Positions 1-64,000 of a stretch of 64,000 bases of DNA are shown here, piece after piece (position 1 is the first letter of the stretch; each line of letters starts with the position of its first letter). A model generated the notes under the pieces. The model was not told where the DNA came from and searched no databases. It was given only the letters and a program-made list of their open reading frames with translations. The stretch comes from Paramoeba atlantica. Its lineage: Eukaryota > Protista > Discosea. The position numbers were made by a program, and so were the translations under genes. The stretch is from positions 186,001 through 250,000 of the forward strand of contig CDRNVI010000070.1 of the NCBI GenBank assembly GCA_977017575.1. Reading direction: 5' to 3'.

Positions 1-1
1 T

Positions 2-409
2 TGGTTTCCGATTTCTGCCAAATATTTCCTCCCCGGGAGCATTGTTCTAATATCAATTTACGGCGCTTTTGCCGTAATGATACTTTGTATATCGAACACG
101 AGAGGCCTACGATTGAATTGGTTGGCGCTTCCATTGCTGTGTTTTTCGATCCATATCAATGACGGCTTGCGATTCGATTTCCTATTTGGATATTTCTCAA
201 TAGGTATTATGATTTGGTCTACCAATATTTTGCTTAGTAGTTATATTGTGAACTCTTCACATGTACTTTCATTACGCTCCCCTACCCACTATGTGTACGC
301 AATCACCGTTACACAAATGCTAATCGTGAACCCCGTTGCATCTTTCGTTTGGGCATCTTTAATTGCTCTTGTTTACGTTTTTGTCGGGTCAAATACCAAG
401 AAGAGCTAA
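2..409 (+). CDS. 3' part of a multi-pass membrane protein, running in from the window edge
   Basis: Frame is open from position 2 (WFPISAKYFLPGSIVLISIYGAFAVMIL...) to TAA at 409, with several hydrophobic segments. Family not recognised. Confidence 0.55.
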   Translation, partial: WFPISAKYFLPGSIVLISIYGAFAVMILCISNTRGLRLNWLALPLLCFSIHINDGLRFDFLFGYFSIGIMIWSTNILLSSYIVNSSHVLSLRSPTHYVYAITVTQMLIVNPVASFVWASLIALVYVFVGSNTKKS

Positions 410-750
410 CCACTTCGTCCGAGTTTGATCACGTGTCTAACAGCTTGTATATTTTTGCAATTTAACGAACTTATTGAAGGGATGACTACACCCAACGTAT
501 TGTCCTTTGTTTATTTATATTCAGTTAGATTTGGGAAAGCATGCTGCAAATATTTAAGGCACAAAATACAGTGAAGTCCCAGTAGGTGTATACATAGAAC
601 AACTAATTTCTACTACGCACGTCAAGGACTTATTATACCGGTGGAAAGATTTGGAAAATTACATACAAATTGTTTTGAGCAATTACGTCGTTATTTGTTT
701 TGTCAACCTACGTGTTTTTTGAGCTACTATATAATTCACATTTTCTTAAA

Positions 751-1119
751 ATGTCTTCTTATACAACCGACTCCGGAGGAGGTCCTGTCAATAACAATAT
801 TCCATCACCGGCCGCACTTCAAGCCGAGAAGGAAAAAGAGGCTCAACAAATAGAGAAAGCTGATACGTTCATGCGTGCCATGTTAAGCGCAGAAGCAAGA
901 GAGCGCTTAAAGCGCATTGAGGTGGTAAAACCGGAGAGAGCTCGTTTGGTGTCTCAGCACATTGCTAAATCCGTCCAAACACGGCGATTGTTACCGCCAG
1001 TGTCGGATGACACTCTTAAAAGCATCTTATCATCGTTATCCCAACAGGAAAATGAGTCTAATGGACTTCGTAATCAAATTACATTTCTCCGTAAGACGAG
1101 AGACGATGATGATTGGTAG
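751..1119 (+). CDS. PDCD5: Programmed cell death protein 5 (PDCD5/TFAR19) family
   Basis: AMLSAEARERLKRIEVVKPERARLV motif and C-terminal ITFLRK..DDDDW. First ATG is at 751. Confidence 0.9.
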   Translation: MSSYTTDSGGGPVNNNIPSPAALQAEKEKEAQQIEKADTFMRAMLSAEARERLKRIEVVKPERARLVSQHIAKSVQTRRLLPPVSDDTLKSILSSLSQQENESNGLRNQITFLRKTRDDDDW

Positions 1120-1308
1120 TTCGTTCCAGAACCGTCGCATGCAGCAATAGAGGATACAAAGGTGCAACATATTCTTTTCCGGAAATTTTGAGGGTTTATT
1201 TTGGAGTTGGAGTAAGTTAATACAATGCATTACCGCTCTACATCTCTATTCACGAATTACAGTAATGTAAATTTCACTTTATTTTCTGCCATCTAAGACC
1301 TTTTATTA

Positions 1309-4300
1309 ATGAGCCGCAAGAAAGCTTTGGTTTGTGTGACTAGCCTAGTCACACCCGCGAATTCATGGACGACTTCTCCTATCTGCGCGAGGTCCCACAT
1401 TCCCCGTGTTTTTTCTTGCTATGAAAACAGGACAGATTCTGGAATTAACATTGGTTATTCGAACATTTTGGTAAGAACCCAGAGGAGGATCTTTTGCTAT
1501 ACTCGGATGTTATTTGGTATGGACGAAAGTGCATCTTTTGTTGAGCCACATACATTTCAAAACGTTATGGATCTTGGGTCTCTTCACAGTACTCCCGAGA
1601 AAATAGACTCTAAAACGGGTGATGGTACGTTGGACCAACTGAACTCCAGGACTGAATCGTCGAACTCTAATACAGAATCAGTTCTAACCTTTCAAGACCT
1701 TGCAGATCGTAGAGTACTTCAGGAAGAGACTCCACCAGAAATTAATGTAGCCTTGCACTTAACTGACGAACTGCATACTATGCGACAATTTGATCTGGCG
1801 CGCTTTATTCGATCCAAACGGAATGCACGAGTAACGCCAATGGAAGAATTCGTATGTACCCCGGGTACCCGTAAACAAACACAACTGTTGCTTGAACTAA
1901 TTCACCATGCCGAGGAAGAAGCTGAAGGAACCTATGGCTTCTCGAGTGTCACCCAAAAGTTCGGACAAATTGAAGAAGAAACTAAGAAGGCACTTCGGTC
2001 GCGTGAATGGAACGACCGAAGCTTGGAAGCGGCACATTTGGAGTACAGCTGCAAAACCTCTATTCAAAGAGATACAATGACATGGAAGACACCGGAGCTC
2101 TCTCTCCGTCGACATGGAAGAACTGTGAGAATTCTGGCACAACGCTTACTAAAGGCAGCGCACGAAGAATATGATTCGGCCTCAATTGCCGCTGTAGGGG
2201 GAGTTCATCGTACCTTTCGAGAACAATCGTTGGCTGCACTTCGTACAGTGCCTTTGAGGGATCTCGTCGCTGTGTTTTCACGTTTTTGCGCAAAGCACAT
2301 AATGCACACCGGTTGTCCTGCGTTCATGTCTGTGTCATCCCATTTAGGAAACACATTAGTTGATCAAGGTGTGTTATGCCGCCCGACTTCCGAAGACAAT
2401 ATGCTCTCACTTAGTCGTATGATGGGACTTCTTGATACACTTGAAAGTGAGGTTGAGCATTCATTAAACTTGAAGAACCTGCAAAATGAGAACGTCGCTT
2501 CTGCCCTGTCAGAGAGAATTACACGTCATAAGAGTAGATTTGCTCAGATTAATACCAGCAAGGATGTGCCAGAATTTGTACTCACATTGGCGTCTCAATT
2601 TCAACAATGGGAACGCTTAGTAAGAAACGATATTCCTATCCTAAGTGAAGTGAGCGAAAAAATATTTGACGACATTTTGTTGGGTGTCACTACTGTGCGC
2701 ATCATGAAAGTATTCACGGATTCGGTTTCCACCTCTATTTCGATACCTTTTGTTCGAGATTTCACGCGCATTTTGCGATACGATCTTGAAGTTGAACTTA
2801 AAGACGACCACATTGATGCTATTGAAGCTCTAAATGGCTACTGCAGTTTGCCAAATGAAAAGGTGAGATTGGATGTCACCTTATTCGAAACTATCAACAA
2901 CGCTCATCTTTCAGCCATCGGTATGGACAATACCCCACCTTCACGCGAGCGTTTGGGTTTAATTATGTGGCAAGTTGCACGCGTGGCATCAGAGGCACCA
3001 GGGACATATTCACTGTACGAGCTTCTTGTAGGTGTAACAAAAGATATGGCTTTTCACCTGCGGTATGGAGAATTATACAAGCGAATGAGTGTTTACAGTC
3101 GCCATGAGTTACTCTTTAGTAAAACCGTTTCATGGGACAGGTTGCGACATCTAGAAAAGGAACACAACATAATTCCAATGAGTACAAAGACAGTGGCTTT
3201 CATGTGTACTATTTTTATGTATCTACTTACCATCAGCACCATTAACCCTACGTTGAACGGCTTCGGCGCAAGAAAAGATGCTCCACTACTCAGGTTTATC
3301 CCGCCTTGTGAAGTTGACGATTTTTCCGTACTAGGGCTTACCTGGCAGAAACCGAGTACGGACCTGAAAGTCGCACTGCCACCCCAATTCGAGCATCGGG
3401 GATGGATGGACGCCGATCAAGATAAAGGTATCTATCGCATGCTGCCCAGTAAGCCAGTCCTTGGTGCTATGAGTGACCTCTTCGTGCGCACAAAACCACC
3501 AATGATGGCTGCCATGGACTGTCTTTCTCGGGTTCCTTGGCGCATCAACCGCTTTATTCTACACGTGCAGGAAATGATTGTTGTAGAGGGGTTTGGATTT
3601 CACAAAATTATGCCTGCTTTTCATCCATTGCCTTACTTAAGCATGCCGACTGGCTACGTGCCTTGTAAAAGCATCGAAACGAGCGATGAATTTCAGTCGC
3701 TACGAAGATTTATGTACGATGACAACTCTAGAATCGCTTTTCGCGCTCAACGTGAAGCAGATAGATCGGGGGCACTCCAAGTTTTCTCGTCTCGGCAACA
3801 TTACTTGATGGCGTGTCGCACAGCTCGTACGATGGTCAACAAGTCCAAAATATATTTTCCACATAAACTTGATTTTAGGGGTCGAATGTATCCCCTTGTT
3901 GGAAGATTAAATCACACTGGATCAGATCCTTTTCGCGCCATGGTCGAATTCGCCGACCCCGTACCTCTAGGAAAAGACGGTTTTTATTGGTTGAAGGTTC
4001 ACCTAGCCAACGTAATGGGACAAACGAAGCTGACCTTCGAAGAACGTGTTCAATATGTTGACGACCACCTCGACGATTTGGTCCAGAGCGCGGAGAGTCC
4101 CCTAGGCGGGGATCGGTGGTGGCAAGAAGGAGATGAACCACTCCAAGCACTCCAAGCGTGTCGAGAGATCTACAACGCAATGTCCTACAGTCCAAACATT
4201 GAGGACTTTCCCTCACACATTCCTGTCCACATTGATGGCAGCTGTAACGGGTTGCAACACTACAGTGCGATCGGGCGTGACTACGAAGGAGGGGTACACG

Positions 4301-5187
4301 TGAATCTGGTTCCCAGTAAGCGTCCGCAAGATGTGTACATGGGCGTGTTAAAGGAACTCATTTCAATGGTTGAGGAGGACGCCGCGAATGAAAATGCTGT
4401 AGCACTACGTTGCTTGGGTAGCGGGGTAAATCTTGACACCGGTCACTTGAAGCGAAAGACCATCAAACGGGCAGTGATGACTCAGGTCTACGGTGTTACG
4501 TTCTTTGGAATGCACGACATGATTCTAAAGGAGTTGGAGATGCAGAACAACAACCACCACCTATGGACGACAGTGGTGATGAAGGAAATGGCTACGTATC
4601 TGCGTGACAAGCTGGTGCGCTCGCTGGGGAAGACCTTTGGGAAAGCCCAGGCCTGTCGTCAGTGGTTGGATAAAGTTGCCGCGCGCATCTGGATGTGTCA
4701 GCCCCCTAGCATGCAGCAATGTTTCCAGTGGACTACTCCACTGGGGCTAATCGTGCGGCAACCCTACACGAAGGGCTCCAATACCCCAATTTTCACCCCA
4801 TCAGGGTGTATTAAAGTAGAATGTGGAATGGTTAACCATGCGAGTCGCTCACAACTCAGCGCACTTCCGCCGAATGTGATTCATTCTTTGGATGCGTGCC
4901 ACCTGGCGATGACTGCACTGGAGATGGACCGACTGAACCTTAGTATGGTCGCCGTGCATGACTCTTTTTGGACCCACGCCGCGCACTTGCCCGATCTCAG
5001 CCGCGTTTTGCGACAAGAGTTTGCGAATTTGTATTCTAATTACGACCCCTTATGGGAGTTGAAAGAGCAGTGGGAAGAACAGTACTTTATTGACTTGCGC
5101 AGACATGGGGTATCACTACCAGACCCCCCGGAGAAAGGAACGTTGAACCTACAGGATGTGTTGCAAAGCAAGTATTTTTTTGCCTAG
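1309..5187 (+). CDS. POLRMT: Mitochondrial single-subunit (T3/T7-type) RNA polymerase
   Basis: LDFRGRMYP, motif A DGSCNGLQHY, motif B RKTIKRAVMTQVYG, PPNVIHSLDA, motif C VHDSFWTH. Long N-terminal extension; start codon uncertain. Confidence 0.95.
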   Translation: MSRKKALVCVTSLVTPANSWTTSPICARSHIPRVFSCYENRTDSGINIGYSNILVRTQRRIFCYTRMLFGMDESASFVEPHTFQNVMDLGSLHSTPEKIDSKTGDGTLDQLNSRTESSNSNTESVLTFQDLADRRVLQEETPPEINVALHLTDELHTMRQFDLARFIRSKRNARVTPMEEFVCTPGTRKQTQLLLELIHHAEEEAEGTYGFSSVTQKFGQIEEETKKALRSREWNDRSLEAAHLEYSCKTSIQRDTMTWKTPELSLRRHGRTVRILAQRLLKAAHEEYDSASIAAVGGVHRTFREQSLAALRTVPLRDLVAVFSRFCAKHIMHTGCPAFMSVSSHLGNTLVDQGVLCRPTSEDNMLSLSRMMGLLDTLESEVEHSLNLKNLQNENVASALSERITRHKSRFAQINTSKDVPEFVLTLASQFQQWERLVRNDIPILSEVSEKIFDDILLGVTTVRIMKVFTDSVSTSISIPFVRDFTRILRYDLEVELKDDHIDAIEALNGYCSLPNEKVRLDVTLFETINNAHLSAIGMDNTPPSRERLGLIMWQVARVASEAPGTYSLYELLVGVTKDMAFHLRYGELYKRMSVYSRHELLFSKTVSWDRLRHLEKEHNIIPMSTKTVAFMCTIFMYLLTISTINPTLNGFGARKDAPLLRFIPPCEVDDFSVLGLTWQKPSTDLKVALPPQFEHRGWMDADQDKGIYRMLPSKPVLGAMSDLFVRTKPPMMAAMDCLSRVPWRINRFILHVQEMIVVEGFGFHKIMPAFHPLPYLSMPTGYVPCKSIETSDEFQSLRRFMYDDNSRIAFRAQREADRSGALQVFSSRQHYLMACRTARTMVNKSKIYFPHKLDFRGRMYPLVGRLNHTGSDPFRAMVEFADPVPLGKDGFYWLKVHLANVMGQTKLTFEERVQYVDDHLDDLVQSAESPLGGDRWWQEGDEPLQALQACREIYNAMSYSPNIEDFPSHIPVHIDGSCNGLQHYSAIGRDYEGGVHVNLVPSKRPQDVYMGVLKELISMVEEDAANENAVALRCLGSGVNLDTGHLKRKTIKRAVMTQVYGVTFFGMHDMILKELEMQNNNHHLWTTVVMKEMATYLRDKLVRSLGKTFGKAQACRQWLDKVAARIWMCQPPSMQQCFQWTTPLGLIVRQPYTKGSNTPIFTPSGCIKVECGMVNHASRSQLSALPPNVIHSLDACHLAMTALEMDRLNLSMVAVHDSFWTHAAHLPDLSRVLRQEFANLYSNYDPLWELKEQWEEQYFIDLRRHGVSLPDPPEKGTLNLQDVLQSKYFFA

Positions 5188-5463
5188 GTGAATATTACTC
5201 AAACACTGCATCTAGCGGTGCGATCACAGTCCATTAGCACACCTTAACCGGAATATTAGAACCTTGTTTTTATGCATTGATTGTTCATTTTTCATTTCTT
5301 CACCTATAGCTTTATTATTTTCCGAGACTTGGTGAGTAGTACAGTATTATCGCTCACAGTATATTGGTGTCATTTTATACATTTTTCTGCTGACTTCCTT
5401 ATCTCGAATGTAATACGCAACGAGAATTTGTTATTGTCAACCTTATTCGTCTCGAGAATTGCT

Positions 5464-6030
5464 ATGGGGTTTCTCACGCAAATACGAAAAATTAAAGCCA
5501 AAGAGAAAGAAATGCGACTTCTCCTCTTAGGTCTGGACAACGCTGGAAAGACCACGGTTTTAAAACGAATTATGAAGGAGGATGTCCTTGCCGTAAGTCC
5601 GACGTTTGGCTTCAGCATTCGCAGCATAGCCCACAATGGCTACATGCTAAATGTCTGGGACGTGGGAGGACAGGAGTGCCTAAGAATGTACTGGAAGAAC
5701 TATTTCGAGCGCACCGACGGTATTTTATGGGTGATTGACAGCACAGACATCTCCCGCCTTCAAGATAGTCGCCGAGAACTCTCCGAAATACTATCCGAAG
5801 AAAGACTTGCGAGTGCGCCCCTAGTGGTGTTTGCGAACAAGCAGGACATACCTGGAGCCTGGACACGTGACCGTATTATGCATGCGTTACAGTTCGATGA
5901 GCTCAGTAGGCCGAATTCTCGACCCATCTACGTTGTCTCTTGTAGTGCGTACACAGGCGAGGGGATACTTGAAGGCTTGAACTGGCTTGTGGACACAGTG
6001 GCCTCTCGGCTCTACATGCATGGACGGTGA
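5464..6030 (+). CDS. ARL2: ADP-ribosylation factor-like GTPase 2
   Basis: MGFLTQIRKIKAKEKEMRLLLLGLDNAGKTT, WDVGGQ, YWKNYFERTDG, NKQD. Start set at the myristoylation-type MG. Confidence 0.93.
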   Translation: MGFLTQIRKIKAKEKEMRLLLLGLDNAGKTTVLKRIMKEDVLAVSPTFGFSIRSIAHNGYMLNVWDVGGQECLRMYWKNYFERTDGILWVIDSTDISRLQDSRRELSEILSEERLASAPLVVFANKQDIPGAWTRDRIMHALQFDELSRPNSRPIYVVSCSAYTGEGILEGLNWLVDTVASRLYMHGR

Positions 6031-6525
6031 AAATATGTACGACTGATCCTACAAAGGCAGCGCAGATTTCAAGTTTGTTGTGTGGAACGCAACGCGTATT
6101 TTTCGCCGTATGCTCCCGAACCACCAGCAAGACACTACTGTCCCTGCGATTCATATTGATTGAGACAAGCTTCTAGAATGATATTTTCTCGGATTATTAT
6201 TATTGTTGAGGTTGCACATATCTACCGCTCTACTCTCGATTATTTAAAAAAAAGTGAAGAAAAACAGTGAAAAAATAGAAAGGAACACAGCAGAGGGGCT
6301 TCGGGTGAGGCCCAAAAAGAGATCACGCGAGATCTCTTATTTATTAAAGGCCTTGAAGGGGTAGAGTAATTTGTTTTTGAGATTATCTTTCTTACGACAG
6401 TAGTGACCGGGGAGTACCCTACTTTCTCCATACCATCTTTACGCTTTAAGAACCTCCCTCTGTCCCCTCTTAACACCACCTTTCACCTCCCTACCCTCTT
6501 CCCCACATCCCCCCCCACCACCACC

Positions 6526-7500
6526 ATGACCCTCCCCCCTCCACTCGATCCCATTATCCCCAACACCGTCGCCTCTTCGTACGCTTCGCACCCCTCCTCC
6601 CCCACCCCCGCACCCCACCCCGAGTCTCCCCCCCAGCTCCGTCTCGGGACCAAAATCATCCCCGCCCCCGGGGCCTCCGAGCTCACCAACCCCGACGGCA
6701 CCATCCTCTCCATCCACACCGAGTACACCCCGGAGGGCGCCCGTGTGGAGAAGCGAACCCTGCTGCGTCGTGTGCCCCGCACGGAGGTCCAAACCCCAAC
6801 GGCGCAGCGACGACAGAACACGTGGAAACCCTTTGGTCGCGCCACCGACGCGAATATGGAGAGTCTCACCTCCGTCCCCGCGAACCCCCCCGTGCTGGTG
6901 CTCCGGCAGGAGGGGAGGCGGGGAGCCGGGGGGACGGGAGACGCGGGGGGGAGTGGGGGGCGCATAGGGGAGGTGGGCGCCGGGGGGAGTGCGGAGCGTA
7001 TGACCTTACGAGCGTTGGATGAGCTCGAGGCCGCGTTCGCGCGGGAGGCGACGCGGGTGGAGCAGTTGAAGCGGATGGAGCAGAGTGGGGGAGGGGGGAG
7101 CAAGGAGAGTGGGGGAGGGAAAGGGGTGGGTCGAGGGGGGGATGGGGGGGAGGGCTCACCGTTGAGTGGTGCAAAGGCCGGGGTGTACCGTGCGCGAGGG
7201 AAGGAGGGGGCTACGATGCATGATAATGCGGAGGTGACGGCATTGCGGGTGTCGAATTTGAGCGAGGATACGAATGAGGAGGCACTGCGGTTGTTGTGTG
7301 CGAAAATTGGGCGGGTGCAACGGGTGTATGTTCCGATGGTGACGGAAAGGGATCCGAATACTGGGGTGGCGACGCAGAGGAATAAAGGATACGCATTTGT
7401 GACGTTTACAAAAGTGTCGGAGGCGGAGAAGGCGTTGGAGAAGTTGAACAAACATCCCTTCCAAGGAGCTTTGTTGTCGGTGACCTGGGGATCGAAATAG
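6526..7500 (+). CDS. EIF3G: Translation initiation factor eIF3 subunit G
   Basis: RRQNTWKPFG segment, then a C-terminal RRM (ALRVSNLSEDTNEEAL...KGYAFVTF...LSVTW). Confidence 0.85.
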   Translation: MTLPPPLDPIIPNTVASSYASHPSSPTPAPHPESPPQLRLGTKIIPAPGASELTNPDGTILSIHTEYTPEGARVEKRTLLRRVPRTEVQTPTAQRRQNTWKPFGRATDANMESLTSVPANPPVLVLRQEGRRGAGGTGDAGGSGGRIGEVGAGGSAERMTLRALDELEAAFAREATRVEQLKRMEQSGGGGSKESGGGKGVGRGGDGGEGSPLSGAKAGVYRARGKEGATMHDNAEVTALRVSNLSEDTNEEALRLLCAKIGRVQRVYVPMVTERDPNTGVATQRNKGYAFVTFTKVSEAEKALEKLNKHPFQGALLSVTWGSK

Positions 7501-7885
7501 CTTTGACTACCTCACTGAAATACAGATTCTATGTAAGTGACTTCAGTTGTCTACTTCGTCTTCAACTTCGGGAATTTTGCACATCTTATAGTGATTGATA
7601 GCCTATGCCCTTTGAGGCTCGGCTTGTTCGCATCATTTCTTTGAGTCAATAAAAATGTTACTTGTTTGAAATTCGTAGAAGGAAAGCTTATATGTTGTGC
7701 TGCTCGTAATTGTATTAACCACTATTGGTCGTTCAAAAAAAAAATGAATTTTAAGGGCGAATAAGAGATGAATTTTAAGAGCTTCTACACTGTGCTCGAT
7801 AGTAACATTTTCGCCAATTTACAGTATATTTAAATTTTCATAGGTTGGCTTACTCAATTTTCTATTTTTCGATGCAAAAGGAATC

Positions 7886-9727
7886 ATGTTATCATCGTGT
7901 ATTGTGTCTGAAACGTCCTTAGAGGCATATCGCCCGGATTCCGCAAGCTTTGTTTTAGAATTGGGTATTCTAAATCCGGAACAGTACGTCGCCGTCATGC
8001 GGAGTGGGATTGCGGTGCAAACAACTTCATCTAGTCCTTTAAACAGCCCGTACTACCTACACCCACACGCCGTGCCCCCCACATCATTAGTACATGGTAT
8101 GCTGTTCTTTTGCGAGACACAGCCCAGATTTATGAAGAGACGTATGGGGGGTCATTTCTTTCGTGTTTACGAACGCGTCTACCGGGACGAGTTTGAAATT
8201 AATTTACTTCGGTGTGAGTCGAAATGTTCCACTCTACGACCTCCCTCCTACCATCATTATGCATGGATTATCCGCGAGATAGTTCCCCACGGTACTTACA
8301 ATATCAAGGGCTTAAGATCGTGGGGCGGTAGTGAAGTTTTGGAAATATCGGAGCGTGCCGTACGAAAACCACCTCTTCCTAAACGATGCAGTTCGCAGGT
8401 CGCTTTATATCACGTGCATCGACTTGACATGTGCATGGTAAACAATTGCCAGCTATTAACTGCACAACTACAGAGTGCTGCGTTACAAACCAAACACGAC
8501 AATGACAGACTTTGTCCTCTGCATGTCTGCGAGGATTCCTTATCCACTACCGTAGCTCTCCTTACGGAAGAAAGCGTGTTTTTGTCACCCAACGTTCTAC
8601 GTGGAATTCTTCTTGGCTACTCATACATTGGTATGCCTAAGCTGCGCGATATTCCAGCATATGAACATCACCCAGCTAGATTACAGAACCGTGATGAAAA
8701 TGGTCTGCTTTATCAGTATCACGGAAGTTGGAGTAGCCTGCCAAGATTTCCACATGATGAGAATATACAGGGTGCTGCGTCCCACGTTATGGTGCCGACA
8801 CGGGACAGTGTGCACCGGTGGACTCGAGAAAACAAAAGTCTGCGGCATTTTCACAGTGGTTACCGTTGGAACATAGTGTACAATACGGAGTTCTTGTTGA
8901 AGGTTCCCGAAGAATGTAGGGGGAGATTTTTTAATCATCTGTCTAGCTCAGAACTTGAACTTTTGAGTACGGAACTACCTTTACTAGTGTGGTGCTTTTG
9001 TGGTAGAGCAACTACCTCGTGCCGAGAAAAGAGAGGACGCACTTCCTCAGGAAAAACTATGAAACTTCCGATAAGAATAGAGAGTCGTAAACGGCGCAGA
9101 ACACTTTGCTTAGAAAACCGAAATAACGAGTCAGAGGGAAGACAATCTTCATGTAATACGAATGCAGCAACTAGTTTTCACACAAGACGCCCATTTATTA
9201 AATACGTGGTTGGCTTTGGTCAACCCGCGCCATGGGCCACAGACTGCAGATCACGAGACTCCTTAGTTAAAGTAAATGATCCGTCCCTATACGTTCCAGC
9301 GGATAACATCACTTGTCTGTGTTTTATCAAAGCCCTACATCAAGGCAGGGTACCGTACATCAACGAAATTCAGTCTCTAAATGAAATACACCGAACATGG
9401 GATGGCATTAATGCTTGTGAAGGGCCAATTCCTATTACAGTGCCTCCAAACGATATCGACATAACCTATCAGGCGAGCGATGCGGATTCTCAAAGCCTTA
9501 CAGTTCCCCCAGAACAATATCTTACCGTTTTTTCTCATCTAAACATACTTCGTCAGAAGGTGCGTCGGCACTTAGTCAGCAAAAACATTACATATCAGGA
9601 GGCAGCGAAGCAGATGGGATTGGCTAAAGGAACTTTATCTATTTGGATGAACCATGATAACCGTGTGACTGCAGTAGTCAGCTCCAGAATATTGCTTTGG
9701 TTGAAAAGGGTGGATGGAGAAAACTAA
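7886..9727 (+). CDS. Hypothetical 613-aa protein with a C-terminal helix-turn-helix-like domain
   Basis: Long ORF on the coding strand. C-terminus LRQKVRRHLVSKNITYQEAAKQMGLAKGTLSIWMN fits the lambda-repressor/XRE-type HTH pattern. Confidence 0.7.
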   Translation: MLSSCIVSETSLEAYRPDSASFVLELGILNPEQYVAVMRSGIAVQTTSSSPLNSPYYLHPHAVPPTSLVHGMLFFCETQPRFMKRRMGGHFFRVYERVYRDEFEINLLRCESKCSTLRPPSYHHYAWIIREIVPHGTYNIKGLRSWGGSEVLEISERAVRKPPLPKRCSSQVALYHVHRLDMCMVNNCQLLTAQLQSAALQTKHDNDRLCPLHVCEDSLSTTVALLTEESVFLSPNVLRGILLGYSYIGMPKLRDIPAYEHHPARLQNRDENGLLYQYHGSWSSLPRFPHDENIQGAASHVMVPTRDSVHRWTRENKSLRHFHSGYRWNIVYNTEFLLKVPEECRGRFFNHLSSSELELLSTELPLLVWCFCGRATTSCREKRGRTSSGKTMKLPIRIESRKRRRTLCLENRNNESEGRQSSCNTNAATSFHTRRPFIKYVVGFGQPAPWATDCRSRDSLVKVNDPSLYVPADNITCLCFIKALHQGRVPYINEIQSLNEIHRTWDGINACEGPIPITVPPNDIDITYQASDADSQSLTVPPEQYLTVFSHLNILRQKVRRHLVSKNITYQEAAKQMGLAKGTLSIWMNHDNRVTAVVSSRILLWLKRVDGEN

Positions 9728-9940
9728 TATGCAAGCACGGTTTTAATTGTATGTAGATGGTGTCACCACATTTTAGTATTACGCACGATGGCAATAATAA
9801 GGTACAAGGCAATGATAATAACGAGTATGATCATACCGGATTGCCTAAATCCAGTAAAAAAATCCGTCCTAAAAAGTATTCCAGACGTCGTGTATTTCCA
9901 ATTTTCTACTTTAGGGTTGATTTTAGCACTCTCTTATACA

Positions 9941-10516
9941 ATGACAGGAATTCGAGGGAAGAGAACTCGTCGAGCGAAGCGGATTATTAACGTCCGAACG
10001 AAGGCTCACCGCTCCAAGCGCCACGCAGAAGAAAAGATACTGCGCCATCTCTCAAAAGACAATGAGCTTTCAAGAACATATTTGGCACCCCGATGTCTAG
10101 AGCGTAAGTCCACAAAAGCGGCTTATAGTGTCCTGGGCATGCAATGCGCCGTCATGACACGTCAAGATTTGTCACATGCTCGTCAGAAAACTGCACAAGT
10201 AGTAAATGATCAAATGAGCGATGTGTCTCTTGCGACTAAAGGTGTAAAAAGGGAAGCAAGTGAAGATAACATACACCTGGACTTTGAGTGTGAGCAACGC
10301 AAGGCGAAGCTCCCACATTTTTCCTCCGGAATGTGCGCATGGCTTGCAGAGCTAATAAAAATACATGGTCAAGATTACCGTGCAATGTTTTATGATCTGA
10401 AACACAATCCATACCAGCTTACAGAAAATAAACTGAGGAAATACTGTACAGCTTATGAAAAGCTACGTGAAGCCTCCGCAGATCATTTTTCACATGAGTC
10501 TAATGATATCTCTTAG
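9941..10516 (+). CDS. NOP16: Nucleolar protein 16 (60S biogenesis)
   Basis: Basic N-terminus; C-terminal LIKIHGQDYRAMFYDLKHNPYQLTENKLRK is the Nop16 signature. The start could be further upstream (ORF open from 9788). Confidence 0.85.
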   Translation: MTGIRGKRTRRAKRIINVRTKAHRSKRHAEEKILRHLSKDNELSRTYLAPRCLERKSTKAAYSVLGMQCAVMTRQDLSHARQKTAQVVNDQMSDVSLATKGVKREASEDNIHLDFECEQRKAKLPHFSSGMCAWLAELIKIHGQDYRAMFYDLKHNPYQLTENKLRKYCTAYEKLREASADHFSHESNDIS

Positions 10517-10717
10517 TGGAGCGCATATGTCCCGAAAGGTAATTCTTCCAGGCATATGATGTGTAAGAAGGCCACAAAATGTTCGGCCGAACGGAACAGA
10601 ACCCCAACCATAATTGGAACTATTTCGTTATTGTAAATTTTCTAGTATTTGTCTACTCTACTGAATATTCTTACTTACCACTGCTGACTTTACTCTCATT
10701 TAAGCCCTTCTGTCCCC

Positions 10718-13087
10718 ATGTCTGGGTTTCCCCAACCCTCTCCCAGCCCCTGGGGTACCCAACCCAAGCCTGGAAATCCATGGAACCCCACCGCCCCTCC
10801 CACACAACCCCCCACCGCCCCCTCCTCCTTCCCGACCTCAGGTACTACCCTCTCCTGGGGCAGTGCCCCCTCCTCCGCACCCACCCCACCTCCCTGGGGC
10901 GGGTCTACCTCGAACTCTGCCAACCCACCCCCCTCAACGGGGGCCACGAGCAACCCCTGGGGTTCAGCTCCAGCCCTTTCCAACCCAACCCTCTCCTCCT
11001 CTTCTTCCGCTGCTCCTCCCCCCACCCCCGCGAGTACCTCTACCACCTCCCATCCCTGGGGCGCGACGACGAGTACGACGGCGGTGGCTCCCTTAGTAAC
11101 CTCTCAACCTACAGCCTCAGCTACGGCCCCTCCCACGGGCTGGGGCTCTACGACTTCAGCATCCGCACCGTTTAGTGCCAGCACTACGCCCTGGGGAGCC
11201 GCCGCGAAAGTGACACAACCCGCAGCGCTGGCCTGGAATGCCCCAACCGGGGCTTCAACCGGGGCTTCAACCGGGGCTTCCATTCAGCCGGTACCCCCGA
11301 CCGGGTCCTCACTCCCCTGGGGGAGTGGAGCAAGAGAAGGCGTAGGCGGGGGTTCAACAACAGGAGCGAGCGGATCTGTGGGGGGGATGACGACCACGGG
11401 GAGTGGTCCATCATGGGGGAGTACAGCGACAGGAACCCCAGCCACGACCACGGGGACAACGGGGGGGTTCGCGTCCTATACGGGACCTTCTGTCCCAGGT
11501 ACAGGGTTGGGAGAGGTCAAAGCAGGATGGGGAGGGGTGGGTGGGACGTCTGGGACGGCGTCCCGAAACGCGCCGGGTTCGTTGTGGGGGGCACCCAAGA
11601 CGGGGAGTTCGGCGGGGGGTACCGGCACCTCCGGGACCTGGCCAGCACCCTCCTTAAGTGCGGGATCTGCGACCAGTGGTACAGCGACGACGGCCTCCTC
11701 CGCTACGCCGTTTGGTGGCGGTACGCTCACAGGTGCAGTATCCACTTCGCAACCCATGAAGGCCTCAGGTGGGGTCTCCTGGACACTTGGTTCCTCGCCC
11801 GCTGGTACAAATGGTGCTTCAGCTGACAAGCCCGCGTGGGGGGCATCGCAACCGTCCCAGATCGGGACGATTGCCGGCAAATCAGAGATCCAATCTGCGG
11901 GTGCGGCGAAGAATGCCTTCGGTTTTACCCCACCGGACACCAACAAGCCTACTTCAAGTGTGACAAATGCGAATCCATTCGGGGCACAGCCCGCTGCGTC
12001 AACGACGACTCCTGCCGTGACCAGTACGTTCGCCATGGCACCAAGTGCTACAGCTTCTGCCCCGGCGATGCCTACCTTTCCTGGCGCATCGGTCAGTACT
12101 CCGAGTATACCACAACCACGGCCCCTAACGAGTGATTCTGCTAAGTCCACTGGTGCGACTAGTTTGTTCGGCAGCTCAACGACTTCCTCGGGGACTGGTA
12201 CGTTTCCAAGTACCTCCATGAATGTGACGAAAACTGCCGGATCGGAAGGCACGGCACACAAACCAGGAATAGGGTCTACGGGAAGCTCCACGGATCCGCC
12301 GAAAGCTCTGTCAGGCGGTTTCGGCTTTGGGGGCGCCGGGACAACACTCAGCACTACGCCGTCAGCGCCCAGCACCGCAGTGAAGAGTACCAGATCGGAT
12401 ACAAGTTTGTTAGATGATCGGTTACAAGGACGCACTCTGGGACAAATTTTGACCGACTGGGATACCAACTTCTCAGCTGATACGGAACAGTTCCAGAATT
12501 GGTGTAAGATTGTGCAGCAATGGGATCAATACATTGTTTCGAAGGGAGATACTTTACTTAATGTACAGGAAGTCATAAAAAGTCTACACGACAGACAAGT
12601 GAATTTGGTGGATGAGATCGGGCTATTGGAGAAATTGGAGGAGAAATTAGAGGGCGAAACAAGCCGATTGACTGAAGAAATCAAACAACCGTACGGCGCA
12701 ATGCTCGCTGAAGCTGGAGTACAGGAGGGTACTGATGGATCTGGGCTTACGGTCAAATCAGAGGTGGAAGCCATGAGTCATAATCAATCTTTCCAGCAAA
12801 AGGTAGGTTTAGAAAACACTCGGCGCCGCTTACAGCTCTATGACGACATTGATCTCATTGCAAGTAAGGTTGAATATTTGGATAACCGAGTTTATGATGC
12901 ACTCCAATCTCTAAGCGCGGCGCGCCCGTCCACGACGATCGAAAAACTATCAGCTTCGTGTGAGCCTTCGGGCTCTATGCTGAAGGAAATACTAGGGAAC
13001 CAGTTGACCAGCTTAGACACACTGGTTTCTCAATCGGAAGAGCTGGAAGATCTGCAACGGAGAGCATTAGAAAATCTTCCTGCCTGA
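10718..13087 (+). CDS. NUP62: Nup62/Nsp1-like nucleoporin with WG/FG repeats
   Basis: S/T/P/G-rich repeat region, then the Nsp1_C coiled coil (LQGRTLGQILTDW...FQNWCKIVQQWDQYIV). Confidence 0.85.
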   Translation: MSGFPQPSPSPWGTQPKPGNPWNPTAPPTQPPTAPSSFPTSGTTLSWGSAPSSAPTPPPWGGSTSNSANPPPSTGATSNPWGSAPALSNPTLSSSSSAAPPPTPASTSTTSHPWGATTSTTAVAPLVTSQPTASATAPPTGWGSTTSASAPFSASTTPWGAAAKVTQPAALAWNAPTGASTGASTGASIQPVPPTGSSLPWGSGAREGVGGGSTTGASGSVGGMTTTGSGPSWGSTATGTPATTTGTTGGFASYTGPSVPGTGLGEVKAGWGGVGGTSGTASRNAPGSLWGAPKTGSSAGGTGTSGTWPAPSLSAGSATSGTATTASSATPFGGGTLTGAVSTSQPMKASGGVSWTLGSSPAGTNGASADKPAWGASQPSQIGTIAGKSEIQSAGAAKNAFGFTPPDTNKPTSSVTNANPFGAQPAASTTTPAVTSTFAMAPSATASAPAMPTFPGASVSTPSIPQPRPLTSDSAKSTGATSLFGSSTTSSGTGTFPSTSMNVTKTAGSEGTAHKPGIGSTGSSTDPPKALSGGFGFGGAGTTLSTTPSAPSTAVKSTRSDTSLLDDRLQGRTLGQILTDWDTNFSADTEQFQNWCKIVQQWDQYIVSKGDTLLNVQEVIKSLHDRQVNLVDEIGLLEKLEEKLEGETSRLTEEIKQPYGAMLAEAGVQEGTDGSGLTVKSEVEAMSHNQSFQQKVGLENTRRRLQLYDDIDLIASKVEYLDNRVYDALQSLSAARPSTTIEKLSASCEPSGSMLKEILGNQLTSLDTLVSQSEELEDLQRRALENLPA

Positions 13088-13440
13088 ACTATTCGGCACA
13101 ATTTATGCTTTTGCGCAGTACTCTTAAGTAGTACTCGTATCATGAGGAGAAATTGTAGTATTCCGGTTCACAATCCAGAGGATTCACGTTTTTAGATGTT
13201 TTCAGCGATTGAATTTAAGCGATGCTTGCTTGACGCTCGTAATTCGTCCCCTTGGATTCCACTGCTAAGACAGGAATAACAAGACGTGAGTATGGTTTTA
13301 CATTCTATGTAAAAGCTTTACGAAGGATACAGACTTCATAATATCGCAAAGAATTGAATAGGAAGACATAGCGCGTGTTCGATTTAACTTTCCAACTTAT
13401 ATAAACCTACTTCTTCTTTTTACCCTTAACTTCACATGAC

Positions 13441-15006
13441 ATGAGGCGCTGCTTTCGACTTTTACACCACTCCGCTCTGCCATGGGAATCTACCTTAAAA
13501 CAGAAAATTCCCACCCTTCACGATCGCGGGAGTCCGTACTACAAAGCGCTCGGGACGGCTATTCTGAATGAGTCCAAAGTATGCGACGCAGGGGAGGGCA
13601 CCTACGCGGAGTGTCTCATTGCACGACGACAGCTGGAGCAAATACTCCGCAGCATGGGGTACGAGCTTGATGTCCTGTTCTTTGGGGGTCTCGTCTCCCT
13701 GGGATTCTTCGAAGTCAGCGGGGATTTAGACTTTGTCGGGCTCGGCGACGTCGAGCCTCGGCACGAGGAGGCGGCGGCGATTGCACAGCGTGTGTCCAAG
13801 GAGATGCGACGGCTGGGACTGCGCTCGATGGCGATTCCCAGAGCAAAAGTTCCCGTGGTGCGCTGTGATCGCACTTCCGTGTGGCTCCCCGGGACTCCCG
13901 TGACACCGGAGAGTGCGACAGTGTCGTTTCCCTTCGCCCGCCCGCTAAGCTCCGAGGAACGTGACTCATTCTGGTCTCGGTTAGAATCTCGTTACGGTGT
14001 CCGGCTGCGACAAACGTGGCGAGCGGACCACCAGTGTGTGGCAGTACAGTTTCACAACACCGAGGACGCTGTGCACGCGATGACGAGTATTCGCAGACAC
14101 GGGGATGTGGAGATTCCAGTGCGTGCGCCGCTGGATGCGAGAAACGCCCCCGAGCTGTATCGCTACCCCTTTGACCTGTGTTTCGGCTCTATGGGATTGC
14201 AAAATACATTTTTGATGCGTCGCGCGTTGATGGCCTATCCGGGAGCCAGACATCTATTGTTAGCGCTGAAGAAATGGGGAAAAGGTTGCAGGACGATAAA
14301 CTCATTGGATGGGTATTTGGCGTCCTATGCGTACACTAGCATGCTAGCCCACTTTTTGGTGCAGTGTGACAGAATAGCACCACTGAATCCAGAAGAGTTA
14401 ATGACGGAACCACAGCTGCTACCGAAGGATCCGGAATACGTGTCGTTGCGCGCAGACAGCCCTGATCCAACTGATGTAGGATACCTGTTTGTGCACTTTA
14501 TTTGCTACTTTGCTCACATTTTTGATTACGATAACAGTGTGGTGTGCTGCACGACGAAGGATATGTCCAAATCTTCTCTTCATTGGACCACGGAACGCGA
14601 AGGGGAAAACGGAAAGCCTCCGTATTACTCATTTGCAATGAAAGATCCGTACGGTTCAGAGAACATTGCGCGAGTTGTTGATGCAACGCGACTCAAATTT
14701 ATTCGAGACAGCTTCTCACTGGCAGCACACGTGCTGTGCTCCGAAGCGAACGACCCCGAGTTCGCGTTGAAGCATCTCTTGGAAGATGCCCCAAGACCTT
14801 CCATAAAGCAAAATTTAGAGACATCCATGGAAACAGAAGACGCTCGACGGCTTTTGTTCAAGAAACAATTTCAGCATCAACGACACCGTAAGGATACGTA
14901 CGGTGAACATGCCATGCAAGAACAAAAGCAACAAACTGCTGCGTCTAGCATTGCGCAAAGCGTCGTAGGATGGTTAGGGACTCGGAAAAAACAATCACAA
15001 AATTAA
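13441..15006 (+). CDS. KPAP1: Kinetoplast poly(A) polymerase 1-like (TUTase/non-canonical PAP family)
   Basis: Nucleotidyltransferase FGG...GDLDFVG, RAKVPVV, RET2-type middle-domain insertion, LKKWG...DGYLASYA, DPYG. 521 aa with a mitochondrial-type N-terminus. Confidence 0.8.
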   Translation: MRRCFRLLHHSALPWESTLKQKIPTLHDRGSPYYKALGTAILNESKVCDAGEGTYAECLIARRQLEQILRSMGYELDVLFFGGLVSLGFFEVSGDLDFVGLGDVEPRHEEAAAIAQRVSKEMRRLGLRSMAIPRAKVPVVRCDRTSVWLPGTPVTPESATVSFPFARPLSSEERDSFWSRLESRYGVRLRQTWRADHQCVAVQFHNTEDAVHAMTSIRRHGDVEIPVRAPLDARNAPELYRYPFDLCFGSMGLQNTFLMRRALMAYPGARHLLLALKKWGKGCRTINSLDGYLASYAYTSMLAHFLVQCDRIAPLNPEELMTEPQLLPKDPEYVSLRADSPDPTDVGYLFVHFICYFAHIFDYDNSVVCCTTKDMSKSSLHWTTEREGENGKPPYYSFAMKDPYGSENIARVVDATRLKFIRDSFSLAAHVLCSEANDPEFALKHLLEDAPRPSIKQNLETSMETEDARRLLFKKQFQHQRHRKDTYGEHAMQEQKQQTAASSIAQSVVGWLGTRKKQSQN

Positions 15007-15460
15007 TGGATTTATGTGGTGTGCCGGATTTTTTTGCTTTGAATTCTTGTAGCCGGCCGCAAACGAAGATTATTTTAGTATTATCGCGATGGAAATACAC
15101 GTATAGTACATATGCCACTATCATGCACTTTGACGCATGTCCTAGGAGACAGACTATATAGAATGTAATCTCCGCATTAGAATATCTACGTGAGTGTTAC
15201 ATCTGTGGCTTTGTCTGGTATTTCGTGATATTCATGTTCATCGGAAGATACTTCGTATTCTACAGAAAACGGAATAATCGCGCAGGATGGGCACGATTGT
15301 TTCCGCCTGGTATTTCTTCTTTTTGCACTTCAGATAATGGTGCATCCTAAACTAGACATCCTCATTAGACATTTCGGTCAGTAAAGCTTATGCTTTACAC
15401 TTTGGTTCTTCATGTAGTATACGTTGGTTCTTTAGTGTCCACTATCTCACTTACTACTAC

Positions 15461-17617
15461 ATGTTGAATTTGAAACAAGGACGAAAAGACCGACCTGCAA
15501 AGCGAATTAACGTTCCAGGGAGAAAGAAGCGTAGTCCAAAGCCGGAGCACCCTGAAAAGGGAAATGTTAAGAAATCTCAAACTATGCACGATTTCTCCCC
15601 GGTGGTTAATAAGGGCTCTGGAACGAGGATTAGAGTGACATGTCTCCCGCGTGATGTTAAAGAAGGGGAACTCCGAGATCGTTTCAGCGCAGAAGGTGAA
15701 ATAACTGATCTTGTCATCTTACGTACCGTACTTGGGATCCCTCGCATGGCATTCATTGGGTATAAGCTACCTCCCGCAGCCACTAAGGCCATAAAACGTC
15801 ACAACAGTTCGTTTTTCAAAAACTGCAGGATACAAGTCGAACTTGCTCGCCCGCCAGAACTTTGTACGCGCGCAAGTCAGGAGGCATTGTTGAACGAAAC
15901 GCATATAGCTTTGAAAAACAGAACTTCAACACTACGGGAAAGCAATACGGGAATTTCAAGGTCGGACGATTCGAAGGGTGAAACGGCAAACCTTCCATCT
16001 CAAAACTCTGCAATATCTAAAAGCGATGCACATTTTCTTGCGTCTATTACAGCTGCAAACGAAAAATTCGATGATACGCCAGTTGTTGACAACTCGAAGG
16101 TTTCTGAAGAATCTGAAACCATATATTTAAATGAAATATCTCCCGACACAACTCGCATTATCTTGAAAAATATACCGTATACCGCTCAGGATACGTCGAT
16201 TCGAAAAATGTGTTCGAAAGCTGTGGGTCCAGTGGAAGAAGTGCATATTCCACTTACGCTAGATTCTCGGCAATCCAAAGGCGTGGCGTTCGTTACATTT
16301 TCTCGTAGCAGGGATGTCATAGATGCGTTAAGGAAATTGAGCGGTCGCATGTTTCAGGGACGTTTGTTGGTAGCTGAAGTGGCAGAGGAGATACCAACAC
16401 GTAAATTTGATTCGTCGAAAGATGAACAGTTTCGGAAGAAAGCAAAAACTGAGACAGCGTCTGCTCTATCTAATCCGTTGTATATCAACACAAATACTGC
16501 TACAGCAGAAGTCGCTTCCCGACTCAAAATTACCAAGCACGACCTTGTGAATACTTCAATTGAAAATGTAGCTGTACGAGCGGCAGCTGCGGAGGCCCTT
16601 CTAACATCGGAAACACAAGTAGTTTTAAGTAAAGATGGAATAAATGTTGAATGCCTTCGACCTGAGAGACTAAACATCAATACTCCAAGGAGCAGCGACA
16701 CGCTGCTTGTAAAAAACCTGCCTCAGTTAACGGCCACCATTATGGATGAATTGAAGACACTATTCGAACAACATGGATCCTTAGAAAAAATATGCTCTCC
16801 GAGCAGAGTCGGTCCTGCCATAATTTCTTACTTACACGCAACAGATGCTGGCGCGGCATTTCGACGACTTTCATTTCATGTTTTTCATGAGAAGCCCTTG
16901 TTTCTTCAGTGGGCACCTTTGGGTTTACTGACTACTCAAACCATAGAAAAAAAAGTCCAAGAGGACGAAATTGATGTTGATGATATGGAATTCATGAGTG
17001 GGTCTACTGTCCACGTAAAGAATCTTCCACATTCGTGTACCAACACTCAGTTGCGAGAGACGTTTTCAAAACATTTTACAAAGGTGAAACGGAATCCTGA
17101 ATGCATTCGTAGCATAAAAGTACTAGCTCAGAAAGGGTATGGATTCGTAGAGTTCGTGGACGCAAATGTAAGGAATTTGTGCTTACGAGCTTTTGAAAAT
17201 GCTTGTGCTACCCTTGATGGTAGGATATTGACGCTTGAAAAGGCGCACACCCATGCAGGTGCGCAAGAAGAGACGTTGCACCGCACAGAAAACCATTCGA
17301 CGACGTTCAATGATGTGGAGGATATATTGAGGTGTCCTCCGGGATATGACCCCCTGAAGCTAACGCTGAAGAACGTGCCATTCGAGGCAACACCTAGCGA
17401 AATTAAGTCATTGTTTTCTGCCTTTACAGAAATTCGAAATGTTCGCATACCAAAACGATTGTACCGATACGACACCACCAGAAAAAGTAATCACAGGGGA
17501 TTTGCATTTGTTGAGTTTACTACGGAGGATGGAGCACGTGAAGCTCTTCGAATGCTTAGCCAAACGCATTTATACGGACGACATTTGATTTTGGAGTATG
17601 CTAAAATGGGCGACTAA
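15461..17617 (+). CDS. MRD1: Multiple-RRM pre-rRNA processing protein Mrd1/RBM19
   Basis: Five RRMs (MAFIGY, KGVAFVTF, LFLQWAP, GYGFVEF, HRGFAFVEF...HLYGRHLILEYA), with the conserved AAAEALL segment. Confidence 0.9.
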   Translation: MLNLKQGRKDRPAKRINVPGRKKRSPKPEHPEKGNVKKSQTMHDFSPVVNKGSGTRIRVTCLPRDVKEGELRDRFSAEGEITDLVILRTVLGIPRMAFIGYKLPPAATKAIKRHNSSFFKNCRIQVELARPPELCTRASQEALLNETHIALKNRTSTLRESNTGISRSDDSKGETANLPSQNSAISKSDAHFLASITAANEKFDDTPVVDNSKVSEESETIYLNEISPDTTRIILKNIPYTAQDTSIRKMCSKAVGPVEEVHIPLTLDSRQSKGVAFVTFSRSRDVIDALRKLSGRMFQGRLLVAEVAEEIPTRKFDSSKDEQFRKKAKTETASALSNPLYINTNTATAEVASRLKITKHDLVNTSIENVAVRAAAAEALLTSETQVVLSKDGINVECLRPERLNINTPRSSDTLLVKNLPQLTATIMDELKTLFEQHGSLEKICSPSRVGPAIISYLHATDAGAAFRRLSFHVFHEKPLFLQWAPLGLLTTQTIEKKVQEDEIDVDDMEFMSGSTVHVKNLPHSCTNTQLRETFSKHFTKVKRNPECIRSIKVLAQKGYGFVEFVDANVRNLCLRAFENACATLDGRILTLEKAHTHAGAQEETLHRTENHSTTFNDVEDILRCPPGYDPLKLTLKNVPFEATPSEIKSLFSAFTEIRNVRIPKRLYRYDTTRKSNHRGFAFVEFTTEDGAREALRMLSQTHLYGRHLILEYAKMGD

Positions 17618-17834
17618 TTTACTCTTCTTTCAAGAATATCGGATTCGAATGAAGTTTCCGTAAATAATTGACTTGTGTGTAAACATACTCATCTCTTACA
17701 GTGCCAACTGCTTTGGAAATCAAAAACTCTATACGTTTCATAACTCCCAATAACGTAATGCAATCGCACATTATTCTACTATGGTATTCGGAAATGATTT
17801 ATGGTCGCCCATCAATAGAGGTCAAAACAATAAA

Positions 17835-19640
17835 ATGAGGAAATCCGCATTGATTTACGACGCTGCCTGTGCACTGCATCGCTCTGAACAATCTAGTACA
17901 CATCCGGAATGTCCAGAACGCGTTACGGTGACTCTTCAGCACTTAAAGAATGCTGGCCTATTGGAAAAGGTCGCGCTTGTTGATTCAGCACCACTATGCT
18001 CTCAAGCGAGGTTATCGTACGCGCACGATCCTGAATATGTCGAAACAACGGTGGAGTTTCTCCGCAGTCGACAATACATCCCGTTAAGCGACAACAATCA
18101 GGAGTGTGATGCTGATGAGTTATTGGACATGATAGAGAACGAAGACCTTTCTAACAAATGTTGTTCGAATGACGTCACTGATACCAGACGGTTTGAGGCA
18201 ACTGACCGTAATGAAACTTATGCCACAGATTGCGAAGAAGGAATGAGCTCTGGCACTGCAAGTGAAACCGTATTTGACCAATCTAGTGATTTGTTTTATA
18301 ATCAATATTCCCACGACGCATGTCTAAAGGCTGCAGGTGGAGCTGTGGAGGCGGCACTCATGGTCGCGAGAGGTGAAGTGCACAATGCGTTCTGTCTGAC
18401 ACGTCCTCCCGGACACCACGCCGACTATAAGAAAGCCAGTGGTTTTTGTTTCTTCAATAACGTAGCAGTGGCAGCCCAAACATTGCTACGCGAGACTTCC
18501 CATATACGCAAGATTCTAATATTTGACTGGGATGTCCACCATGGGGACGGTACGGAAAATATCTTTTATGACGACCCGCAGGTGCTTTGCTTTTCAATGC
18601 ATCAATTTGCAAAGGGTCGCCCGCATATTTTACTTGCGAACAATAAAACGATTCTTCCGAATGAAAAACCTCTGGGTGACGATGTGCAAGCATATCACCC
18701 TGACGCGTCAACTAGCCACGCGGACGATTCCAATAAGGAAGGGGGTATAATCAAGAGAGAAACGCAACATAAAGAGGTCAAAGAGCCTCCTACGACTTTT
18801 GAACATGGCAAACCAAGGTCATTCGCTGATGTGGAAGACGAATATAGAGGAGACTTCAATGAGTCTGTCAAACGAACCAGAAGATCTCGTAATATTGACT
18901 ACGTTTCTCTGGCTAAAAACTTGGAAGATCAAGGCAGATTAAACGACAATTTTTTCTATGATGAGCTTTTTACGCAAGAAACCCGGGTTAACCATCAACT
19001 CGACGACGTCAGAACGTTCGGATATAGCAAAGAAGTGCAATCCCCGTCCCGCGATGGGGCCTCCGTCCGATCACTTGCTGAGGAATCGGAAGCTGACGAT
19101 TCCGATTTCTCCTATGATCCAGAGGGATCATCTTGCGGCTCATTGTCCAACGCCGAAACGTACGACAGTACACAACCTTGCTTCTATCCCGGAACTGGAA
19201 AAGCCGACCGACTAGGTGGAGTTGGTGCGTTAGGTCGGAATATAAATATCCCGTGGCCGGCTCACGGTTTTGGAGACCTAGAGTATTGCTACATAGTGGA
19301 ACGAATTCTCCTGCCAGTAATAGACAATTTTCAGCCTGACTTTGTATTTATTGCCTCCGGATTTGATGCCGTTCGTGGAGATACCTTGGGGAGCATGAAC
19401 GTTACTCCAAGTGGTTTCGCACGCATGACTGAACTTATCTTGAATAGTGTGCCTCATGGTAGAGTCGTATGTACACTTGAAGGCGGATACAATGTTTCTC
19501 AAGTAGCGCTTTGCGCAGAATCTGTCATTCGGACTCTTTTGGGAGGAAAAGCAATACAGGAATCTCCCATACTGATACACCGTGCTCAACGGCTCGCGAC
19601 AGAGACATATAAAGGGATTCAACCACTCTTCAGGAAATGA
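17835..19640 (+). CDS. Class II histone deacetylase (DAC3-like, with acidic insertion)
   Basis: HPECPER, RPPGHHA, GFCFFNNVA, DWDVHHGDG, SGFDA, TLEGGY. Long acidic insertion between HQF and FYPGTG. Confidence 0.92.
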   Translation: MRKSALIYDAACALHRSEQSSTHPECPERVTVTLQHLKNAGLLEKVALVDSAPLCSQARLSYAHDPEYVETTVEFLRSRQYIPLSDNNQECDADELLDMIENEDLSNKCCSNDVTDTRRFEATDRNETYATDCEEGMSSGTASETVFDQSSDLFYNQYSHDACLKAAGGAVEAALMVARGEVHNAFCLTRPPGHHADYKKASGFCFFNNVAVAAQTLLRETSHIRKILIFDWDVHHGDGTENIFYDDPQVLCFSMHQFAKGRPHILLANNKTILPNEKPLGDDVQAYHPDASTSHADDSNKEGGIIKRETQHKEVKEPPTTFEHGKPRSFADVEDEYRGDFNESVKRTRRSRNIDYVSLAKNLEDQGRLNDNFFYDELFTQETRVNHQLDDVRTFGYSKEVQSPSRDGASVRSLAEESEADDSDFSYDPEGSSCGSLSNAETYDSTQPCFYPGTGKADRLGGVGALGRNINIPWPAHGFGDLEYCYIVERILLPVIDNFQPDFVFIASGFDAVRGDTLGSMNVTPSGFARMTELILNSVPHGRVVCTLEGGYNVSQVALCAESVIRTLLGGKAIQESPILIHRAQRLATETYKGIQPLFRK

Positions 19641-19841
19641 AAACTTGCCTGGCCTGTGTGAAATACATAGGGGATTAGGGATAATGCTAATACGGAGGAA
19701 TCGGTACGACTGTGGTTCGTTCCATAGATTTTATATGTATTACGATACTATGATAGAACCTTTCCACCTTGTGTGCTCAAACTTCCACGCACCTTCCCGC
19801 AAAAACGCTTTTTACCATCATTTTTACCATTTTTTCCAAAT

Positions 19842-22067
19842 ATGTTTAGTCGTTCCTTTTTTCGCAAACTAACTACACAGCATTTGGCTCGTTTACAAAA
19901 GATACGAAACATTGGAATCAGTGCCCACATTGACAGTGGTAAGACAACCCTTACTGAACGGATCCTGTTCTATACAGGGAAAATCAAAGCGATTCATGAG
20001 GTCAAGGGAAGCGATGAAATTGGGGCTACAATGGATTCTATGGAACTGGAACGTGAACGCGGGATTACAATACGCTCTGCGGCGACACACTGTCACTGGA
20101 AGGATACCCCGATCAATCTCATCGATACTCCTGGACATGTGGACTTTACCATCGAAGTGGAACGTGCGTTACGGGTGTTGGATGGCGCTGTTCTGGTCGT
20201 TTGTGCCGTCGGAGGGGTACAGAGTCAGACAATTACTGTAGACCGTCAGATGCGTCGCTACGGAGTACCGCGTTTGGTTTTCATCAACAAAATGGACCGA
20301 GATGGCGCCAACCCAGAGAAGGCGATCAAGGCGTTGCGGGATAGGCTACACATTAGATGTGCGCCGATGCAGTTACCCATAGGTGTTGCCCACGAATTTG
20401 AGGGCGTCGTAGATATTTTGGACGAGAAGGCTTACTACTTTGAAGGGAAATATGGTGAAAACCTTCGTGCGGAGAACGTTCCTGACTTCTTGTCAAAAGA
20501 GGTACATTCTCAAAGACAGGAACTATTTACATTATTAGCTGAAGTCGACCCTGAACTGGAAGATATTTTTCTAAACGACAAGATACCGAGTTCGGAACAG
20601 CTAAGAGCAGCTGTTCGTCGTACGTGCGTGAATCGGACGTTTGTTCCTGTGTTCGTTGGATCGGCGTACAAAAACAAAGGGGTACAGCAGCTCTTGGACG
20701 CCGTGGAAATGTTCCTACCGAATCCGAGGGAAAGGGTAAATAGCGCCTACACCATCAAAGATGTTGAAGACGATGAAGGTTCTTCTCAACGCGTAAGGGG
20801 AGAACGCGTTGAGCTTGCGAATGATGACGAAAAACCTCTTGTTGCGCTTGCGTTCAAATTGGAAGAAACCAAAAGTACAGGGCTTTCTAATCACATTCGC
20901 GTTTATCAAGGCAAGATCCGTAAAGGAGATTCCCTGCGAAATGTTCGAACAGGACAGAATTTCTCTGTCCACAAACTTGTTCGTATGCACTCCAACCATA
21001 CCGAAAATGTTGATGAAGTGCGCTGCGGAGAGATTTGTGCGGTACTGGGCGAACTTGGTTTAAGTAGCGGTGATACTATGGTGAAAAATGTTCCGCCGTC
21101 AAGTCCCATGTGGGCTGGTAATATCGTATTAGAAAATATGTTTGTTCCTCCGCCGGTAATGTCTTTTACGATTAAACCGAAAAGGTCTGTCGACAAGCAT
21201 GAAATGGAAACTCGTTTGAAAGCATTTATGAGGGAAGATCCAACATTATGTGTGTCGAACAATGCGGAGACCGGTGAGCTTATCACAGAAGGAATGGGTG
21301 AATTACATCTTGAAATTTATTTCGAACGGTTGCGCAGGGAGTACGGTATTGACACGATAGTTGGTCGACCAACTGTGAACTACCGCGAAACTATACAAGA
21401 AAAGATGGTTTTCGACTATACTCATAAACGACAAACAGGAGGACAGGGCCAGTTTGCACATGTGAAAGGTGTTATAGAGCCAATGGAAATCGACTTAAAA
21501 TCCGACGTAGGAGTAAAGAATCGCATTGTACTTCGTTGTCCGAATTCAGAAATTCGAGAAAATTTACAAAAAAGCTTTCTTAAGCAGTTCGAAATGCGTA
21601 TCCTTGGCAAAGGTCCAATGATGCGAGCACCTCTGTGGGGGTTTCGTCTAGTTTTGGAAGGTGGCAGCACGCACGATGTTGATTCGACTGATATTGCCTT
21701 CAGAGCTTGTGCACAAAATTTATTTGACGAATACTTTCCCAAATGTAATCCTACTCTTCTTGAGCCATGGATGTCAGTTGAAATCTCAACACCTGGTGAC
21801 ACGTTTACCGAAGTCATGAGCGAGTTTCAAAGGCGAGGCGGAACTGTGGCGGATACCACCGTAAGCCCTGCGGAAGCTATATTAAATGGTGAAGCAAGTT
21901 TGGATTCCATGTTCGGATTTATTACCAGATTGCGCTCCTTGACAAAAGGTGTTGGGACATTCAGTATGGAATTTCTAGAATACAGACCTATGAATGTACA
22001 CACCGCTCAGGAGATTATTGATCGTCGAAACAAAGAACTGGATCGCGAAACGCCGTTCAGACTGTGA
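19842..22067 (+). CDS. GFM1: Mitochondrial elongation factor G1
   Basis: RNIGISAHIDSGKTT, ERERGITI, DTPGHVDF, NKMD, EDPT...GMGELHL, HKRQTGGQGQF. Confidence 0.95.
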   Translation: MFSRSFFRKLTTQHLARLQKIRNIGISAHIDSGKTTLTERILFYTGKIKAIHEVKGSDEIGATMDSMELERERGITIRSAATHCHWKDTPINLIDTPGHVDFTIEVERALRVLDGAVLVVCAVGGVQSQTITVDRQMRRYGVPRLVFINKMDRDGANPEKAIKALRDRLHIRCAPMQLPIGVAHEFEGVVDILDEKAYYFEGKYGENLRAENVPDFLSKEVHSQRQELFTLLAEVDPELEDIFLNDKIPSSEQLRAAVRRTCVNRTFVPVFVGSAYKNKGVQQLLDAVEMFLPNPRERVNSAYTIKDVEDDEGSSQRVRGERVELANDDEKPLVALAFKLEETKSTGLSNHIRVYQGKIRKGDSLRNVRTGQNFSVHKLVRMHSNHTENVDEVRCGEICAVLGELGLSSGDTMVKNVPPSSPMWAGNIVLENMFVPPPVMSFTIKPKRSVDKHEMETRLKAFMREDPTLCVSNNAETGELITEGMGELHLEIYFERLRREYGIDTIVGRPTVNYRETIQEKMVFDYTHKRQTGGQGQFAHVKGVIEPMEIDLKSDVGVKNRIVLRCPNSEIRENLQKSFLKQFEMRILGKGPMMRAPLWGFRLVLEGGSTHDVDSTDIAFRACAQNLFDEYFPKCNPTLLEPWMSVEISTPGDTFTEVMSEFQRRGGTVADTTVSPAEAILNGEASLDSMFGFITRLRSLTKGVGTFSMEFLEYRPMNVHTAQEIIDRRNKELDRETPFRL

Positions 22068-22494
22068 GACCTATTCGGTGAAACAGCATTTTTTTTTTGA
22101 GATTTTCATTAGCGAATTCTTCGAAGCATGATTTTTTTTTTATTTGCAGCCTGAAAAAGGTACGCAGTTTACTTCATAAATGAGGGTAAATAAGTTGAAG
22201 TGTCGAACTGGTACTCGCTTCCGAGAACTTTAAAAGTTTTGCTTACGTCTTTATGAGGAACGGCGAAATCAATTTATCCCCCCTTTAACAGTACGCAGCT
22301 CCAGAAGACCGCAACTATTTAAATAGTGTAAAATTCTTATTTGGAAGTATATCAGAGATTTCTATTTTTGTAGAAAGAACCCATTAAAAAATTTATTTTT
22401 TGTTGATTTGCATAGATGAGCGCGCTCGCTCGACCCAGTGATTAGATTTTTCACGCCGAGTTGTAACTTGCACGGATAATCAGTTTTTACAGAC

Positions 22495-23616
22495 ATGGCT
22501 TCGAGATTTCCATCCTCGAAGGCTGCGCATCTGATTGCTTCTCTAATACAGAGGACTGGTGAGAATACTGCCAGGGAAATTGAATTTGCACCTTTAAAAC
22601 TTTACAACGAAACTCAGAGAGCTTTGGAATTCGCATTACCCACTATGTGTGAGGCTACTCCTGAAACGATGCTGCATGATCTGTACAACACAATGTACAT
22701 ACGTGAAATGGAGGTGTCATGCGACGTTGCCTACAAGCAAAGGAAAATACGGGGATTTTGCCACTTATACAATGGACAAGAGGGTGTGGCGGTTGGAGTG
22801 GAATCCGCGCTGAAGGACAACGACCTCCTTGTGTCCTCATACCGCTCCCATGCATGGCACGTGTTGCGAGGCGGCACAGCTTTCGAGGTGTTCTCCGAAT
22901 TGCTTGGGAAACATTTTGGATGCTGCAAAGGAAAAGGTGGTTCAATGCACCTTTGTAAGGTCTCAGCGAACTATTACGGAGCGAATGGCATAGTTGGGGC
23001 TCAAGTTCCGCACGGCATCGGACTTGCACTAAGCTTGGTATACGACAAATGGAAGGATAGGAGTCCGGAGGCGGTAAGCGTGACCGTTTTTGGCGACGGA
23101 GCCGTTACACAGGGTCAGGTCTGGGAGGCGTACAATATGGCTGCATTGTGGAAACTACCTTGTCTTTTCATATGTGAAAATAACCAATTCTCCATGGGTA
23201 CTCCGCTTGAGGGTCATAGTGCGAACGCTCAAATTTACACACAGTGCCGATCGTTTCCAGGCGTTCAAGTCGACGGCATGGATGTTTTCAGTGTGCGAGC
23301 TGCAACAAGATGGGCTAGGGACTGGGCACTTAAGGGGAATGGTCCCGTGTTGTTAGAGCTGAAATGTTACCGGTATTCAGGACACTCCATGTCCGACCCG
23401 GGTACTACCTACCGTTCGAAATCTGAGGTACGGGACATACGACGAAGCCAAGACTGTATTGAACGACTCAAGAAGCACCTTGTTGCGGACACCCTGGTCA
23501 CCTCAGAAGGATTTGATAAAATAGAATCTCATGTCAGGGAAGCAATAGCTCAAGAATATGCGCAGGCGGACACCGGCGCAAGGGTGCAACTTTCTGAACT
23601 CGAAACGGACGCCTAA
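22495..23616 (+). CDS. PDHA1: Pyruvate dehydrogenase E1 alpha subunit
   Basis: IRGFCHLYNGQE, GKGGSMH, GDGA...ENN thiamine-diphosphate motif, YRYSGHSMSDPG. Confidence 0.93.
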   Translation: MASRFPSSKAAHLIASLIQRTGENTAREIEFAPLKLYNETQRALEFALPTMCEATPETMLHDLYNTMYIREMEVSCDVAYKQRKIRGFCHLYNGQEGVAVGVESALKDNDLLVSSYRSHAWHVLRGGTAFEVFSELLGKHFGCCKGKGGSMHLCKVSANYYGANGIVGAQVPHGIGLALSLVYDKWKDRSPEAVSVTVFGDGAVTQGQVWEAYNMAALWKLPCLFICENNQFSMGTPLEGHSANAQIYTQCRSFPGVQVDGMDVFSVRAATRWARDWALKGNGPVLLELKCYRYSGHSMSDPGTTYRSKSEVRDIRRSQDCIERLKKHLVADTLVTSEGFDKIESHVREAIAQEYAQADTGARVQLSELETDA

Positions 23617-24172
23617 AGGTATTCTTCAACGAATGACATGCATTCAATAAGCTCACAAGTCCCATACAGCTCAAATTTTGCTCATGTGGGAAATTGTTAA
23701 TATAATAATATATAATTGTTTAATATTAATAATATATAATTGTTAATACATTTGAGACGTGCCTATAAAGGTAAGAGGATATGTATGCTGGGGGGACATA
23801 CACATTGTGTACTGGAGATATACCTGAATGCATTACGCATTGATGCTCCTCTATGATTCGTATAGCGTACCTGTAGAACCTGTGGTACGGTCCTATGGTA
23901 CTTAGTATGTGTACATGTTATACATGTAAAAAAACGTATGCACTTACGTAGTATTTGTATTTATGCAAAAATGTCCTCGTTTTTTTATATAAAATTATTA
24001 CAAAATTATTATCAAATTGGTCGTGTAGCATTGGTTAGCTCTGACTAGTACTACCCAACTAGCTTGGAACTACTACTGTATATGCGATTTCCTAGTGCTG
24101 AAACTCTTTCTACTTCCGTTGCATACCATTACCGTAACGTTCATTCTTTCCAGCCGTTTCCATGCAAATGAC

Positions 24173-25732
24173 ATGATCGATAGCCACATTGTCGATCGAC
24201 GCTTTGCGCGACTTGGAGATTTAAAGCGCATGTGGTCGAATGTATCACCGAATCTTTCTCAAGCAATATCAGTATGGTCTTTGTTTTGTTTATGTCTTGA
24301 GCAAAACCACCTAGAAAGCATAATTTCGGAAGTTCTGGCATATATTTTTGTCGAGGAACCTCTGTTTATTATTCAGTGCGTGGACGGTAGACTCTCTGTA
24401 CCGCTCACACTCAGCACATTCTTCGAAAAGCCTTTTCCAGCAAATCAACGCGTAGAGGAGGCTACAATGCTTGTGTTTGGTGCGACTATGATGCTTGGCA
24501 TATACATCTACATTAATGAAAAAAGATTGCGCAACGGAACACTGGATAATTCAGCAGCGCATGAAACATGTATCCCTGGTGCAAACGCAAAAGTTTATAT
24601 GGACTCCGTTTCTACTACTAATGCTCCCGGAATGTATCCTCCTGTTGAAGCTGTTGAGCATCTAGCCCACCTATTTCAGATTTTGCTTAACCTTGTGGGG
24701 ATTAAAGAATTTGAACTAGTCGATGTCATACGAGAGACTATTCTGAAAATTGATAGCTTAATTACATGTTCCTGTTGGACTCCGTTTAGTGCTGTCCATC
24801 CACTTCTCCGAAGTACGCTCACCCTTCGCACAGCTCGTTGTCTCCGAGAATGCATTCACTTTGATCCGACACATTATTTTGACACACAAAAGGCATTGAA
24901 TGAAAAACACAGACGGCATTTGTCACCTTCCGAGTTTGGTCGGCTAAAAGACGTATTCTTCGACTTCCGTCATGATCAACTACAGGAAGTTTCCTTAGGT
25001 TTTATACAACACGTTCTAGCAGAGGAGAAACGTCTAACAGGTGAGGCAACGCCAACCAAATCTTTCTATTCAGCAAGGCAACATCATCAGGTGAAATATA
25101 AGGACGCGATTAACTACGATGATAAATGCAAGATAATTACCTCTGAACTCACTTATCATCTTCACATAGCGTTACAGATTGTTATTGTCTGGCTCTGTTC
25201 GGACACTCGTCGGAAAGATTTTTTTCAGTTCCTAGAAGGTTCTGCTTCGTCGATCATTTCTGTTGACGCCCTAGACGCGCGATCTTCTAGTGTTACCCAA
25301 AGTGATGTTTTCATGAGGTCAAACTTTATGTGTCGTTCCAGGAGATTGCAATATGTTTATGAAATATACGACTTCTTTGGTTCAAAGAATTTTGTAGGGC
25401 GAGAGAGAGGAGAGCACCTTCAAATGAGAGTAATTATGGTAGGCTACATACTACTAAAGAAGGATTCGTTTTGGAAAATCGTGAATCATTGTCAGCAGAG
25501 TGAACTAGTGCTATGTGTTATTGCTTGCTATAGAAAGATACGTTCACTTTTTTCGCACGCACGGAAAAAATTATTTGCGAATAGCCAAGAAAAACGAACT
25601 AATACAAATACTCCCTATATTTTAGTACGTGAACAGACACGGAATCCCTGTATCACAACGTTTGAAAGAAATTTGAGGCAAGTCATTGATATTCCAATTG
25701 CCGAAAGGCCCATTGCGTGTACCAAACTATGA
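24173..25732 (+). CDS. Hypothetical protein (~520 aa, predicted helical)
   Basis: Long + strand ORF in line with the polycistron. No family recognised. Confidence 0.65.
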   Translation: MIDSHIVDRRFARLGDLKRMWSNVSPNLSQAISVWSLFCLCLEQNHLESIISEVLAYIFVEEPLFIIQCVDGRLSVPLTLSTFFEKPFPANQRVEEATMLVFGATMMLGIYIYINEKRLRNGTLDNSAAHETCIPGANAKVYMDSVSTTNAPGMYPPVEAVEHLAHLFQILLNLVGIKEFELVDVIRETILKIDSLITCSCWTPFSAVHPLLRSTLTLRTARCLRECIHFDPTHYFDTQKALNEKHRRHLSPSEFGRLKDVFFDFRHDQLQEVSLGFIQHVLAEEKRLTGEATPTKSFYSARQHHQVKYKDAINYDDKCKIITSELTYHLHIALQIVIVWLCSDTRRKDFFQFLEGSASSIISVDALDARSSSVTQSDVFMRSNFMCRSRRLQYVYEIYDFFGSKNFVGRERGEHLQMRVIMVGYILLKKDSFWKIVNHCQQSELVLCVIACYRKIRSLFSHARKKLFANSQEKRTNTNTPYILVREQTRNPCITTFERNLRQVIDIPIAERPIACTKL

Positions 25733-26182
25733 AAAGATGCGTCTCAAGATACGAGGTTGAAAACCAACGATCTGTGCCATCATAAAAACGTGTCTCTATA
25801 ATTTGAACTCTTAGATGAATACGAAAGGAAAATGCACATACAAATATATAATGTTACAATGCCCCGCGGGACTGTCTTCTAAGGGATATGTTTCTGTGAG
25901 GGTTAGAACTAACAGAAACTAATCTCTTGATCATTCGTGTACTTGCTCGTAATAATTGAAATACTATTAAAGTTGGAGAAATATTTTCTCCAATATTGCG
26001 CCAACGTATTTTGACACCGTCAGATCTCATAGTGTTGTGCTACAATTGTTTCACATGTAATATTATGAGGGCTTGCTGTGTCCAACACTTGCCCGGTTGG
26101 ACCGACCCACATCTTGCAATATCTGACCCTAATAATTTCAATAAATATTACTTTCACTTACGACTCATTTATTCAGTATATA

Positions 26183-27107
26183 AACCCCCCACAGCGAAAA
26201 GTCACCCCCCTCTAACTTTTCAGCCAAGTGTCCGTTTGAGCTCATTTTTGTTGCATTTTGCTGTTCCCAACACAAAGACTATGCGCGTTATAGCATGAAA
26301 CCAAGGCTCTCAAATGCGTGCATCCGATAGATGGATTATCACTTTCTTCACATTTTTCAAGATGCCAATTTCTCACACTTTAACAAATTATATCTTCTCC
26401 TCCCATGAGAATTCTAATTATTTTTGTCCGTTTTTGCTGATTTTTGTTGCAAACGAGAGATCTCGTTCTCCTAGCAAAGATCTTTGCCGCTATTTTTTAA
26501 TATTGACCCACTTGTGCCCCCTGGCCGCGGAGTGTTTGTTTTCCTAAATTAGTGTGGTATGTCGATGCAAAAAAATCAAACCTAAAAACAATTTTCTTCT
26601 TCAGTTTCTAAAATGATCTAAAAATGGTGGGAACGTGTAGATCTCAGAATTTTGAACGAGAAAATGATATCTTAACCCCCTTAGGCCCCTTCAAGCAAAA
26701 AGTAAAGGGGACAGCTTAAAAAAGTTGATTTATCACCGTTTCAAGAAAGAACCAATCAAGGAGAAATATTCCACCACGTGACAAATTGAATGTTTGTTAT
26801 CTGTTTTTGATCATTTTTGTTGCAATCGAGAGAACTCGTTCCCCTAGCGAAGATCTGTGACACCATTTTCATGTTGACCCCCTTCCCCCCCCCTGGTCGA
26901 GGAACATGAGATTTTTTGGGTAATATTGGCATGACTATGTAAAAACGTCATTAAAAAAATGAGTTTTAATTTGTTATCTGTGAAGAGGTCTAAAAACAGC
27001 GGGAACGTGCAGATCTCAAAATTTTGAACGAAAAAGTGGTGCCGCAACCCCCCTAAGCCTCGTTGTACAAAAAAAAGAGGGGGGTGACTTATTCGTTGCG
27101 GGGGGTT
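26183..27107. mobile_element. Non-autonomous inverted-repeat (MITE-like) element A, 925 bp, TA-bounded
   Basis: Left end AACCCCCCACAGCGAAAAGTCACCCCCCTCT (26183-26213). Right end reverse complement AACCCCCCGCAACGAATAAGTCACCCCCCTCT (27076-27107). TA at 26181-82 and 27108-09. Confidence 0.6.
26440..27060 (+). repeat. Diverged direct duplication (~255 bp x2, 373-bp offset) inside element A
   Basis: 26440-26697 and 26813-27060 share TTTTTGTTGCAA.CGAGAGA.CTCGTTC.CCTAGC.AAGATCT and GGGAACGTG.AGATCTCA.AATTTTGAACGA.AAA. Confidence 0.8.
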
Positions 27108-27109
27108 TA

Positions 27110-28097
27110 TTGTCACCCCCCCCTTTATACTTCAGGGGGGCCAACCCCCCCTTTATACTTCCGTTTTCATCCAGATGAAAAATCAGCACCCCCCGTTTAT
27201 ACTTCCGGTCCCAAAAAAACAGCGCCGCTTCGCGGCGCTGTTTTTTTTAATAACAATTTTCTACATTTTTTTTATTAAACGTTAGAGGTGTGTGTAGACA
27301 TTTTGCTAGATATACATTTAAATTATTTGCCGTATTTTTTCCCATGTCAATACTCGCAGTGGGTTAAGCTTTATCCCCCTCTTCATCGCGTTCGGCCTCC
27401 CAACGAAATAATGGTTTCAAGCGCGGAGCCTGCGACATTACCTGTGTCCGTCGGTTCACCCCAGGGAGGAAAGAATCCAACAATGTAGGAGAAGTTGAAT
27501 GTGTCTCATTCGAGTAGCAGTGCTCCACAAATAAACGAGAAGTACGGCGTCTGATCTCGAACCATCCGCTCCATCCGGAAAAATGGTGTCGGATTTTTCC
27601 AGAAAAAAGTAAATCTATCGTAGTCGCAAGCGCGATGGGGTTTGCACAAGAACAAACATGTCGAGATGCGAAAAAATTAACGAACTCCTCCTTAGCGAAC
27701 TGGGCGGGATGACAGCTAGCGCGGACATGCGCCTGCTGCAGCAAAGGCGAATGTACCTCGTTTCAAAGACTGTCCCATGAAGCTTCTAATGGTAGATCGT
27801 CCCGACACGTATTCACTACAGCGTAATAAACAGCGTATGTTGATTATGTGCAAGAGGAACACGGAAGCAACATTATGCCCTGCATGTTTGGAGATTAGAT
27901 GATTGATTTTTAGCTAGAATAATAGGAAACGAGCGCCGCTAAGCGGCGCATTTTTTTTTGCCCCTTTTTCAAAAATATTTGTTTCGCGGATTTTTCAAAA
28001 AATTAGACCCCCCCCTTTATACTTCCGAAAGTGAGACCCCCCCTTTATACTTCCAAAAGTACCGAAACCGGCGGAAGTATAAAGGGGGGGGTGACAG
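27110..28097. mobile_element. Non-autonomous inverted-repeat (MITE-like) element B, 988 bp, TA-bounded
   Basis: Ends (T/C)TGTCACCCCCCCCTTTATACTTC are inverted, with TA at 27108-09 and 28098-99. Subterminal copies of CCCCC(C/G)TTTATACTTCC near 27146, 27190, 28010 and 28037. Confidence 0.65.
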
Positions 28098-28214
28098 TAT
28101 TTTTCAAAACGTCACTAATTAGTGAAATTTTATCTCCCTGACGATTAAAAGAAGTCTCTGATACTCTAGCAGCGCTACACATCCTCTGAGAGCAAATACT
28201 TTCTTTTCTTGTTT

Positions 28215-28617
28215 ATAAAGGGGGGGCTCGTCTATTGTTGGCAACTTTTTTTTGCCAACAATAGATGATACAATACCCCCCTTAACCAACAATAAATGGA
28301 ACGGCAATAAAATCCTCTATTGTTGGCTATCAAGGTACCTTACGCTACTTTTATCACTTACACTACCGTCGCCCCCCCCTCATATACACGAGGATACATA
28401 CATATCCTCGGAAAAGAGAAAATTTTCGAAATTTTTCGAAAAATGTGGAAATTTTGACCTTAGTAGATTCCAGGAGTTTATCCGTCGTACATGGCAATGG
28501 GTCAAAAAAATCTAAATTAATTAAATGTCAACAATAACCGATTGCCAACAATAGGTGATTTTATTAGTTTGCCAACAATAGATGATTGCCAACAATAGAC
28601 GTACCCCCCCCCTTTAT
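28215..28617. mobile_element. Inverted-repeat element C, ~400 bp
   Basis: ATAAAG7CTCGTCTATTGTTGGCAA (28215-28244) versus TTGCCAACAATAGACGTAC9TTTAT (28586-28617). Internal TTGCCAACAATAG copies near 28252, 28542 and 28569. Confidence 0.55.
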
Positions 28618-28635
28618 TATCTTGTAGCTTGGTTT

Positions 28636-30144
28636 ATGATAGGTGTGCTTTCGTTCTACACTAGTGTTCCGATTGATGACAGTTTTTCTAAAGGAAGATT
28701 CGTCGACAGCATAAGAGCCGATGATGGTACGGATCACAATTTTCAACAAAACAACGCTACAGTGGACCTTTCTGAGGTCAGCAAAAAGAACCCAGCACCC
28801 ATTCATGCAGAACCTCAAAGTGCGTGCGAAGATATTCAAGGTGCGATCACTCATGATAGGAATGAAGTATGGAAAAAGTGGCAGAAATATTTATCAGAAA
28901 ATCAGGAATTCCCTTATTTGAATATTGGGAACGAGCCTGAAGCGTATACATTTGTACCACTATCGGGGGAAAGTCTAACCATAGGTCGCGGAGGGCCAAC
29001 AATCCAGATCAAGAAATTTTTTAGAAATCATCGGAATGTTCCTAGAGCTGCGTGTACTGTGCAAACGACAACCATACCAACAAGTAGCTCTGAAGATTCA
29101 GAGGTCACTTTGCGCTTGAGATGCCTCAGAGGCTTCCTGCGGGTTCATGCGCATGCCTGTCCAAGTAATTATGAGGAAAATACTTTGATGGACTACGTTC
29201 AGCGTGGGTCCGAAACTGAGGCAAATGCACGACAATCCGTAAATTCTAGGCTCCGTAAATCTCCTCTTTCGAATCAGGTACATCGTTCCGCTACTTCCAT
29301 TCCGAATTCCAGCACTTCTTGCCCGGACACAACGCCCCGCATATCAAATAACGAAGCTTCTGAAATGCACACTAAGTTGTCAAAAATAAATAGCTTGGGA
29401 GATACCCAGGTGTTTAGCAATCCAAAACAGCGTCGTTCGACGAGCTATAAGATCATGCCTGGCTCAATTTTTCTTCTTAAGCCTGGAAATATTTTTACAT
29501 TTGGGAATAGCTCTATCGGGGCTGTTTTTCACTGTTACCATACAAGCGTTTTGTCACCCGATTTATTTTACAGACCCCGACTAGAGTTGATAGAAGAAAT
29601 TATTCGGAATCGTAAAGCATTACTTGGCAACGCGGGTGCGTTGAAAGAGAGTTTGTGTATATTATTAGAGTTTCTAGACAATCACACCCAAATCACTACC
29701 GGTGGCATGGAGGCTAGCTCCACGCAACTGACTCGCAATAGTCGTTTGCCATTGTCGGAACCTTCGCGCATATTAAGCGATTCTCCATTGCCGATACAAG
29801 TCGGATCATATCAATCTTGCGCTTCTCTACTCCGCGGAGTAAAATGTTCAACTAGTTTTTTTGGTGCTGTTCAGCATTTAGAACAACTTCTAGGCGTAGC
29901 GCAGAGACTAACGTTTGAAGAGAATCACTCAAATACACAGGAGGACAATGACAGAAGTGATACAATTGTAGAGCCTTTGTCAACAGTAATAGAAGAACCA
30001 ATTGTAGTTCCACACAGAGAGACACGGAATAGGACTGTTTCCTCCCATAAGTTCGCACACGAGAAACCGTGTACTACATTATCCGAAAATGCAGAATGGT
30101 ACAATGGCATTGCAGAGTCTCAGGTCGTAATATACGATCATTAA
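28636..30144 (+). CDS. Hypothetical protein with possible split FHA-like domain
   Basis: ~500-aa ORF. LTIGRGG and LLKPGNIFTFG resemble the first and last FHA strands, separated by an S/T-rich insert. The listed start at 28582 lies in element C. Confidence 0.6.
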   Translation: MIGVLSFYTSVPIDDSFSKGRFVDSIRADDGTDHNFQQNNATVDLSEVSKKNPAPIHAEPQSACEDIQGAITHDRNEVWKKWQKYLSENQEFPYLNIGNEPEAYTFVPLSGESLTIGRGGPTIQIKKFFRNHRNVPRAACTVQTTTIPTSSSEDSEVTLRLRCLRGFLRVHAHACPSNYEENTLMDYVQRGSETEANARQSVNSRLRKSPLSNQVHRSATSIPNSSTSCPDTTPRISNNEASEMHTKLSKINSLGDTQVFSNPKQRRSTSYKIMPGSIFLLKPGNIFTFGNSSIGAVFHCYHTSVLSPDLFYRPRLELIEEIIRNRKALLGNAGALKESLCILLEFLDNHTQITTGGMEASSTQLTRNSRLPLSEPSRILSDSPLPIQVGSYQSCASLLRGVKCSTSFFGAVQHLEQLLGVAQRLTFEENHSNTQEDNDRSDTIVEPLSTVIEEPIVVPHRETRNRTVSSHKFAHEKPCTTLSENAEWYNGIAESQVVIYDH

Positions 30145-30479
30145 AATACTGGGGTAATAGGCAGTATAAATGCAGGTTGAAAGTGAAATTTTTGAATATT
30201 TTTCGAATCGATTTTTTTTGAAAGAAATGTGCAGGAGAAATATTTTCAATAGGAATTCGAACTTCTTTGGACACATACTCCCTATATTTCGGACCTTTTT
30301 CACTTCCCAAATGCTCTGTACGAGGTGTACTACTTTGGCCTATTTGCTGCCAGCGGCCTCAATTTCGCTGTTAACGACGGAAAAAACGGTGTGCTGGCTG
30401 CGAAATCACTGTTTCGGGTTAAACGCCCCTTGTGAATGTTGTGTCCATCATGACAAGAGATCTTCAAGTGGGGGGGGAG

Positions 30480-30650
30480 TAAAACCTCGAGAAACCTCTC
30501 CCAAATTTTGGTGAAGTCTGAGTGCAGCCTCAAGAAACCTCGATGACACCTTTCGGAACGTTGATGAAACTTCGCGAAACCTCAGTGAAACCTCACGAAA
30601 TGTTGAGAACATGATAAATCCCTGGTCAAGGTTCGTGAAACCTCGTCACC
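30480..30650 (+). repeat. Degenerate short repeats of GAAACCTC
   Basis: Several (G)AAACCTC copies (gaaacctctc, gaaacctcga, gaaacctcag, gaaacctcac, gaaacctcgt). Confidence 0.5.
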
Positions 30651-31008
30651 CGCAGCCCCTCAAGTAAGTGACGACATCTAGAGAGCAATGTTTTCTAGAG
30701 GGAATCTAGAAGGAATCTAATAAAAAATCTAAACACTAAAATTTAGTAAATAGGGGGGATAGTAAGTGTAAAATCGAGTGTAAAAAAGTTGAAATACCAT
30801 TCGCCGCTAAAGCCGTTTACCAGACGTCTAAATGCAATAGAACAACCATTCAAGGTTGAAATTTATTAAAAGATTTAGCTTGGGGGTACGTTCGTTGATA
30901 TCTCAACGAAAATCCGGATTTTCGTTGAGTATTTTCGTCGAGCATATACATACTGTATGTATGTTGTCCATATAGTATCGATACGCTACCGAGCTCTACA
31001 AGTGTCTC

Positions 31009-31022
31009 ACGATAAAGATACA
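31009..31022 (+). ncRNA. 5' half of an interrupted spliced-leader (SL) exon-like sequence
   Basis: ACGATAAAGATACA. Joined to 35355 onward it gives GATACAGTTTCTGTAC, identical to nt 17-32 of the T. cruzi SL as I recall it. The canonical AACTAA 5' end is missing. Confidence 0.55.
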
Positions 31023-31359
31023 TTATCACAGACTTCATAAACACGCTTGTCACCGGTCCCAAGCCCGGCGTCGTCTTCTTAACAAGACGAAGTGTGAGGG
31101 TGAAGAATGTCATTGTACGATAAAGTACGATTTTTTAATATCTATTCATCTCTTCGTTTGTTGAACATACACACTATATAATCATTGGTTCCGATCCAAA
31201 GATAGGATATACATATTTTATTTACATGTTGACATTCCATGTGGGACCGAGCCTGGCACCACATTCGTGATTTTATTCCGGTTCGTTTTGGCCCTGATCG
31301 GGAAAAACATACCGTTCCGCGCCAAAATGCACTACCCCGAGGACCTTTGCGACTACGAC

Positions 31360-31390
31360 GATTATTATTATCATTATTATTATTATTATT
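31360..31390. repeat. (ATT)n microsatellite
   Basis: attattattatcattattattattattatt. Confidence 0.9.
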
Positions 31391-31779
31391 TGCCTCGAGG
31401 TCCTTCGGGACTGACGGTTGGCACTCCACCTCGAGGTTCTTCGGAACTGACGGTTGGTGGTTATACTTTGCCTCGAGGTCCTTCGGGACTGACGGTTGGC
31501 ACTTCACCTTGAGGTTCTTCGGAACTGACGGTTGATGGTTAAACTTTGCCTCGAGGTCCTTCGGGACTGACGGTTGGCACTTCACCTCGAGGTTCTTCGG
31601 AACTGACGGTTGGTGGTTATACTTTGCCTCGAGGTCCTTCGGGACTGACGGTTGGTGGTTACACTTTGCCTCGAGGTCCTTCGGGACTGACGGTTGGCAC
31701 TTCACCTCGAGGTTCTTTGGAACTGACGGTTGGTGGTTATACTTTGCCTCGAGATCCATCGGGACTGACGGTTGGCACA
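31390..31779. repeat. Tandem array 1: ten 36/42-bp units with CCTCGAGG palindrome and cUUCGg hairpin
   Basis: Units such as TTTGCCTCGAGGTCCTTCGGGACTGACGGTTGGCAC and TTCACCTCGAGGTTCTTCGGAACTGACGGTTGGTGGTTATAC, mostly alternating as a 78-bp dimer. Confidence 0.95.
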
Positions 31780-32226
31780 TCACTTAGAATCATCATTAAG
31801 GGTAGATTTCTTGTAGTCGTAAATTTAATGATTATTGTAGGCAAAGATTGCTGATCATCACACTGTACCACTGCTGTTTGTGTTGTTTTCCAGTGTACTG
31901 GAAGTAAAGAAAACGAAGCGGATAGAAAAAATGAAATTGTCTGTGTGACGCACCTTATACGACTCGCGCAGGCGGGTCAGTTTTGCACTGCTTTTTTTTC
32001 GCGGATTTCTAATGCAATGCCTTTACGGCTACGCATCTGTGTGACGTATCTAATAAAGGATGCTTAACACATTACACACCCCTTAGAGTTTTGTTTTACG
32101 TTTCAAAACCTAGAATGATGACAAGAAGGGGAGGAGGGAGTTGATCTGCGGTGCCAATGGGCATGCCTGTCACTGGGTTTGGTCCTGGTATAAAGGCCGT
32201 TCCTCGGTGAACCGTTCCGTCGTGTG

Positions 32227-33400
32227 GTGAGGTCTTTGAGACTTGCTTCGCGTTCCGGATTTTATGATCCGAGGCCCCTTATGGCTCTGTTTCCACTACA
32301 CTTGTAGTGAGAGGTCCTTTGGACTTGTTTAGTGTTCCGGATTTTATGATCCGAGGCCGTTTATGGCTCCATTTCCACTGCAATTGGTGTAGTGAGGTCC
32401 TTTGGACTTGTTTTATGTTCCGGATTTTATGATCCGATGCCTTTTATGGCTCTATTTCCACTACAATTGGTGTAGTGAGGTCCTTTGGACTTGTTTTGCG
32501 TTCCGGATTATATGATCCGATGCCTTTTATGGCTCTATTTCCACTACAATTGGTGTAGTGAGGTCCTTTGGACTTGTTTTGTGTTCCGGATTTTATGATC
32601 CGATGCCTTTTATGGCTCTATTTCCACTACAATTGGTGTAGTGAGGTCCTTTGGACTTGCTTTGCGTTCCGGATTATATGATCCGAGGCCCCTTATGGCT
32701 CTATTTCCACTACACTTGTAGTGAGGTCCTTTGGATTTGTTTTATGTTCCGGATTTTATGATCCGATGCCTTTTATGGCTCTATTTCCACTACAATTGGT
32801 GTAGTGAGGTCCTTTGGACTTGCTTTGCGTTCCGGATTATATGATGCGAGGCCCCTTATGGCTCTATTTCCACTACACTTGTAGTGAGAGGTCCTTTGGA
32901 CTTGTTTAGTGTTCCGGATTTTATGATCCGAGGCCTTTTATGGCTCTATTTCCACTACAATTGGTGTAGTGAGGTCCTTTGGACTTGTTTTATGTTCCGG
33001 ATTTTATGATCCGATGCCTTTTATGGCTCTATTTCCACTACAATTGGTGTAGTGAGGTCCTTTGGACTTGCTTTGCGTTCCGGATTATATGATGCGAGGC
33101 CCCTTATGGCTCTATTTCCACTACACTTGTAGTGAGAGGTCCTTTGGACTTGTTTAGTGTTCCGGATTTTATGATCCGAGGCCTTTTATGGCTCTATTTC
33201 CACTACAATTGGTGTAGTGAGGTCCTTTGGACTTGTTTTATGTTCCGGATTTTATGATCCGATGCCTTTTATGGCTCTATTTCCACTACAATTGGTGTAG
33301 TGAGGTCCTTTGGACTTGTTTTGCGTTCCGGATTTTATGATCTTTTAGGCCTTTTATGGCTCTGTTTCCGCTACAATTGGTGTAGTGAGGTTTGGACTTT
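32227..33400. repeat. Tandem array 2: ~14 units of 80-83 bp with a 248-bp higher-order repeat
   Basis: Consensus GAGGTCCTTTGGACTTGTTTTGCGTTCCGGATT(A/T)TATGATCCGATGCCTTTTATGGCTCTATTTCCACTACAATTGGTGTAGT. The three units from 32806 recur at 33054. Confidence 0.95.
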
Positions 33401-33925
33401 GTTTGCGCGATGAGGAGATTTCGACCGGAGTATCGGAGATTCAGATCCGATTTGATGTTGTTTTTTAATGTATTGTTTCAAGTCCTTTTTGAGGTGAAGG
33501 AAGAAGAGGAGGATTGGTGGCACCATCCATAGCTTGACTGATGTTTGTAGGATGAAGGTGCTCTGGAAATGTGTGAACATTTCCTACGATTGTCACAGAG
33601 AAAAAAAGAAGCTTTTGTTTCGAATTGTTACTTTTGAAAAAGTGAAGAAAAGGGGGTATAGAAATAAGGAAGTCTACTTTTCAAAATGTGATCGCCTCGC
33701 TGTTTGATCCAGCGCGCCGTCAAACGTACCGCAGTTTAGAGCTTTTAGTAGCGGTGGTCTTTGTGAATGTTAGTGTGCTTTACGAACGGTAGGTGACTCG
33801 GGATATGACGTCCGAAACTGATCTTCGAACGATGTGAGCAAGCATATGGTCCCGCTTTTGAGAGATAAGAAGAAAAAAGGAGAAAAAAGAAGAGCTATTC
33901 GGTGCCATGGCTTGCCAGGCGTACT

Positions 33926-34078
33926 GGGCTTGGTCCCGGTTCCAAGGTGCTTATGAAGTCTGTGATAATGAGGGTGTTGCTAATCTCTGGACAGTATGCT
34001 GCCCAGGGACACAGCAACTCCCCATTATCTCGGCGTAGTAAACACGCCTTGGCTTGCCTGGCACTGTGATCGCCGAGA
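33926..34078 (-). repeat. Internal complementary region: inverted copy of the element's right-end/left-end junction
   Basis: Minus strand reads ...GATTAGCAACACCCT-CA-TTATCACAGACTTCATAA... 33969-34078 mirrors 35245-35354 (one mismatch); 33926-33970 mirrors 31021-31066. Confidence 0.9.
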
Positions 34079-34469
34079 AAAAAAAACGTGATCATGCCGC
34101 TCTCGGCAAATGCCCAGCTCTCGCGATTCTCGTGGCACGAGAAGGAGAAGGCTGAACAGAAGTCGGAAGATCCGGTGCGAAGTACGCATGAATGATTTGG
34201 ATCTGCTTGAAAGAATTTGTATGGGGGGCCTCCCCGAGAAGATGTAAAGTCCCGTGAGGTGAAGCAAGATCTCGCCCTGGTCGCTTCTGCAAAAAAGAAA
34301 AAAAAATAAAGTGTTGGTAAATTACATCCCGCTATGGGAGACGAGTAAGCGAGTAAGTTGTAGGTTGTAAATATATTGCCAACGCCGCATTATTGGATGC
34401 ATTACGCGGGTCGCGTTGATAGAAAAGGAAAAAAATCACAAGGCTAATATTAGAAGTTTTCTTTAAGAT

Positions 34470-35035
34470 GCAGGATTTTAGATCTTTATGATGTTCGCAG
34501 CCTTATGACAGATTGTTTGTGACCTTTGTGATCCGTTATTCGAAATTTTTGTGACCTATTGTTTAGAATGTTAACGATCGTTTGTTTAGAATCTTGTTTT
34601 TATTTGTTGTTTTTTGTGGTATTTGTCTTTGCGACTCATTATAAAAAGAGCCTTTTAATCGGTTATTTGGGGATCTTTGTGACCCGTTGTTTGGGATCTT
34701 TGATATACGTTATTTGGGGTCTTTGTGACCCATTGTTCAGGAGCTTTTTGATCGGTTGTTGAGGATTGGTTGTATGGGGATCTTTGTGATCTGTTTTTTT
34801 GTGATCTTTTCGACCCCTTACTTAGGATATTTGTGATCGTTTGTTTGGTATCTATGAAGTCCTTATGACTCATTGCACGGGATCTTTGTAATCGGATGTG
34901 TATATTACCTGATTGGTTTGTTTGTTTGTTATCTTTGTGATCGGTTTACTTGAAATCTTAATGACCCATTATTTGTTATCTCGTGTTTGGGATCTTTGTG
35001 ACCCACCGTTTGTGGCCTTCGTGATCTTTGTGATC
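34470..35035 (+). repeat. Degenerate T/G-rich repeats of GATCTTTGTGA(C/T)C
   Basis: Exact or one-mismatch copies near 34520, 34673, 34718, 34782, 34880, 34930, 34990 and 35022. Confidence 0.7.
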
Positions 35036-35352
35036 AGTGCTAAAAAAAAAGAAATTCTTAAAAAAAAGAGCTTATTAAACGTGCGGGTACAGCACATACT
35101 TGCACACCCTGGTTCCGTATCCCAGCCTGCTTGACGCACGTCGAAAGACGTGTTGCCGGGGAGATCACTCGGATACGGAAACGGGCCCCTTAAGTGGGAA
35201 GCATTCTGGGCTGTGAAATGACTCGGGAGAAATATTTTTTTTTCTCTCGGCGATCACAGTGCCAGGCAAGCCAAGGCGTGTTTACTACGCCGAGATAATG
35301 GGGAGTTGCTGTGTCCCTGGGCAGCATACTGTCCAGGGATTAGCAACACCCT

Positions 35353-35375
35353 CAGTTTCTGTACCTTGTTGGTAC
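35353..35375 (+). ncRNA. 3' half of an interrupted SL exon-like sequence plus splice donor
   Basis: CAGTTTCTGTACCTTGTTG|GTAC versus the conserved kinetoplastid CAGTTTCTGTACT(T/A)TATTG|GTA. GTACC-TTGTT-GGTAC forms the donor-spanning hairpin. Confidence 0.65.
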
Positions 35376-36357
35376 TTTTTTTCCTAGCTCATCTTTTCTC
35401 TCCCGGAAACGGGCATATTTTTACAATGTCAATGCCTGTTTCCGGATGGCGCTAGGAGAGGAACTGTCCCTCTTGTCGCAAAGTAGGGGTGCGCCTCCCT
35501 TCCCTCATCTCCCAGCTCCCCGCTCGGAACACGGTTCCGAGTCCCCATGCGCTGCAGGACCCTACTACGGGACCACGCGGCGTGCCTTCACTATCCGGCG
35601 ACACCGGTACTTCTGCGCGTAGGAGGCTTCCATATACCGGAAGTCTCCCACACGGCGAGCAAACACGTTGTATGCGTGTTCTAGAGGATGTTCTATGCAC
35701 CTCTCTTGCTCACCAGCCGTGGCGGATTCTGTGGGACCCCGATGCCTATGATGCATCATGAACCATGACCCCATTTGCCAGCATGCATCCATGGCCCTGA
35801 CCATGTTGTATCATGAACCATGGAAGTCATTTGTAGCATGTACGATGGGAATATCATCCGCGTCCGACAAATCCGTATATCTTTCCTGGCGCACTGCGCT
35901 TACGAAACATCTCGGGACTTCTTATCCCGATGAGGCCGTCTCTTTTCGCTTTCCTGGGGAGGATATCCCGCGCTTTTCCCTGTGTTGCCTCGGAAGGCGA
36001 AAAGGTCCAGCAGGGAGCGTTGATTGCGCTTACCCCTTCTCGACCTAATTATCTCTACAGGTACTGCCCTGTATGAACAAACAACCTTTTGTCAACCTGG
36101 TGTGCCACAATTTGACACCTAGAAAAGGGAGATTCCACCAAAAGTGACAGATAACTAGGGGGGGGGTAACGTGTGACAAATAACCATGGGGTTTACAGTA
36201 CTTGCGAATTTGTATATCCATTTGTATATCCATTTGTATATTATGTCGTTCACGTTGTATATTGTTTGTGTATTATATCGTCTATGAAAGAGTTTTCTTG
36301 AAATCCACATCAGACTTAACTTATTTCTAGCCACAGGTGTAGTTTTTCTTGAATTTC

Positions 36358-36789
36358 ATGCGAAAAGCTTTGTGCCTAGCCTCTCAAAGCGTTTTGATCC
36401 CGCGTAAACTCGCCATAAAATACGGTATTTGTGTCTCTTGGGATAGCGTGAGGCGCCAAGGCTGTGTAAAGGAAATAGAAACAGGTCTTGAATTTCTTGC
36501 GAAGGAAGATGAACTGTTTTTGTTGGACCACACTCCGGGCGGTGTCCGGTACGCTGGTCGGGTTCCAGCACTTGCAACAGACAGATACCTTAATGTGAGT
36601 GAGGAAGTCGAATTTCGGACACTTCGAACAAGAATAGGCCTCATTGCAATTCAGATTACAGGTCCGGGTGGGACTTCGCTTCGAGGAGAGCGCTATCCTC
36701 CTAAATATGGTGGACCTGAGAATCAAACGAATGAAGAGTTTAATGAATTTGCCGAGAGTTCAATCAGTTCAGAACCTGTGGAACGATAG
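36358..36789 (+). CDS. Cold-shock-domain protein (RBP16-like fold), probably mitochondrial
   Basis: GICVSWDSVRRQGCV and YLNVSEEVEF...IAIQITGPGG align with the CSD strands of RBP16 (GKVISW..., LTVGQEVEF...AENVTSPGG). The RNP aromatic residues have diverged. Confidence 0.6.
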   Translation: MRKALCLASQSVLIPRKLAIKYGICVSWDSVRRQGCVKEIETGLEFLAKEDELFLLDHTPGGVRYAGRVPALATDRYLNVSEEVEFRTLRTRIGLIAIQITGPGGTSLRGERYPPKYGGPENQTNEEFNEFAESSISSEPVER

Positions 36790-37064
36790 AACGTCGAGTT
36801 TTCTGCGCACCTTCCGATCCTTGCCATTTTTCATGAGTTCTAAAGGATGTCTATCGAAACGGAGAGAATACTCTGCATGCGCAGCTGTCCTCCCCACTTT
36901 ACAGAGTTTGCTTCAGCAGTTATTTTTGTAACCAGTTTTGACGTTTACTACAGAAAACATTTTGCTGTGATTTTTTGCAGTTTCGTTGAGATAATAGTAT
37001 ATAATTTTCTTTTTTAATGTCTTCGTTAAACTCGGTGGCTGTTTTCAACTTAGAAATCACTCAT

Positions 37065-37212
37065 GCTGTGCCCCCTCGACCCGCCCCTGTCCCCCCTGCC
37101 CCCCCTGGACACCCCCTTCGACCTCACCCCTGGGCCCCCCCTGCCACTCCCCCCTGCCCCCCCCTGGACCACCCTCTGCCCCCCCGCCCTGGACCCGCCC
37201 CTCTGGACCCCA
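37065..37212 (+). repeat. C-rich low-complexity tract (G-quadruplex-prone on the minus strand)
   Basis: Repeated CCCCCTG/CCCCTG runs. Confidence 0.8.
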
Positions 37213-37397
37213 CATTTTTTTTAATTTTCTTTTCAGTTTTGGACCACCGGAGACCCCTTTTATATTTTTTTCTATAGTATATTACTGTGTTCCTCTTTAT
37301 ATTTTCACTGCTTTTGTTCACTTTTTTTCAATAATCGAGGGTAGAGCGGTAGTTATACAACCACCGCAATAAGCAGCTATAGTGTAGAGCCATAGTT

Positions 37398-38237
37398 ATG
37401 ATTTCTCGAGTGGGTTCTAAATTATTTTCCTTTATTAGTTCCAATATTGGTCGAAGCCATAGAGATTATTCTGAAATGCACGACGTGAAAAATGTATTCT
37501 GGGAAACTTCACTACCAGAGCTCTTGATTGATGACGTGTTCAATTTAACGCTTTTTTCAATTGTAAAAGCTACAGGAGCTGAATCATTTGATACGGCAGA
37601 GTGCAGTGACCATACCCTAGAGATTGCTGCCATGTTGTACTCTATCACAGGAATTTTTATGAGCGTCAAAGTTCTCACGAGCTACCTTTCTAGAGCGACA
37701 TCTCACTTTGGCTCCTTGGATAAAGCATTAGATGCCTACACATTTATTCCTAATGCACCAGCATTACAAAGCATTATTAAAGACTCGTCAAGTGATCCTA
37801 CTTTTAACATCTCGTTGACCCGAGAATGGTTCCGGAAAAAAAGACAAGCGCGGGGAATGGATGCGAATTCGCACCCTAAACAAGAGCGAGTCTTTCGTCC
37901 AGTCTTTCAGTCAAAACTTTTGCACTGTTTAGATGTATGCTGTACATTTCCGGGCAGCGGTGTTTTTCTTTATCCAGTTGAATCCAGCGTTTTAATGACG
38001 TACGGAGGTGCGTTCGCTGGTCCATATAGCAACACTGTTTTGCGTCCGATCGACCTTTCTAGCATACGTAGAGAAATCGAACATGGAAATATAGATACCA
38101 TATCCAAATTACTTCTTTGCATTTTGCGGCTAGTTGCCAACTGTGTCTTCTTCAATGCACCTGAAAGTGATTTTCCCTGCACAGCACGCTCATTTTTGAA
38201 ACACTGCTACATCACAATTTTTGATGCATCACAATAA
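37398..38237 (+). CDS. Bromodomain-containing protein
   Basis: VFLYPV...PYSNTVLRPIDLSSIRREI...LVANCVFFNAPES, with the acetyl-lysine-binding Asn (FN) kept. Confidence 0.8.
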   Translation: MISRVGSKLFSFISSNIGRSHRDYSEMHDVKNVFWETSLPELLIDDVFNLTLFSIVKATGAESFDTAECSDHTLEIAAMLYSITGIFMSVKVLTSYLSRATSHFGSLDKALDAYTFIPNAPALQSIIKDSSSDPTFNISLTREWFRKKRQARGMDANSHPKQERVFRPVFQSKLLHCLDVCCTFPGSGVFLYPVESSVLMTYGGAFAGPYSNTVLRPIDLSSIRREIEHGNIDTISKLLLCILRLVANCVFFNAPESDFPCTARSFLKHCYITIFDASQ

Positions 38238-38909
38238 AAAAAAATAGAGCGGATGGTAAAATTCACCAAAACAATTTTCGATAAATGAAGGTTGAGGACT
38301 GGTCTCGAGGGATCAAGCGGAACCTTTAGCTACTACGCGTTACTAATGATACTCTTCTAATTACTGCTACATGTACAACCCCGTTCGTGATTTTTGGGAC
38401 AAACGTCTTGAGAGCGTCATGCGAGCTTCTTGACTGATTTGTTTTGCATAATACGTGACTCTGACAAGAGAACCACGAATAACTAGTCAGAATGCGCTGT
38501 CTTTGGCTCCATAGAAATGAGATTTGTTTTAACAAAAAATTATTAGTTTATGATATTTCGGCAAAAAAATATTTCTAGGTAGTACCTAGATCGCAAATCT
38601 CTGTCCCTGGTACAGATGTCCATAATCCTGTATCTAAGATACATAATCGGATAATCCTCCGCTCATGATAGGACTAGGAGAAAGTATTTCTTCCGCGGAG
38701 ATGTTGACTCGAGTAAACTCCGAGCCGTTCTTTAGCTTTATCCAGCGATCTGGTCGGAGCGTGGTTTCTAGACTTCAAAAAGCTTCCGTATTAAGTTCAC
38801 CCTAAACTCTACCACCAAATCTTCATTAAATCACGTGTTATTCTTGCGCAAAGTTAAGTTTCGTGTTGGATTTGTGCATATACATGAGTTATGTGTTAGA
38901 TTTATCTTT

Positions 38910-39020
38910 GTCCTATACCCAAATCAAATTACTGTCCCCCCCCTATTTAGTGTTGAGTGAAATTCCGAAAAATTCAACACTAAATAGGGGGGGGACAGTA
39001 ATTTGATTTGGGTGTAGGAC
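38910..39020. repeat. 111-bp palindrome (47-bp arms, one mismatch, 17-bp loop) containing a 67-bp TA-bounded CTGTC...GACAG unit
   Basis: 38910-38956 is the reverse complement of 38974-39020. Confidence 0.95.
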
Positions 39021-39564
39021 TCTTGAGGGGTGACTCCTATCCAGGCGCTTCTAGGCGCTTTTAGGCGCTTCCAGTGAACTTCTGTGGAGTTCGGACTTGG
39101 TAATTTGAGGATTAGCAACGTAAACCCCCCTATGTGGGGACATGGGGGGTACACTTTTTTATTTTCTAAAATTTTGTCCAAGGAAGTGGCAGATTGGACC
39201 GCGGCTATCGTTCGGTCCCGGTAATAAGGCATTTTGCACTGCGTCAACAAGAGATGAATGTCGTAAATTGTTGTTGTTTTTGTTGGTAACAAGAGCGCCC
39301 GCAATACCCTCATGCAAGCGCCGCAAGTACCACTCCGGCTCTCGGGATCCGCCCGAGTACGGGGACGCAAGGCTCTCCTAGGTCGCTTCACTAGCGTGCG
39401 TGTGTCTGTGCGTGTGAGTCAAGCCAGTTGGCTCCGAAGAGCTCTGGCTTCCTACTTCACGCATAGGTCGCGCTACCGGTTCTCCACGCGAAGCGTGATC
39501 TTTTAACACGAGAGAGTCGAAACCCTCAATCATACAAGAAGACCGGACTTTCCTCATGAGTGGT

Positions 39565-39730
39565 CAGGCGGGCGGCGCATGGGTGAAGGAAGGTGCGAAG
39601 AGGGCGTGGCAGGGGGGCGAATTGAGTGGTCAGGAGGATGGCCAAGAGTGGGGGCGAAGAGGGCAGGCCAAGACGGCAGGCGAGGAGGGCGGCCAGGGGG
39701 CGCCGAGGAGAGCGGCGAAGAGCGATATGT
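39565..39730 (+). repeat. G/A-rich low-complexity tract
   Basis: Repeated GGGCG/GAGGGC/CAGGGGG words. Confidence 0.65.
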
Positions 39731-40911
39731 GGGAAGCCTCACCAGTGACAATGAACACTCCATAGTTAGCCTACCATGTGTCAAAAAGATAAAAAACGGC
39801 TCCGTTGGTCCAAAATTGAAAACAAAAATCAAACAATGGGGGGTCGCCACACCTGAGGATGACCTCCCTAAAATATTCTAAAATATGTTATGCGGTCGAA
39901 ACCATGATAAAGTCTTGTAACTTGGCTAAACATTTCCAACAACATGATTACCACATCCTCTAACTGAAGCTAATAAGATTAAGAAAAAGTAAAAAGAAAA
40001 ATTAAGACAAAGGTCCTTGGCGCTTCCAGGCGCTCCCACCCAGAGTCACCCCTCTAGATAGGGGGGGTAAGAAATCTCCTCCCCTCAAAAGAAAGCGCTC
40101 CGCTTCGCGGCGTATTGTTTTCAAAACCATGATTGTAGTATTTTTTTCACTCGGTTGGGGATACATCTTTATGAACGCTGTGGGACATTTGTATAAAAGC
40201 CCTGTGGGGGGACATATTTTACAAACTGAACAAAAACTGCCTTGATTCTTCTCTTGGATTGCTGCTCTGTACAAACCACGCGCTCTGTACTTATCACGCG
40301 CAACGAAGACACTTTTTCATGGTTGCGAATTGTGTACATTCCAGAAAAGTGCACATGAAGACTTCAGCCTTGCGATGTGGGTCTCTTTAACCGCTTGAAG
40401 CCAAAACTACTATACTACCTAATCTTGGCCTTACTGAAATACTGTCAGACTCAATACACTGAGGGAAAGCTAATCGGTGACACTCGGTCGATCGGAGCAA
40501 AAATAGCAAAGCACAGCTTCTTGACAGTATTATCAAAACGTACGCCCACCTTAATGATAATCGGCAGAGGTATGCTAATGTTCAAGCGCGGAGTAAGGTC
40601 GGAATTTCGCCGTAAAGTCTAAATAAGCCAGAAAACATCCTTGAAGCGATTCGCCGGGCGAGCGAACTGTTTACAGTGATACCGGTTCTTGATGCAGCAG
40701 AAGAAAATGAAGAGGACATGATTTCTCCTGAAAGTGCTGATCACCCCTTTGTTTTGTAAAAGCCTTCGTAAATTTATTTACCACCAGTAGTTATTTTTTT
40801 AGATAAATTTGTTGTTAGAAAGAGCGCTTCTCTCGACGCATTTTCATTACTTACTCTATGTTTACTTACCGGAACAGAACTAAAACTTCTGAACGGATGT
40901 AAAAAGTCGAT

Positions 40912-41594
40912 GTAAAAATCAGTATCCTTGGGAAGCTTTCTCATTGATTTTAATAAATATAAATAAATTTATAAATTTTCGTTTTTTCTATAAATTATAT
41001 TTATAAAAATCAATGAGAGGGAGAGTAAACAATCACAAATAACAAGCAAAGATAAGGAAAAAAAGTTTTTGAAAAAAAATTAATAGCCGCTTCGCGGCGC
41101 CTACAACCCCGTTCACGAAAAATGGGACCATCCTTGTAAGAGCTGCGAGACTTGTTTTTAGATAATGTTTTTTCAGGCATACTCAGATTACCACAGAGAA
41201 CACCGGAGATACGTTTTTATTTTGTATTTTATCCGCTTTTCGTCTAATTAATGAAAAGATTTTTAAAAATTATAAAATAAAAAGTTCCACATTTTAACAT
41301 TTCTCGATTTTTCAGAAGACTTCTCCAGGTTTTATTTATTCGATCAACGTCCTATGAGTTGTAGCGATAGTGAAGAACTATCAAGCAGGGTGACTCTTTC
41401 GGTAAAAATCAGTATCCTTGGGAAGCGTTCTCATTGATTTTTTAAAAATAATTATAAATTTTCATTTTAATTTTTGCTATAAGTTATATTTATAAAAATC
41501 AATGAGAGGGAGAGTAAACAATCACAAATAACAAGCAAACATAAGAAAAAAACGTTATGGTGGAAAAAAATTAAGCGCCGCTTCGCCGCACCTA
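40912..41594 (+). repeat. Two ~190-bp AT-rich direct repeats (40912-41104, 41402-41594)
   Basis: Shared GTAAAAATCAGTATCCTTGGGAAGC.TTCTCATTGATTTT and ATAAAAATCAATGAGAGGGAGAGTAAACAATCACAAATAACAAGCAAA. Each ends in a GCCGCTTCGC hairpin. Confidence 0.9.
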
Positions 41595-41610
41595 TACGCA
41601 CCAAACCCCA

Positions 41611-41664
41611 AATTCAACACTAAATAGGGGGGTTGAGCACTCAATAGTAAATAGGGGGGGACAG
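41611..41664. mobile_element. Isolated right terminus of the CTGTCCCCCCCCTATTTA family
   Basis: AATTCAACACTAAATAGGGGGG...TAGTAAATAGGGGGGGACAG followed by TA. Same sequence as the 38932-38998 ends. Confidence 0.55.
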
Positions 41665-41797
41665 TACATCCATTTAATACACCTGTCTAGTTCTGTCATG
41701 TACCGAAGTAAGCGATCCCGAATATCTCGTAATACATGTCATGTAATTATGATTTAGGTACACTCCTACATTTTTGCACATTCAATATCTTATTTTG

Positions 41798-43825
41798 ATG
41801 TTTTCCTCGAAGGATAAGCTTCCCCAAGCCATTGAAACTGCTTTGCGCAAAGAATTTAGGATTAAATCACTTTTTGCGATTCAAGACCTGACCTTGGACC
41901 ACTTACACAACTGCGCAGTACAAGAACATTGTAGCGATATTTGCCTATCCTCTCCCACTGGATCTGGAAAAACATTGTGTTATGCACTCCCAATAGCAAA
42001 GTATCTCGGGAAACGATTCCAATATTACGTTCAGGCTGTAGTACTTCTACCCACTAAGGATTTGGCTAATCAGACCTACCATGTGTTTATAAAACTTTGC
42101 GCTTCATTACCCATACGTGTTGCCCTCATAAACGGATTTCACCCACTGGAAGACGAAGGAGTGCTTCTCTCGGGGCATTCAGAGCATCCTTACCAGGGAG
42201 TGTCATCTAAAAAAATTAAAAATCATCCAGATCACCATAAACTATGGAATCGAGTAAACGCCAATTTTCATGCTCATATTGTTATCGCCACTCCGCAACG
42301 GCTTCAAGAGCATTTGGAAATTATCCCTGATCTCTTACGTCGTACTCGATTTTTGGTCTTTGACGAAGCTGACGCTCTCCTATCTTTCTCAAATGCTCTG
42401 GCGTTGCACGATATTGTTAAGTCCACAAATCGATTACCGCTCGCACCTCCTTTACACAAGGTTTTTTGTAGTGCTACGTTTAACGTACAACTAGCGTATG
42501 AATTTAACATTTATCCGGTAAATCCTTTTATGTTAGATAGTCCTTTATGTACTTCTACTCTAAGAACAGGTATTCACAAACAAAGCGATGCGCCAGCGCG
42601 CTGCAATTACGAAAAAATGGAGCCGCGTACACCCTGTTCAATGGAGCCCACGGAAAATATAACGTCAAAAAAAGAAAACTTTGATGACGTGCATGTGCGT
42701 GATTCATTGGATCTAGTGCTCCCGCCCGAATTGATTGAGCATTTCATAGAAACTGATGAGGATGTCAAGATTAATACATTGTGTTCACTTTTGCTGGTAC
42801 TAAAATGTGAACAGCAACACTTTGAGTCTGATTCACGTATCGAACGTAAGGAAACGCACTTTGCTCCTCTCGCGGCTGGAGATTTGCTAATTGTTTTTTG
42901 CTCTTCTAGAAGACGGTCTCATCGACTTCATTGCCTTCTGAGAATATTTGGATTTGCTAGCTGTGAATTTTCTCACCGCACTTCAAACCGAGATCGCGGC
43001 AAGCAACACTCTCTTCTTTCCGCTGACAAATTTCAGATAGTTCTTACGACAGATTTGCTGAGTCGGGGAATTGATTTTGACCAGCGTGTACTATACGTTG
43101 TACATTATGACGTGCCTACAGATGCCAAAACGTACTTGCATCGCTGCGGGCGAACAGCTCGAGCGTTTCGATCCGGCTTTAGTATCACTCTCGTCGATAG
43201 CGCGGGGGTGGAGTTTCTCCAACAGTTACGATCATTACTTTTGCCCAGGCGGCCCATAATAATGCAAAACATACCAGATCTTCATGACACTTTCAGCATT
43301 GCCCTTTCCAAAGCGATGAACTATATGGCAGATATCTTAAGACAGGAAGAAGAGCACGTTTCAGATCGCAGCTCCCGCTCATGGTCAACCGTTCCGTTAG
43401 TAGATATAATGTCGGGTGAAACATATGATCGCACCACTCATCGCCATATAACTTCTGCTTTCCCTCTTAGGGAAACAAGAGATCATGACAGCGTCGAATG
43501 GGCCGAGGACGTTCATTCCAACGCAACGGATCAGAAGTATGCAGGACTTCCCTGGATCTGTGAGCTCTGTAAGTATACGAATCTACCTCTTAATACCAGT
43601 TGTCATCGATGTAGAACCTTGAAGTCCTTTTATTCAAAAGAGTATCGAGGCTCGTTGACTGATATTGAACATGGAGGCATGTGGAAATGTAGAGAGTGTG
43701 GCATGCGGCATCAGCCTCGTGCTCTAATGTGCGACAATTGTCAAAGGCGTCGCCATCGAAATGACCCAGTCTTGTTCACCATTACGGCCAATAGAAAAGG
43801 CTTCACAAAAGAAGAGCATGCATGA
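41798..43825 (+). CDS. DBP6: DEAD-box RNA helicase Dbp6/DDX51-like with two C-terminal RanBP2-type zinc fingers
   Basis: DICLSSPTGSGKT, LPTKDL, TPQRL, DEAD, SAT, LSRGIDF, HRCGRTAR; then W-x-C-x2-C...C-x2-C twice. Confidence 0.85.
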   Translation: MFSSKDKLPQAIETALRKEFRIKSLFAIQDLTLDHLHNCAVQEHCSDICLSSPTGSGKTLCYALPIAKYLGKRFQYYVQAVVLLPTKDLANQTYHVFIKLCASLPIRVALINGFHPLEDEGVLLSGHSEHPYQGVSSKKIKNHPDHHKLWNRVNANFHAHIVIATPQRLQEHLEIIPDLLRRTRFLVFDEADALLSFSNALALHDIVKSTNRLPLAPPLHKVFCSATFNVQLAYEFNIYPVNPFMLDSPLCTSTLRTGIHKQSDAPARCNYEKMEPRTPCSMEPTENITSKKENFDDVHVRDSLDLVLPPELIEHFIETDEDVKINTLCSLLLVLKCEQQHFESDSRIERKETHFAPLAAGDLLIVFCSSRRRSHRLHCLLRIFGFASCEFSHRTSNRDRGKQHSLLSADKFQIVLTTDLLSRGIDFDQRVLYVVHYDVPTDAKTYLHRCGRTARAFRSGFSITLVDSAGVEFLQQLRSLLLPRRPIIMQNIPDLHDTFSIALSKAMNYMADILRQEEEHVSDRSSRSWSTVPLVDIMSGETYDRTTHRHITSAFPLRETRDHDSVEWAEDVHSNATDQKYAGLPWICELCKYTNLPLNTSCHRCRTLKSFYSKEYRGSLTDIEHGGMWKCRECGMRHQPRALMCDNCQRRRHRNDPVLFTITANRKGFTKEEHA

Positions 43826-44097
43826 GTAAATACGTGAGATCTATACACTGTACAATACACGTTTATTGATCTATACAATCCGTTTCCTATTGACAGGCGT
43901 CGTGATGACACTAAGGAGAATAAGATGACTCCTTTTTAGCTTTGGAGTTTTCACTTTCAAAGTGTTGAATTTTTCATCAAAACACTATTTTCATTAAACA
44001 CTGGAAAGGGGACAATAACCCCTTCCCCAAAGAAATGGCTTTAAGTTTACTCATAAACGTACATACTTGTATATACTTGTCTTAACGTTTTCGGCAC

Positions 44098-44676
44098 ATG
44101 GAAACAGCAACGGGACTTTTTACATCGGGGTTTATTCACGTATACTCTCGAATCTTGGCAGAGTCTTTCTCTCGGAAAAGGAAAGCAAAGATCAATGGCG
44201 CTGCGATAAAGTTATGGAACAAACGGTGCGAACGTGTGCTGAAGCGATACCCAACCGACCCACAACGCATTTACGAGACTCAACTTAATGCCCATGTCGG
44301 GAGAGTCAAAAACCCAACGGGTCCAAATTTCAATGTTATTGTAAAACAGCAACCGAAGTGGGATGAGCTGAGGCTGACCCAGCAAGAACCAATAATTCGT
44401 ATATGTACCAGAAATGAACATGCAAGACAAAAGTTTTTTGAACAAATGGCTTCGCTTTCGCGAACCCCGTTTCAAGCTTTTCAAATGCATGCAAACAGAA
44501 TAAAACTTTTCGCTTTCCCGCCGAATCAAGCGATGTACAGAGCTCTTCCGTTAGCAGACAAGTTGTATTACGCCCGTGTTGCTCAAAAAGAGAGATCTCG
44601 TGCATCAACTTATTTCTACAAATTTGATGCCTCTCTTTCTAACCAAGTAATGCTAATTCCTTCCGGTAAGAAATAG
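44098..44676 (+). CDS. Basic hypothetical protein, possible degenerate HMG-box (KAP-like)
   Basis: R/K-rich. TPFQAFQMH...YRALPLADKLYYARVAQKERSR resembles HMG-box helices 1 and 3. Confidence 0.5.
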   Translation: METATGLFTSGFIHVYSRILAESFSRKRKAKINGAAIKLWNKRCERVLKRYPTDPQRIYETQLNAHVGRVKNPTGPNFNVIVKQQPKWDELRLTQQEPIIRICTRNEHARQKFFEQMASLSRTPFQAFQMHANRIKLFAFPPNQAMYRALPLADKLYYARVAQKERSRASTYFYKFDASLSNQVMLIPSGKK

Positions 44677-45132
44677 GTCTCGATAAGATATTTCAATAAG
44701 ACTTAAAATCTTAAAATAAGACTTAAAATCTTTTATTTTATCAATGAAGGCCATCCAACGACGACTGATCTATGCAACCACAGAACGTTTTTGTAATTCT
44801 ATTTAGATGTCCGTTAACTTTGAGAAAGGTGTATAGAGGAAATAGTTAAAATGTTTACTTAAGGGAACAGCGTAATTTATCTAATGGTCCTGAACATGAA
44901 GTAAGATCTAAGTTAGATATTGCTTGTTAGATCATTTTTTGATAGTCATGCACTAAAAGTGCAGAGATTAATCTTGTTAGATCATCTAGCAAGAGTAAAA
45001 GGGGCAATATATAGATTATGTAGACTCACTTTTTCATCAATCCTCGATTTTGCAAATTTCATTATAACGGACATTCTTGACCTCTTTCTACATGAATCAA
45101 GGTTCATTTTCTTTTGATGCTAATTTTATTTA

Positions 45133-45495
45133 ATGAGCACACCAGCCCCTAACCGTCCATCACCAAAGGCTCCAGAACTCGGCGCTTTTCCCTTAGACCA
45201 CCTTCGAGAGTGTAAGTCAGAGATCGCGGAATACTATCGTTGCCTTGAAGCCGAAGAATTTCTAGCCCCCAAGTGTCGTGAATTTGTCACAAAATACTTA
45301 ACGTGTCGCATGGAGCGTGGTTTGATGGCGAAACAAGATATGAAAAAATTTGGCATTCCTAAGACAAATTTCGTGGAAACACGTGCTGAACAGAAAACTG
45401 CGTTATCCACTTCTCATCGTACTGGCGTAACGCATGTTCCTGTTGGAGTAAACAATTATAATCTACAAGGAAACGACGGATATGAAGTTGAGTGA
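45133..45495 (+). CDS. COX19: Cytochrome c oxidase assembly protein COX19
   Basis: PELGAFPLDH..EC...Y..CL......KCR....YL.CRMERGLM twin CX9C motif. Confidence 0.92.
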   Translation: MSTPAPNRPSPKAPELGAFPLDHLRECKSEIAEYYRCLEAEEFLAPKCREFVTKYLTCRMERGLMAKQDMKKFGIPKTNFVETRAEQKTALSTSHRTGVTHVPVGVNNYNLQGNDGYEVE

Positions 45496-45949
45496 ATTCA
45501 TTAGCATAAGTGTTTGGGTCGAATACACCACCTTTTGCTACAAGATTTCCGTTCTTTTCCATTTTGATATAACGTGAAAAGTTGGACAAGAAGGTAAAGC
45601 TCACCGTACTAAAGGTGCGCACAGTACGCCGAAGTCTGTGTACACACTGCTGCTTGCGCAAGGCGAATTTTCGAAGCCTCCCCGCACAGCTTTTGTGTCC
45701 CATCTCGTATGGGAATTTGTGGTCTCTATATTTAGAGCTGTACTATGATCATACTGAAGACAGAACAACTAGGCTTACGTTGGGTATTTAGATCTTGATT
45801 TTTCTTTTTCGTTAGAAGTAAGAGAATTTTGTAAATTCTCCAAGACTGCAAATTAGAAACCCAGAAAGGTTAGGCTTAAGCTTAACATATTAGAAGTAAA
45901 AATCCGGCACACGTATTTCCGTAGTTTTCGTAATCACTATACATAACGT

Positions 45950-46876
45950 ATGTCGCAGCGTCCGCGCTCCACTGGGAAAGCTATGTTTGCCGCCAAGCGG
46001 CGGAAGGTGCATCCGATACCATGTGCTCCTATTTTTACTCCTGGCCTTCTTCGAGTAGGGCACTCAAAGAATCCTCTTCAGCAGAAGCAAAACAAGTACG
46101 TTGCCGGAGGCCAGGCAGCTCAAGAGCAAACCGACACCCCGCCGCGTCTTGAGGGCAAAGTCTCAAAAATTAAGTTCGAATCTGAAGAAGATGCGCAATT
46201 TCACGCTTTCACAGACTTCATTGAGGGGCGGAGACTAGGAGACATTCTTAGTGCCCGTAAATTTCAAAAGTTTTACGACACCTGCGCTGCACAAGATGAA
46301 GTTATTGTTTGGCTTTGTATGACTGCCATGGCTGTACTAAATCCGGGTGACATGCAGTCGCGCTTACTTTATCAGCATTTAAGCGCTCTCATGAAGGCCG
46401 TGGCCCTTAAGGAAATGCATCCTCGAACAGCATTCTACTTTTATGAAAATGCAATTAAAAGTCCTGCGTTTCGACAATTTTCAGAAAGGCAGCTGGAGAA
46501 TGGAGCGCGCACCCGACTTTTGGGAATTTGCGCCGCAGCGGATGCGATGCGCGAGGCAAATTTATGTAGACGACCTATGCAACCCTACTTCGAGTTATAC
46601 CAGCGGATCTCTGAAAGGAGCGAGTTTTTTACCCCATGGGGGTTTCCTCCATTGTACCAATTTGATGATCGACTGCAACTCATGCAACGACTTCGCCCCT
46701 TCTCTCGTGTGCACCGCATGAGAAGTGAAATAGCGCGCCGCAAAATTAAAGATATGCATGGAACATGGAGGAAATATTTTTCACATCGTATCTTTTGGAT
46801 CCCTCCTTTGTATATATTCACGCGCACGTGGCAAGGCCCTTTTTACACTTTTTTCAAAGGTGTAATTCCTGATTAA
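45950..46876 (+). CDS. Conserved-looking basic protein, possibly a kinetoplastid mitoribosomal subunit
   Basis: 308-aa basic, aromatic-rich ORF on the coding strand. The family assignment is only an impression. Confidence 0.6.
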   Translation: MSQRPRSTGKAMFAAKRRKVHPIPCAPIFTPGLLRVGHSKNPLQQKQNKYVAGGQAAQEQTDTPPRLEGKVSKIKFESEEDAQFHAFTDFIEGRRLGDILSARKFQKFYDTCAAQDEVIVWLCMTAMAVLNPGDMQSRLLYQHLSALMKAVALKEMHPRTAFYFYENAIKSPAFRQFSERQLENGARTRLLGICAAADAMREANLCRRPMQPYFELYQRISERSEFFTPWGFPPLYQFDDRLQLMQRLRPFSRVHRMRSEIARRKIKDMHGTWRKYFSHRIFWIPPLYIFTRTWQGPFYTFFKGVIPD

Positions 46877-47231
46877 AAACGTATCGCATCAACGTTTCTA
46901 CCATAGTTCGGGCCTTTTAATCTCCAAGTTCGATTAAAGTCTGGTTAAAAGCTGTACACTTACATCAACACTCTTTTTTTCATGAGATTCGTAGATATAT
47001 TTTGTATGGTACAAGAGAGGAAACAGTTGTCAATATTCCTAGCTTAAGAAAACGATGTACAAGAGATGTAGTAGAGATGTAGTACAAGAGAGTAAGAGAA
47101 CGTTCTTCTACTCTGCCTTCACGTCAACCAGTACGTGAATGCAGCGTGTTGGTACAGACTTGTAAGACTTTACGTTATTTTCCTGCATATACGTCAAATA
47201 AGCATTCCTTCTATTCTGTTCCTTTCTTCAG

Positions 47232-49079
47232 ATGTGCTCCCTTCGTCAAGATCAGGTCGAATACCTACAGAATTGTAGTAATATTTTGTCTAATCATTGC
47301 TTCGACGATGTGGACGAAAAGAATTCTTTTGTCGATGGCGTTCTCGTAGAGCTACTTCGGAATTTAAGAGAGAACAAACTCTACTTCAGTCACAAAAGTG
47401 TTACACAAACCTTAGAACAGATAATATCTAGTGGTCTCTCGTCTTCTCAGGAAAGCTCTATATTTGTTGCATTAGCAGGTCTGTGGGGAATTCTTTCTGA
47501 GCGTCCGGTGGCCTCCTTTGCACTTGAAGCCCTTGTCAGGCATTGCTCTGAACGAAACAATATTATTGCTGTCGCAAAAGAGGTCATCATAAATGAGCCA
47601 AAACTGAATCTTGCCTGGACGAGGTGCGGCAGTTACATTCTTCGCGCAATCTTACAAAAAATGCGCTCCATGTTTAAAGATGAAACAAATGTAAGTGATG
47701 AAAATATTAGCATCACCGACTCTTGGTTTAAATGCGTCGAAGTGGTTCTTGCGCGACTTTCTGCTAAACGATCCATGTGGCAAAACCGTTACAGTGGACC
47801 TTTGCTCTGTGTTTTCATCGAGCTACAGACGTCTCCAAAACCTACACAAACAATGTCTCGAATATTGTTAGAGCACATTTCTACAGGAGGGTTACCGCCA
47901 TTAATTGAGCTCGCTACCCACCCAATCAGCAGCCATATAGTGGAGTTACTTCTACAAAGACACTATTTGACTTTTCTAACCGCTTTTTCGGATCATGGGC
48001 GAGTAACTCTAGAAAACGGTAGCGAAAATAGTAGCATACAAACTAAAGATATGTCCGATGATAATGTCATTATTAAAAGTATGCAGAGAGGCATGTTAGC
48101 AAGGCTTGCATTGAATGACGCAGGAATGCGCGTGCTCGCGGCAATTATCAGAGGAGCTCCCACAGAAAGAGTAGTTAAACGACTATGGAGAGCCGGTATT
48201 TCTCCCCATGTCTCAAGCATGCTCGCAAATCGAAACTTTGCCCCAATCCTTGAGCTTTTTCGTCGCCGCGATTTTCTTCTCAACATATATCGAGTGATTG
48301 GTTTATTAAATGACGTGGATGAGAAAACTATTTCAGACCTGCAAGAAGAAAGGTCTCGACAAGAATCGGACACAAAGTTGATATCTAACGAAGATCACCC
48401 AACGGGAGACTTGCAACGTCTCCATAACTCCGTTGCACCGGAGTCAATAAAAATCGGCGTATCAGGATCCTCTGGCAGTTGGTTTGGACCTTTGCACAAA
48501 CTACTGACCTCATCGATTTTTCATGGGAAGAAAGGTCAAAGCTTTGGGGTGCAGTTTGTGCAGGCAATTATCGACAACCTTAGCGAAAAATGTAGAGAAT
48601 GCGATTCAAACGCAACGTATGAGGAGCTCGTTACATTGATTACAAATGATTTCAATCACGTACCGAGTGAGGTACTCCGTCATCTGGCTCTTCAGGCTGA
48701 CGGTTCGCGCTTGCTACAGACCTACCTAGCTTTCTTAAGAAATATTTCTTCTTTGCCACAGAGGGAAGCTAGTAGTATCCCGCGAAACGAAATGATCGAA
48801 CGATTCATACGTCGCTTCCGTAGTATGCTACCAACCCTAGCACAAGACACCTACGGGAGTCACTTTCTGGAGTCAGTGCTTAACCACTATTCCATGAAAA
48901 GGCCAAAATGGGTGGACCACCAACTTCTTACAGCAAAGGTAATACAAGCTTTGCGCCAGTCGAAGTCCGGTAGGATCATGATTCAAAAATATAATTTAGA
49001 AACAGAACAACGTAACCGGCTACGAAAAAGGGAGAGACCTTTATCTGCGACTACGGGAAAAAATAAGAGAAACATATAA
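47232..49079 (+). CDS. NOP9: Nop9-like Pumilio-repeat nucleolar protein
   Basis: Degenerate PUF repeats: CGSYILRAI, HPISSHIVELL, DGSRLLQ, DTYGSHFLE, KSGRIMIQKY. Confidence 0.75.
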   Translation: MCSLRQDQVEYLQNCSNILSNHCFDDVDEKNSFVDGVLVELLRNLRENKLYFSHKSVTQTLEQIISSGLSSSQESSIFVALAGLWGILSERPVASFALEALVRHCSERNNIIAVAKEVIINEPKLNLAWTRCGSYILRAILQKMRSMFKDETNVSDENISITDSWFKCVEVVLARLSAKRSMWQNRYSGPLLCVFIELQTSPKPTQTMSRILLEHISTGGLPPLIELATHPISSHIVELLLQRHYLTFLTAFSDHGRVTLENGSENSSIQTKDMSDDNVIIKSMQRGMLARLALNDAGMRVLAAIIRGAPTERVVKRLWRAGISPHVSSMLANRNFAPILELFRRRDFLLNIYRVIGLLNDVDEKTISDLQEERSRQESDTKLISNEDHPTGDLQRLHNSVAPESIKIGVSGSSGSWFGPLHKLLTSSIFHGKKGQSFGVQFVQAIIDNLSEKCRECDSNATYEELVTLITNDFNHVPSEVLRHLALQADGSRLLQTYLAFLRNISSLPQREASSIPRNEMIERFIRRFRSMLPTLAQDTYGSHFLESVLNHYSMKRPKWVDHQLLTAKVIQALRQSKSGRIMIQKYNLETEQRNRLRKRERPLSATTGKNKRNI

Positions 49080-49256
49080 ATCCCACTGCACGTCTGATTT
49101 ATTTTTTCATGGAGTCTGATGATACGATTTTGCTTTCCTTGCAAAAAAAGAGTGTAATCTACAATGTAAGCTGAAAAACGTTTTCGAAGCACAATTCCGT
49201 ATTTTCATAGGTTTTTGTAGTCAGTTTATTTTGTTTATAGTTTTCTTTTTTTGGCT

Positions 49257-50051
49257 ATGACGTCCGCTGAAGACGGAAATGGCAACCCTCCTGCCTATCG
49301 GCAAGAGCTCGCCATTCAGGCCCACATCCTCCGATGGTTTCGTCAGCGTAAGATGCATGATCTGGCGCGAGCGTGCGTAGCGGAGTTCTACACAGAAGCT
49401 GTACAAAGAGCAAACGTCCTGTCTCACTCGCTGGAGGATATTGTCTGTCACACGCTGCTTCGAATATCCTACAGTGGAGAGCTACAGCGCCAGCGCAATC
49501 GTTCCGGAGCGAGGTTCAAAAAACGAAAACTGGCACGTACTTCTTCTGACAATTCCGAACGGTTAGCGAATGAAAGCCGAAGAAGTATAAACCAAGAGAA
49601 CGAGTCGGTAGTAACGCAGCCCGAGTCGGCTGCACTTGAGCAAGAAGTGAAGACAATGCCTCAATCGAAACAAAGGAAACATTCTAAAGAGATCCATGGT
49701 GTGACAGCTGTAGTATCCGAAAGCGAAATCGTGCCAGACATCATGCCAAGTACTGCACCCCATAGGGAGTTGCTTCCCCAGGCGAATCCGAGTCAAAAAG
49801 TTGAGAAACCTCAAGAACAAGCCACATACAACGCAGCCAATTTAGTTTCTACTAAAAGCATTCCTGAGCGCCCGAAATCGGAATCACGAGGCCATGATTT
49901 CCATTCTGAAGCTCAAGCAGCAAGAGAGCGAGCGCGACCTCCGCATTCTCAAATGCAAGATAATAAAGCACATGAAATTTCTCAACGACAACATCTCTCT
50001 CTTAAAGCGATGGAAGCTATGCTTGACAGTGCCTCCGACGATTCAGATTAA
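49257..50051 (+). CDS. Hypothetical protein with LisH-like N-terminus and disordered S/E/Q-rich tail
   Basis: LAIQAHILRWFRQRKMHDLARAC fits LisH spacing. Confidence 0.55.
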   Translation: MTSAEDGNGNPPAYRQELAIQAHILRWFRQRKMHDLARACVAEFYTEAVQRANVLSHSLEDIVCHTLLRISYSGELQRQRNRSGARFKKRKLARTSSDNSERLANESRRSINQENESVVTQPESAALEQEVKTMPQSKQRKHSKEIHGVTAVVSESEIVPDIMPSTAPHRELLPQANPSQKVEKPQEQATYNAANLVSTKSIPERPKSESRGHDFHSEAQAARERARPPHSQMQDNKAHEISQRQHLSLKAMEAMLDSASDDSD

Positions 50052-50294
50052 TTTTCTCCATTAAAGCATGAAATACAGGGTTTTTTAAAACCCAACTAAT
50101 ACTTATTTTCTCATCTATGGGCAACGTTTCATTCGGATAATAAAATTTCATTTGGATTTATTTCAACAAATCCTTACGTTTCCCTCTATTTCTTCAGAAA
50201 CCAGGAAAATCCAATGAAGCTAACCATTCGTAAGTTGTTTTTATCATGCAATACTGGAATATCGATTTTAAACTACTAACCACACGATTCATTG

Positions 50295-50735
50295 ATGCTT
50301 ACGAGCACCGAGGGTCAAATTAAAGCGACGCAAGCTTCTGCTTTAACGTATCGCAGTGGTATGAACTATGGATGTGACATCGTCATTTACGATGATCGAA
50401 ATGGAAATATGGCCGCCGAAGAAATCTCATCGAAGCGACCTCATGGTAAATTTTGCTTACATGTGATTCCACAAAAAACAGGGTCAGAGAGCGCATTTTT
50501 ATCGTCCGCACTGGTGGGCATGGTGCGGGCGACACATCTCGCAGGAAAACAAACGTTGCTTTGTTCCACCATAACGGCAAAAAAAGATATCCAAGAGAAA
50601 GATTCTCGTAACTCCAATTTTTGTTTACGTTGCGCAGAACGTACAGTGTTGCCCAAACTCAATACTTGTATTCACTGTACGCAATTTATACGTGTTCGAT
50701 GGTTGTGTACTCCCTTTTCTCAAGACGGTGATTAA
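50295..50735 (+). CDS. tRNA-splicing endonuclease catalytic subunit (Sen2/Sen34-like), catalytic domain only
   Basis: RSGMNYGCDIVIY, RPHGKFCLHV and RATHLAGKQTLLC supply the Tyr/His/Lys triad. Confidence 0.75.
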   Translation: MLTSTEGQIKATQASALTYRSGMNYGCDIVIYDDRNGNMAAEEISSKRPHGKFCLHVIPQKTGSESAFLSSALVGMVRATHLAGKQTLLCSTITAKKDIQEKDSRNSNFCLRCAERTVLPKLNTCIHCTQFIRVRWLCTPFSQDGD

Positions 50736-50798
50736 ATCCAAGAATTTGAGTTGTTCATTGCGGCGCTTATTCAATACTTTACAACTTCCATTTCTAAA

Positions 50799-52151
50799 AT
50801 GCCTGCACTTACACTACATGATGGCTTTTGCGCACAAAGTGTCGCCTTTTCCCCGTGGGATGAAACTGCCTTTGTTGTATGTGCGGGCCAAGATTCGTCT
50901 CTCACTCCTTCAGGAGCAGTGTACGTTGCGTCTTTGTCCTTTGGCAGCTCTGATACAATCACACAAGTGAAGGCAGAGGAAGGCATCCAGCTACTTTCCC
51001 GTGCCCTCGACGTTAGCTTCTCAGAAACCGACTCCGCACTAACCTACATCGCCAGCGGACAAGACATTACCATTCTTTCCCACAAACCCCACACTACCTC
51101 GAGAACACACACAAATCTCAAACAAACCCTTCGTGCTCACCATGACCCCGTCACGGTCGTACAATGCAACACTCTCACCAACGACCGCTTCCTCACAGCC
51201 TCCTCAGGTGGAGAAATAAAGCTATGGAGCACGACACGGAATTGGCAACCTCTCTGTACCCTAACCCCCCCGTCCACTACCACTCCTCCTCCTCATACGA
51301 CTCCTCCAGCAGTTACCGATGCCACGTGGTCGACCCACGACCCCACACAACTCTGTAGCGTTACCCTCGACGGGTGTCTCCATGTATGGGACACCCGTCT
51401 CTCGCATACCTCCCCCAGCTGCTCTACGGCTTCCGTAGGCTCCGGTGACCACAACGACAACAACAACGGCAGCAATAAGGGGAAGCCGTTGTTTGCCGTA
51501 GACGGGAACCCCTACGACCCCCACGTGGTCGTCACCGCGGCGGGAGATGCCTGTGTGTATCTCTGGGATCTCCGCAAGCTGCGGCAGCCCGTGGTGGTTT
51601 TGGCCAATGGCCACCACGCCGCGGTACGGGACGTGAGGTTCTCCCCCCACAGCCGTACCGAGCTGGTGAGTGCCGGGGAGGACGGGGTGGTGTGTCACTG
51701 GGGGCTGAACCGACCCCCGCCGGGGGGAGCGGAGGGGGGGGCGTTGGGGCTAGTGGCACGGTACCGGCACCATGGCCGTAAGGAGCCGGTGGTGGGGGTG
51801 GACTGGAGCCGGTTTCGCCCCGGGGTGTTGTGTAGTGCAGGGGGGAGGGGGAGAGTGTTTGTGTGGCGTTTGGGGAGACCCGCGGGGGAGGGGGAGAGTG
51901 GGGGTGGGGGGTTGCCAGCATTGAGGATGGTGGAGCCTGTGGAACCGGAGGGGAAGCCGGGGGGTGAAGGCGAAGGGCGTGTTTTTCCGAAAGAAGGACG
52001 TACCGATAGGGTGAATGGTTCGTTGTGTTCTGGGACGGGAACCTATCCGCGTCCAACCACTCAACCTCCGGCCGCTCCAATACCAAGTTCACGCCCTCCG
52101 GCGCCTCCAATACCGAATACACGGCCTCCAGCACGGGCGGGTATATTTTAA
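50799..52151 (+). CDS. PEX7: Peroxisomal/glycosomal PTS2 receptor (WD40)
   Basis: FSPW...GAVYV, LDVSFSE and a WD-repeat order typical of Pex7 (VYLWDLR...GHHAAVRDVRFSPH, EPVVGVDWS...VFVW). Confidence 0.75.
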   Translation: MPALTLHDGFCAQSVAFSPWDETAFVVCAGQDSSLTPSGAVYVASLSFGSSDTITQVKAEEGIQLLSRALDVSFSETDSALTYIASGQDITILSHKPHTTSRTHTNLKQTLRAHHDPVTVVQCNTLTNDRFLTASSGGEIKLWSTTRNWQPLCTLTPPSTTTPPPHTTPPAVTDATWSTHDPTQLCSVTLDGCLHVWDTRLSHTSPSCSTASVGSGDHNDNNNGSNKGKPLFAVDGNPYDPHVVVTAAGDACVYLWDLRKLRQPVVVLANGHHAAVRDVRFSPHSRTELVSAGEDGVVCHWGLNRPPPGGAEGGALGLVARYRHHGRKEPVVGVDWSRFRPGVLCSAGGRGRVFVWRLGRPAGEGESGGGGLPALRMVEPVEPEGKPGGEGEGRVFPKEGRTDRVNGSLCSGTGTYPRPTTQPPAAPIPSSRPPAPPIPNTRPPARAGIF

Positions 52152-52455
52152 ATGTTTTCAATGCGTGAAGTGGGAGTACATGAGCCGAGCTACATAGTTA
52201 AAGTTACGCAACTGAATTTCTAGTGCAATGTGTATTCGTGTGAAAATTTATTCGTAAAAAGGTAGTGCGTGTAAAGTTACTTCATTTATCAAGTTCTTCA
52301 CAGTTAATCAAATAGATTTTTCAATATTTGTGACGCTTTTCAAGTTGACAATAGAGTTCTATTTTATGAAACCTGATCTGCGCCTAAAAACTGCACGGTG
52401 TTTGCAGCTTGTACTGAGGGTGAGGCAGTGAACAGTCGATTTAACGAAGCGGGAT

Positions 52456-53612
52456 ATGCTGACTACAAGAAGCAGTGCGGTATACCGACCACTTAACATC
52501 TCAGAGATTCGATTACTGAATCCGGAACGTCAATATGGTATTGAGGCATTAAGCGCAAATGAAACGAGCTCAATGAAAAGTGGCCAGCATCGCATCTCTG
52601 TTCTTGGTTGGAGTCACACAAAGAGTCCTCGCGAAACGGTGCTAGAATAGCATATATAGGAATTAAAAAGGAAACCGACCACTATTCAGAAACGGAAGGA
52701 TCTCCGGATGAACGTCAGTTTCTAGATGTGCAGAAAGAAAGACCCAGCAAACCTGGGACGTACAATATGTATGTTTCCAGCATACCTCCCGATGCCTCTC
52801 CTGAGAAAGTGGTGATAACATATCCTATTCTTTGTAATTTAAGAAAGTCTTGCTGCCCTGACAACCGAGGTCACTCATCACTTGCAGAATGGCTCGATAT
52901 TTCCAAGATCTCACTGGACGATATGGAATCTTATCTTTCATGTCTTGAATACGTCGCACATATCGGATGCGCGCAATCGGCGTTTATAACATTAAGAGAA
53001 GCCGTTCCTGTTATTCCCTCCCTTCTCTCGAAATTCATACCAAATCTAAATTTAGAAGATTATTCATATAATGGACAGAAGGTCTATCGAATTATCAGTT
53101 CGTGTGGTCGCAAGGATGTGCCCATGTCATCTCTATATCGCCATCTGTACGAACAATGGTTGGAACTCCGTCTATGTAGAACACAGGGAACACATCTCCC
53201 TTGGGGAACGCCACTTATACCGGACTATGCCGTAGACCTTGAGCTAAAGTTAGGAGCTGCTCATTTCGGGGGTTACTTCTGTGACACTTTAAATGAAACA
53301 GATGCGCAGCTCCCGCATAAGCATGTATGCACAGATGACAATCTAGGGCGATCAATACGTAAAAGAGACGAATTCTCCCCGTATGATAACATTTCTTTGT
53401 GTCGCCTTCATAATGTCTTACATTGCTGGGAACTTCCAGAGTGCCATGAGAAGTACCGAAAGGCCAATGCAGCTATCCATGCTGACACAGTATCAGCGGA
53501 GAATTTGGTTCCCCCAAAGCAGGACGACATCAAAATTATACAACACTATGGAATACGTGATGTCGATGTCGGAAGAATTGTTACGGCTCGACATGAACTA
53601 GGATTCGGCTGA
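52456..53612 (+). CDS. Divergent RPB5-like RNA polymerase subunit, apparently split over two frames
   Basis: 52456-52650 begins VYRPL...ERQYGI (RPB5 N-terminus-like). The second frame, open from 52563 to 53612, ends QDDIKIIQHYGIRDVDVGRIV (compare DPVARYFGIKRGQVVKII). Confidence 0.4.
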
Positions 53613-53861
53613 ATGCCGAAGTACCACTTCAATGGCAGCGGTACCTTAAAATAACCTTTAATGACTACATAATTTTGAAATGTAAAGATTCAGTCTACTA
53701 GCGTAATGGCCCATTTATTTCCGAAAATGAGGACGTCCACTGGTATTTTCGTTTTAGCCTTTATGTACGTACAGAGAAGAACTAATAGATGTGACACAGC
53801 GCAGTACACGTACAGCCTGTAAGTTCGTATCGCCCTGTAAGTTCGTAAAACGTCAGCGACG

Positions 53862-55382
53862 ATGTCAAATAATTCGAGTGCTAACTCCGGGGAGCGAGGT
53901 TTGGATTTGCTAACGACTCTTCCACTGCATTGGGCCCTAAAGACAGTATCTTTGTTTGCTACTCTCTACTGCGTGCGACGCGCTGATCCAGAACTATGGG
54001 GCATATCATTGCAACATGAGGTATTCCAGAGTATAGCAATCTTTATTACGCGAGAACCTGTCCGAAATACTGTTTTACGCCTTCGAATTCGTACGAATAC
54101 TGAGGCACGACGAGTTCAAAATTTGGGGAACCTTCTGGGATTGTGCATCTTTATGAGCTCATACCTTTCTCAATTCTATGCGCTTCCATACTTTTCCTCG
54201 CAATGTTCACCGTACCTATCCAAATTCTTCTTTGCAGCAGCCTCATTTGAGGCTTTGGCAGAACCTCGAGCGTTATTGCTATTTTCCCAATTTTCAACTG
54301 CATCTAAAATCAGTTTAGAATGTATTGCTTCGCTCCTACGATCTGTCTTGTGTGCGGGACTGCTAAGTTTTAACTTTGGAGAATCAGCTTATGGATTGTC
54401 ACAGCTTGCGTATGGGATCTGTATGTTTGTGGGTTACGAGACTATTCATGTTAAAAGGCTAAAACGTGATAAAGGCAAAACGAAGCCTAACGAAAAGTCT
54501 CATTCCATTCTTAACCTGCCTAAGGGCATTGGGCCCACAGTCCTACATATGGGAGCAGAATGTTTTTTACGTATGGCTCTAAACGAAGGTGAGAAGCTCA
54601 CGTTAATGGCAGTTGCTTCACATTCAAGTTTAGCACTCTATCATGCGGTTTCTCATTTAGTTTCTATTGTATGTCGTATTGTACTTAGTCCATTGGAAGA
54701 CCTCTGTTTTGGTGTATGGAGTAAACTACTTCACAATGGCCTACGCAAAGACCGAAGCAAAGCGCACAAGCTCTTACACCAACTTTTGCGTCTGGTTGTC
54801 TCTCTAGGATGGCTAATCGCCGGTATCGGAATTCCACATGCGAGCGCTATAGTCTCCATATTTTTGGGGTCAAACTGGATCACACATGCAGAATGCATTC
54901 CTCTATTTCAGATCTATTGCAGTTATGTTATCATATTAGCGGTGAATGGTTTGATGGAAGCTTTTTTTCGTTCAGCTGCGCCAAATGCGTGGCTACGTAG
55001 AGGGCAGCTTGCACTTCTAATCATTAATGGAATATATTTCACCTCTTCTATTCTTTTAACAAAAAGAATAGGAGTATTCGGTGTGGTAATTAGCAACATT
55101 TTTAGTATGGTTCTTCGAATAATTTTCTGTGGGCTGTTTGTATGGTATACACAACCTGAATTTCCAGTAGCATCATTCTGTACCATATTTTTTCCTCTGC
55201 CTTTGGTCAGCACGCTTTTGCTTTCTTACGGTGCCTCTCTTCTTCTATGCGACGTTCAAAATAACTTTATGCTTTCAATCTGCTTCGCAGGAGTCAGATT
55301 GATTTTTTCCTTATGCGTCTTCTACATATTAGAAAGAAGGTCCATTCTTGACGTACGTAAAATTTTGATCAGCATTGAATAA
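53862..55382 (+). CDS. RFT1: RFT1 oligosaccharide translocation protein
   Basis: FITREPVRNTVLR, EALAEP, LNEGEK, CRIVLSPLED, LAVNGLMEAF; many transmembrane segments. Confidence 0.85.
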   Translation: MSNNSSANSGERGLDLLTTLPLHWALKTVSLFATLYCVRRADPELWGISLQHEVFQSIAIFITREPVRNTVLRLRIRTNTEARRVQNLGNLLGLCIFMSSYLSQFYALPYFSSQCSPYLSKFFFAAASFEALAEPRALLLFSQFSTASKISLECIASLLRSVLCAGLLSFNFGESAYGLSQLAYGICMFVGYETIHVKRLKRDKGKTKPNEKSHSILNLPKGIGPTVLHMGAECFLRMALNEGEKLTLMAVASHSSLALYHAVSHLVSIVCRIVLSPLEDLCFGVWSKLLHNGLRKDRSKAHKLLHQLLRLVVSLGWLIAGIGIPHASAIVSIFLGSNWITHAECIPLFQIYCSYVIILAVNGLMEAFFRSAAPNAWLRRGQLALLIINGIYFTSSILLTKRIGVFGVVISNIFSMVLRIIFCGLFVWYTQPEFPVASFCTIFFPLPLVSTLLLSYGASLLLCDVQNNFMLSICFAGVRLIFSLCVFYILERRSILDVRKILISIE

Positions 55383-55747
55383 GCCCGGTTTGTACGTTTT
55401 CTTTGACACTCATCGTGTACGTACAGTTGTGTAACAGTTGTGAAGAATACACTCAGTTCATTATTGCACATACTACTAGGTACGGCAAGAGGTCTGTAGT
55501 GACAATATCTTTATCATCGGACTTTGGAGAGTCATTTTTTCTTGTGTGTTCTTCGGCAGGTGTTACCTCGCTGTGAAATTATTTCAAGCCCAAAGTTTCA
55601 ACCTTCCAGTACAGTAATCTAATGTAATTTTTCTGCTTTTTGACCTAGATGTTATCCACATTCGAGAAGACACAAAATCAACCTATTTTTCACATGTAAA
55701 TGCACTTCAGTCGATGTACCTATCATTGTTCAGTGCGCAATTTATAA

Positions 55748-56428
55748 ATGCCTAGTCATGTTACGCCTTGCCATGGTGTTCCTCATTGGCCAACATCGGA
55801 GTTACATAAATCTCCGTTATGGTCGGACGTAATCGTTTTCTCTCATAGTGGCCGAATGCTGCAAAACATGGGTAAAGCCCTCGACTATTCTGCTCGGGAA
55901 CGATTTAGCGCAAGTTTATCAATCTCTCAAATCAGTGCGCTTGTTTATTTGGACGCCATTGAGGCACGGTATTTATGGGATCGGGGTGAACTTATTCTGC
56001 ACGACGAGCCGAAGCAAGAATCTTTCGTACTATCCCATTACGCTGCCTTTCATGCCGACGAAAAGATAAATTCTATTGCAGAAAGGCATTGGAATGCCCT
56101 GTATACAGTGTATAAAGAGTTAAAAAAAGCTGGGTTACAAATAATGGTCGTGAGAGACAAAGAAAAGTACCAAGAGGAGGTGTCTCTGTTGATACGACGT
56201 AGAAAAGGTACTCGATCAGAAAATACGAATCCGAACTCATACGAGAGATGTAAAATTGTCTTTTATGAGGATAATTTCGATGCTGAGGTTAAAGCAGAAA
56301 TTCTTGCCGTTGTCGACCTTGCAATACCTTCTCACCCTGGTGTTGCATTTTTCACTTGCCGCTATTCAACGCTATCACCGATGTTCAATAGCTCACTGAG
56401 TCCGGCGGAACTAAGTGCTCTAACGTGA
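55748..56428 (+). CDS. SEN54: tRNA-splicing endonuclease Sen54-like subunit
   Basis: GRMLQNMG...YLDAIEARYLWDRGEL...YTVYKELKKAG matches the Sen54 N-terminal domain pattern. Confidence 0.6.
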   Translation: MPSHVTPCHGVPHWPTSELHKSPLWSDVIVFSHSGRMLQNMGKALDYSARERFSASLSISQISALVYLDAIEARYLWDRGELILHDEPKQESFVLSHYAAFHADEKINSIAERHWNALYTVYKELKKAGLQIMVVRDKEKYQEEVSLLIRRRKGTRSENTNPNSYERCKIVFYEDNFDAEVKAEILAVVDLAIPSHPGVAFFTCRYSTLSPMFNSSLSPAELSALT

Positions 56429-56679
56429 TTTTCTTATTTGATTTTAATATATTTTGTATACTGTATTCAAACTCCTTCCAATCTACGTTATTGGACTACA
56501 TAATCATCGCTGTCCCTCTACATTTCGGTGATTCTATTACCGAAATACTATGAAATGACTCTTTTTCCTTTCGCAACATTCTTTTTTTATTCCCCTTCCT
56601 TAACCCCTTTACAACGCCACCTTTTAAACCTTACACCACACAATCTCCCCTCACCTCTCCTTTCACCCCCTCTCCTTCC

Positions 56680-57300
56680 ATGACCGTTTCCTCTCCCCCT
56701 GTTCCCCCCTCCCTCAACACCGATCCCACAGAGCCCCATTCTCCCCCCTCCCCTACGGAAGACACCAACCAGTCCCCTGGCTCCCCAACGAAATCCAACG
56801 ACAACAGCAAAGACAACGTAAGCTCTTCAAAGGAGAAATCTTCTGAAGACACGGAGTTGTACCCCGAGGAGGAGCTCGCGGTCTCGGACGGGGGCGCGGC
56901 CAAGCTGGCACCGGTGCAAACCTCCACAGGGGAGGAGGACGAGGAGGTGGTCTACCGTCAGCGCGCCAAACTCTACCGTTTTGATGAGGGGGAGAACCGA
57001 TGGAAGGAGCGCGGACTCGGGGAGGCACGTATTCTGCGTCACACCAAAGAGACGCACCAGTACCGGTTTCTGCTGCGTCGGGAGGGGACGCTGAAACTGG
57101 GGTCGAACCATTTCCTGTCGAAAGGAATGGCACTGCGGTGTAATGCCGGGGATGACCGATCGTGGGTGTGGAGTACCCCCGCGGATGCTTCAGATGAGGA
57201 GATTCAGCCAGAGTTGTTTGCGATTAAATTTCCGAAAAAGGAAATTGCGACTATCTTTCATGATGTGTTTATGGAATGTGCGAAGGATTCTGCGATGTGA
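56680..57300 (+). CDS. RANBP1: Ran-binding protein 1
   Basis: TGEEDEEVVYRQRAKLYRFD....WKERGLG, SWVW, ELFAIKF. Confidence 0.93.
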   Translation: MTVSSPPVPPSLNTDPTEPHSPPSPTEDTNQSPGSPTKSNDNSKDNVSSSKEKSSEDTELYPEEELAVSDGGAAKLAPVQTSTGEEDEEVVYRQRAKLYRFDEGENRWKERGLGEARILRHTKETHQYRFLLRREGTLKLGSNHFLSKGMALRCNAGDDRSWVWSTPADASDEEIQPELFAIKFPKKEIATIFHDVFMECAKDSAM

Positions 57301-57627
57301 GGGGTGGAGAATGTTTTGATTAAGAATGAGTTTATTCTGATGCTCAAAGCTGATACAGTGCCGTGCTTTACTGTGTTAATGAGCGCATTAGATTATTATT
57401 TTCCCACACTTACATGTACGGCAAGGTGTTCACTGGGTTTCCATGTTATATTGAAATCTTGTTAGCAAATATGACACATCTAGGGATGAATAGAGACAAC
57501 AGGAAGTTGTTTCAATTGCGTATCATATTCTCCATAAAATTAGAACTTATAACTTCATAATTGATATAGCTAAAGCTAGGCGGCACATGCGCCGTGGAAA
57601 GTAAAGGAACGATTCGAGTGCAGGAAC

Positions 57628-60600
57628 ATGCCTCCAAATTTATTCCAAGAATCACATCGAGTTGTTCGTTCCGCTTATCGTTTTTACGCAACTCAGAGTT
57701 CAAACCCTTCAGCGAGCTCTTTTACAGGTAGTTCGCCCCACGCCTATCATGCAGGTACTTACCGCCCCGAAGACACGTTTCGAAAACCGGTGAGCAAGTC
57801 GTTGACCCCTACAACGCCTGACAAGGGTGAAGGCACCCATCCAACACTAGACCCTTACATACGTGTTAAGCCCAATGTCCCTTCTGTGCCCCCATTTCCG
57901 AATGCAACCGAAGCGCTCTATCGGCACACATCATTGTTAAGCCCCGATAAGGCAACAGACCTTTCCTGGCCCTGGTTGGCACGTACGAGAGAGACGAATC
58001 ACTCTTCCGATGAATCGATCTGTACTAATGAAGATGTGACTCGTGCTGATTTGGATAACTTGACATTGCCGCTTTCAGCATGGTTAGATAACTTTCACCC
58101 TAGCCATGTACTATCAAACCCACTCCAGTACCACAGCTTAGTACATCATTTATGTTCCGAAGGAAAAACCAATGTCAAGAACACCTCCGAGTTACGGAGT
58201 GAAGTTACAAACGTGCTTGAGGTGGGTTCTAAACAAAAGAAATCAATAGATCCCGATCAGGGGAAGGCCTTCGTTCGTGTGATTCAGGAGATACAAACAG
58301 TTTTGCCTTCCAAGCTCCGAGCCTCGGAGGAAAAGCAGCACAAACGCAATGCAGTCCTTGAGCACAGCTTCCATCATTATTCACTTCAATTTTCCCGTAC
58401 GCTAATCCATGTCTGGGATAAAGCAAGAGAAATTTCCAAAGAGGGAAACGTTTTTGAGGAATCTATTCTTGGGGAATTGGCCTCGGAAGATAAACAAGGG
58501 ATGGAAAGTGTTTTGAGCTATGAAACGTTCACTCAACTAACTCAAAGTATTTGTTTCCGTAATATGAGAGTTGGAGAGGCGGCCTCCGCATGGCTTTCTG
58601 AGCTCACATCCAGCGGACATAGTGAGAGATTCGGGGAAAACGTATCACATCGACTAAGAAAGTTGGGTACAATATACGAGCAAAGCATGATATACCGTAT
58701 ATTATTGACGTCTCTAGCAGAAGAATGGGTTTGTATGACTTTCTATGAATTACAACAAAGTGAGGGTGTGGCTCCACTTTTCAAGGAGTTTTTGAGCAAC
58801 CTTGCTGAAGAAGCTCCTTTGCTGCTATACAACGAATCACTGCGGGCAAAGTGGGAAACGCTAACCGAGGGTGAAGCTCGAAACGTTCATGGGATGTATC
58901 GGACCACCGGACTGAATACCGCGATACCTTTCTCCGAAATTCGATGCGCGAAACGAACAGCGTATTGCTTCATATTAATGCTCCAAGCCATAAGATCTAG
59001 CCAAATGTTGCATTATTCACCTCAATGTTTCGCCTTATCACCGAATAATGGTCTGAGTGAGATTATTTCAAAGAGTATCGTCCCGCTACCTTCCGGAAAA
59101 TTACACCCTCCTGCTGCTCTTCAAATGCAAGAAACAGAGAAGGCCATGACGAACGCACAATTTACAACGCTGGACAAGAAAAGTGATTTTTCCAGGTTTC
59201 TGGACAGCGTACTACGAAAGTCGTCTATACTTGACTTGTCGGTAGTTGCACACGAGCTATTAGCTCCTTTGCTCGACTTTCGCGATAATTCAAAAATGAA
59301 AACTCTTCTTACATTCTTAGAATTCTACGGAGCAAGCCAGACTGATCGCACTGAAACAACGCCATTTGACAAGAGTTCGTTTGCGATTTTTTGTAATCAT
59401 CGTCTGCTCAGTGCCCTACGGTATTTGCTGACATTTATGACTTTCGAACATCCTCAAAGTTATTCTCACGATGTAACCCTGACTGTTGATGGGTCGTCAG
59501 GAAACGAAAAGCAGGTCTTTCGGTTACGTCTTCCACCGGAATGGAATGATTCCTCCGAGCTCAATAAGATGGGTCAAGATATTTCCACAAGTGATTGGGT
59601 TTATCCTGTAACAGATCCATACATGCACGAAAATTCTCCTCTGCGCTTCATCGAAATCACTTTGCTTCACGAACGGGCTTTGCTACGTAGTATGCTCTGC
59701 AAAGCGCTAGCTTTGAATCCAATGCTGGCACATCACGTTGTAGACATTTTCGAGCTACGTGGGGTAAACATCATGAGTTTCAAGATTACAGAGCCTCTAT
59801 CCGGAGGGAATGTTTCTTCTAATATGACAGAAATTCAGAAAGAAAACTTAGAACATCTTGCTTTGATTCCTGATGCACCATCCTGGGCAGATGAAGGCCA
59901 AGACACAACTCTATCAAGTCCGGGAGCCGATATCGCCCAGCAACGGCTTCGGGCATTTCTATCACTTGATAAAGCAGATCATTGGAATAACTGTATCATG
60001 CGTTTGCTTCCACATTTACTCGCATCAAAAAAGGTTCTTAATGCCTTACTTTCTCTACAACATGGAACCAATTGGGAAGAACTTCAACGTGAGTTTTCTC
60101 CTCATTCGGCCCGAGGATCGGCACATTCCCCTTTTTCCAGACTATCTTACAAGGATGCAGGTATACGGGACCTTAAGGATAGTGCACAACGTGGCAATCA
60201 GACAAACGAGGAGCAAGTCTGCAAAAGACTTCTTCGCTCGCTATCTTTGTATCGCGAATTATATCAGAAACGTTACGAGATGCGAAAAGATGCCGAGGAT
60301 GTCGCTAAAAAGTGGCTATCAATGTTTCGCTCTAGTGACTACAGTTATTTTCTTCGAGACGCTGTCGCTTCTATTTCAGTTACAGGGGGTCCGCCGGCTA
60401 ACTCAGGAGCGCATCCCACAGGTGGAATAACGAAATCGATTACTCACTATACGCAACCAAATGCAAGTAACCGCAAGCACCAAAACTCGGCAAACATGTC
60501 GAGCACTTTCGCTGACGAATTAAGGCAATTTGTGACTCATTTAGCTACACACTGTAATCACGAAAAAGAAGCCGTATCGTCCCTATGCCGAAGGCATTGT

Positions 60601-61830
60601 GCTTTTTTAACGCATTTCTCTATTTTGCGGCCGATACTTGACGGTTGGGTCAAAGAAGAGTATCCTAAATGGGATTTTTTTCATCAGTGGGGTGAACTTA
60701 TTGATCAAAGACTTCAATTTGCGCTAAAAGAATGCGGTACAATCGTTCGATCCTATGAGGACAAAGAGAGCAGTCAAGCAGCACATGAGTTGCAGTCAAA
60801 ATCTTCGACGAAGTCCGGAAAGAGGATGGCTCGACGAAACTTTATGGAATCAATAGTCTCTGATAAGGATGATTACTCGCAATGCTTTGTTGATCTTTCT
60901 GTTTTGCTAAAAGGTGATTCCTTTGTAAAAGAAGGGGATTTACAGGATCATTTTGAGGAACTCCGGAGAGGGGCAACACATTCCTCCACGGCTCTTCTGC
61001 TACGAAACCTGCGAGAGATTAATATATCAGGAAAATTATACCACGTTAGAGAACGCTGTTCGGACGCTGAATTCGTGGTGCAAAGCAGAACTGCCGGTAC
61101 AATGGCTCTTCTCTTGAGTTCCTGGTACGACGCTCGACTTGCCTTACTGTCATTGGCACGTGATATCTATTTCCGGTGTACCATTGTACCGAACCGTCTC
61201 ACGGCGTTACTTGAACAAAGCATGCGCCAACGTGTGGGTCCCGTGGGTCTTTCTTCAAGCGAACATAATCTCCCCTTGGAGGTTGGACACTGCACCTACC
61301 ATGACATGAACACTTTTCGTAAGTATGATTTGGCAGGCTCCTACCAACGTTACGTGGATATACAAAACCGCAACGTTTCGCTTCGAGCTAGAGTTTGCGA
61401 CTTGCGTGCTTTTTCACACACCTATGGAGGAAGGCCGCTGCTGGACCTACAAGGAGAGCGGCGTCTTCGATCGATTGCTGGCGATCGTGTGACGGGGGGA
61501 ATACTTAAAATCGACAGTGATCGTTATGAGGGCTATGTTGACAACTGGGAGTACGGTAGTGCGCAGGTATGTAGAGTGCTGTCCGAGGCGAAAAAGACGG
61601 ATCTGGGTCCCGAATATGTGCCTACTGTAGAAGTCCCAGTTCGACGACCCAGTGGGCGGCACAAATTAATGAACAGCACCGTAGACTGGGATAGAGTAGA
61701 ACGTGCGTCAGAGAAATATTATAAAGCCTATACCGCTCTGAAGAAGACGGGCACAGTCTACGTCAGTCCTATGATGACTTGGTTGCACTACAAGAAAGCA
61801 ACTACACGACGGGGTACGGGAAGAAACTAA
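57628..61830 (+). CDS. Large (1400 aa) probably mitochondrial protein, possibly mitoribosomal
   Basis: Long ORF with an R/S-rich targeting-like N-terminus and a conserved-looking C-terminal ~150 aa. Family not confirmed. Confidence 0.7.
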   Translation: MPPNLFQESHRVVRSAYRFYATQSSNPSASSFTGSSPHAYHAGTYRPEDTFRKPVSKSLTPTTPDKGEGTHPTLDPYIRVKPNVPSVPPFPNATEALYRHTSLLSPDKATDLSWPWLARTRETNHSSDESICTNEDVTRADLDNLTLPLSAWLDNFHPSHVLSNPLQYHSLVHHLCSEGKTNVKNTSELRSEVTNVLEVGSKQKKSIDPDQGKAFVRVIQEIQTVLPSKLRASEEKQHKRNAVLEHSFHHYSLQFSRTLIHVWDKAREISKEGNVFEESILGELASEDKQGMESVLSYETFTQLTQSICFRNMRVGEAASAWLSELTSSGHSERFGENVSHRLRKLGTIYEQSMIYRILLTSLAEEWVCMTFYELQQSEGVAPLFKEFLSNLAEEAPLLLYNESLRAKWETLTEGEARNVHGMYRTTGLNTAIPFSEIRCAKRTAYCFILMLQAIRSSQMLHYSPQCFALSPNNGLSEIISKSIVPLPSGKLHPPAALQMQETEKAMTNAQFTTLDKKSDFSRFLDSVLRKSSILDLSVVAHELLAPLLDFRDNSKMKTLLTFLEFYGASQTDRTETTPFDKSSFAIFCNHRLLSALRYLLTFMTFEHPQSYSHDVTLTVDGSSGNEKQVFRLRLPPEWNDSSELNKMGQDISTSDWVYPVTDPYMHENSPLRFIEITLLHERALLRSMLCKALALNPMLAHHVVDIFELRGVNIMSFKITEPLSGGNVSSNMTEIQKENLEHLALIPDAPSWADEGQDTTLSSPGADIAQQRLRAFLSLDKADHWNNCIMRLLPHLLASKKVLNALLSLQHGTNWEELQREFSPHSARGSAHSPFSRLSYKDAGIRDLKDSAQRGNQTNEEQVCKRLLRSLSLYRELYQKRYEMRKDAEDVAKKWLSMFRSSDYSYFLRDAVASISVTGGPPANSGAHPTGGITKSITHYTQPNASNRKHQNSANMSSTFADELRQFVTHLATHCNHEKEAVSSLCRRHCAFLTHFSILRPILDGWVKEEYPKWDFFHQWGELIDQRLQFALKECGTIVRSYEDKESSQAAHELQSKSSTKSGKRMARRNFMESIVSDKDDYSQCFVDLSVLLKGDSFVKEGDLQDHFEELRRGATHSSTALLLRNLREINISGKLYHVRERCSDAEFVVQSRTAGTMALLLSSWYDARLALLSLARDIYFRCTIVPNRLTALLEQSMRQRVGPVGLSSSEHNLPLEVGHCTYHDMNTFRKYDLAGSYQRYVDIQNRNVSLRARVCDLRAFSHTYGGRPLLDLQGERRLRSIAGDRVTGGILKIDSDRYEGYVDNWEYGSAQVCRVLSEAKKTDLGPEYVPTVEVPVRRPSGRHKLMNSTVDWDRVERASEKYYKAYTALKKTGTVYVSPMMTWLHYKKATTRRGTGRN

Positions 61831-62341
61831 ATCGTTTACTGGGTCTATTTAATATTTTTAAATTGTACTTTTAGCAGTTAATTAAACTATTAAATAGAAG
61901 TCTATTAAAAAGTTGAGTGCTCTAAATACGAGGAACCGCATTTATTATGTCAACGCACTGAATATATTAAAGATTTCTGCAAGCGTAGAAAATGTACATT
62001 CCGATTGTTGATACCCATTTGTTTCTACGCTGTGTCTTAAACTCGAAAAGTACGAATAAAAACTATGTGAAGCAGAATTTCTTTAAAGTAAGTTTCTACT
62101 TACAAGTTTTCAGAAACATTTTCGTGAGAAAAAGCGAACTAGCATTCTGATGATATTTTCACAGAGTTTCCGAAGTCGTGCTGTTGAGCATACCATATGA
62201 TTGAATAACCAATCCACGAAGTAGAAGGTCGCTCACATGCTAGATATACCGACACGCAATCACCCCTTGTGGCATATTACGTTAGTAATCTTACGGGGTG
62301 AAGGCGTTGTATAGACAAACAATTCGCTTGAATATCGCGGG

Positions 62342-63661
62342 ATGAGTTGCAGTGCGCAGTTTACACAACACACTCTTCGCGTCAATGGAATAAGTTTTAG
62401 CTCTGGAGGGCGATACTTAGTCTCTTCTTCTGAAGATCACAACATACACCTTTATGACTGTGTTTCTGGAGTCCACCTGGCTGGGTACGAAACAACACGT
62501 GGGTGCGAATTCGCCCAATTTCTTCCTTTCTGCGGTAACCAGATTGATGATACTACCGATCCTATGGTAGCCCACACCTCCAGAAAAGAAGGCGCATTCG
62601 ATCTTTGTGCATTATCACTCGCAACAGCACAGTATAGCGGGTACTACAGAGGCCATCAAGCCGAGATCACGAGTCTATCTGCCTCCCCTCATGACCCACG
62701 GGGCGTGCTTGCGAGTGCCTCTCTTGACGGCACGGTGAGACTGTGGAGCACTTCGTACAGTGGACCTCTTCTAGAGATTCGAGATCTGGAAATTAAAGGT
62801 GGCCGTTTGCTCTGCGAATTCGACCCCTCGCAACCACGTGTGTTAGCAGTTGCGGATGGAAATCGAAAACTGATGTTGTACGACGTTCGCAACATGTCCG
62901 CCGGACCCTTTGCCAAATTTACTCTGCGATTCCAGAATACATCGGAGAAATCATACTCATCGTTTTCAACCTCACTACACCTTCATGATGGGTTTTCGCA
63001 AAAGCGTTCGGTATTTTCTCGTGCCAACGTTTCGTCCTGGGCGCGTAACACTCGAAAGGTGGGAACACTTGATGTTACCACCCGCCCAGACTCCACACCC
63101 TCTCTACTTCCGCTGTGCGCTTTATGTTTTTCGGAGGATGGGGCATTCATTGCCGTTACTTCGTTGAATGATGAGGTCCTTGTGCTGGACGCATTGACGG
63201 GGTCCTGTGTGGGTGAGATACACACACCGCTAAGGGGAGATGCCCATCCCAGTTCTCGTGGTCTTCACTGCGCTTTTGCTCCCACATATTGGTCGAACCG
63301 CTGGTTGGGAGGGGCCAATCGAATAATAACAGCAATGTCAGAGGTTGATGGCACTGTGTCCCTACAGAAACCTGTTAAATGGTCAGAAAATGGTGAGGAT
63401 CGCAAGAGAACGAACAACAGTAAGGAAAGTCAAGTGTTCCCTGTTCTTGCTAAGGGAACTCGTCAGGGTACAACCCATTTTTGGAATGTGCGCACCCGCA
63501 CTACACTACAGATTCTACATTCTGACCGACACTCGAATAGCAGCGTTTCCCCAACTCGTGGGCACTTCACATCTGTTTGTCATGTTAAATTCAATCCGCG
63601 ATACGAACAGATGGCAACTGCTCTTGGCAATGGCGACGTTCTGCTATGGGCTTCTGGTTGA
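62342..63661 (+). CDS. WDR82: WD40 protein WDR82/Swd2-like
   Basis: GRYLVSSSEDHNIHLYDC, YYRGHQAEITSLSASP...SLDGTVRLW, KLMLYDVRN...GPFAKF, KFNPRYEQMATA. Confidence 0.75.
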   Translation: MSCSAQFTQHTLRVNGISFSSGGRYLVSSSEDHNIHLYDCVSGVHLAGYETTRGCEFAQFLPFCGNQIDDTTDPMVAHTSRKEGAFDLCALSLATAQYSGYYRGHQAEITSLSASPHDPRGVLASASLDGTVRLWSTSYSGPLLEIRDLEIKGGRLLCEFDPSQPRVLAVADGNRKLMLYDVRNMSAGPFAKFTLRFQNTSEKSYSSFSTSLHLHDGFSQKRSVFSRANVSSWARNTRKVGTLDVTTRPDSTPSLLPLCALCFSEDGAFIAVTSLNDEVLVLDALTGSCVGEIHTPLRGDAHPSSRGLHCAFAPTYWSNRWLGGANRIITAMSEVDGTVSLQKPVKWSENGEDRKRTNNSKESQVFPVLAKGTRQGTTHFWNVRTRTTLQILHSDRHSNSSVSPTRGHFTSVCHVKFNPRYEQMATALGNGDVLLWASG

Positions 63662-64000
63662 TTATTGCAGTTAATAAGTGCGTTACATGGAACTGCTAAC
63701 TAATATCGAGCCGTGAGTAAATATGTTGAAAACGTCCCCCTTTGAATGTATAGAATATGCTGTTGTAATGGTTTATCGGCCCGCATCGTAAAGGCGGAAG
63801 GCGCTTCATGTACTCATAGTCTAGCATTGTAGCATTACATTTCATCGTACAATGTACTAAACAGCGTAAATAAATATTATTCATCTCAAAGATTGATAAA
63901 CATTGTTATGCTTAACCTAGTCTCATCTGATCATTGCTTTAATTTTTTTCTTCGTTCCAATCATGGAAATTACCACTCCTCTGGAATCTCCATGCGGACA

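Follow-up and report, generated by a model that had tools for sequence, protein, structure and literature searches.

Little is understood of how retrotransposons that use a tyrosine recombinase (YR) choose their targets and rebuild their ends. The internal complementary region (ICR), which in DIRS-1 of Dictyostelium is an inverted copy of both outer ends, is said to be a template from which the ends are restored, an idea that has been proposed and partly tested for DIRS-1; we know of no experimental tests of an ICR in any other element. The ICR of DIRS-1 is essential, and integration of DIRS elements is thought to use a short oligonucleotide common to the junction and the target (PMC7192593). 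A different group of retroelements, SLACS, CZAR, CRE1 and CRE2, occupies a single position in the spliced leader (SL), in a single orientation. Elements of the SLACS/CZAR/CRE type have a restriction-like endonuclease (REL), poly(A) tails and target duplications of tens of base pairs, and insert near SL nt 11-12. TATE is associated with telomere repeats, which would be a precedent for site preference in the family described here. HDV-like ribozymes are known from R2 and L1Tc. Non-LTR elements of Schistosoma bear variants of the twister ribozyme (PMC8501958).

Here we describe a segment of 4,334 bp, CA counted at both ends, on the plus strand at 31021..35354 of the window, that is, of the whole 64,000-nucleotide stretch of DNA that was analysed. 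With a probability of roughly 0.78, we read it as a non-autonomous deletion derivative of a DIRS-order, VIPER-like family of YR retrotransposons in a kinetoplastid-type protist, propagated by the cycle proposed below. Whether this is also an undescribed YR lineage, one that takes the SL as its integration site, is cut by a twister ribozyme 18 nt inside its end and rebuilds the lost letters and the junction from an inverted internal copy, we hold to be an even question. In the literature searched, we found no description of an SL-targeting YR retroelement combined with a twister ribozyme and no report of VIPER or TATE with an SL insertion or a ribozyme, and a search with the exact string of the SL 3' part returned no paper. 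The family would be the first SL-sequence-specific element other than non-LTR retrotransposons.

The element starts with CATTATCACAGAC at 31021 and ends with AGCAACACCCTCA at 35354. Its excision together with one CA leaves ACGATAAAGATA-CA-GTTTCTGTACCTTGTTG, followed by GTAC, so that one of the two terminal CAs is the target's. On the plus strand, the interrupted SL copy thus comprises a 5' part (ACGATAAAGATA, 31009..31020), shorter than the full SL, and a 3' part (GTTTCTGTACCTTGTTG, 35355..35371). The complete 38-nt SL followed by GTA is found in tandem arrays with a period of ~2.56 kb on contigs C97 and C107. The ends can also be placed without reference to the SL: one copy with SL flanks (C30) and one with non-SL flanks (C19) share 98.8% identity over precisely the length of the element, with divergent sequence beyond it, and the limits of this identity fix the ends independently. 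The window copy has no poly(A) tail and no duplication beyond the CA, and the ORFs of its interior gave no match to an enzyme family above threshold. Self-comparison returned inverted matches only between the ends and the ICR; split direct repeats and inverted terminal repeats are absent.

The ICR lies at 33926..34086, where the minus strand reads as the last ~120 nt of the element, CA and its first 46 nt, the sequence expected of a circle junction. Its right arm matches the right end over 123 nt at 97% (33964-34086 versus 35237-35359), and the match of its left arm is 96% over 24 nt and 87% when lengthened to 46 nt. The corresponding terminal arms, each with its inverted repeat in the ICR, occupy 31021..31066 (left, 46 nt, plus strand) and 35237..35354 (right, plus strand). 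The ICR junction contains no SL letters. The same arrangement, with the outer ends placed side by side and inverted inside the element (~120 + 46 nt), recurs in autonomous copies and in the related family L066, which has the same ICR layout. The preliminary description of this DNA had proposed sharp segment ends, restoration of the SL upon deletion of the segment and one CA, an internal copy of the circle junction, and the absence of a poly(A) tail, a long target duplication, an enzyme ORF and inverted termini, and all of these proposals are borne out by the comparisons above.

The interior of the element, read on the plus strand, is built of tandem repeats. Repeats with a 78-bp period (31351..31788) are also found in autonomous copies, an 83-bp tandem repeat in ~14 copies (32222..33391) occupies the space of the autonomous copies' ORFs, and degenerate 23-bp tandem repeats lie at 34502..35038. 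A long 3'-terminal hairpin (35300..35352) is kept in L066 with two compensatory pair changes. What the window copy has retained are cis parts, namely the left 1.2 kb with the ribozyme candidate, the ICR and the right 250 bp.

Relatives of 6.9 kb elsewhere in the genome have the same ends and the same internal junction and encode, in this order, an ORF in gag position, a YR and an RT/RNase H. Domain searches of ORF1 gave no match. The YR ORF, which encodes 293 aa, has weak Pfam matches to SAM-like and Phage_integrase domains; its AlphaFold model (pLDDT 94.6) finds Cre as the best Foldseek match (E 1e-8), and across 50 homologs R156, H250 and Y284 are invariant, with K183, R253 and H254 conserved in at least 90%. 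This catalytic R-K-H-R-H/W-Y set is borne by the YR of the autonomous relatives, not by the window copy, which would have to borrow their proteins. The RT/RNase H ORF matches Pfam RVT_1 and RVT_3, its family profile matches the RTs of caulimoviruses, Ty3 and HIV, and its nearest Atlas clusters are unnamed euglenozoan RT_RNaseH proteins. Longer copies with RT/RNase H and a YR, for which the preliminary description had advised a search, do then exist, and neither an REL endonuclease nor a poly(A) end was found in them.

The family shows all the marks of the DIRS order, an LTR-retroelement-like RT with RNase H, a YR, an internal copy of the two joined outer ends and no target duplication beyond the junction oligonucleotide. 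With DIRS-1 it shares YR and RT/RNase H, an inverted ICR made from both outer ends and the lack of a long target duplication. It differs from DIRS-1 in its gag-YR-RT order, in its defined host target of ~30 nt, in the ribozyme candidate at its 5' end and in the position of the ICR, which precedes the ORFs, at ~1.2 kb from the left end, rather than adjoining the right repeat. Moreover, the DIRS1-like group has inverted terminal repeats, which are missing here, and a methyltransferase domain, for which the four long ORFs of L031 gave no Pfam match. VIPER and TATE, found in the same host group, share with the family the order of gag-like, YR and RT/RNase H genes, the lack of a target duplication and the presence of short non-coding derivatives (PMC12278014, PMC6681497), SIRE being such a derivative of VIPER. 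Their ends, however, are split direct repeats (A1 ... B1-A2-B2), whereas the present family has the inverted junction only, and their YR and RT frames overlap (PMC12278014), whereas ours are three separate frames; an overlap of the VIPER type was considered for the autonomous copies and rejected on this ground.

The target is the SL sequence wherever it is present as DNA, mostly in dispersed copies. The SL 3' part directly follows 14 of 17 right ends, and GTTTATGG follows two (one duplicated event). On the left, 14 junctions agree with the SL 5' part when up to 3 mismatches are allowed. Distinct flanks define at least 10 independent contexts of insertion, in all of which the CA and the orientation are the same, and this CA is all that the target, both flanks and the junction have in common. 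It corresponds to SL nt 20-21 or 21-22, the ambiguity arising because A-runs blur the 5' end of the SL in genomic copies. The genome contains 911 uninterrupted SL 24-mers, which represent empty sites; the targets are mostly among ~900 dispersed DNA copies that head other retroelements, and the assembled SL RNA gene arrays showed no copy of the element. One copy (C19; a duplicated event) is off target, at a non-SL site with only the core CAGTTT in common with the SL. Hence the site-specific recombination into the SL inferred in the preliminary description is supported by the shared CA and orientation in at least 10 contexts, this copy being the exception. Likewise, the SL was correctly named as the target sequence, and the organism's own arrays on C97 and C107 do carry it, but the sites used are mostly SL copies at the heads of retroelements, not SL RNA genes. 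In contrast to SLACS/CZAR/CRE, the present element relies on a YR, lacks a tail, leaves no more than CA and occupies SL nt 20-22.

The window locus has only 12 nt of SL ahead of the CA, and its right flank is similar to a SINE-like repeat with a shortened SL head; the body of this repeat (35372..35490, plus strand) is 79-81% similar to copies on other contigs, some of them interrupted and some not. An SL RNA gene was rejected as the target of this copy, the flank being different from the array unit. The locus recurs with more than 1 kb of both flanks at ~99% on C44, and its right flank (~1.5 kb, 99.7%) recurs on C237; because these flanks are common, the copies on C70 (the window), C44 and C237 were counted as one insertion event. 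The copies on C4 and C9 also have flanks in common. No empty paralogous site of the window locus was found, the right-flank pattern occurring at C70 and C44 only. For the flanks on C65, C51, C60, C83 and C87, and in part for C45 and C54, only pattern matches were recorded, and the sequence was not read.

The RNA of the element appears to be cut free by a twister ribozyme, self-cleavage being inferred from the sequence without assay data. Element nt 14-84 (31034..31104, plus strand) match the complete twister-P1 core (RF03160), including P1, P2, P4 and the two pseudoknot motifs; P3 is lacking, and a P5 hairpin is found in addition. The core motifs (a UAA site, CCGGUCCCAAGCCCGG and GAGGG, with P1, P2 and P4) are all present in two subfamilies, which give full-length matches at the same element position (E 7.8e-5 and 5.4e-4), and the minimum free energy fold recovers P1, P2, P4 and P5. 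Cleavage is predicted between 31038 (U) and 31039 (A), element nt 18/19; one autonomous copy has A in place of the U preceding the site. The scores of 33-39 bits are below the Rfam gathering score of 67.2, with P3 missing and an insertion of 18 nt. The match was obtained only at an E-value threshold, and an Rfam search of the window at the gathering threshold gave none. Within the family no covariation is available for this stretch, which is nearly invariant while adjoining sequence diverges. Across the genome, 27 such matches were listed, three of them at the heads of this family, versus 0 in 14 control genomes. In ribozyme-processed retrotransposons, as in our model, a 5' self-cleaving ribozyme would free the RNA from a read-through transcript. 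The ribozyme-processed non-LTR elements, however, cut at or before the first nucleotide, whereas the cut predicted here, in a YR element, lies 18 nt from its start, and the letters that it would remove are present in the ICR.

These parts suggest the following cycle. An element in sense orientation would be read through by polycistronic transcription, and the twister would cleave the RNA after nt 18, freeing its 5' end. The 18 nt lost through the predicted cut could be restored from the left arm of the ICR (46 nt), and such an RNA 5' end would explain why the ends need to be present in a second, internal copy. Once the RNA is reverse-transcribed, the inverted ICR could act as an intramolecular template that restores the 18 lost nucleotides and joins the right end to the left. 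The YR would then recombine the joined ends with the SL at the common CA, leaving CA on both sides; the position and orientation of this step are observed, and its chemistry is inferred. Mobility, ribozyme cleavage and circle formation are likewise inferred, not demonstrated, and circle-mediated recombination is an inference from anatomy. No circle, RNA 5' end or insertion polymorphism has been observed. The only public runs holding this DNA are available as short Logan contigs, none of which reaches across 31021, 35354 or the ICR, and neither an empty-site joint nor a circle joint is present; the assembly is neither supported nor refuted by them.

The scattered interrupted SL copies might have another origin, in which true SL RNA genes are the element's sole insertion sites and the interrupted SL RNA, its splice donor intact, is trans-spliced as a giant leader onto LINE and SINE RNAs, whose RTs then scatter the composite. 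The readable right flanks do run on as 5' UTR-like sequence of SL-headed elements. Also, the SL 5' part beside the element is 5'-shortened more often than in uninterrupted copies (SL upstream of ACGAT is present in one of five readable element-adjoining contexts versus 84% of uninterrupted copies), as would be expected of incomplete reverse transcription. This route nevertheless seems very unlikely, because the duplicated copy at a non-SL site, with only the CAGTTT core, indicates direct integration of DNA, the assembled SL arrays lack any copy, and a leader of 4-7 kb would have to be copied completely every time. The SL-free junction that the ICR defines also speaks against it. That junction counts likewise against the idea that the SL halves belong to the element or its RNA, for example through trans-splicing, and mark no target site, which we find scarcely credible even though other retroelements here bear 5' DNA copies of the SL and the element itself contains, at nt 97-108, a sequence close to the SL 5' part (ACGATAAAGTAC). 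A trans-spliced SL should be whole and 5', but here its 5' part precedes the element and its 3' part follows it; flanks diverge immediately after the SL letters; and the ends are the same in the copy with non-SL flanks. The split halves, the SL-free junction and this last copy led us to reject SL letters carried by the element.

It is unlikely, too, that the family is an extinct relic, segmental duplication alone having spread the window copy and its look-alikes, and the ribozyme-like stretch and ICR being without present function. The 99% likeness of the C70, C44 and C237 flanks and the shared flanks of C4 and C9 are what duplication would produce, several autonomous copies have broken ORFs (the RT frame is broken in two of the three read), and the YR lacks an ATG. 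Against this, at least 10 differing flank contexts remain after removal of duplicates, copies from different contexts agree at 95-99%, the three frames of L031 are all open, and conservation is higher in the ribozyme stretch than around it. If the reading of an undescribed YR lineage is true, its combination of SL targeting, a twister cut and rebuilding from the ICR would provide a worked, testable example of the purpose of DIRS-type ICRs. For such tests the family provides a defined target of ~30 nt, a crossover point known to the dinucleotide, an off-target site that arose naturally and a small Cre-like enzyme suited to expression and assay. It also indicates that SL DNA copies dispersed by other retroelements can serve a second class of element as landing pads.

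Two features of the autonomous proteins count against our preferred reading. In all three autonomous copies read, the YR frame begins immediately behind a stop codon, and the conserved N-terminal domain is not preceded by an ATG; a cis-intron and an ATG supplied by the SL were considered as sources of the start and rejected, as neither yields an in-frame ATG. In the RT, motif C is YxDN, not YxDD.

The SL-splitting element with an internal junction is a real feature of the window. Direct reading of the sequence gives a left boundary of ...ACGATAAAGATA / CA / TTATCACAGAC..., with the CA at 31021-31022, and a right boundary of ...AGCAACACCCT / CA / GTTTCTGTACCTTGTTG-GTAC..., with the CA at 35353-35354. 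Between them lies an internal complementary region (ICR, 33926-34086), whose minus strand consists of the element's last ~120 nt, one CA and the first ~46 nt. A repeat finder placed the ICR right arm at 123 nt (97%) and its left-arm core at 24 nt (96%) and detected no inverted repeats in the element besides these arms; the element therefore lacks inverted termini. The interior is built of tandem repeats of 78, 83 and 23 bp, and its ORFs match no enzyme family, the two sub-threshold hits both falling on repeat-encoded peptide. The boundaries, the internal junction and the absence of inverted termini and of an enzyme ORF were thus all correctly read in the preliminary description. A 3'-terminal hairpin (35300-35352) is retained, with two compensatory changes, in L066, a related tyrosine recombinase (YR) retroelement family; a role in priming or recognition is possible but is speculation only.

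Many copies of the element are present in the same genome (45.7 Mb, 248 contigs). Longer versions occur at five places, where the inverted junction comes directly after the left 1.2 kb; the right end stands ~5.5 kb further in three and ~10.5 kb further in two (C45, C54). In one autonomous copy, L031 (contig C30; 6,942 bp), a left arm (nt 1-46), 78-bp repeats (nt 425-789) and an ICR (nt 1185-1348) precede ORF1 (351 codons), a YR frame (293 codons) and a reverse transcriptase (RT)/RNase H frame (587 codons), in that order, and then a right arm (nt 6822-6942). The window copy shares only three parts with L031, namely nt 1-1176 (~83-89%), the ICR (~86%) and the last 250 nt (~83%), so it is a non-autonomous derivative retaining the presumed cis-acting parts. 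Some copies are not independent: at ~99%, the element recurs on C44:783450-789624 together with over 1 kb of each flank (relative to window 29000-37400), the right flank on C237 matches that of the window over ~1.5 kb at 99.7%, and the copies on C4 and C9 have flanks in common. These likenesses are segmental duplications or uncollapsed haplotypes. Directly right of L031 (L031:7903-8440) is a tandem repeat of 442-bp period, each unit of which joins the element's last ~40 nt to the SL 3' part and then to ~400 nt from the start of the SL-headed element downstream.

Insertion is specific in both position and orientation. Pattern searches of the whole genome, with ICR copies left out, yielded 17 right ends, 14 of which are followed by GTTTCTGTACCTTG with at most three mismatches. 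Two others (C19, C43) are followed by GTTTATGG and, because they share both flanks, were counted as one duplicated event; the flank of the last, on C65, was not read. On the other side, the SL 5' part precedes fourteen left junctions (at most three mismatches), variants of it precede two more, and ...AACTAT precedes the C19/C43 junction. When evident duplicates (C70/C44/C237; C4/C9) are removed, at least 10 different flank contexts remain, all sharing one CA as insertion point and one orientation with respect to the SL. With 911 occurrences of the SL 24-mer in 45.7 Mb, a random insertion would hit this position and orientation with a probability of ~1e-5 per event. L031, which has SL flanks, and L032, an autonomous copy on C19 with non-SL flanks, show 98.8% identity between the first element base and CA + GTTT and are unrelated beyond that stretch; since identity stops there, the ends are fixed without reference to the SL. 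The off-target site of L032 has CAGTTTnTG in common with the SL. Read directly, the SL has a perfect inverted repeat around the crossover, TACAG-TTT-CTGTA. Such repeats are the kind of site bound by YR dimers, but this is an observation and not a test.

It is unsettled why the SL 5' part adjoining the element is often shortened to ACGATAAAGATA or less. Short SL heads of SINE-like targets, together with microhomology joining at A-runs, may explain it; among uninterrupted copies with the 13-mer ACGATAAAGATA, 411 of 488 (84%) extend upstream into SL sequence. In the window, the target looks like a SINE-like repeat whose SL head is shortened; a relative without the interruption (L057) lies on contig C2. 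To the right of L031, the flank leads into an ORF containing CxxC pairs. The majority of SL copies are dispersed and, in a sample, typically have an A-run before them and a pyrimidine-rich leader and ATG after them, an arrangement that fits R2/CRE-like LINEs and SINE-like elements which were copied from trans-spliced RNA and bear the SL at their 5' ends. Tandem SL RNA gene arrays are present on C97 and C107 (period ~2.56 kb), where each repeat has a 38-nt SL followed by GTA, and also on C11 and C74. No element copies were found on these four contigs, which is not a significant deficit, given that only ~4% of SL copies are in arrays and 17 ends were counted. On C74 the SL copies are unevenly spaced (2.7, 7.3 and 7.3 kb), which could hide insertions of other elements.

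The proteins of the autonomous copies are those of a YR retroelement. The YR of L031 has weak Pfam matches to SAM-like and catalytic integrase domains, and an exhaustive profile search returned 214 relatives; an alignment of 50 of these shows no variation at R156, H250 and Y284 and conservation of at least 90% at K183, R253 and H254. Its AlphaFold model (pLDDT 94.6) matches Cre-DNA complexes best (E 1e-8, TM 0.65), followed by XerH, lambda Int and Tn1549 integrase. In all three autonomous copies read (L031, L032, L033), the YR frame begins directly after a stop (L031:4240-4290), with a pyrimidine tract and AG upstream, resembling a trans-splice acceptor, and no ATG ahead of the conserved N-terminal domain; homologs begin with M ~20 residues earlier. 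The RT frame of L031 matches RVT_1 and an RNase H family; as a profile with seven homologs it matches caulimovirus polyprotein, Ty3 RT and HIV RT, and its neighbours in a language-model search are euglenozoan RT_RNaseH clusters. Motif C has the form YxDN in place of YxDD in eight of eight homologs, down to 21% identity (L031:5509-7266; P0001-P0006, P0020), and it aligns with the DD found in solved RTs. The variant seems to be a lineage trait and not decay, although RT activity has not been shown, and the frame is broken in L032 and L033. ORF1, which has a basic tail at its end, has no domain match and is named gag-like for its position only.

A search of the element against all of Rfam, at an E-value threshold, matched nt 14-84 (window 31034-31104) to the entire type-P1 twister ribozyme model, and the match recurs at the same position in L031 (E-values 7.8e-5 and 5.4e-4). 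Present in the alignments are P1 (UUCA/UGAA) and P2, the UAA cleavage site, the GAGGG motif and CCGGUCCCAAGCCCGG, which is invariant; P3 is missing, and the place where P5 would be expected is taken by an additional hairpin. Both stems are optional in twisters. The score of 33-36 bits, versus a gathering score of 67, is low because of these two departures. A minimum free energy fold recovers P1, P2, P4 and P5 (z = -2.1). The two subfamilies hardly differ in this stretch, and the sequence right after it diverges. The predicted cut falls between nt 18 (U) and nt 19 (A); nt 18 is A in one autonomous copy. Searched as a whole, the genome has at least 27 twister-P1 matches that are full-length but sub-threshold. 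Three (C19, C30, C23) stand at heads of this family and most lie outside it; none are listed for 14 control genomes. Several element families here may thus use twister heads. In Schistosoma, twister variants have been reported at the 5' ends of non-LTR elements (PMC8501958). Directly downstream of the ribozyme, both subfamilies have a near-copy of the SL 5' part (window 31117-31128, ACGATAAAGTAC; autonomous subfamily, L031 element nt ~100-115, ACGATAAGGTAC), which might be a mimic of the target's left half or chance.

The anatomy, coding capacity, exact and oriented target position and ribozyme-core conservation are observed; the route connecting them, from read-through to strand exchange, is inferred in the absence of RNA, cDNA, circle or polymorphism data. 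Across the window (1-64000), 19 of 19 long ORFs not overlapping a longer + strand ORF are on the + strand, and two shorter minus-strand ORFs lie inside the long + strand ones. The whole window is one directional, same-strand gene cluster with the element in its sense orientation, in a gene-poor gap of ~11 kb (30144-41774) that also contains other repeats. From this orientation we infer that a read-through transcript would span the element in sense, and twister cleavage would free an RNA beginning at nt 19. On minus-strand cDNA, the ICR would read as plus-sense right end, CA and left end, so it could pair with the 3' terminus of the cDNA, which is complementary to nt 19-46. Elongation from there would run through nt 18-1 and on into the right end, restoring the missing letters and providing a terminal overlap that permits closure to a circle. 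By strand exchange, the YR would finally recombine the junction CCCT-CA-TTAT with the SL GATA-CA-GTTT. Such ICR templating is the Cappello model for DIRS-1, whose ICR has been shown to be essential (PMC7192593). The ribozyme-plus-ICR logic is directly testable. With coding YR-type members found, insertion confined to one CA and the organism's own SL in its arrays containing the target, each as anticipated, the overall interpretation of a non-autonomous YR-type element recombining into the SL is supported, its circle route by inference only.

The SL-targeting family meets the defining features of the DIRS order but fails those of the DIRS1 group, having neither inverted terminal repeats nor a methyltransferase and carrying its ICR upstream of the ORFs. 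With VIPER/TATE it has host group and gene order in common, but it lacks the split direct repeats and overlapping frames described for them (PMC12278014, PMC6681497). The known SL-specific elements SLACS, CZAR and CRE are non-LTR elements and differ in ends and position. In the incomplete literature searched, we found no paper that connects YR elements with twister or with the SL. L066, from an ENA assembly (YR 52%, RT 41% identical), lacks its left end, which the contig start cuts off, and carries the same inverted-junction layout (L066:1383-1508 and 6481-6606). It has different ends (…CCCTACCA / TTGTGTTTATTG…) and a right flank other than SL; this layout without an SL flank implies that the architecture is older than the SL specificity.
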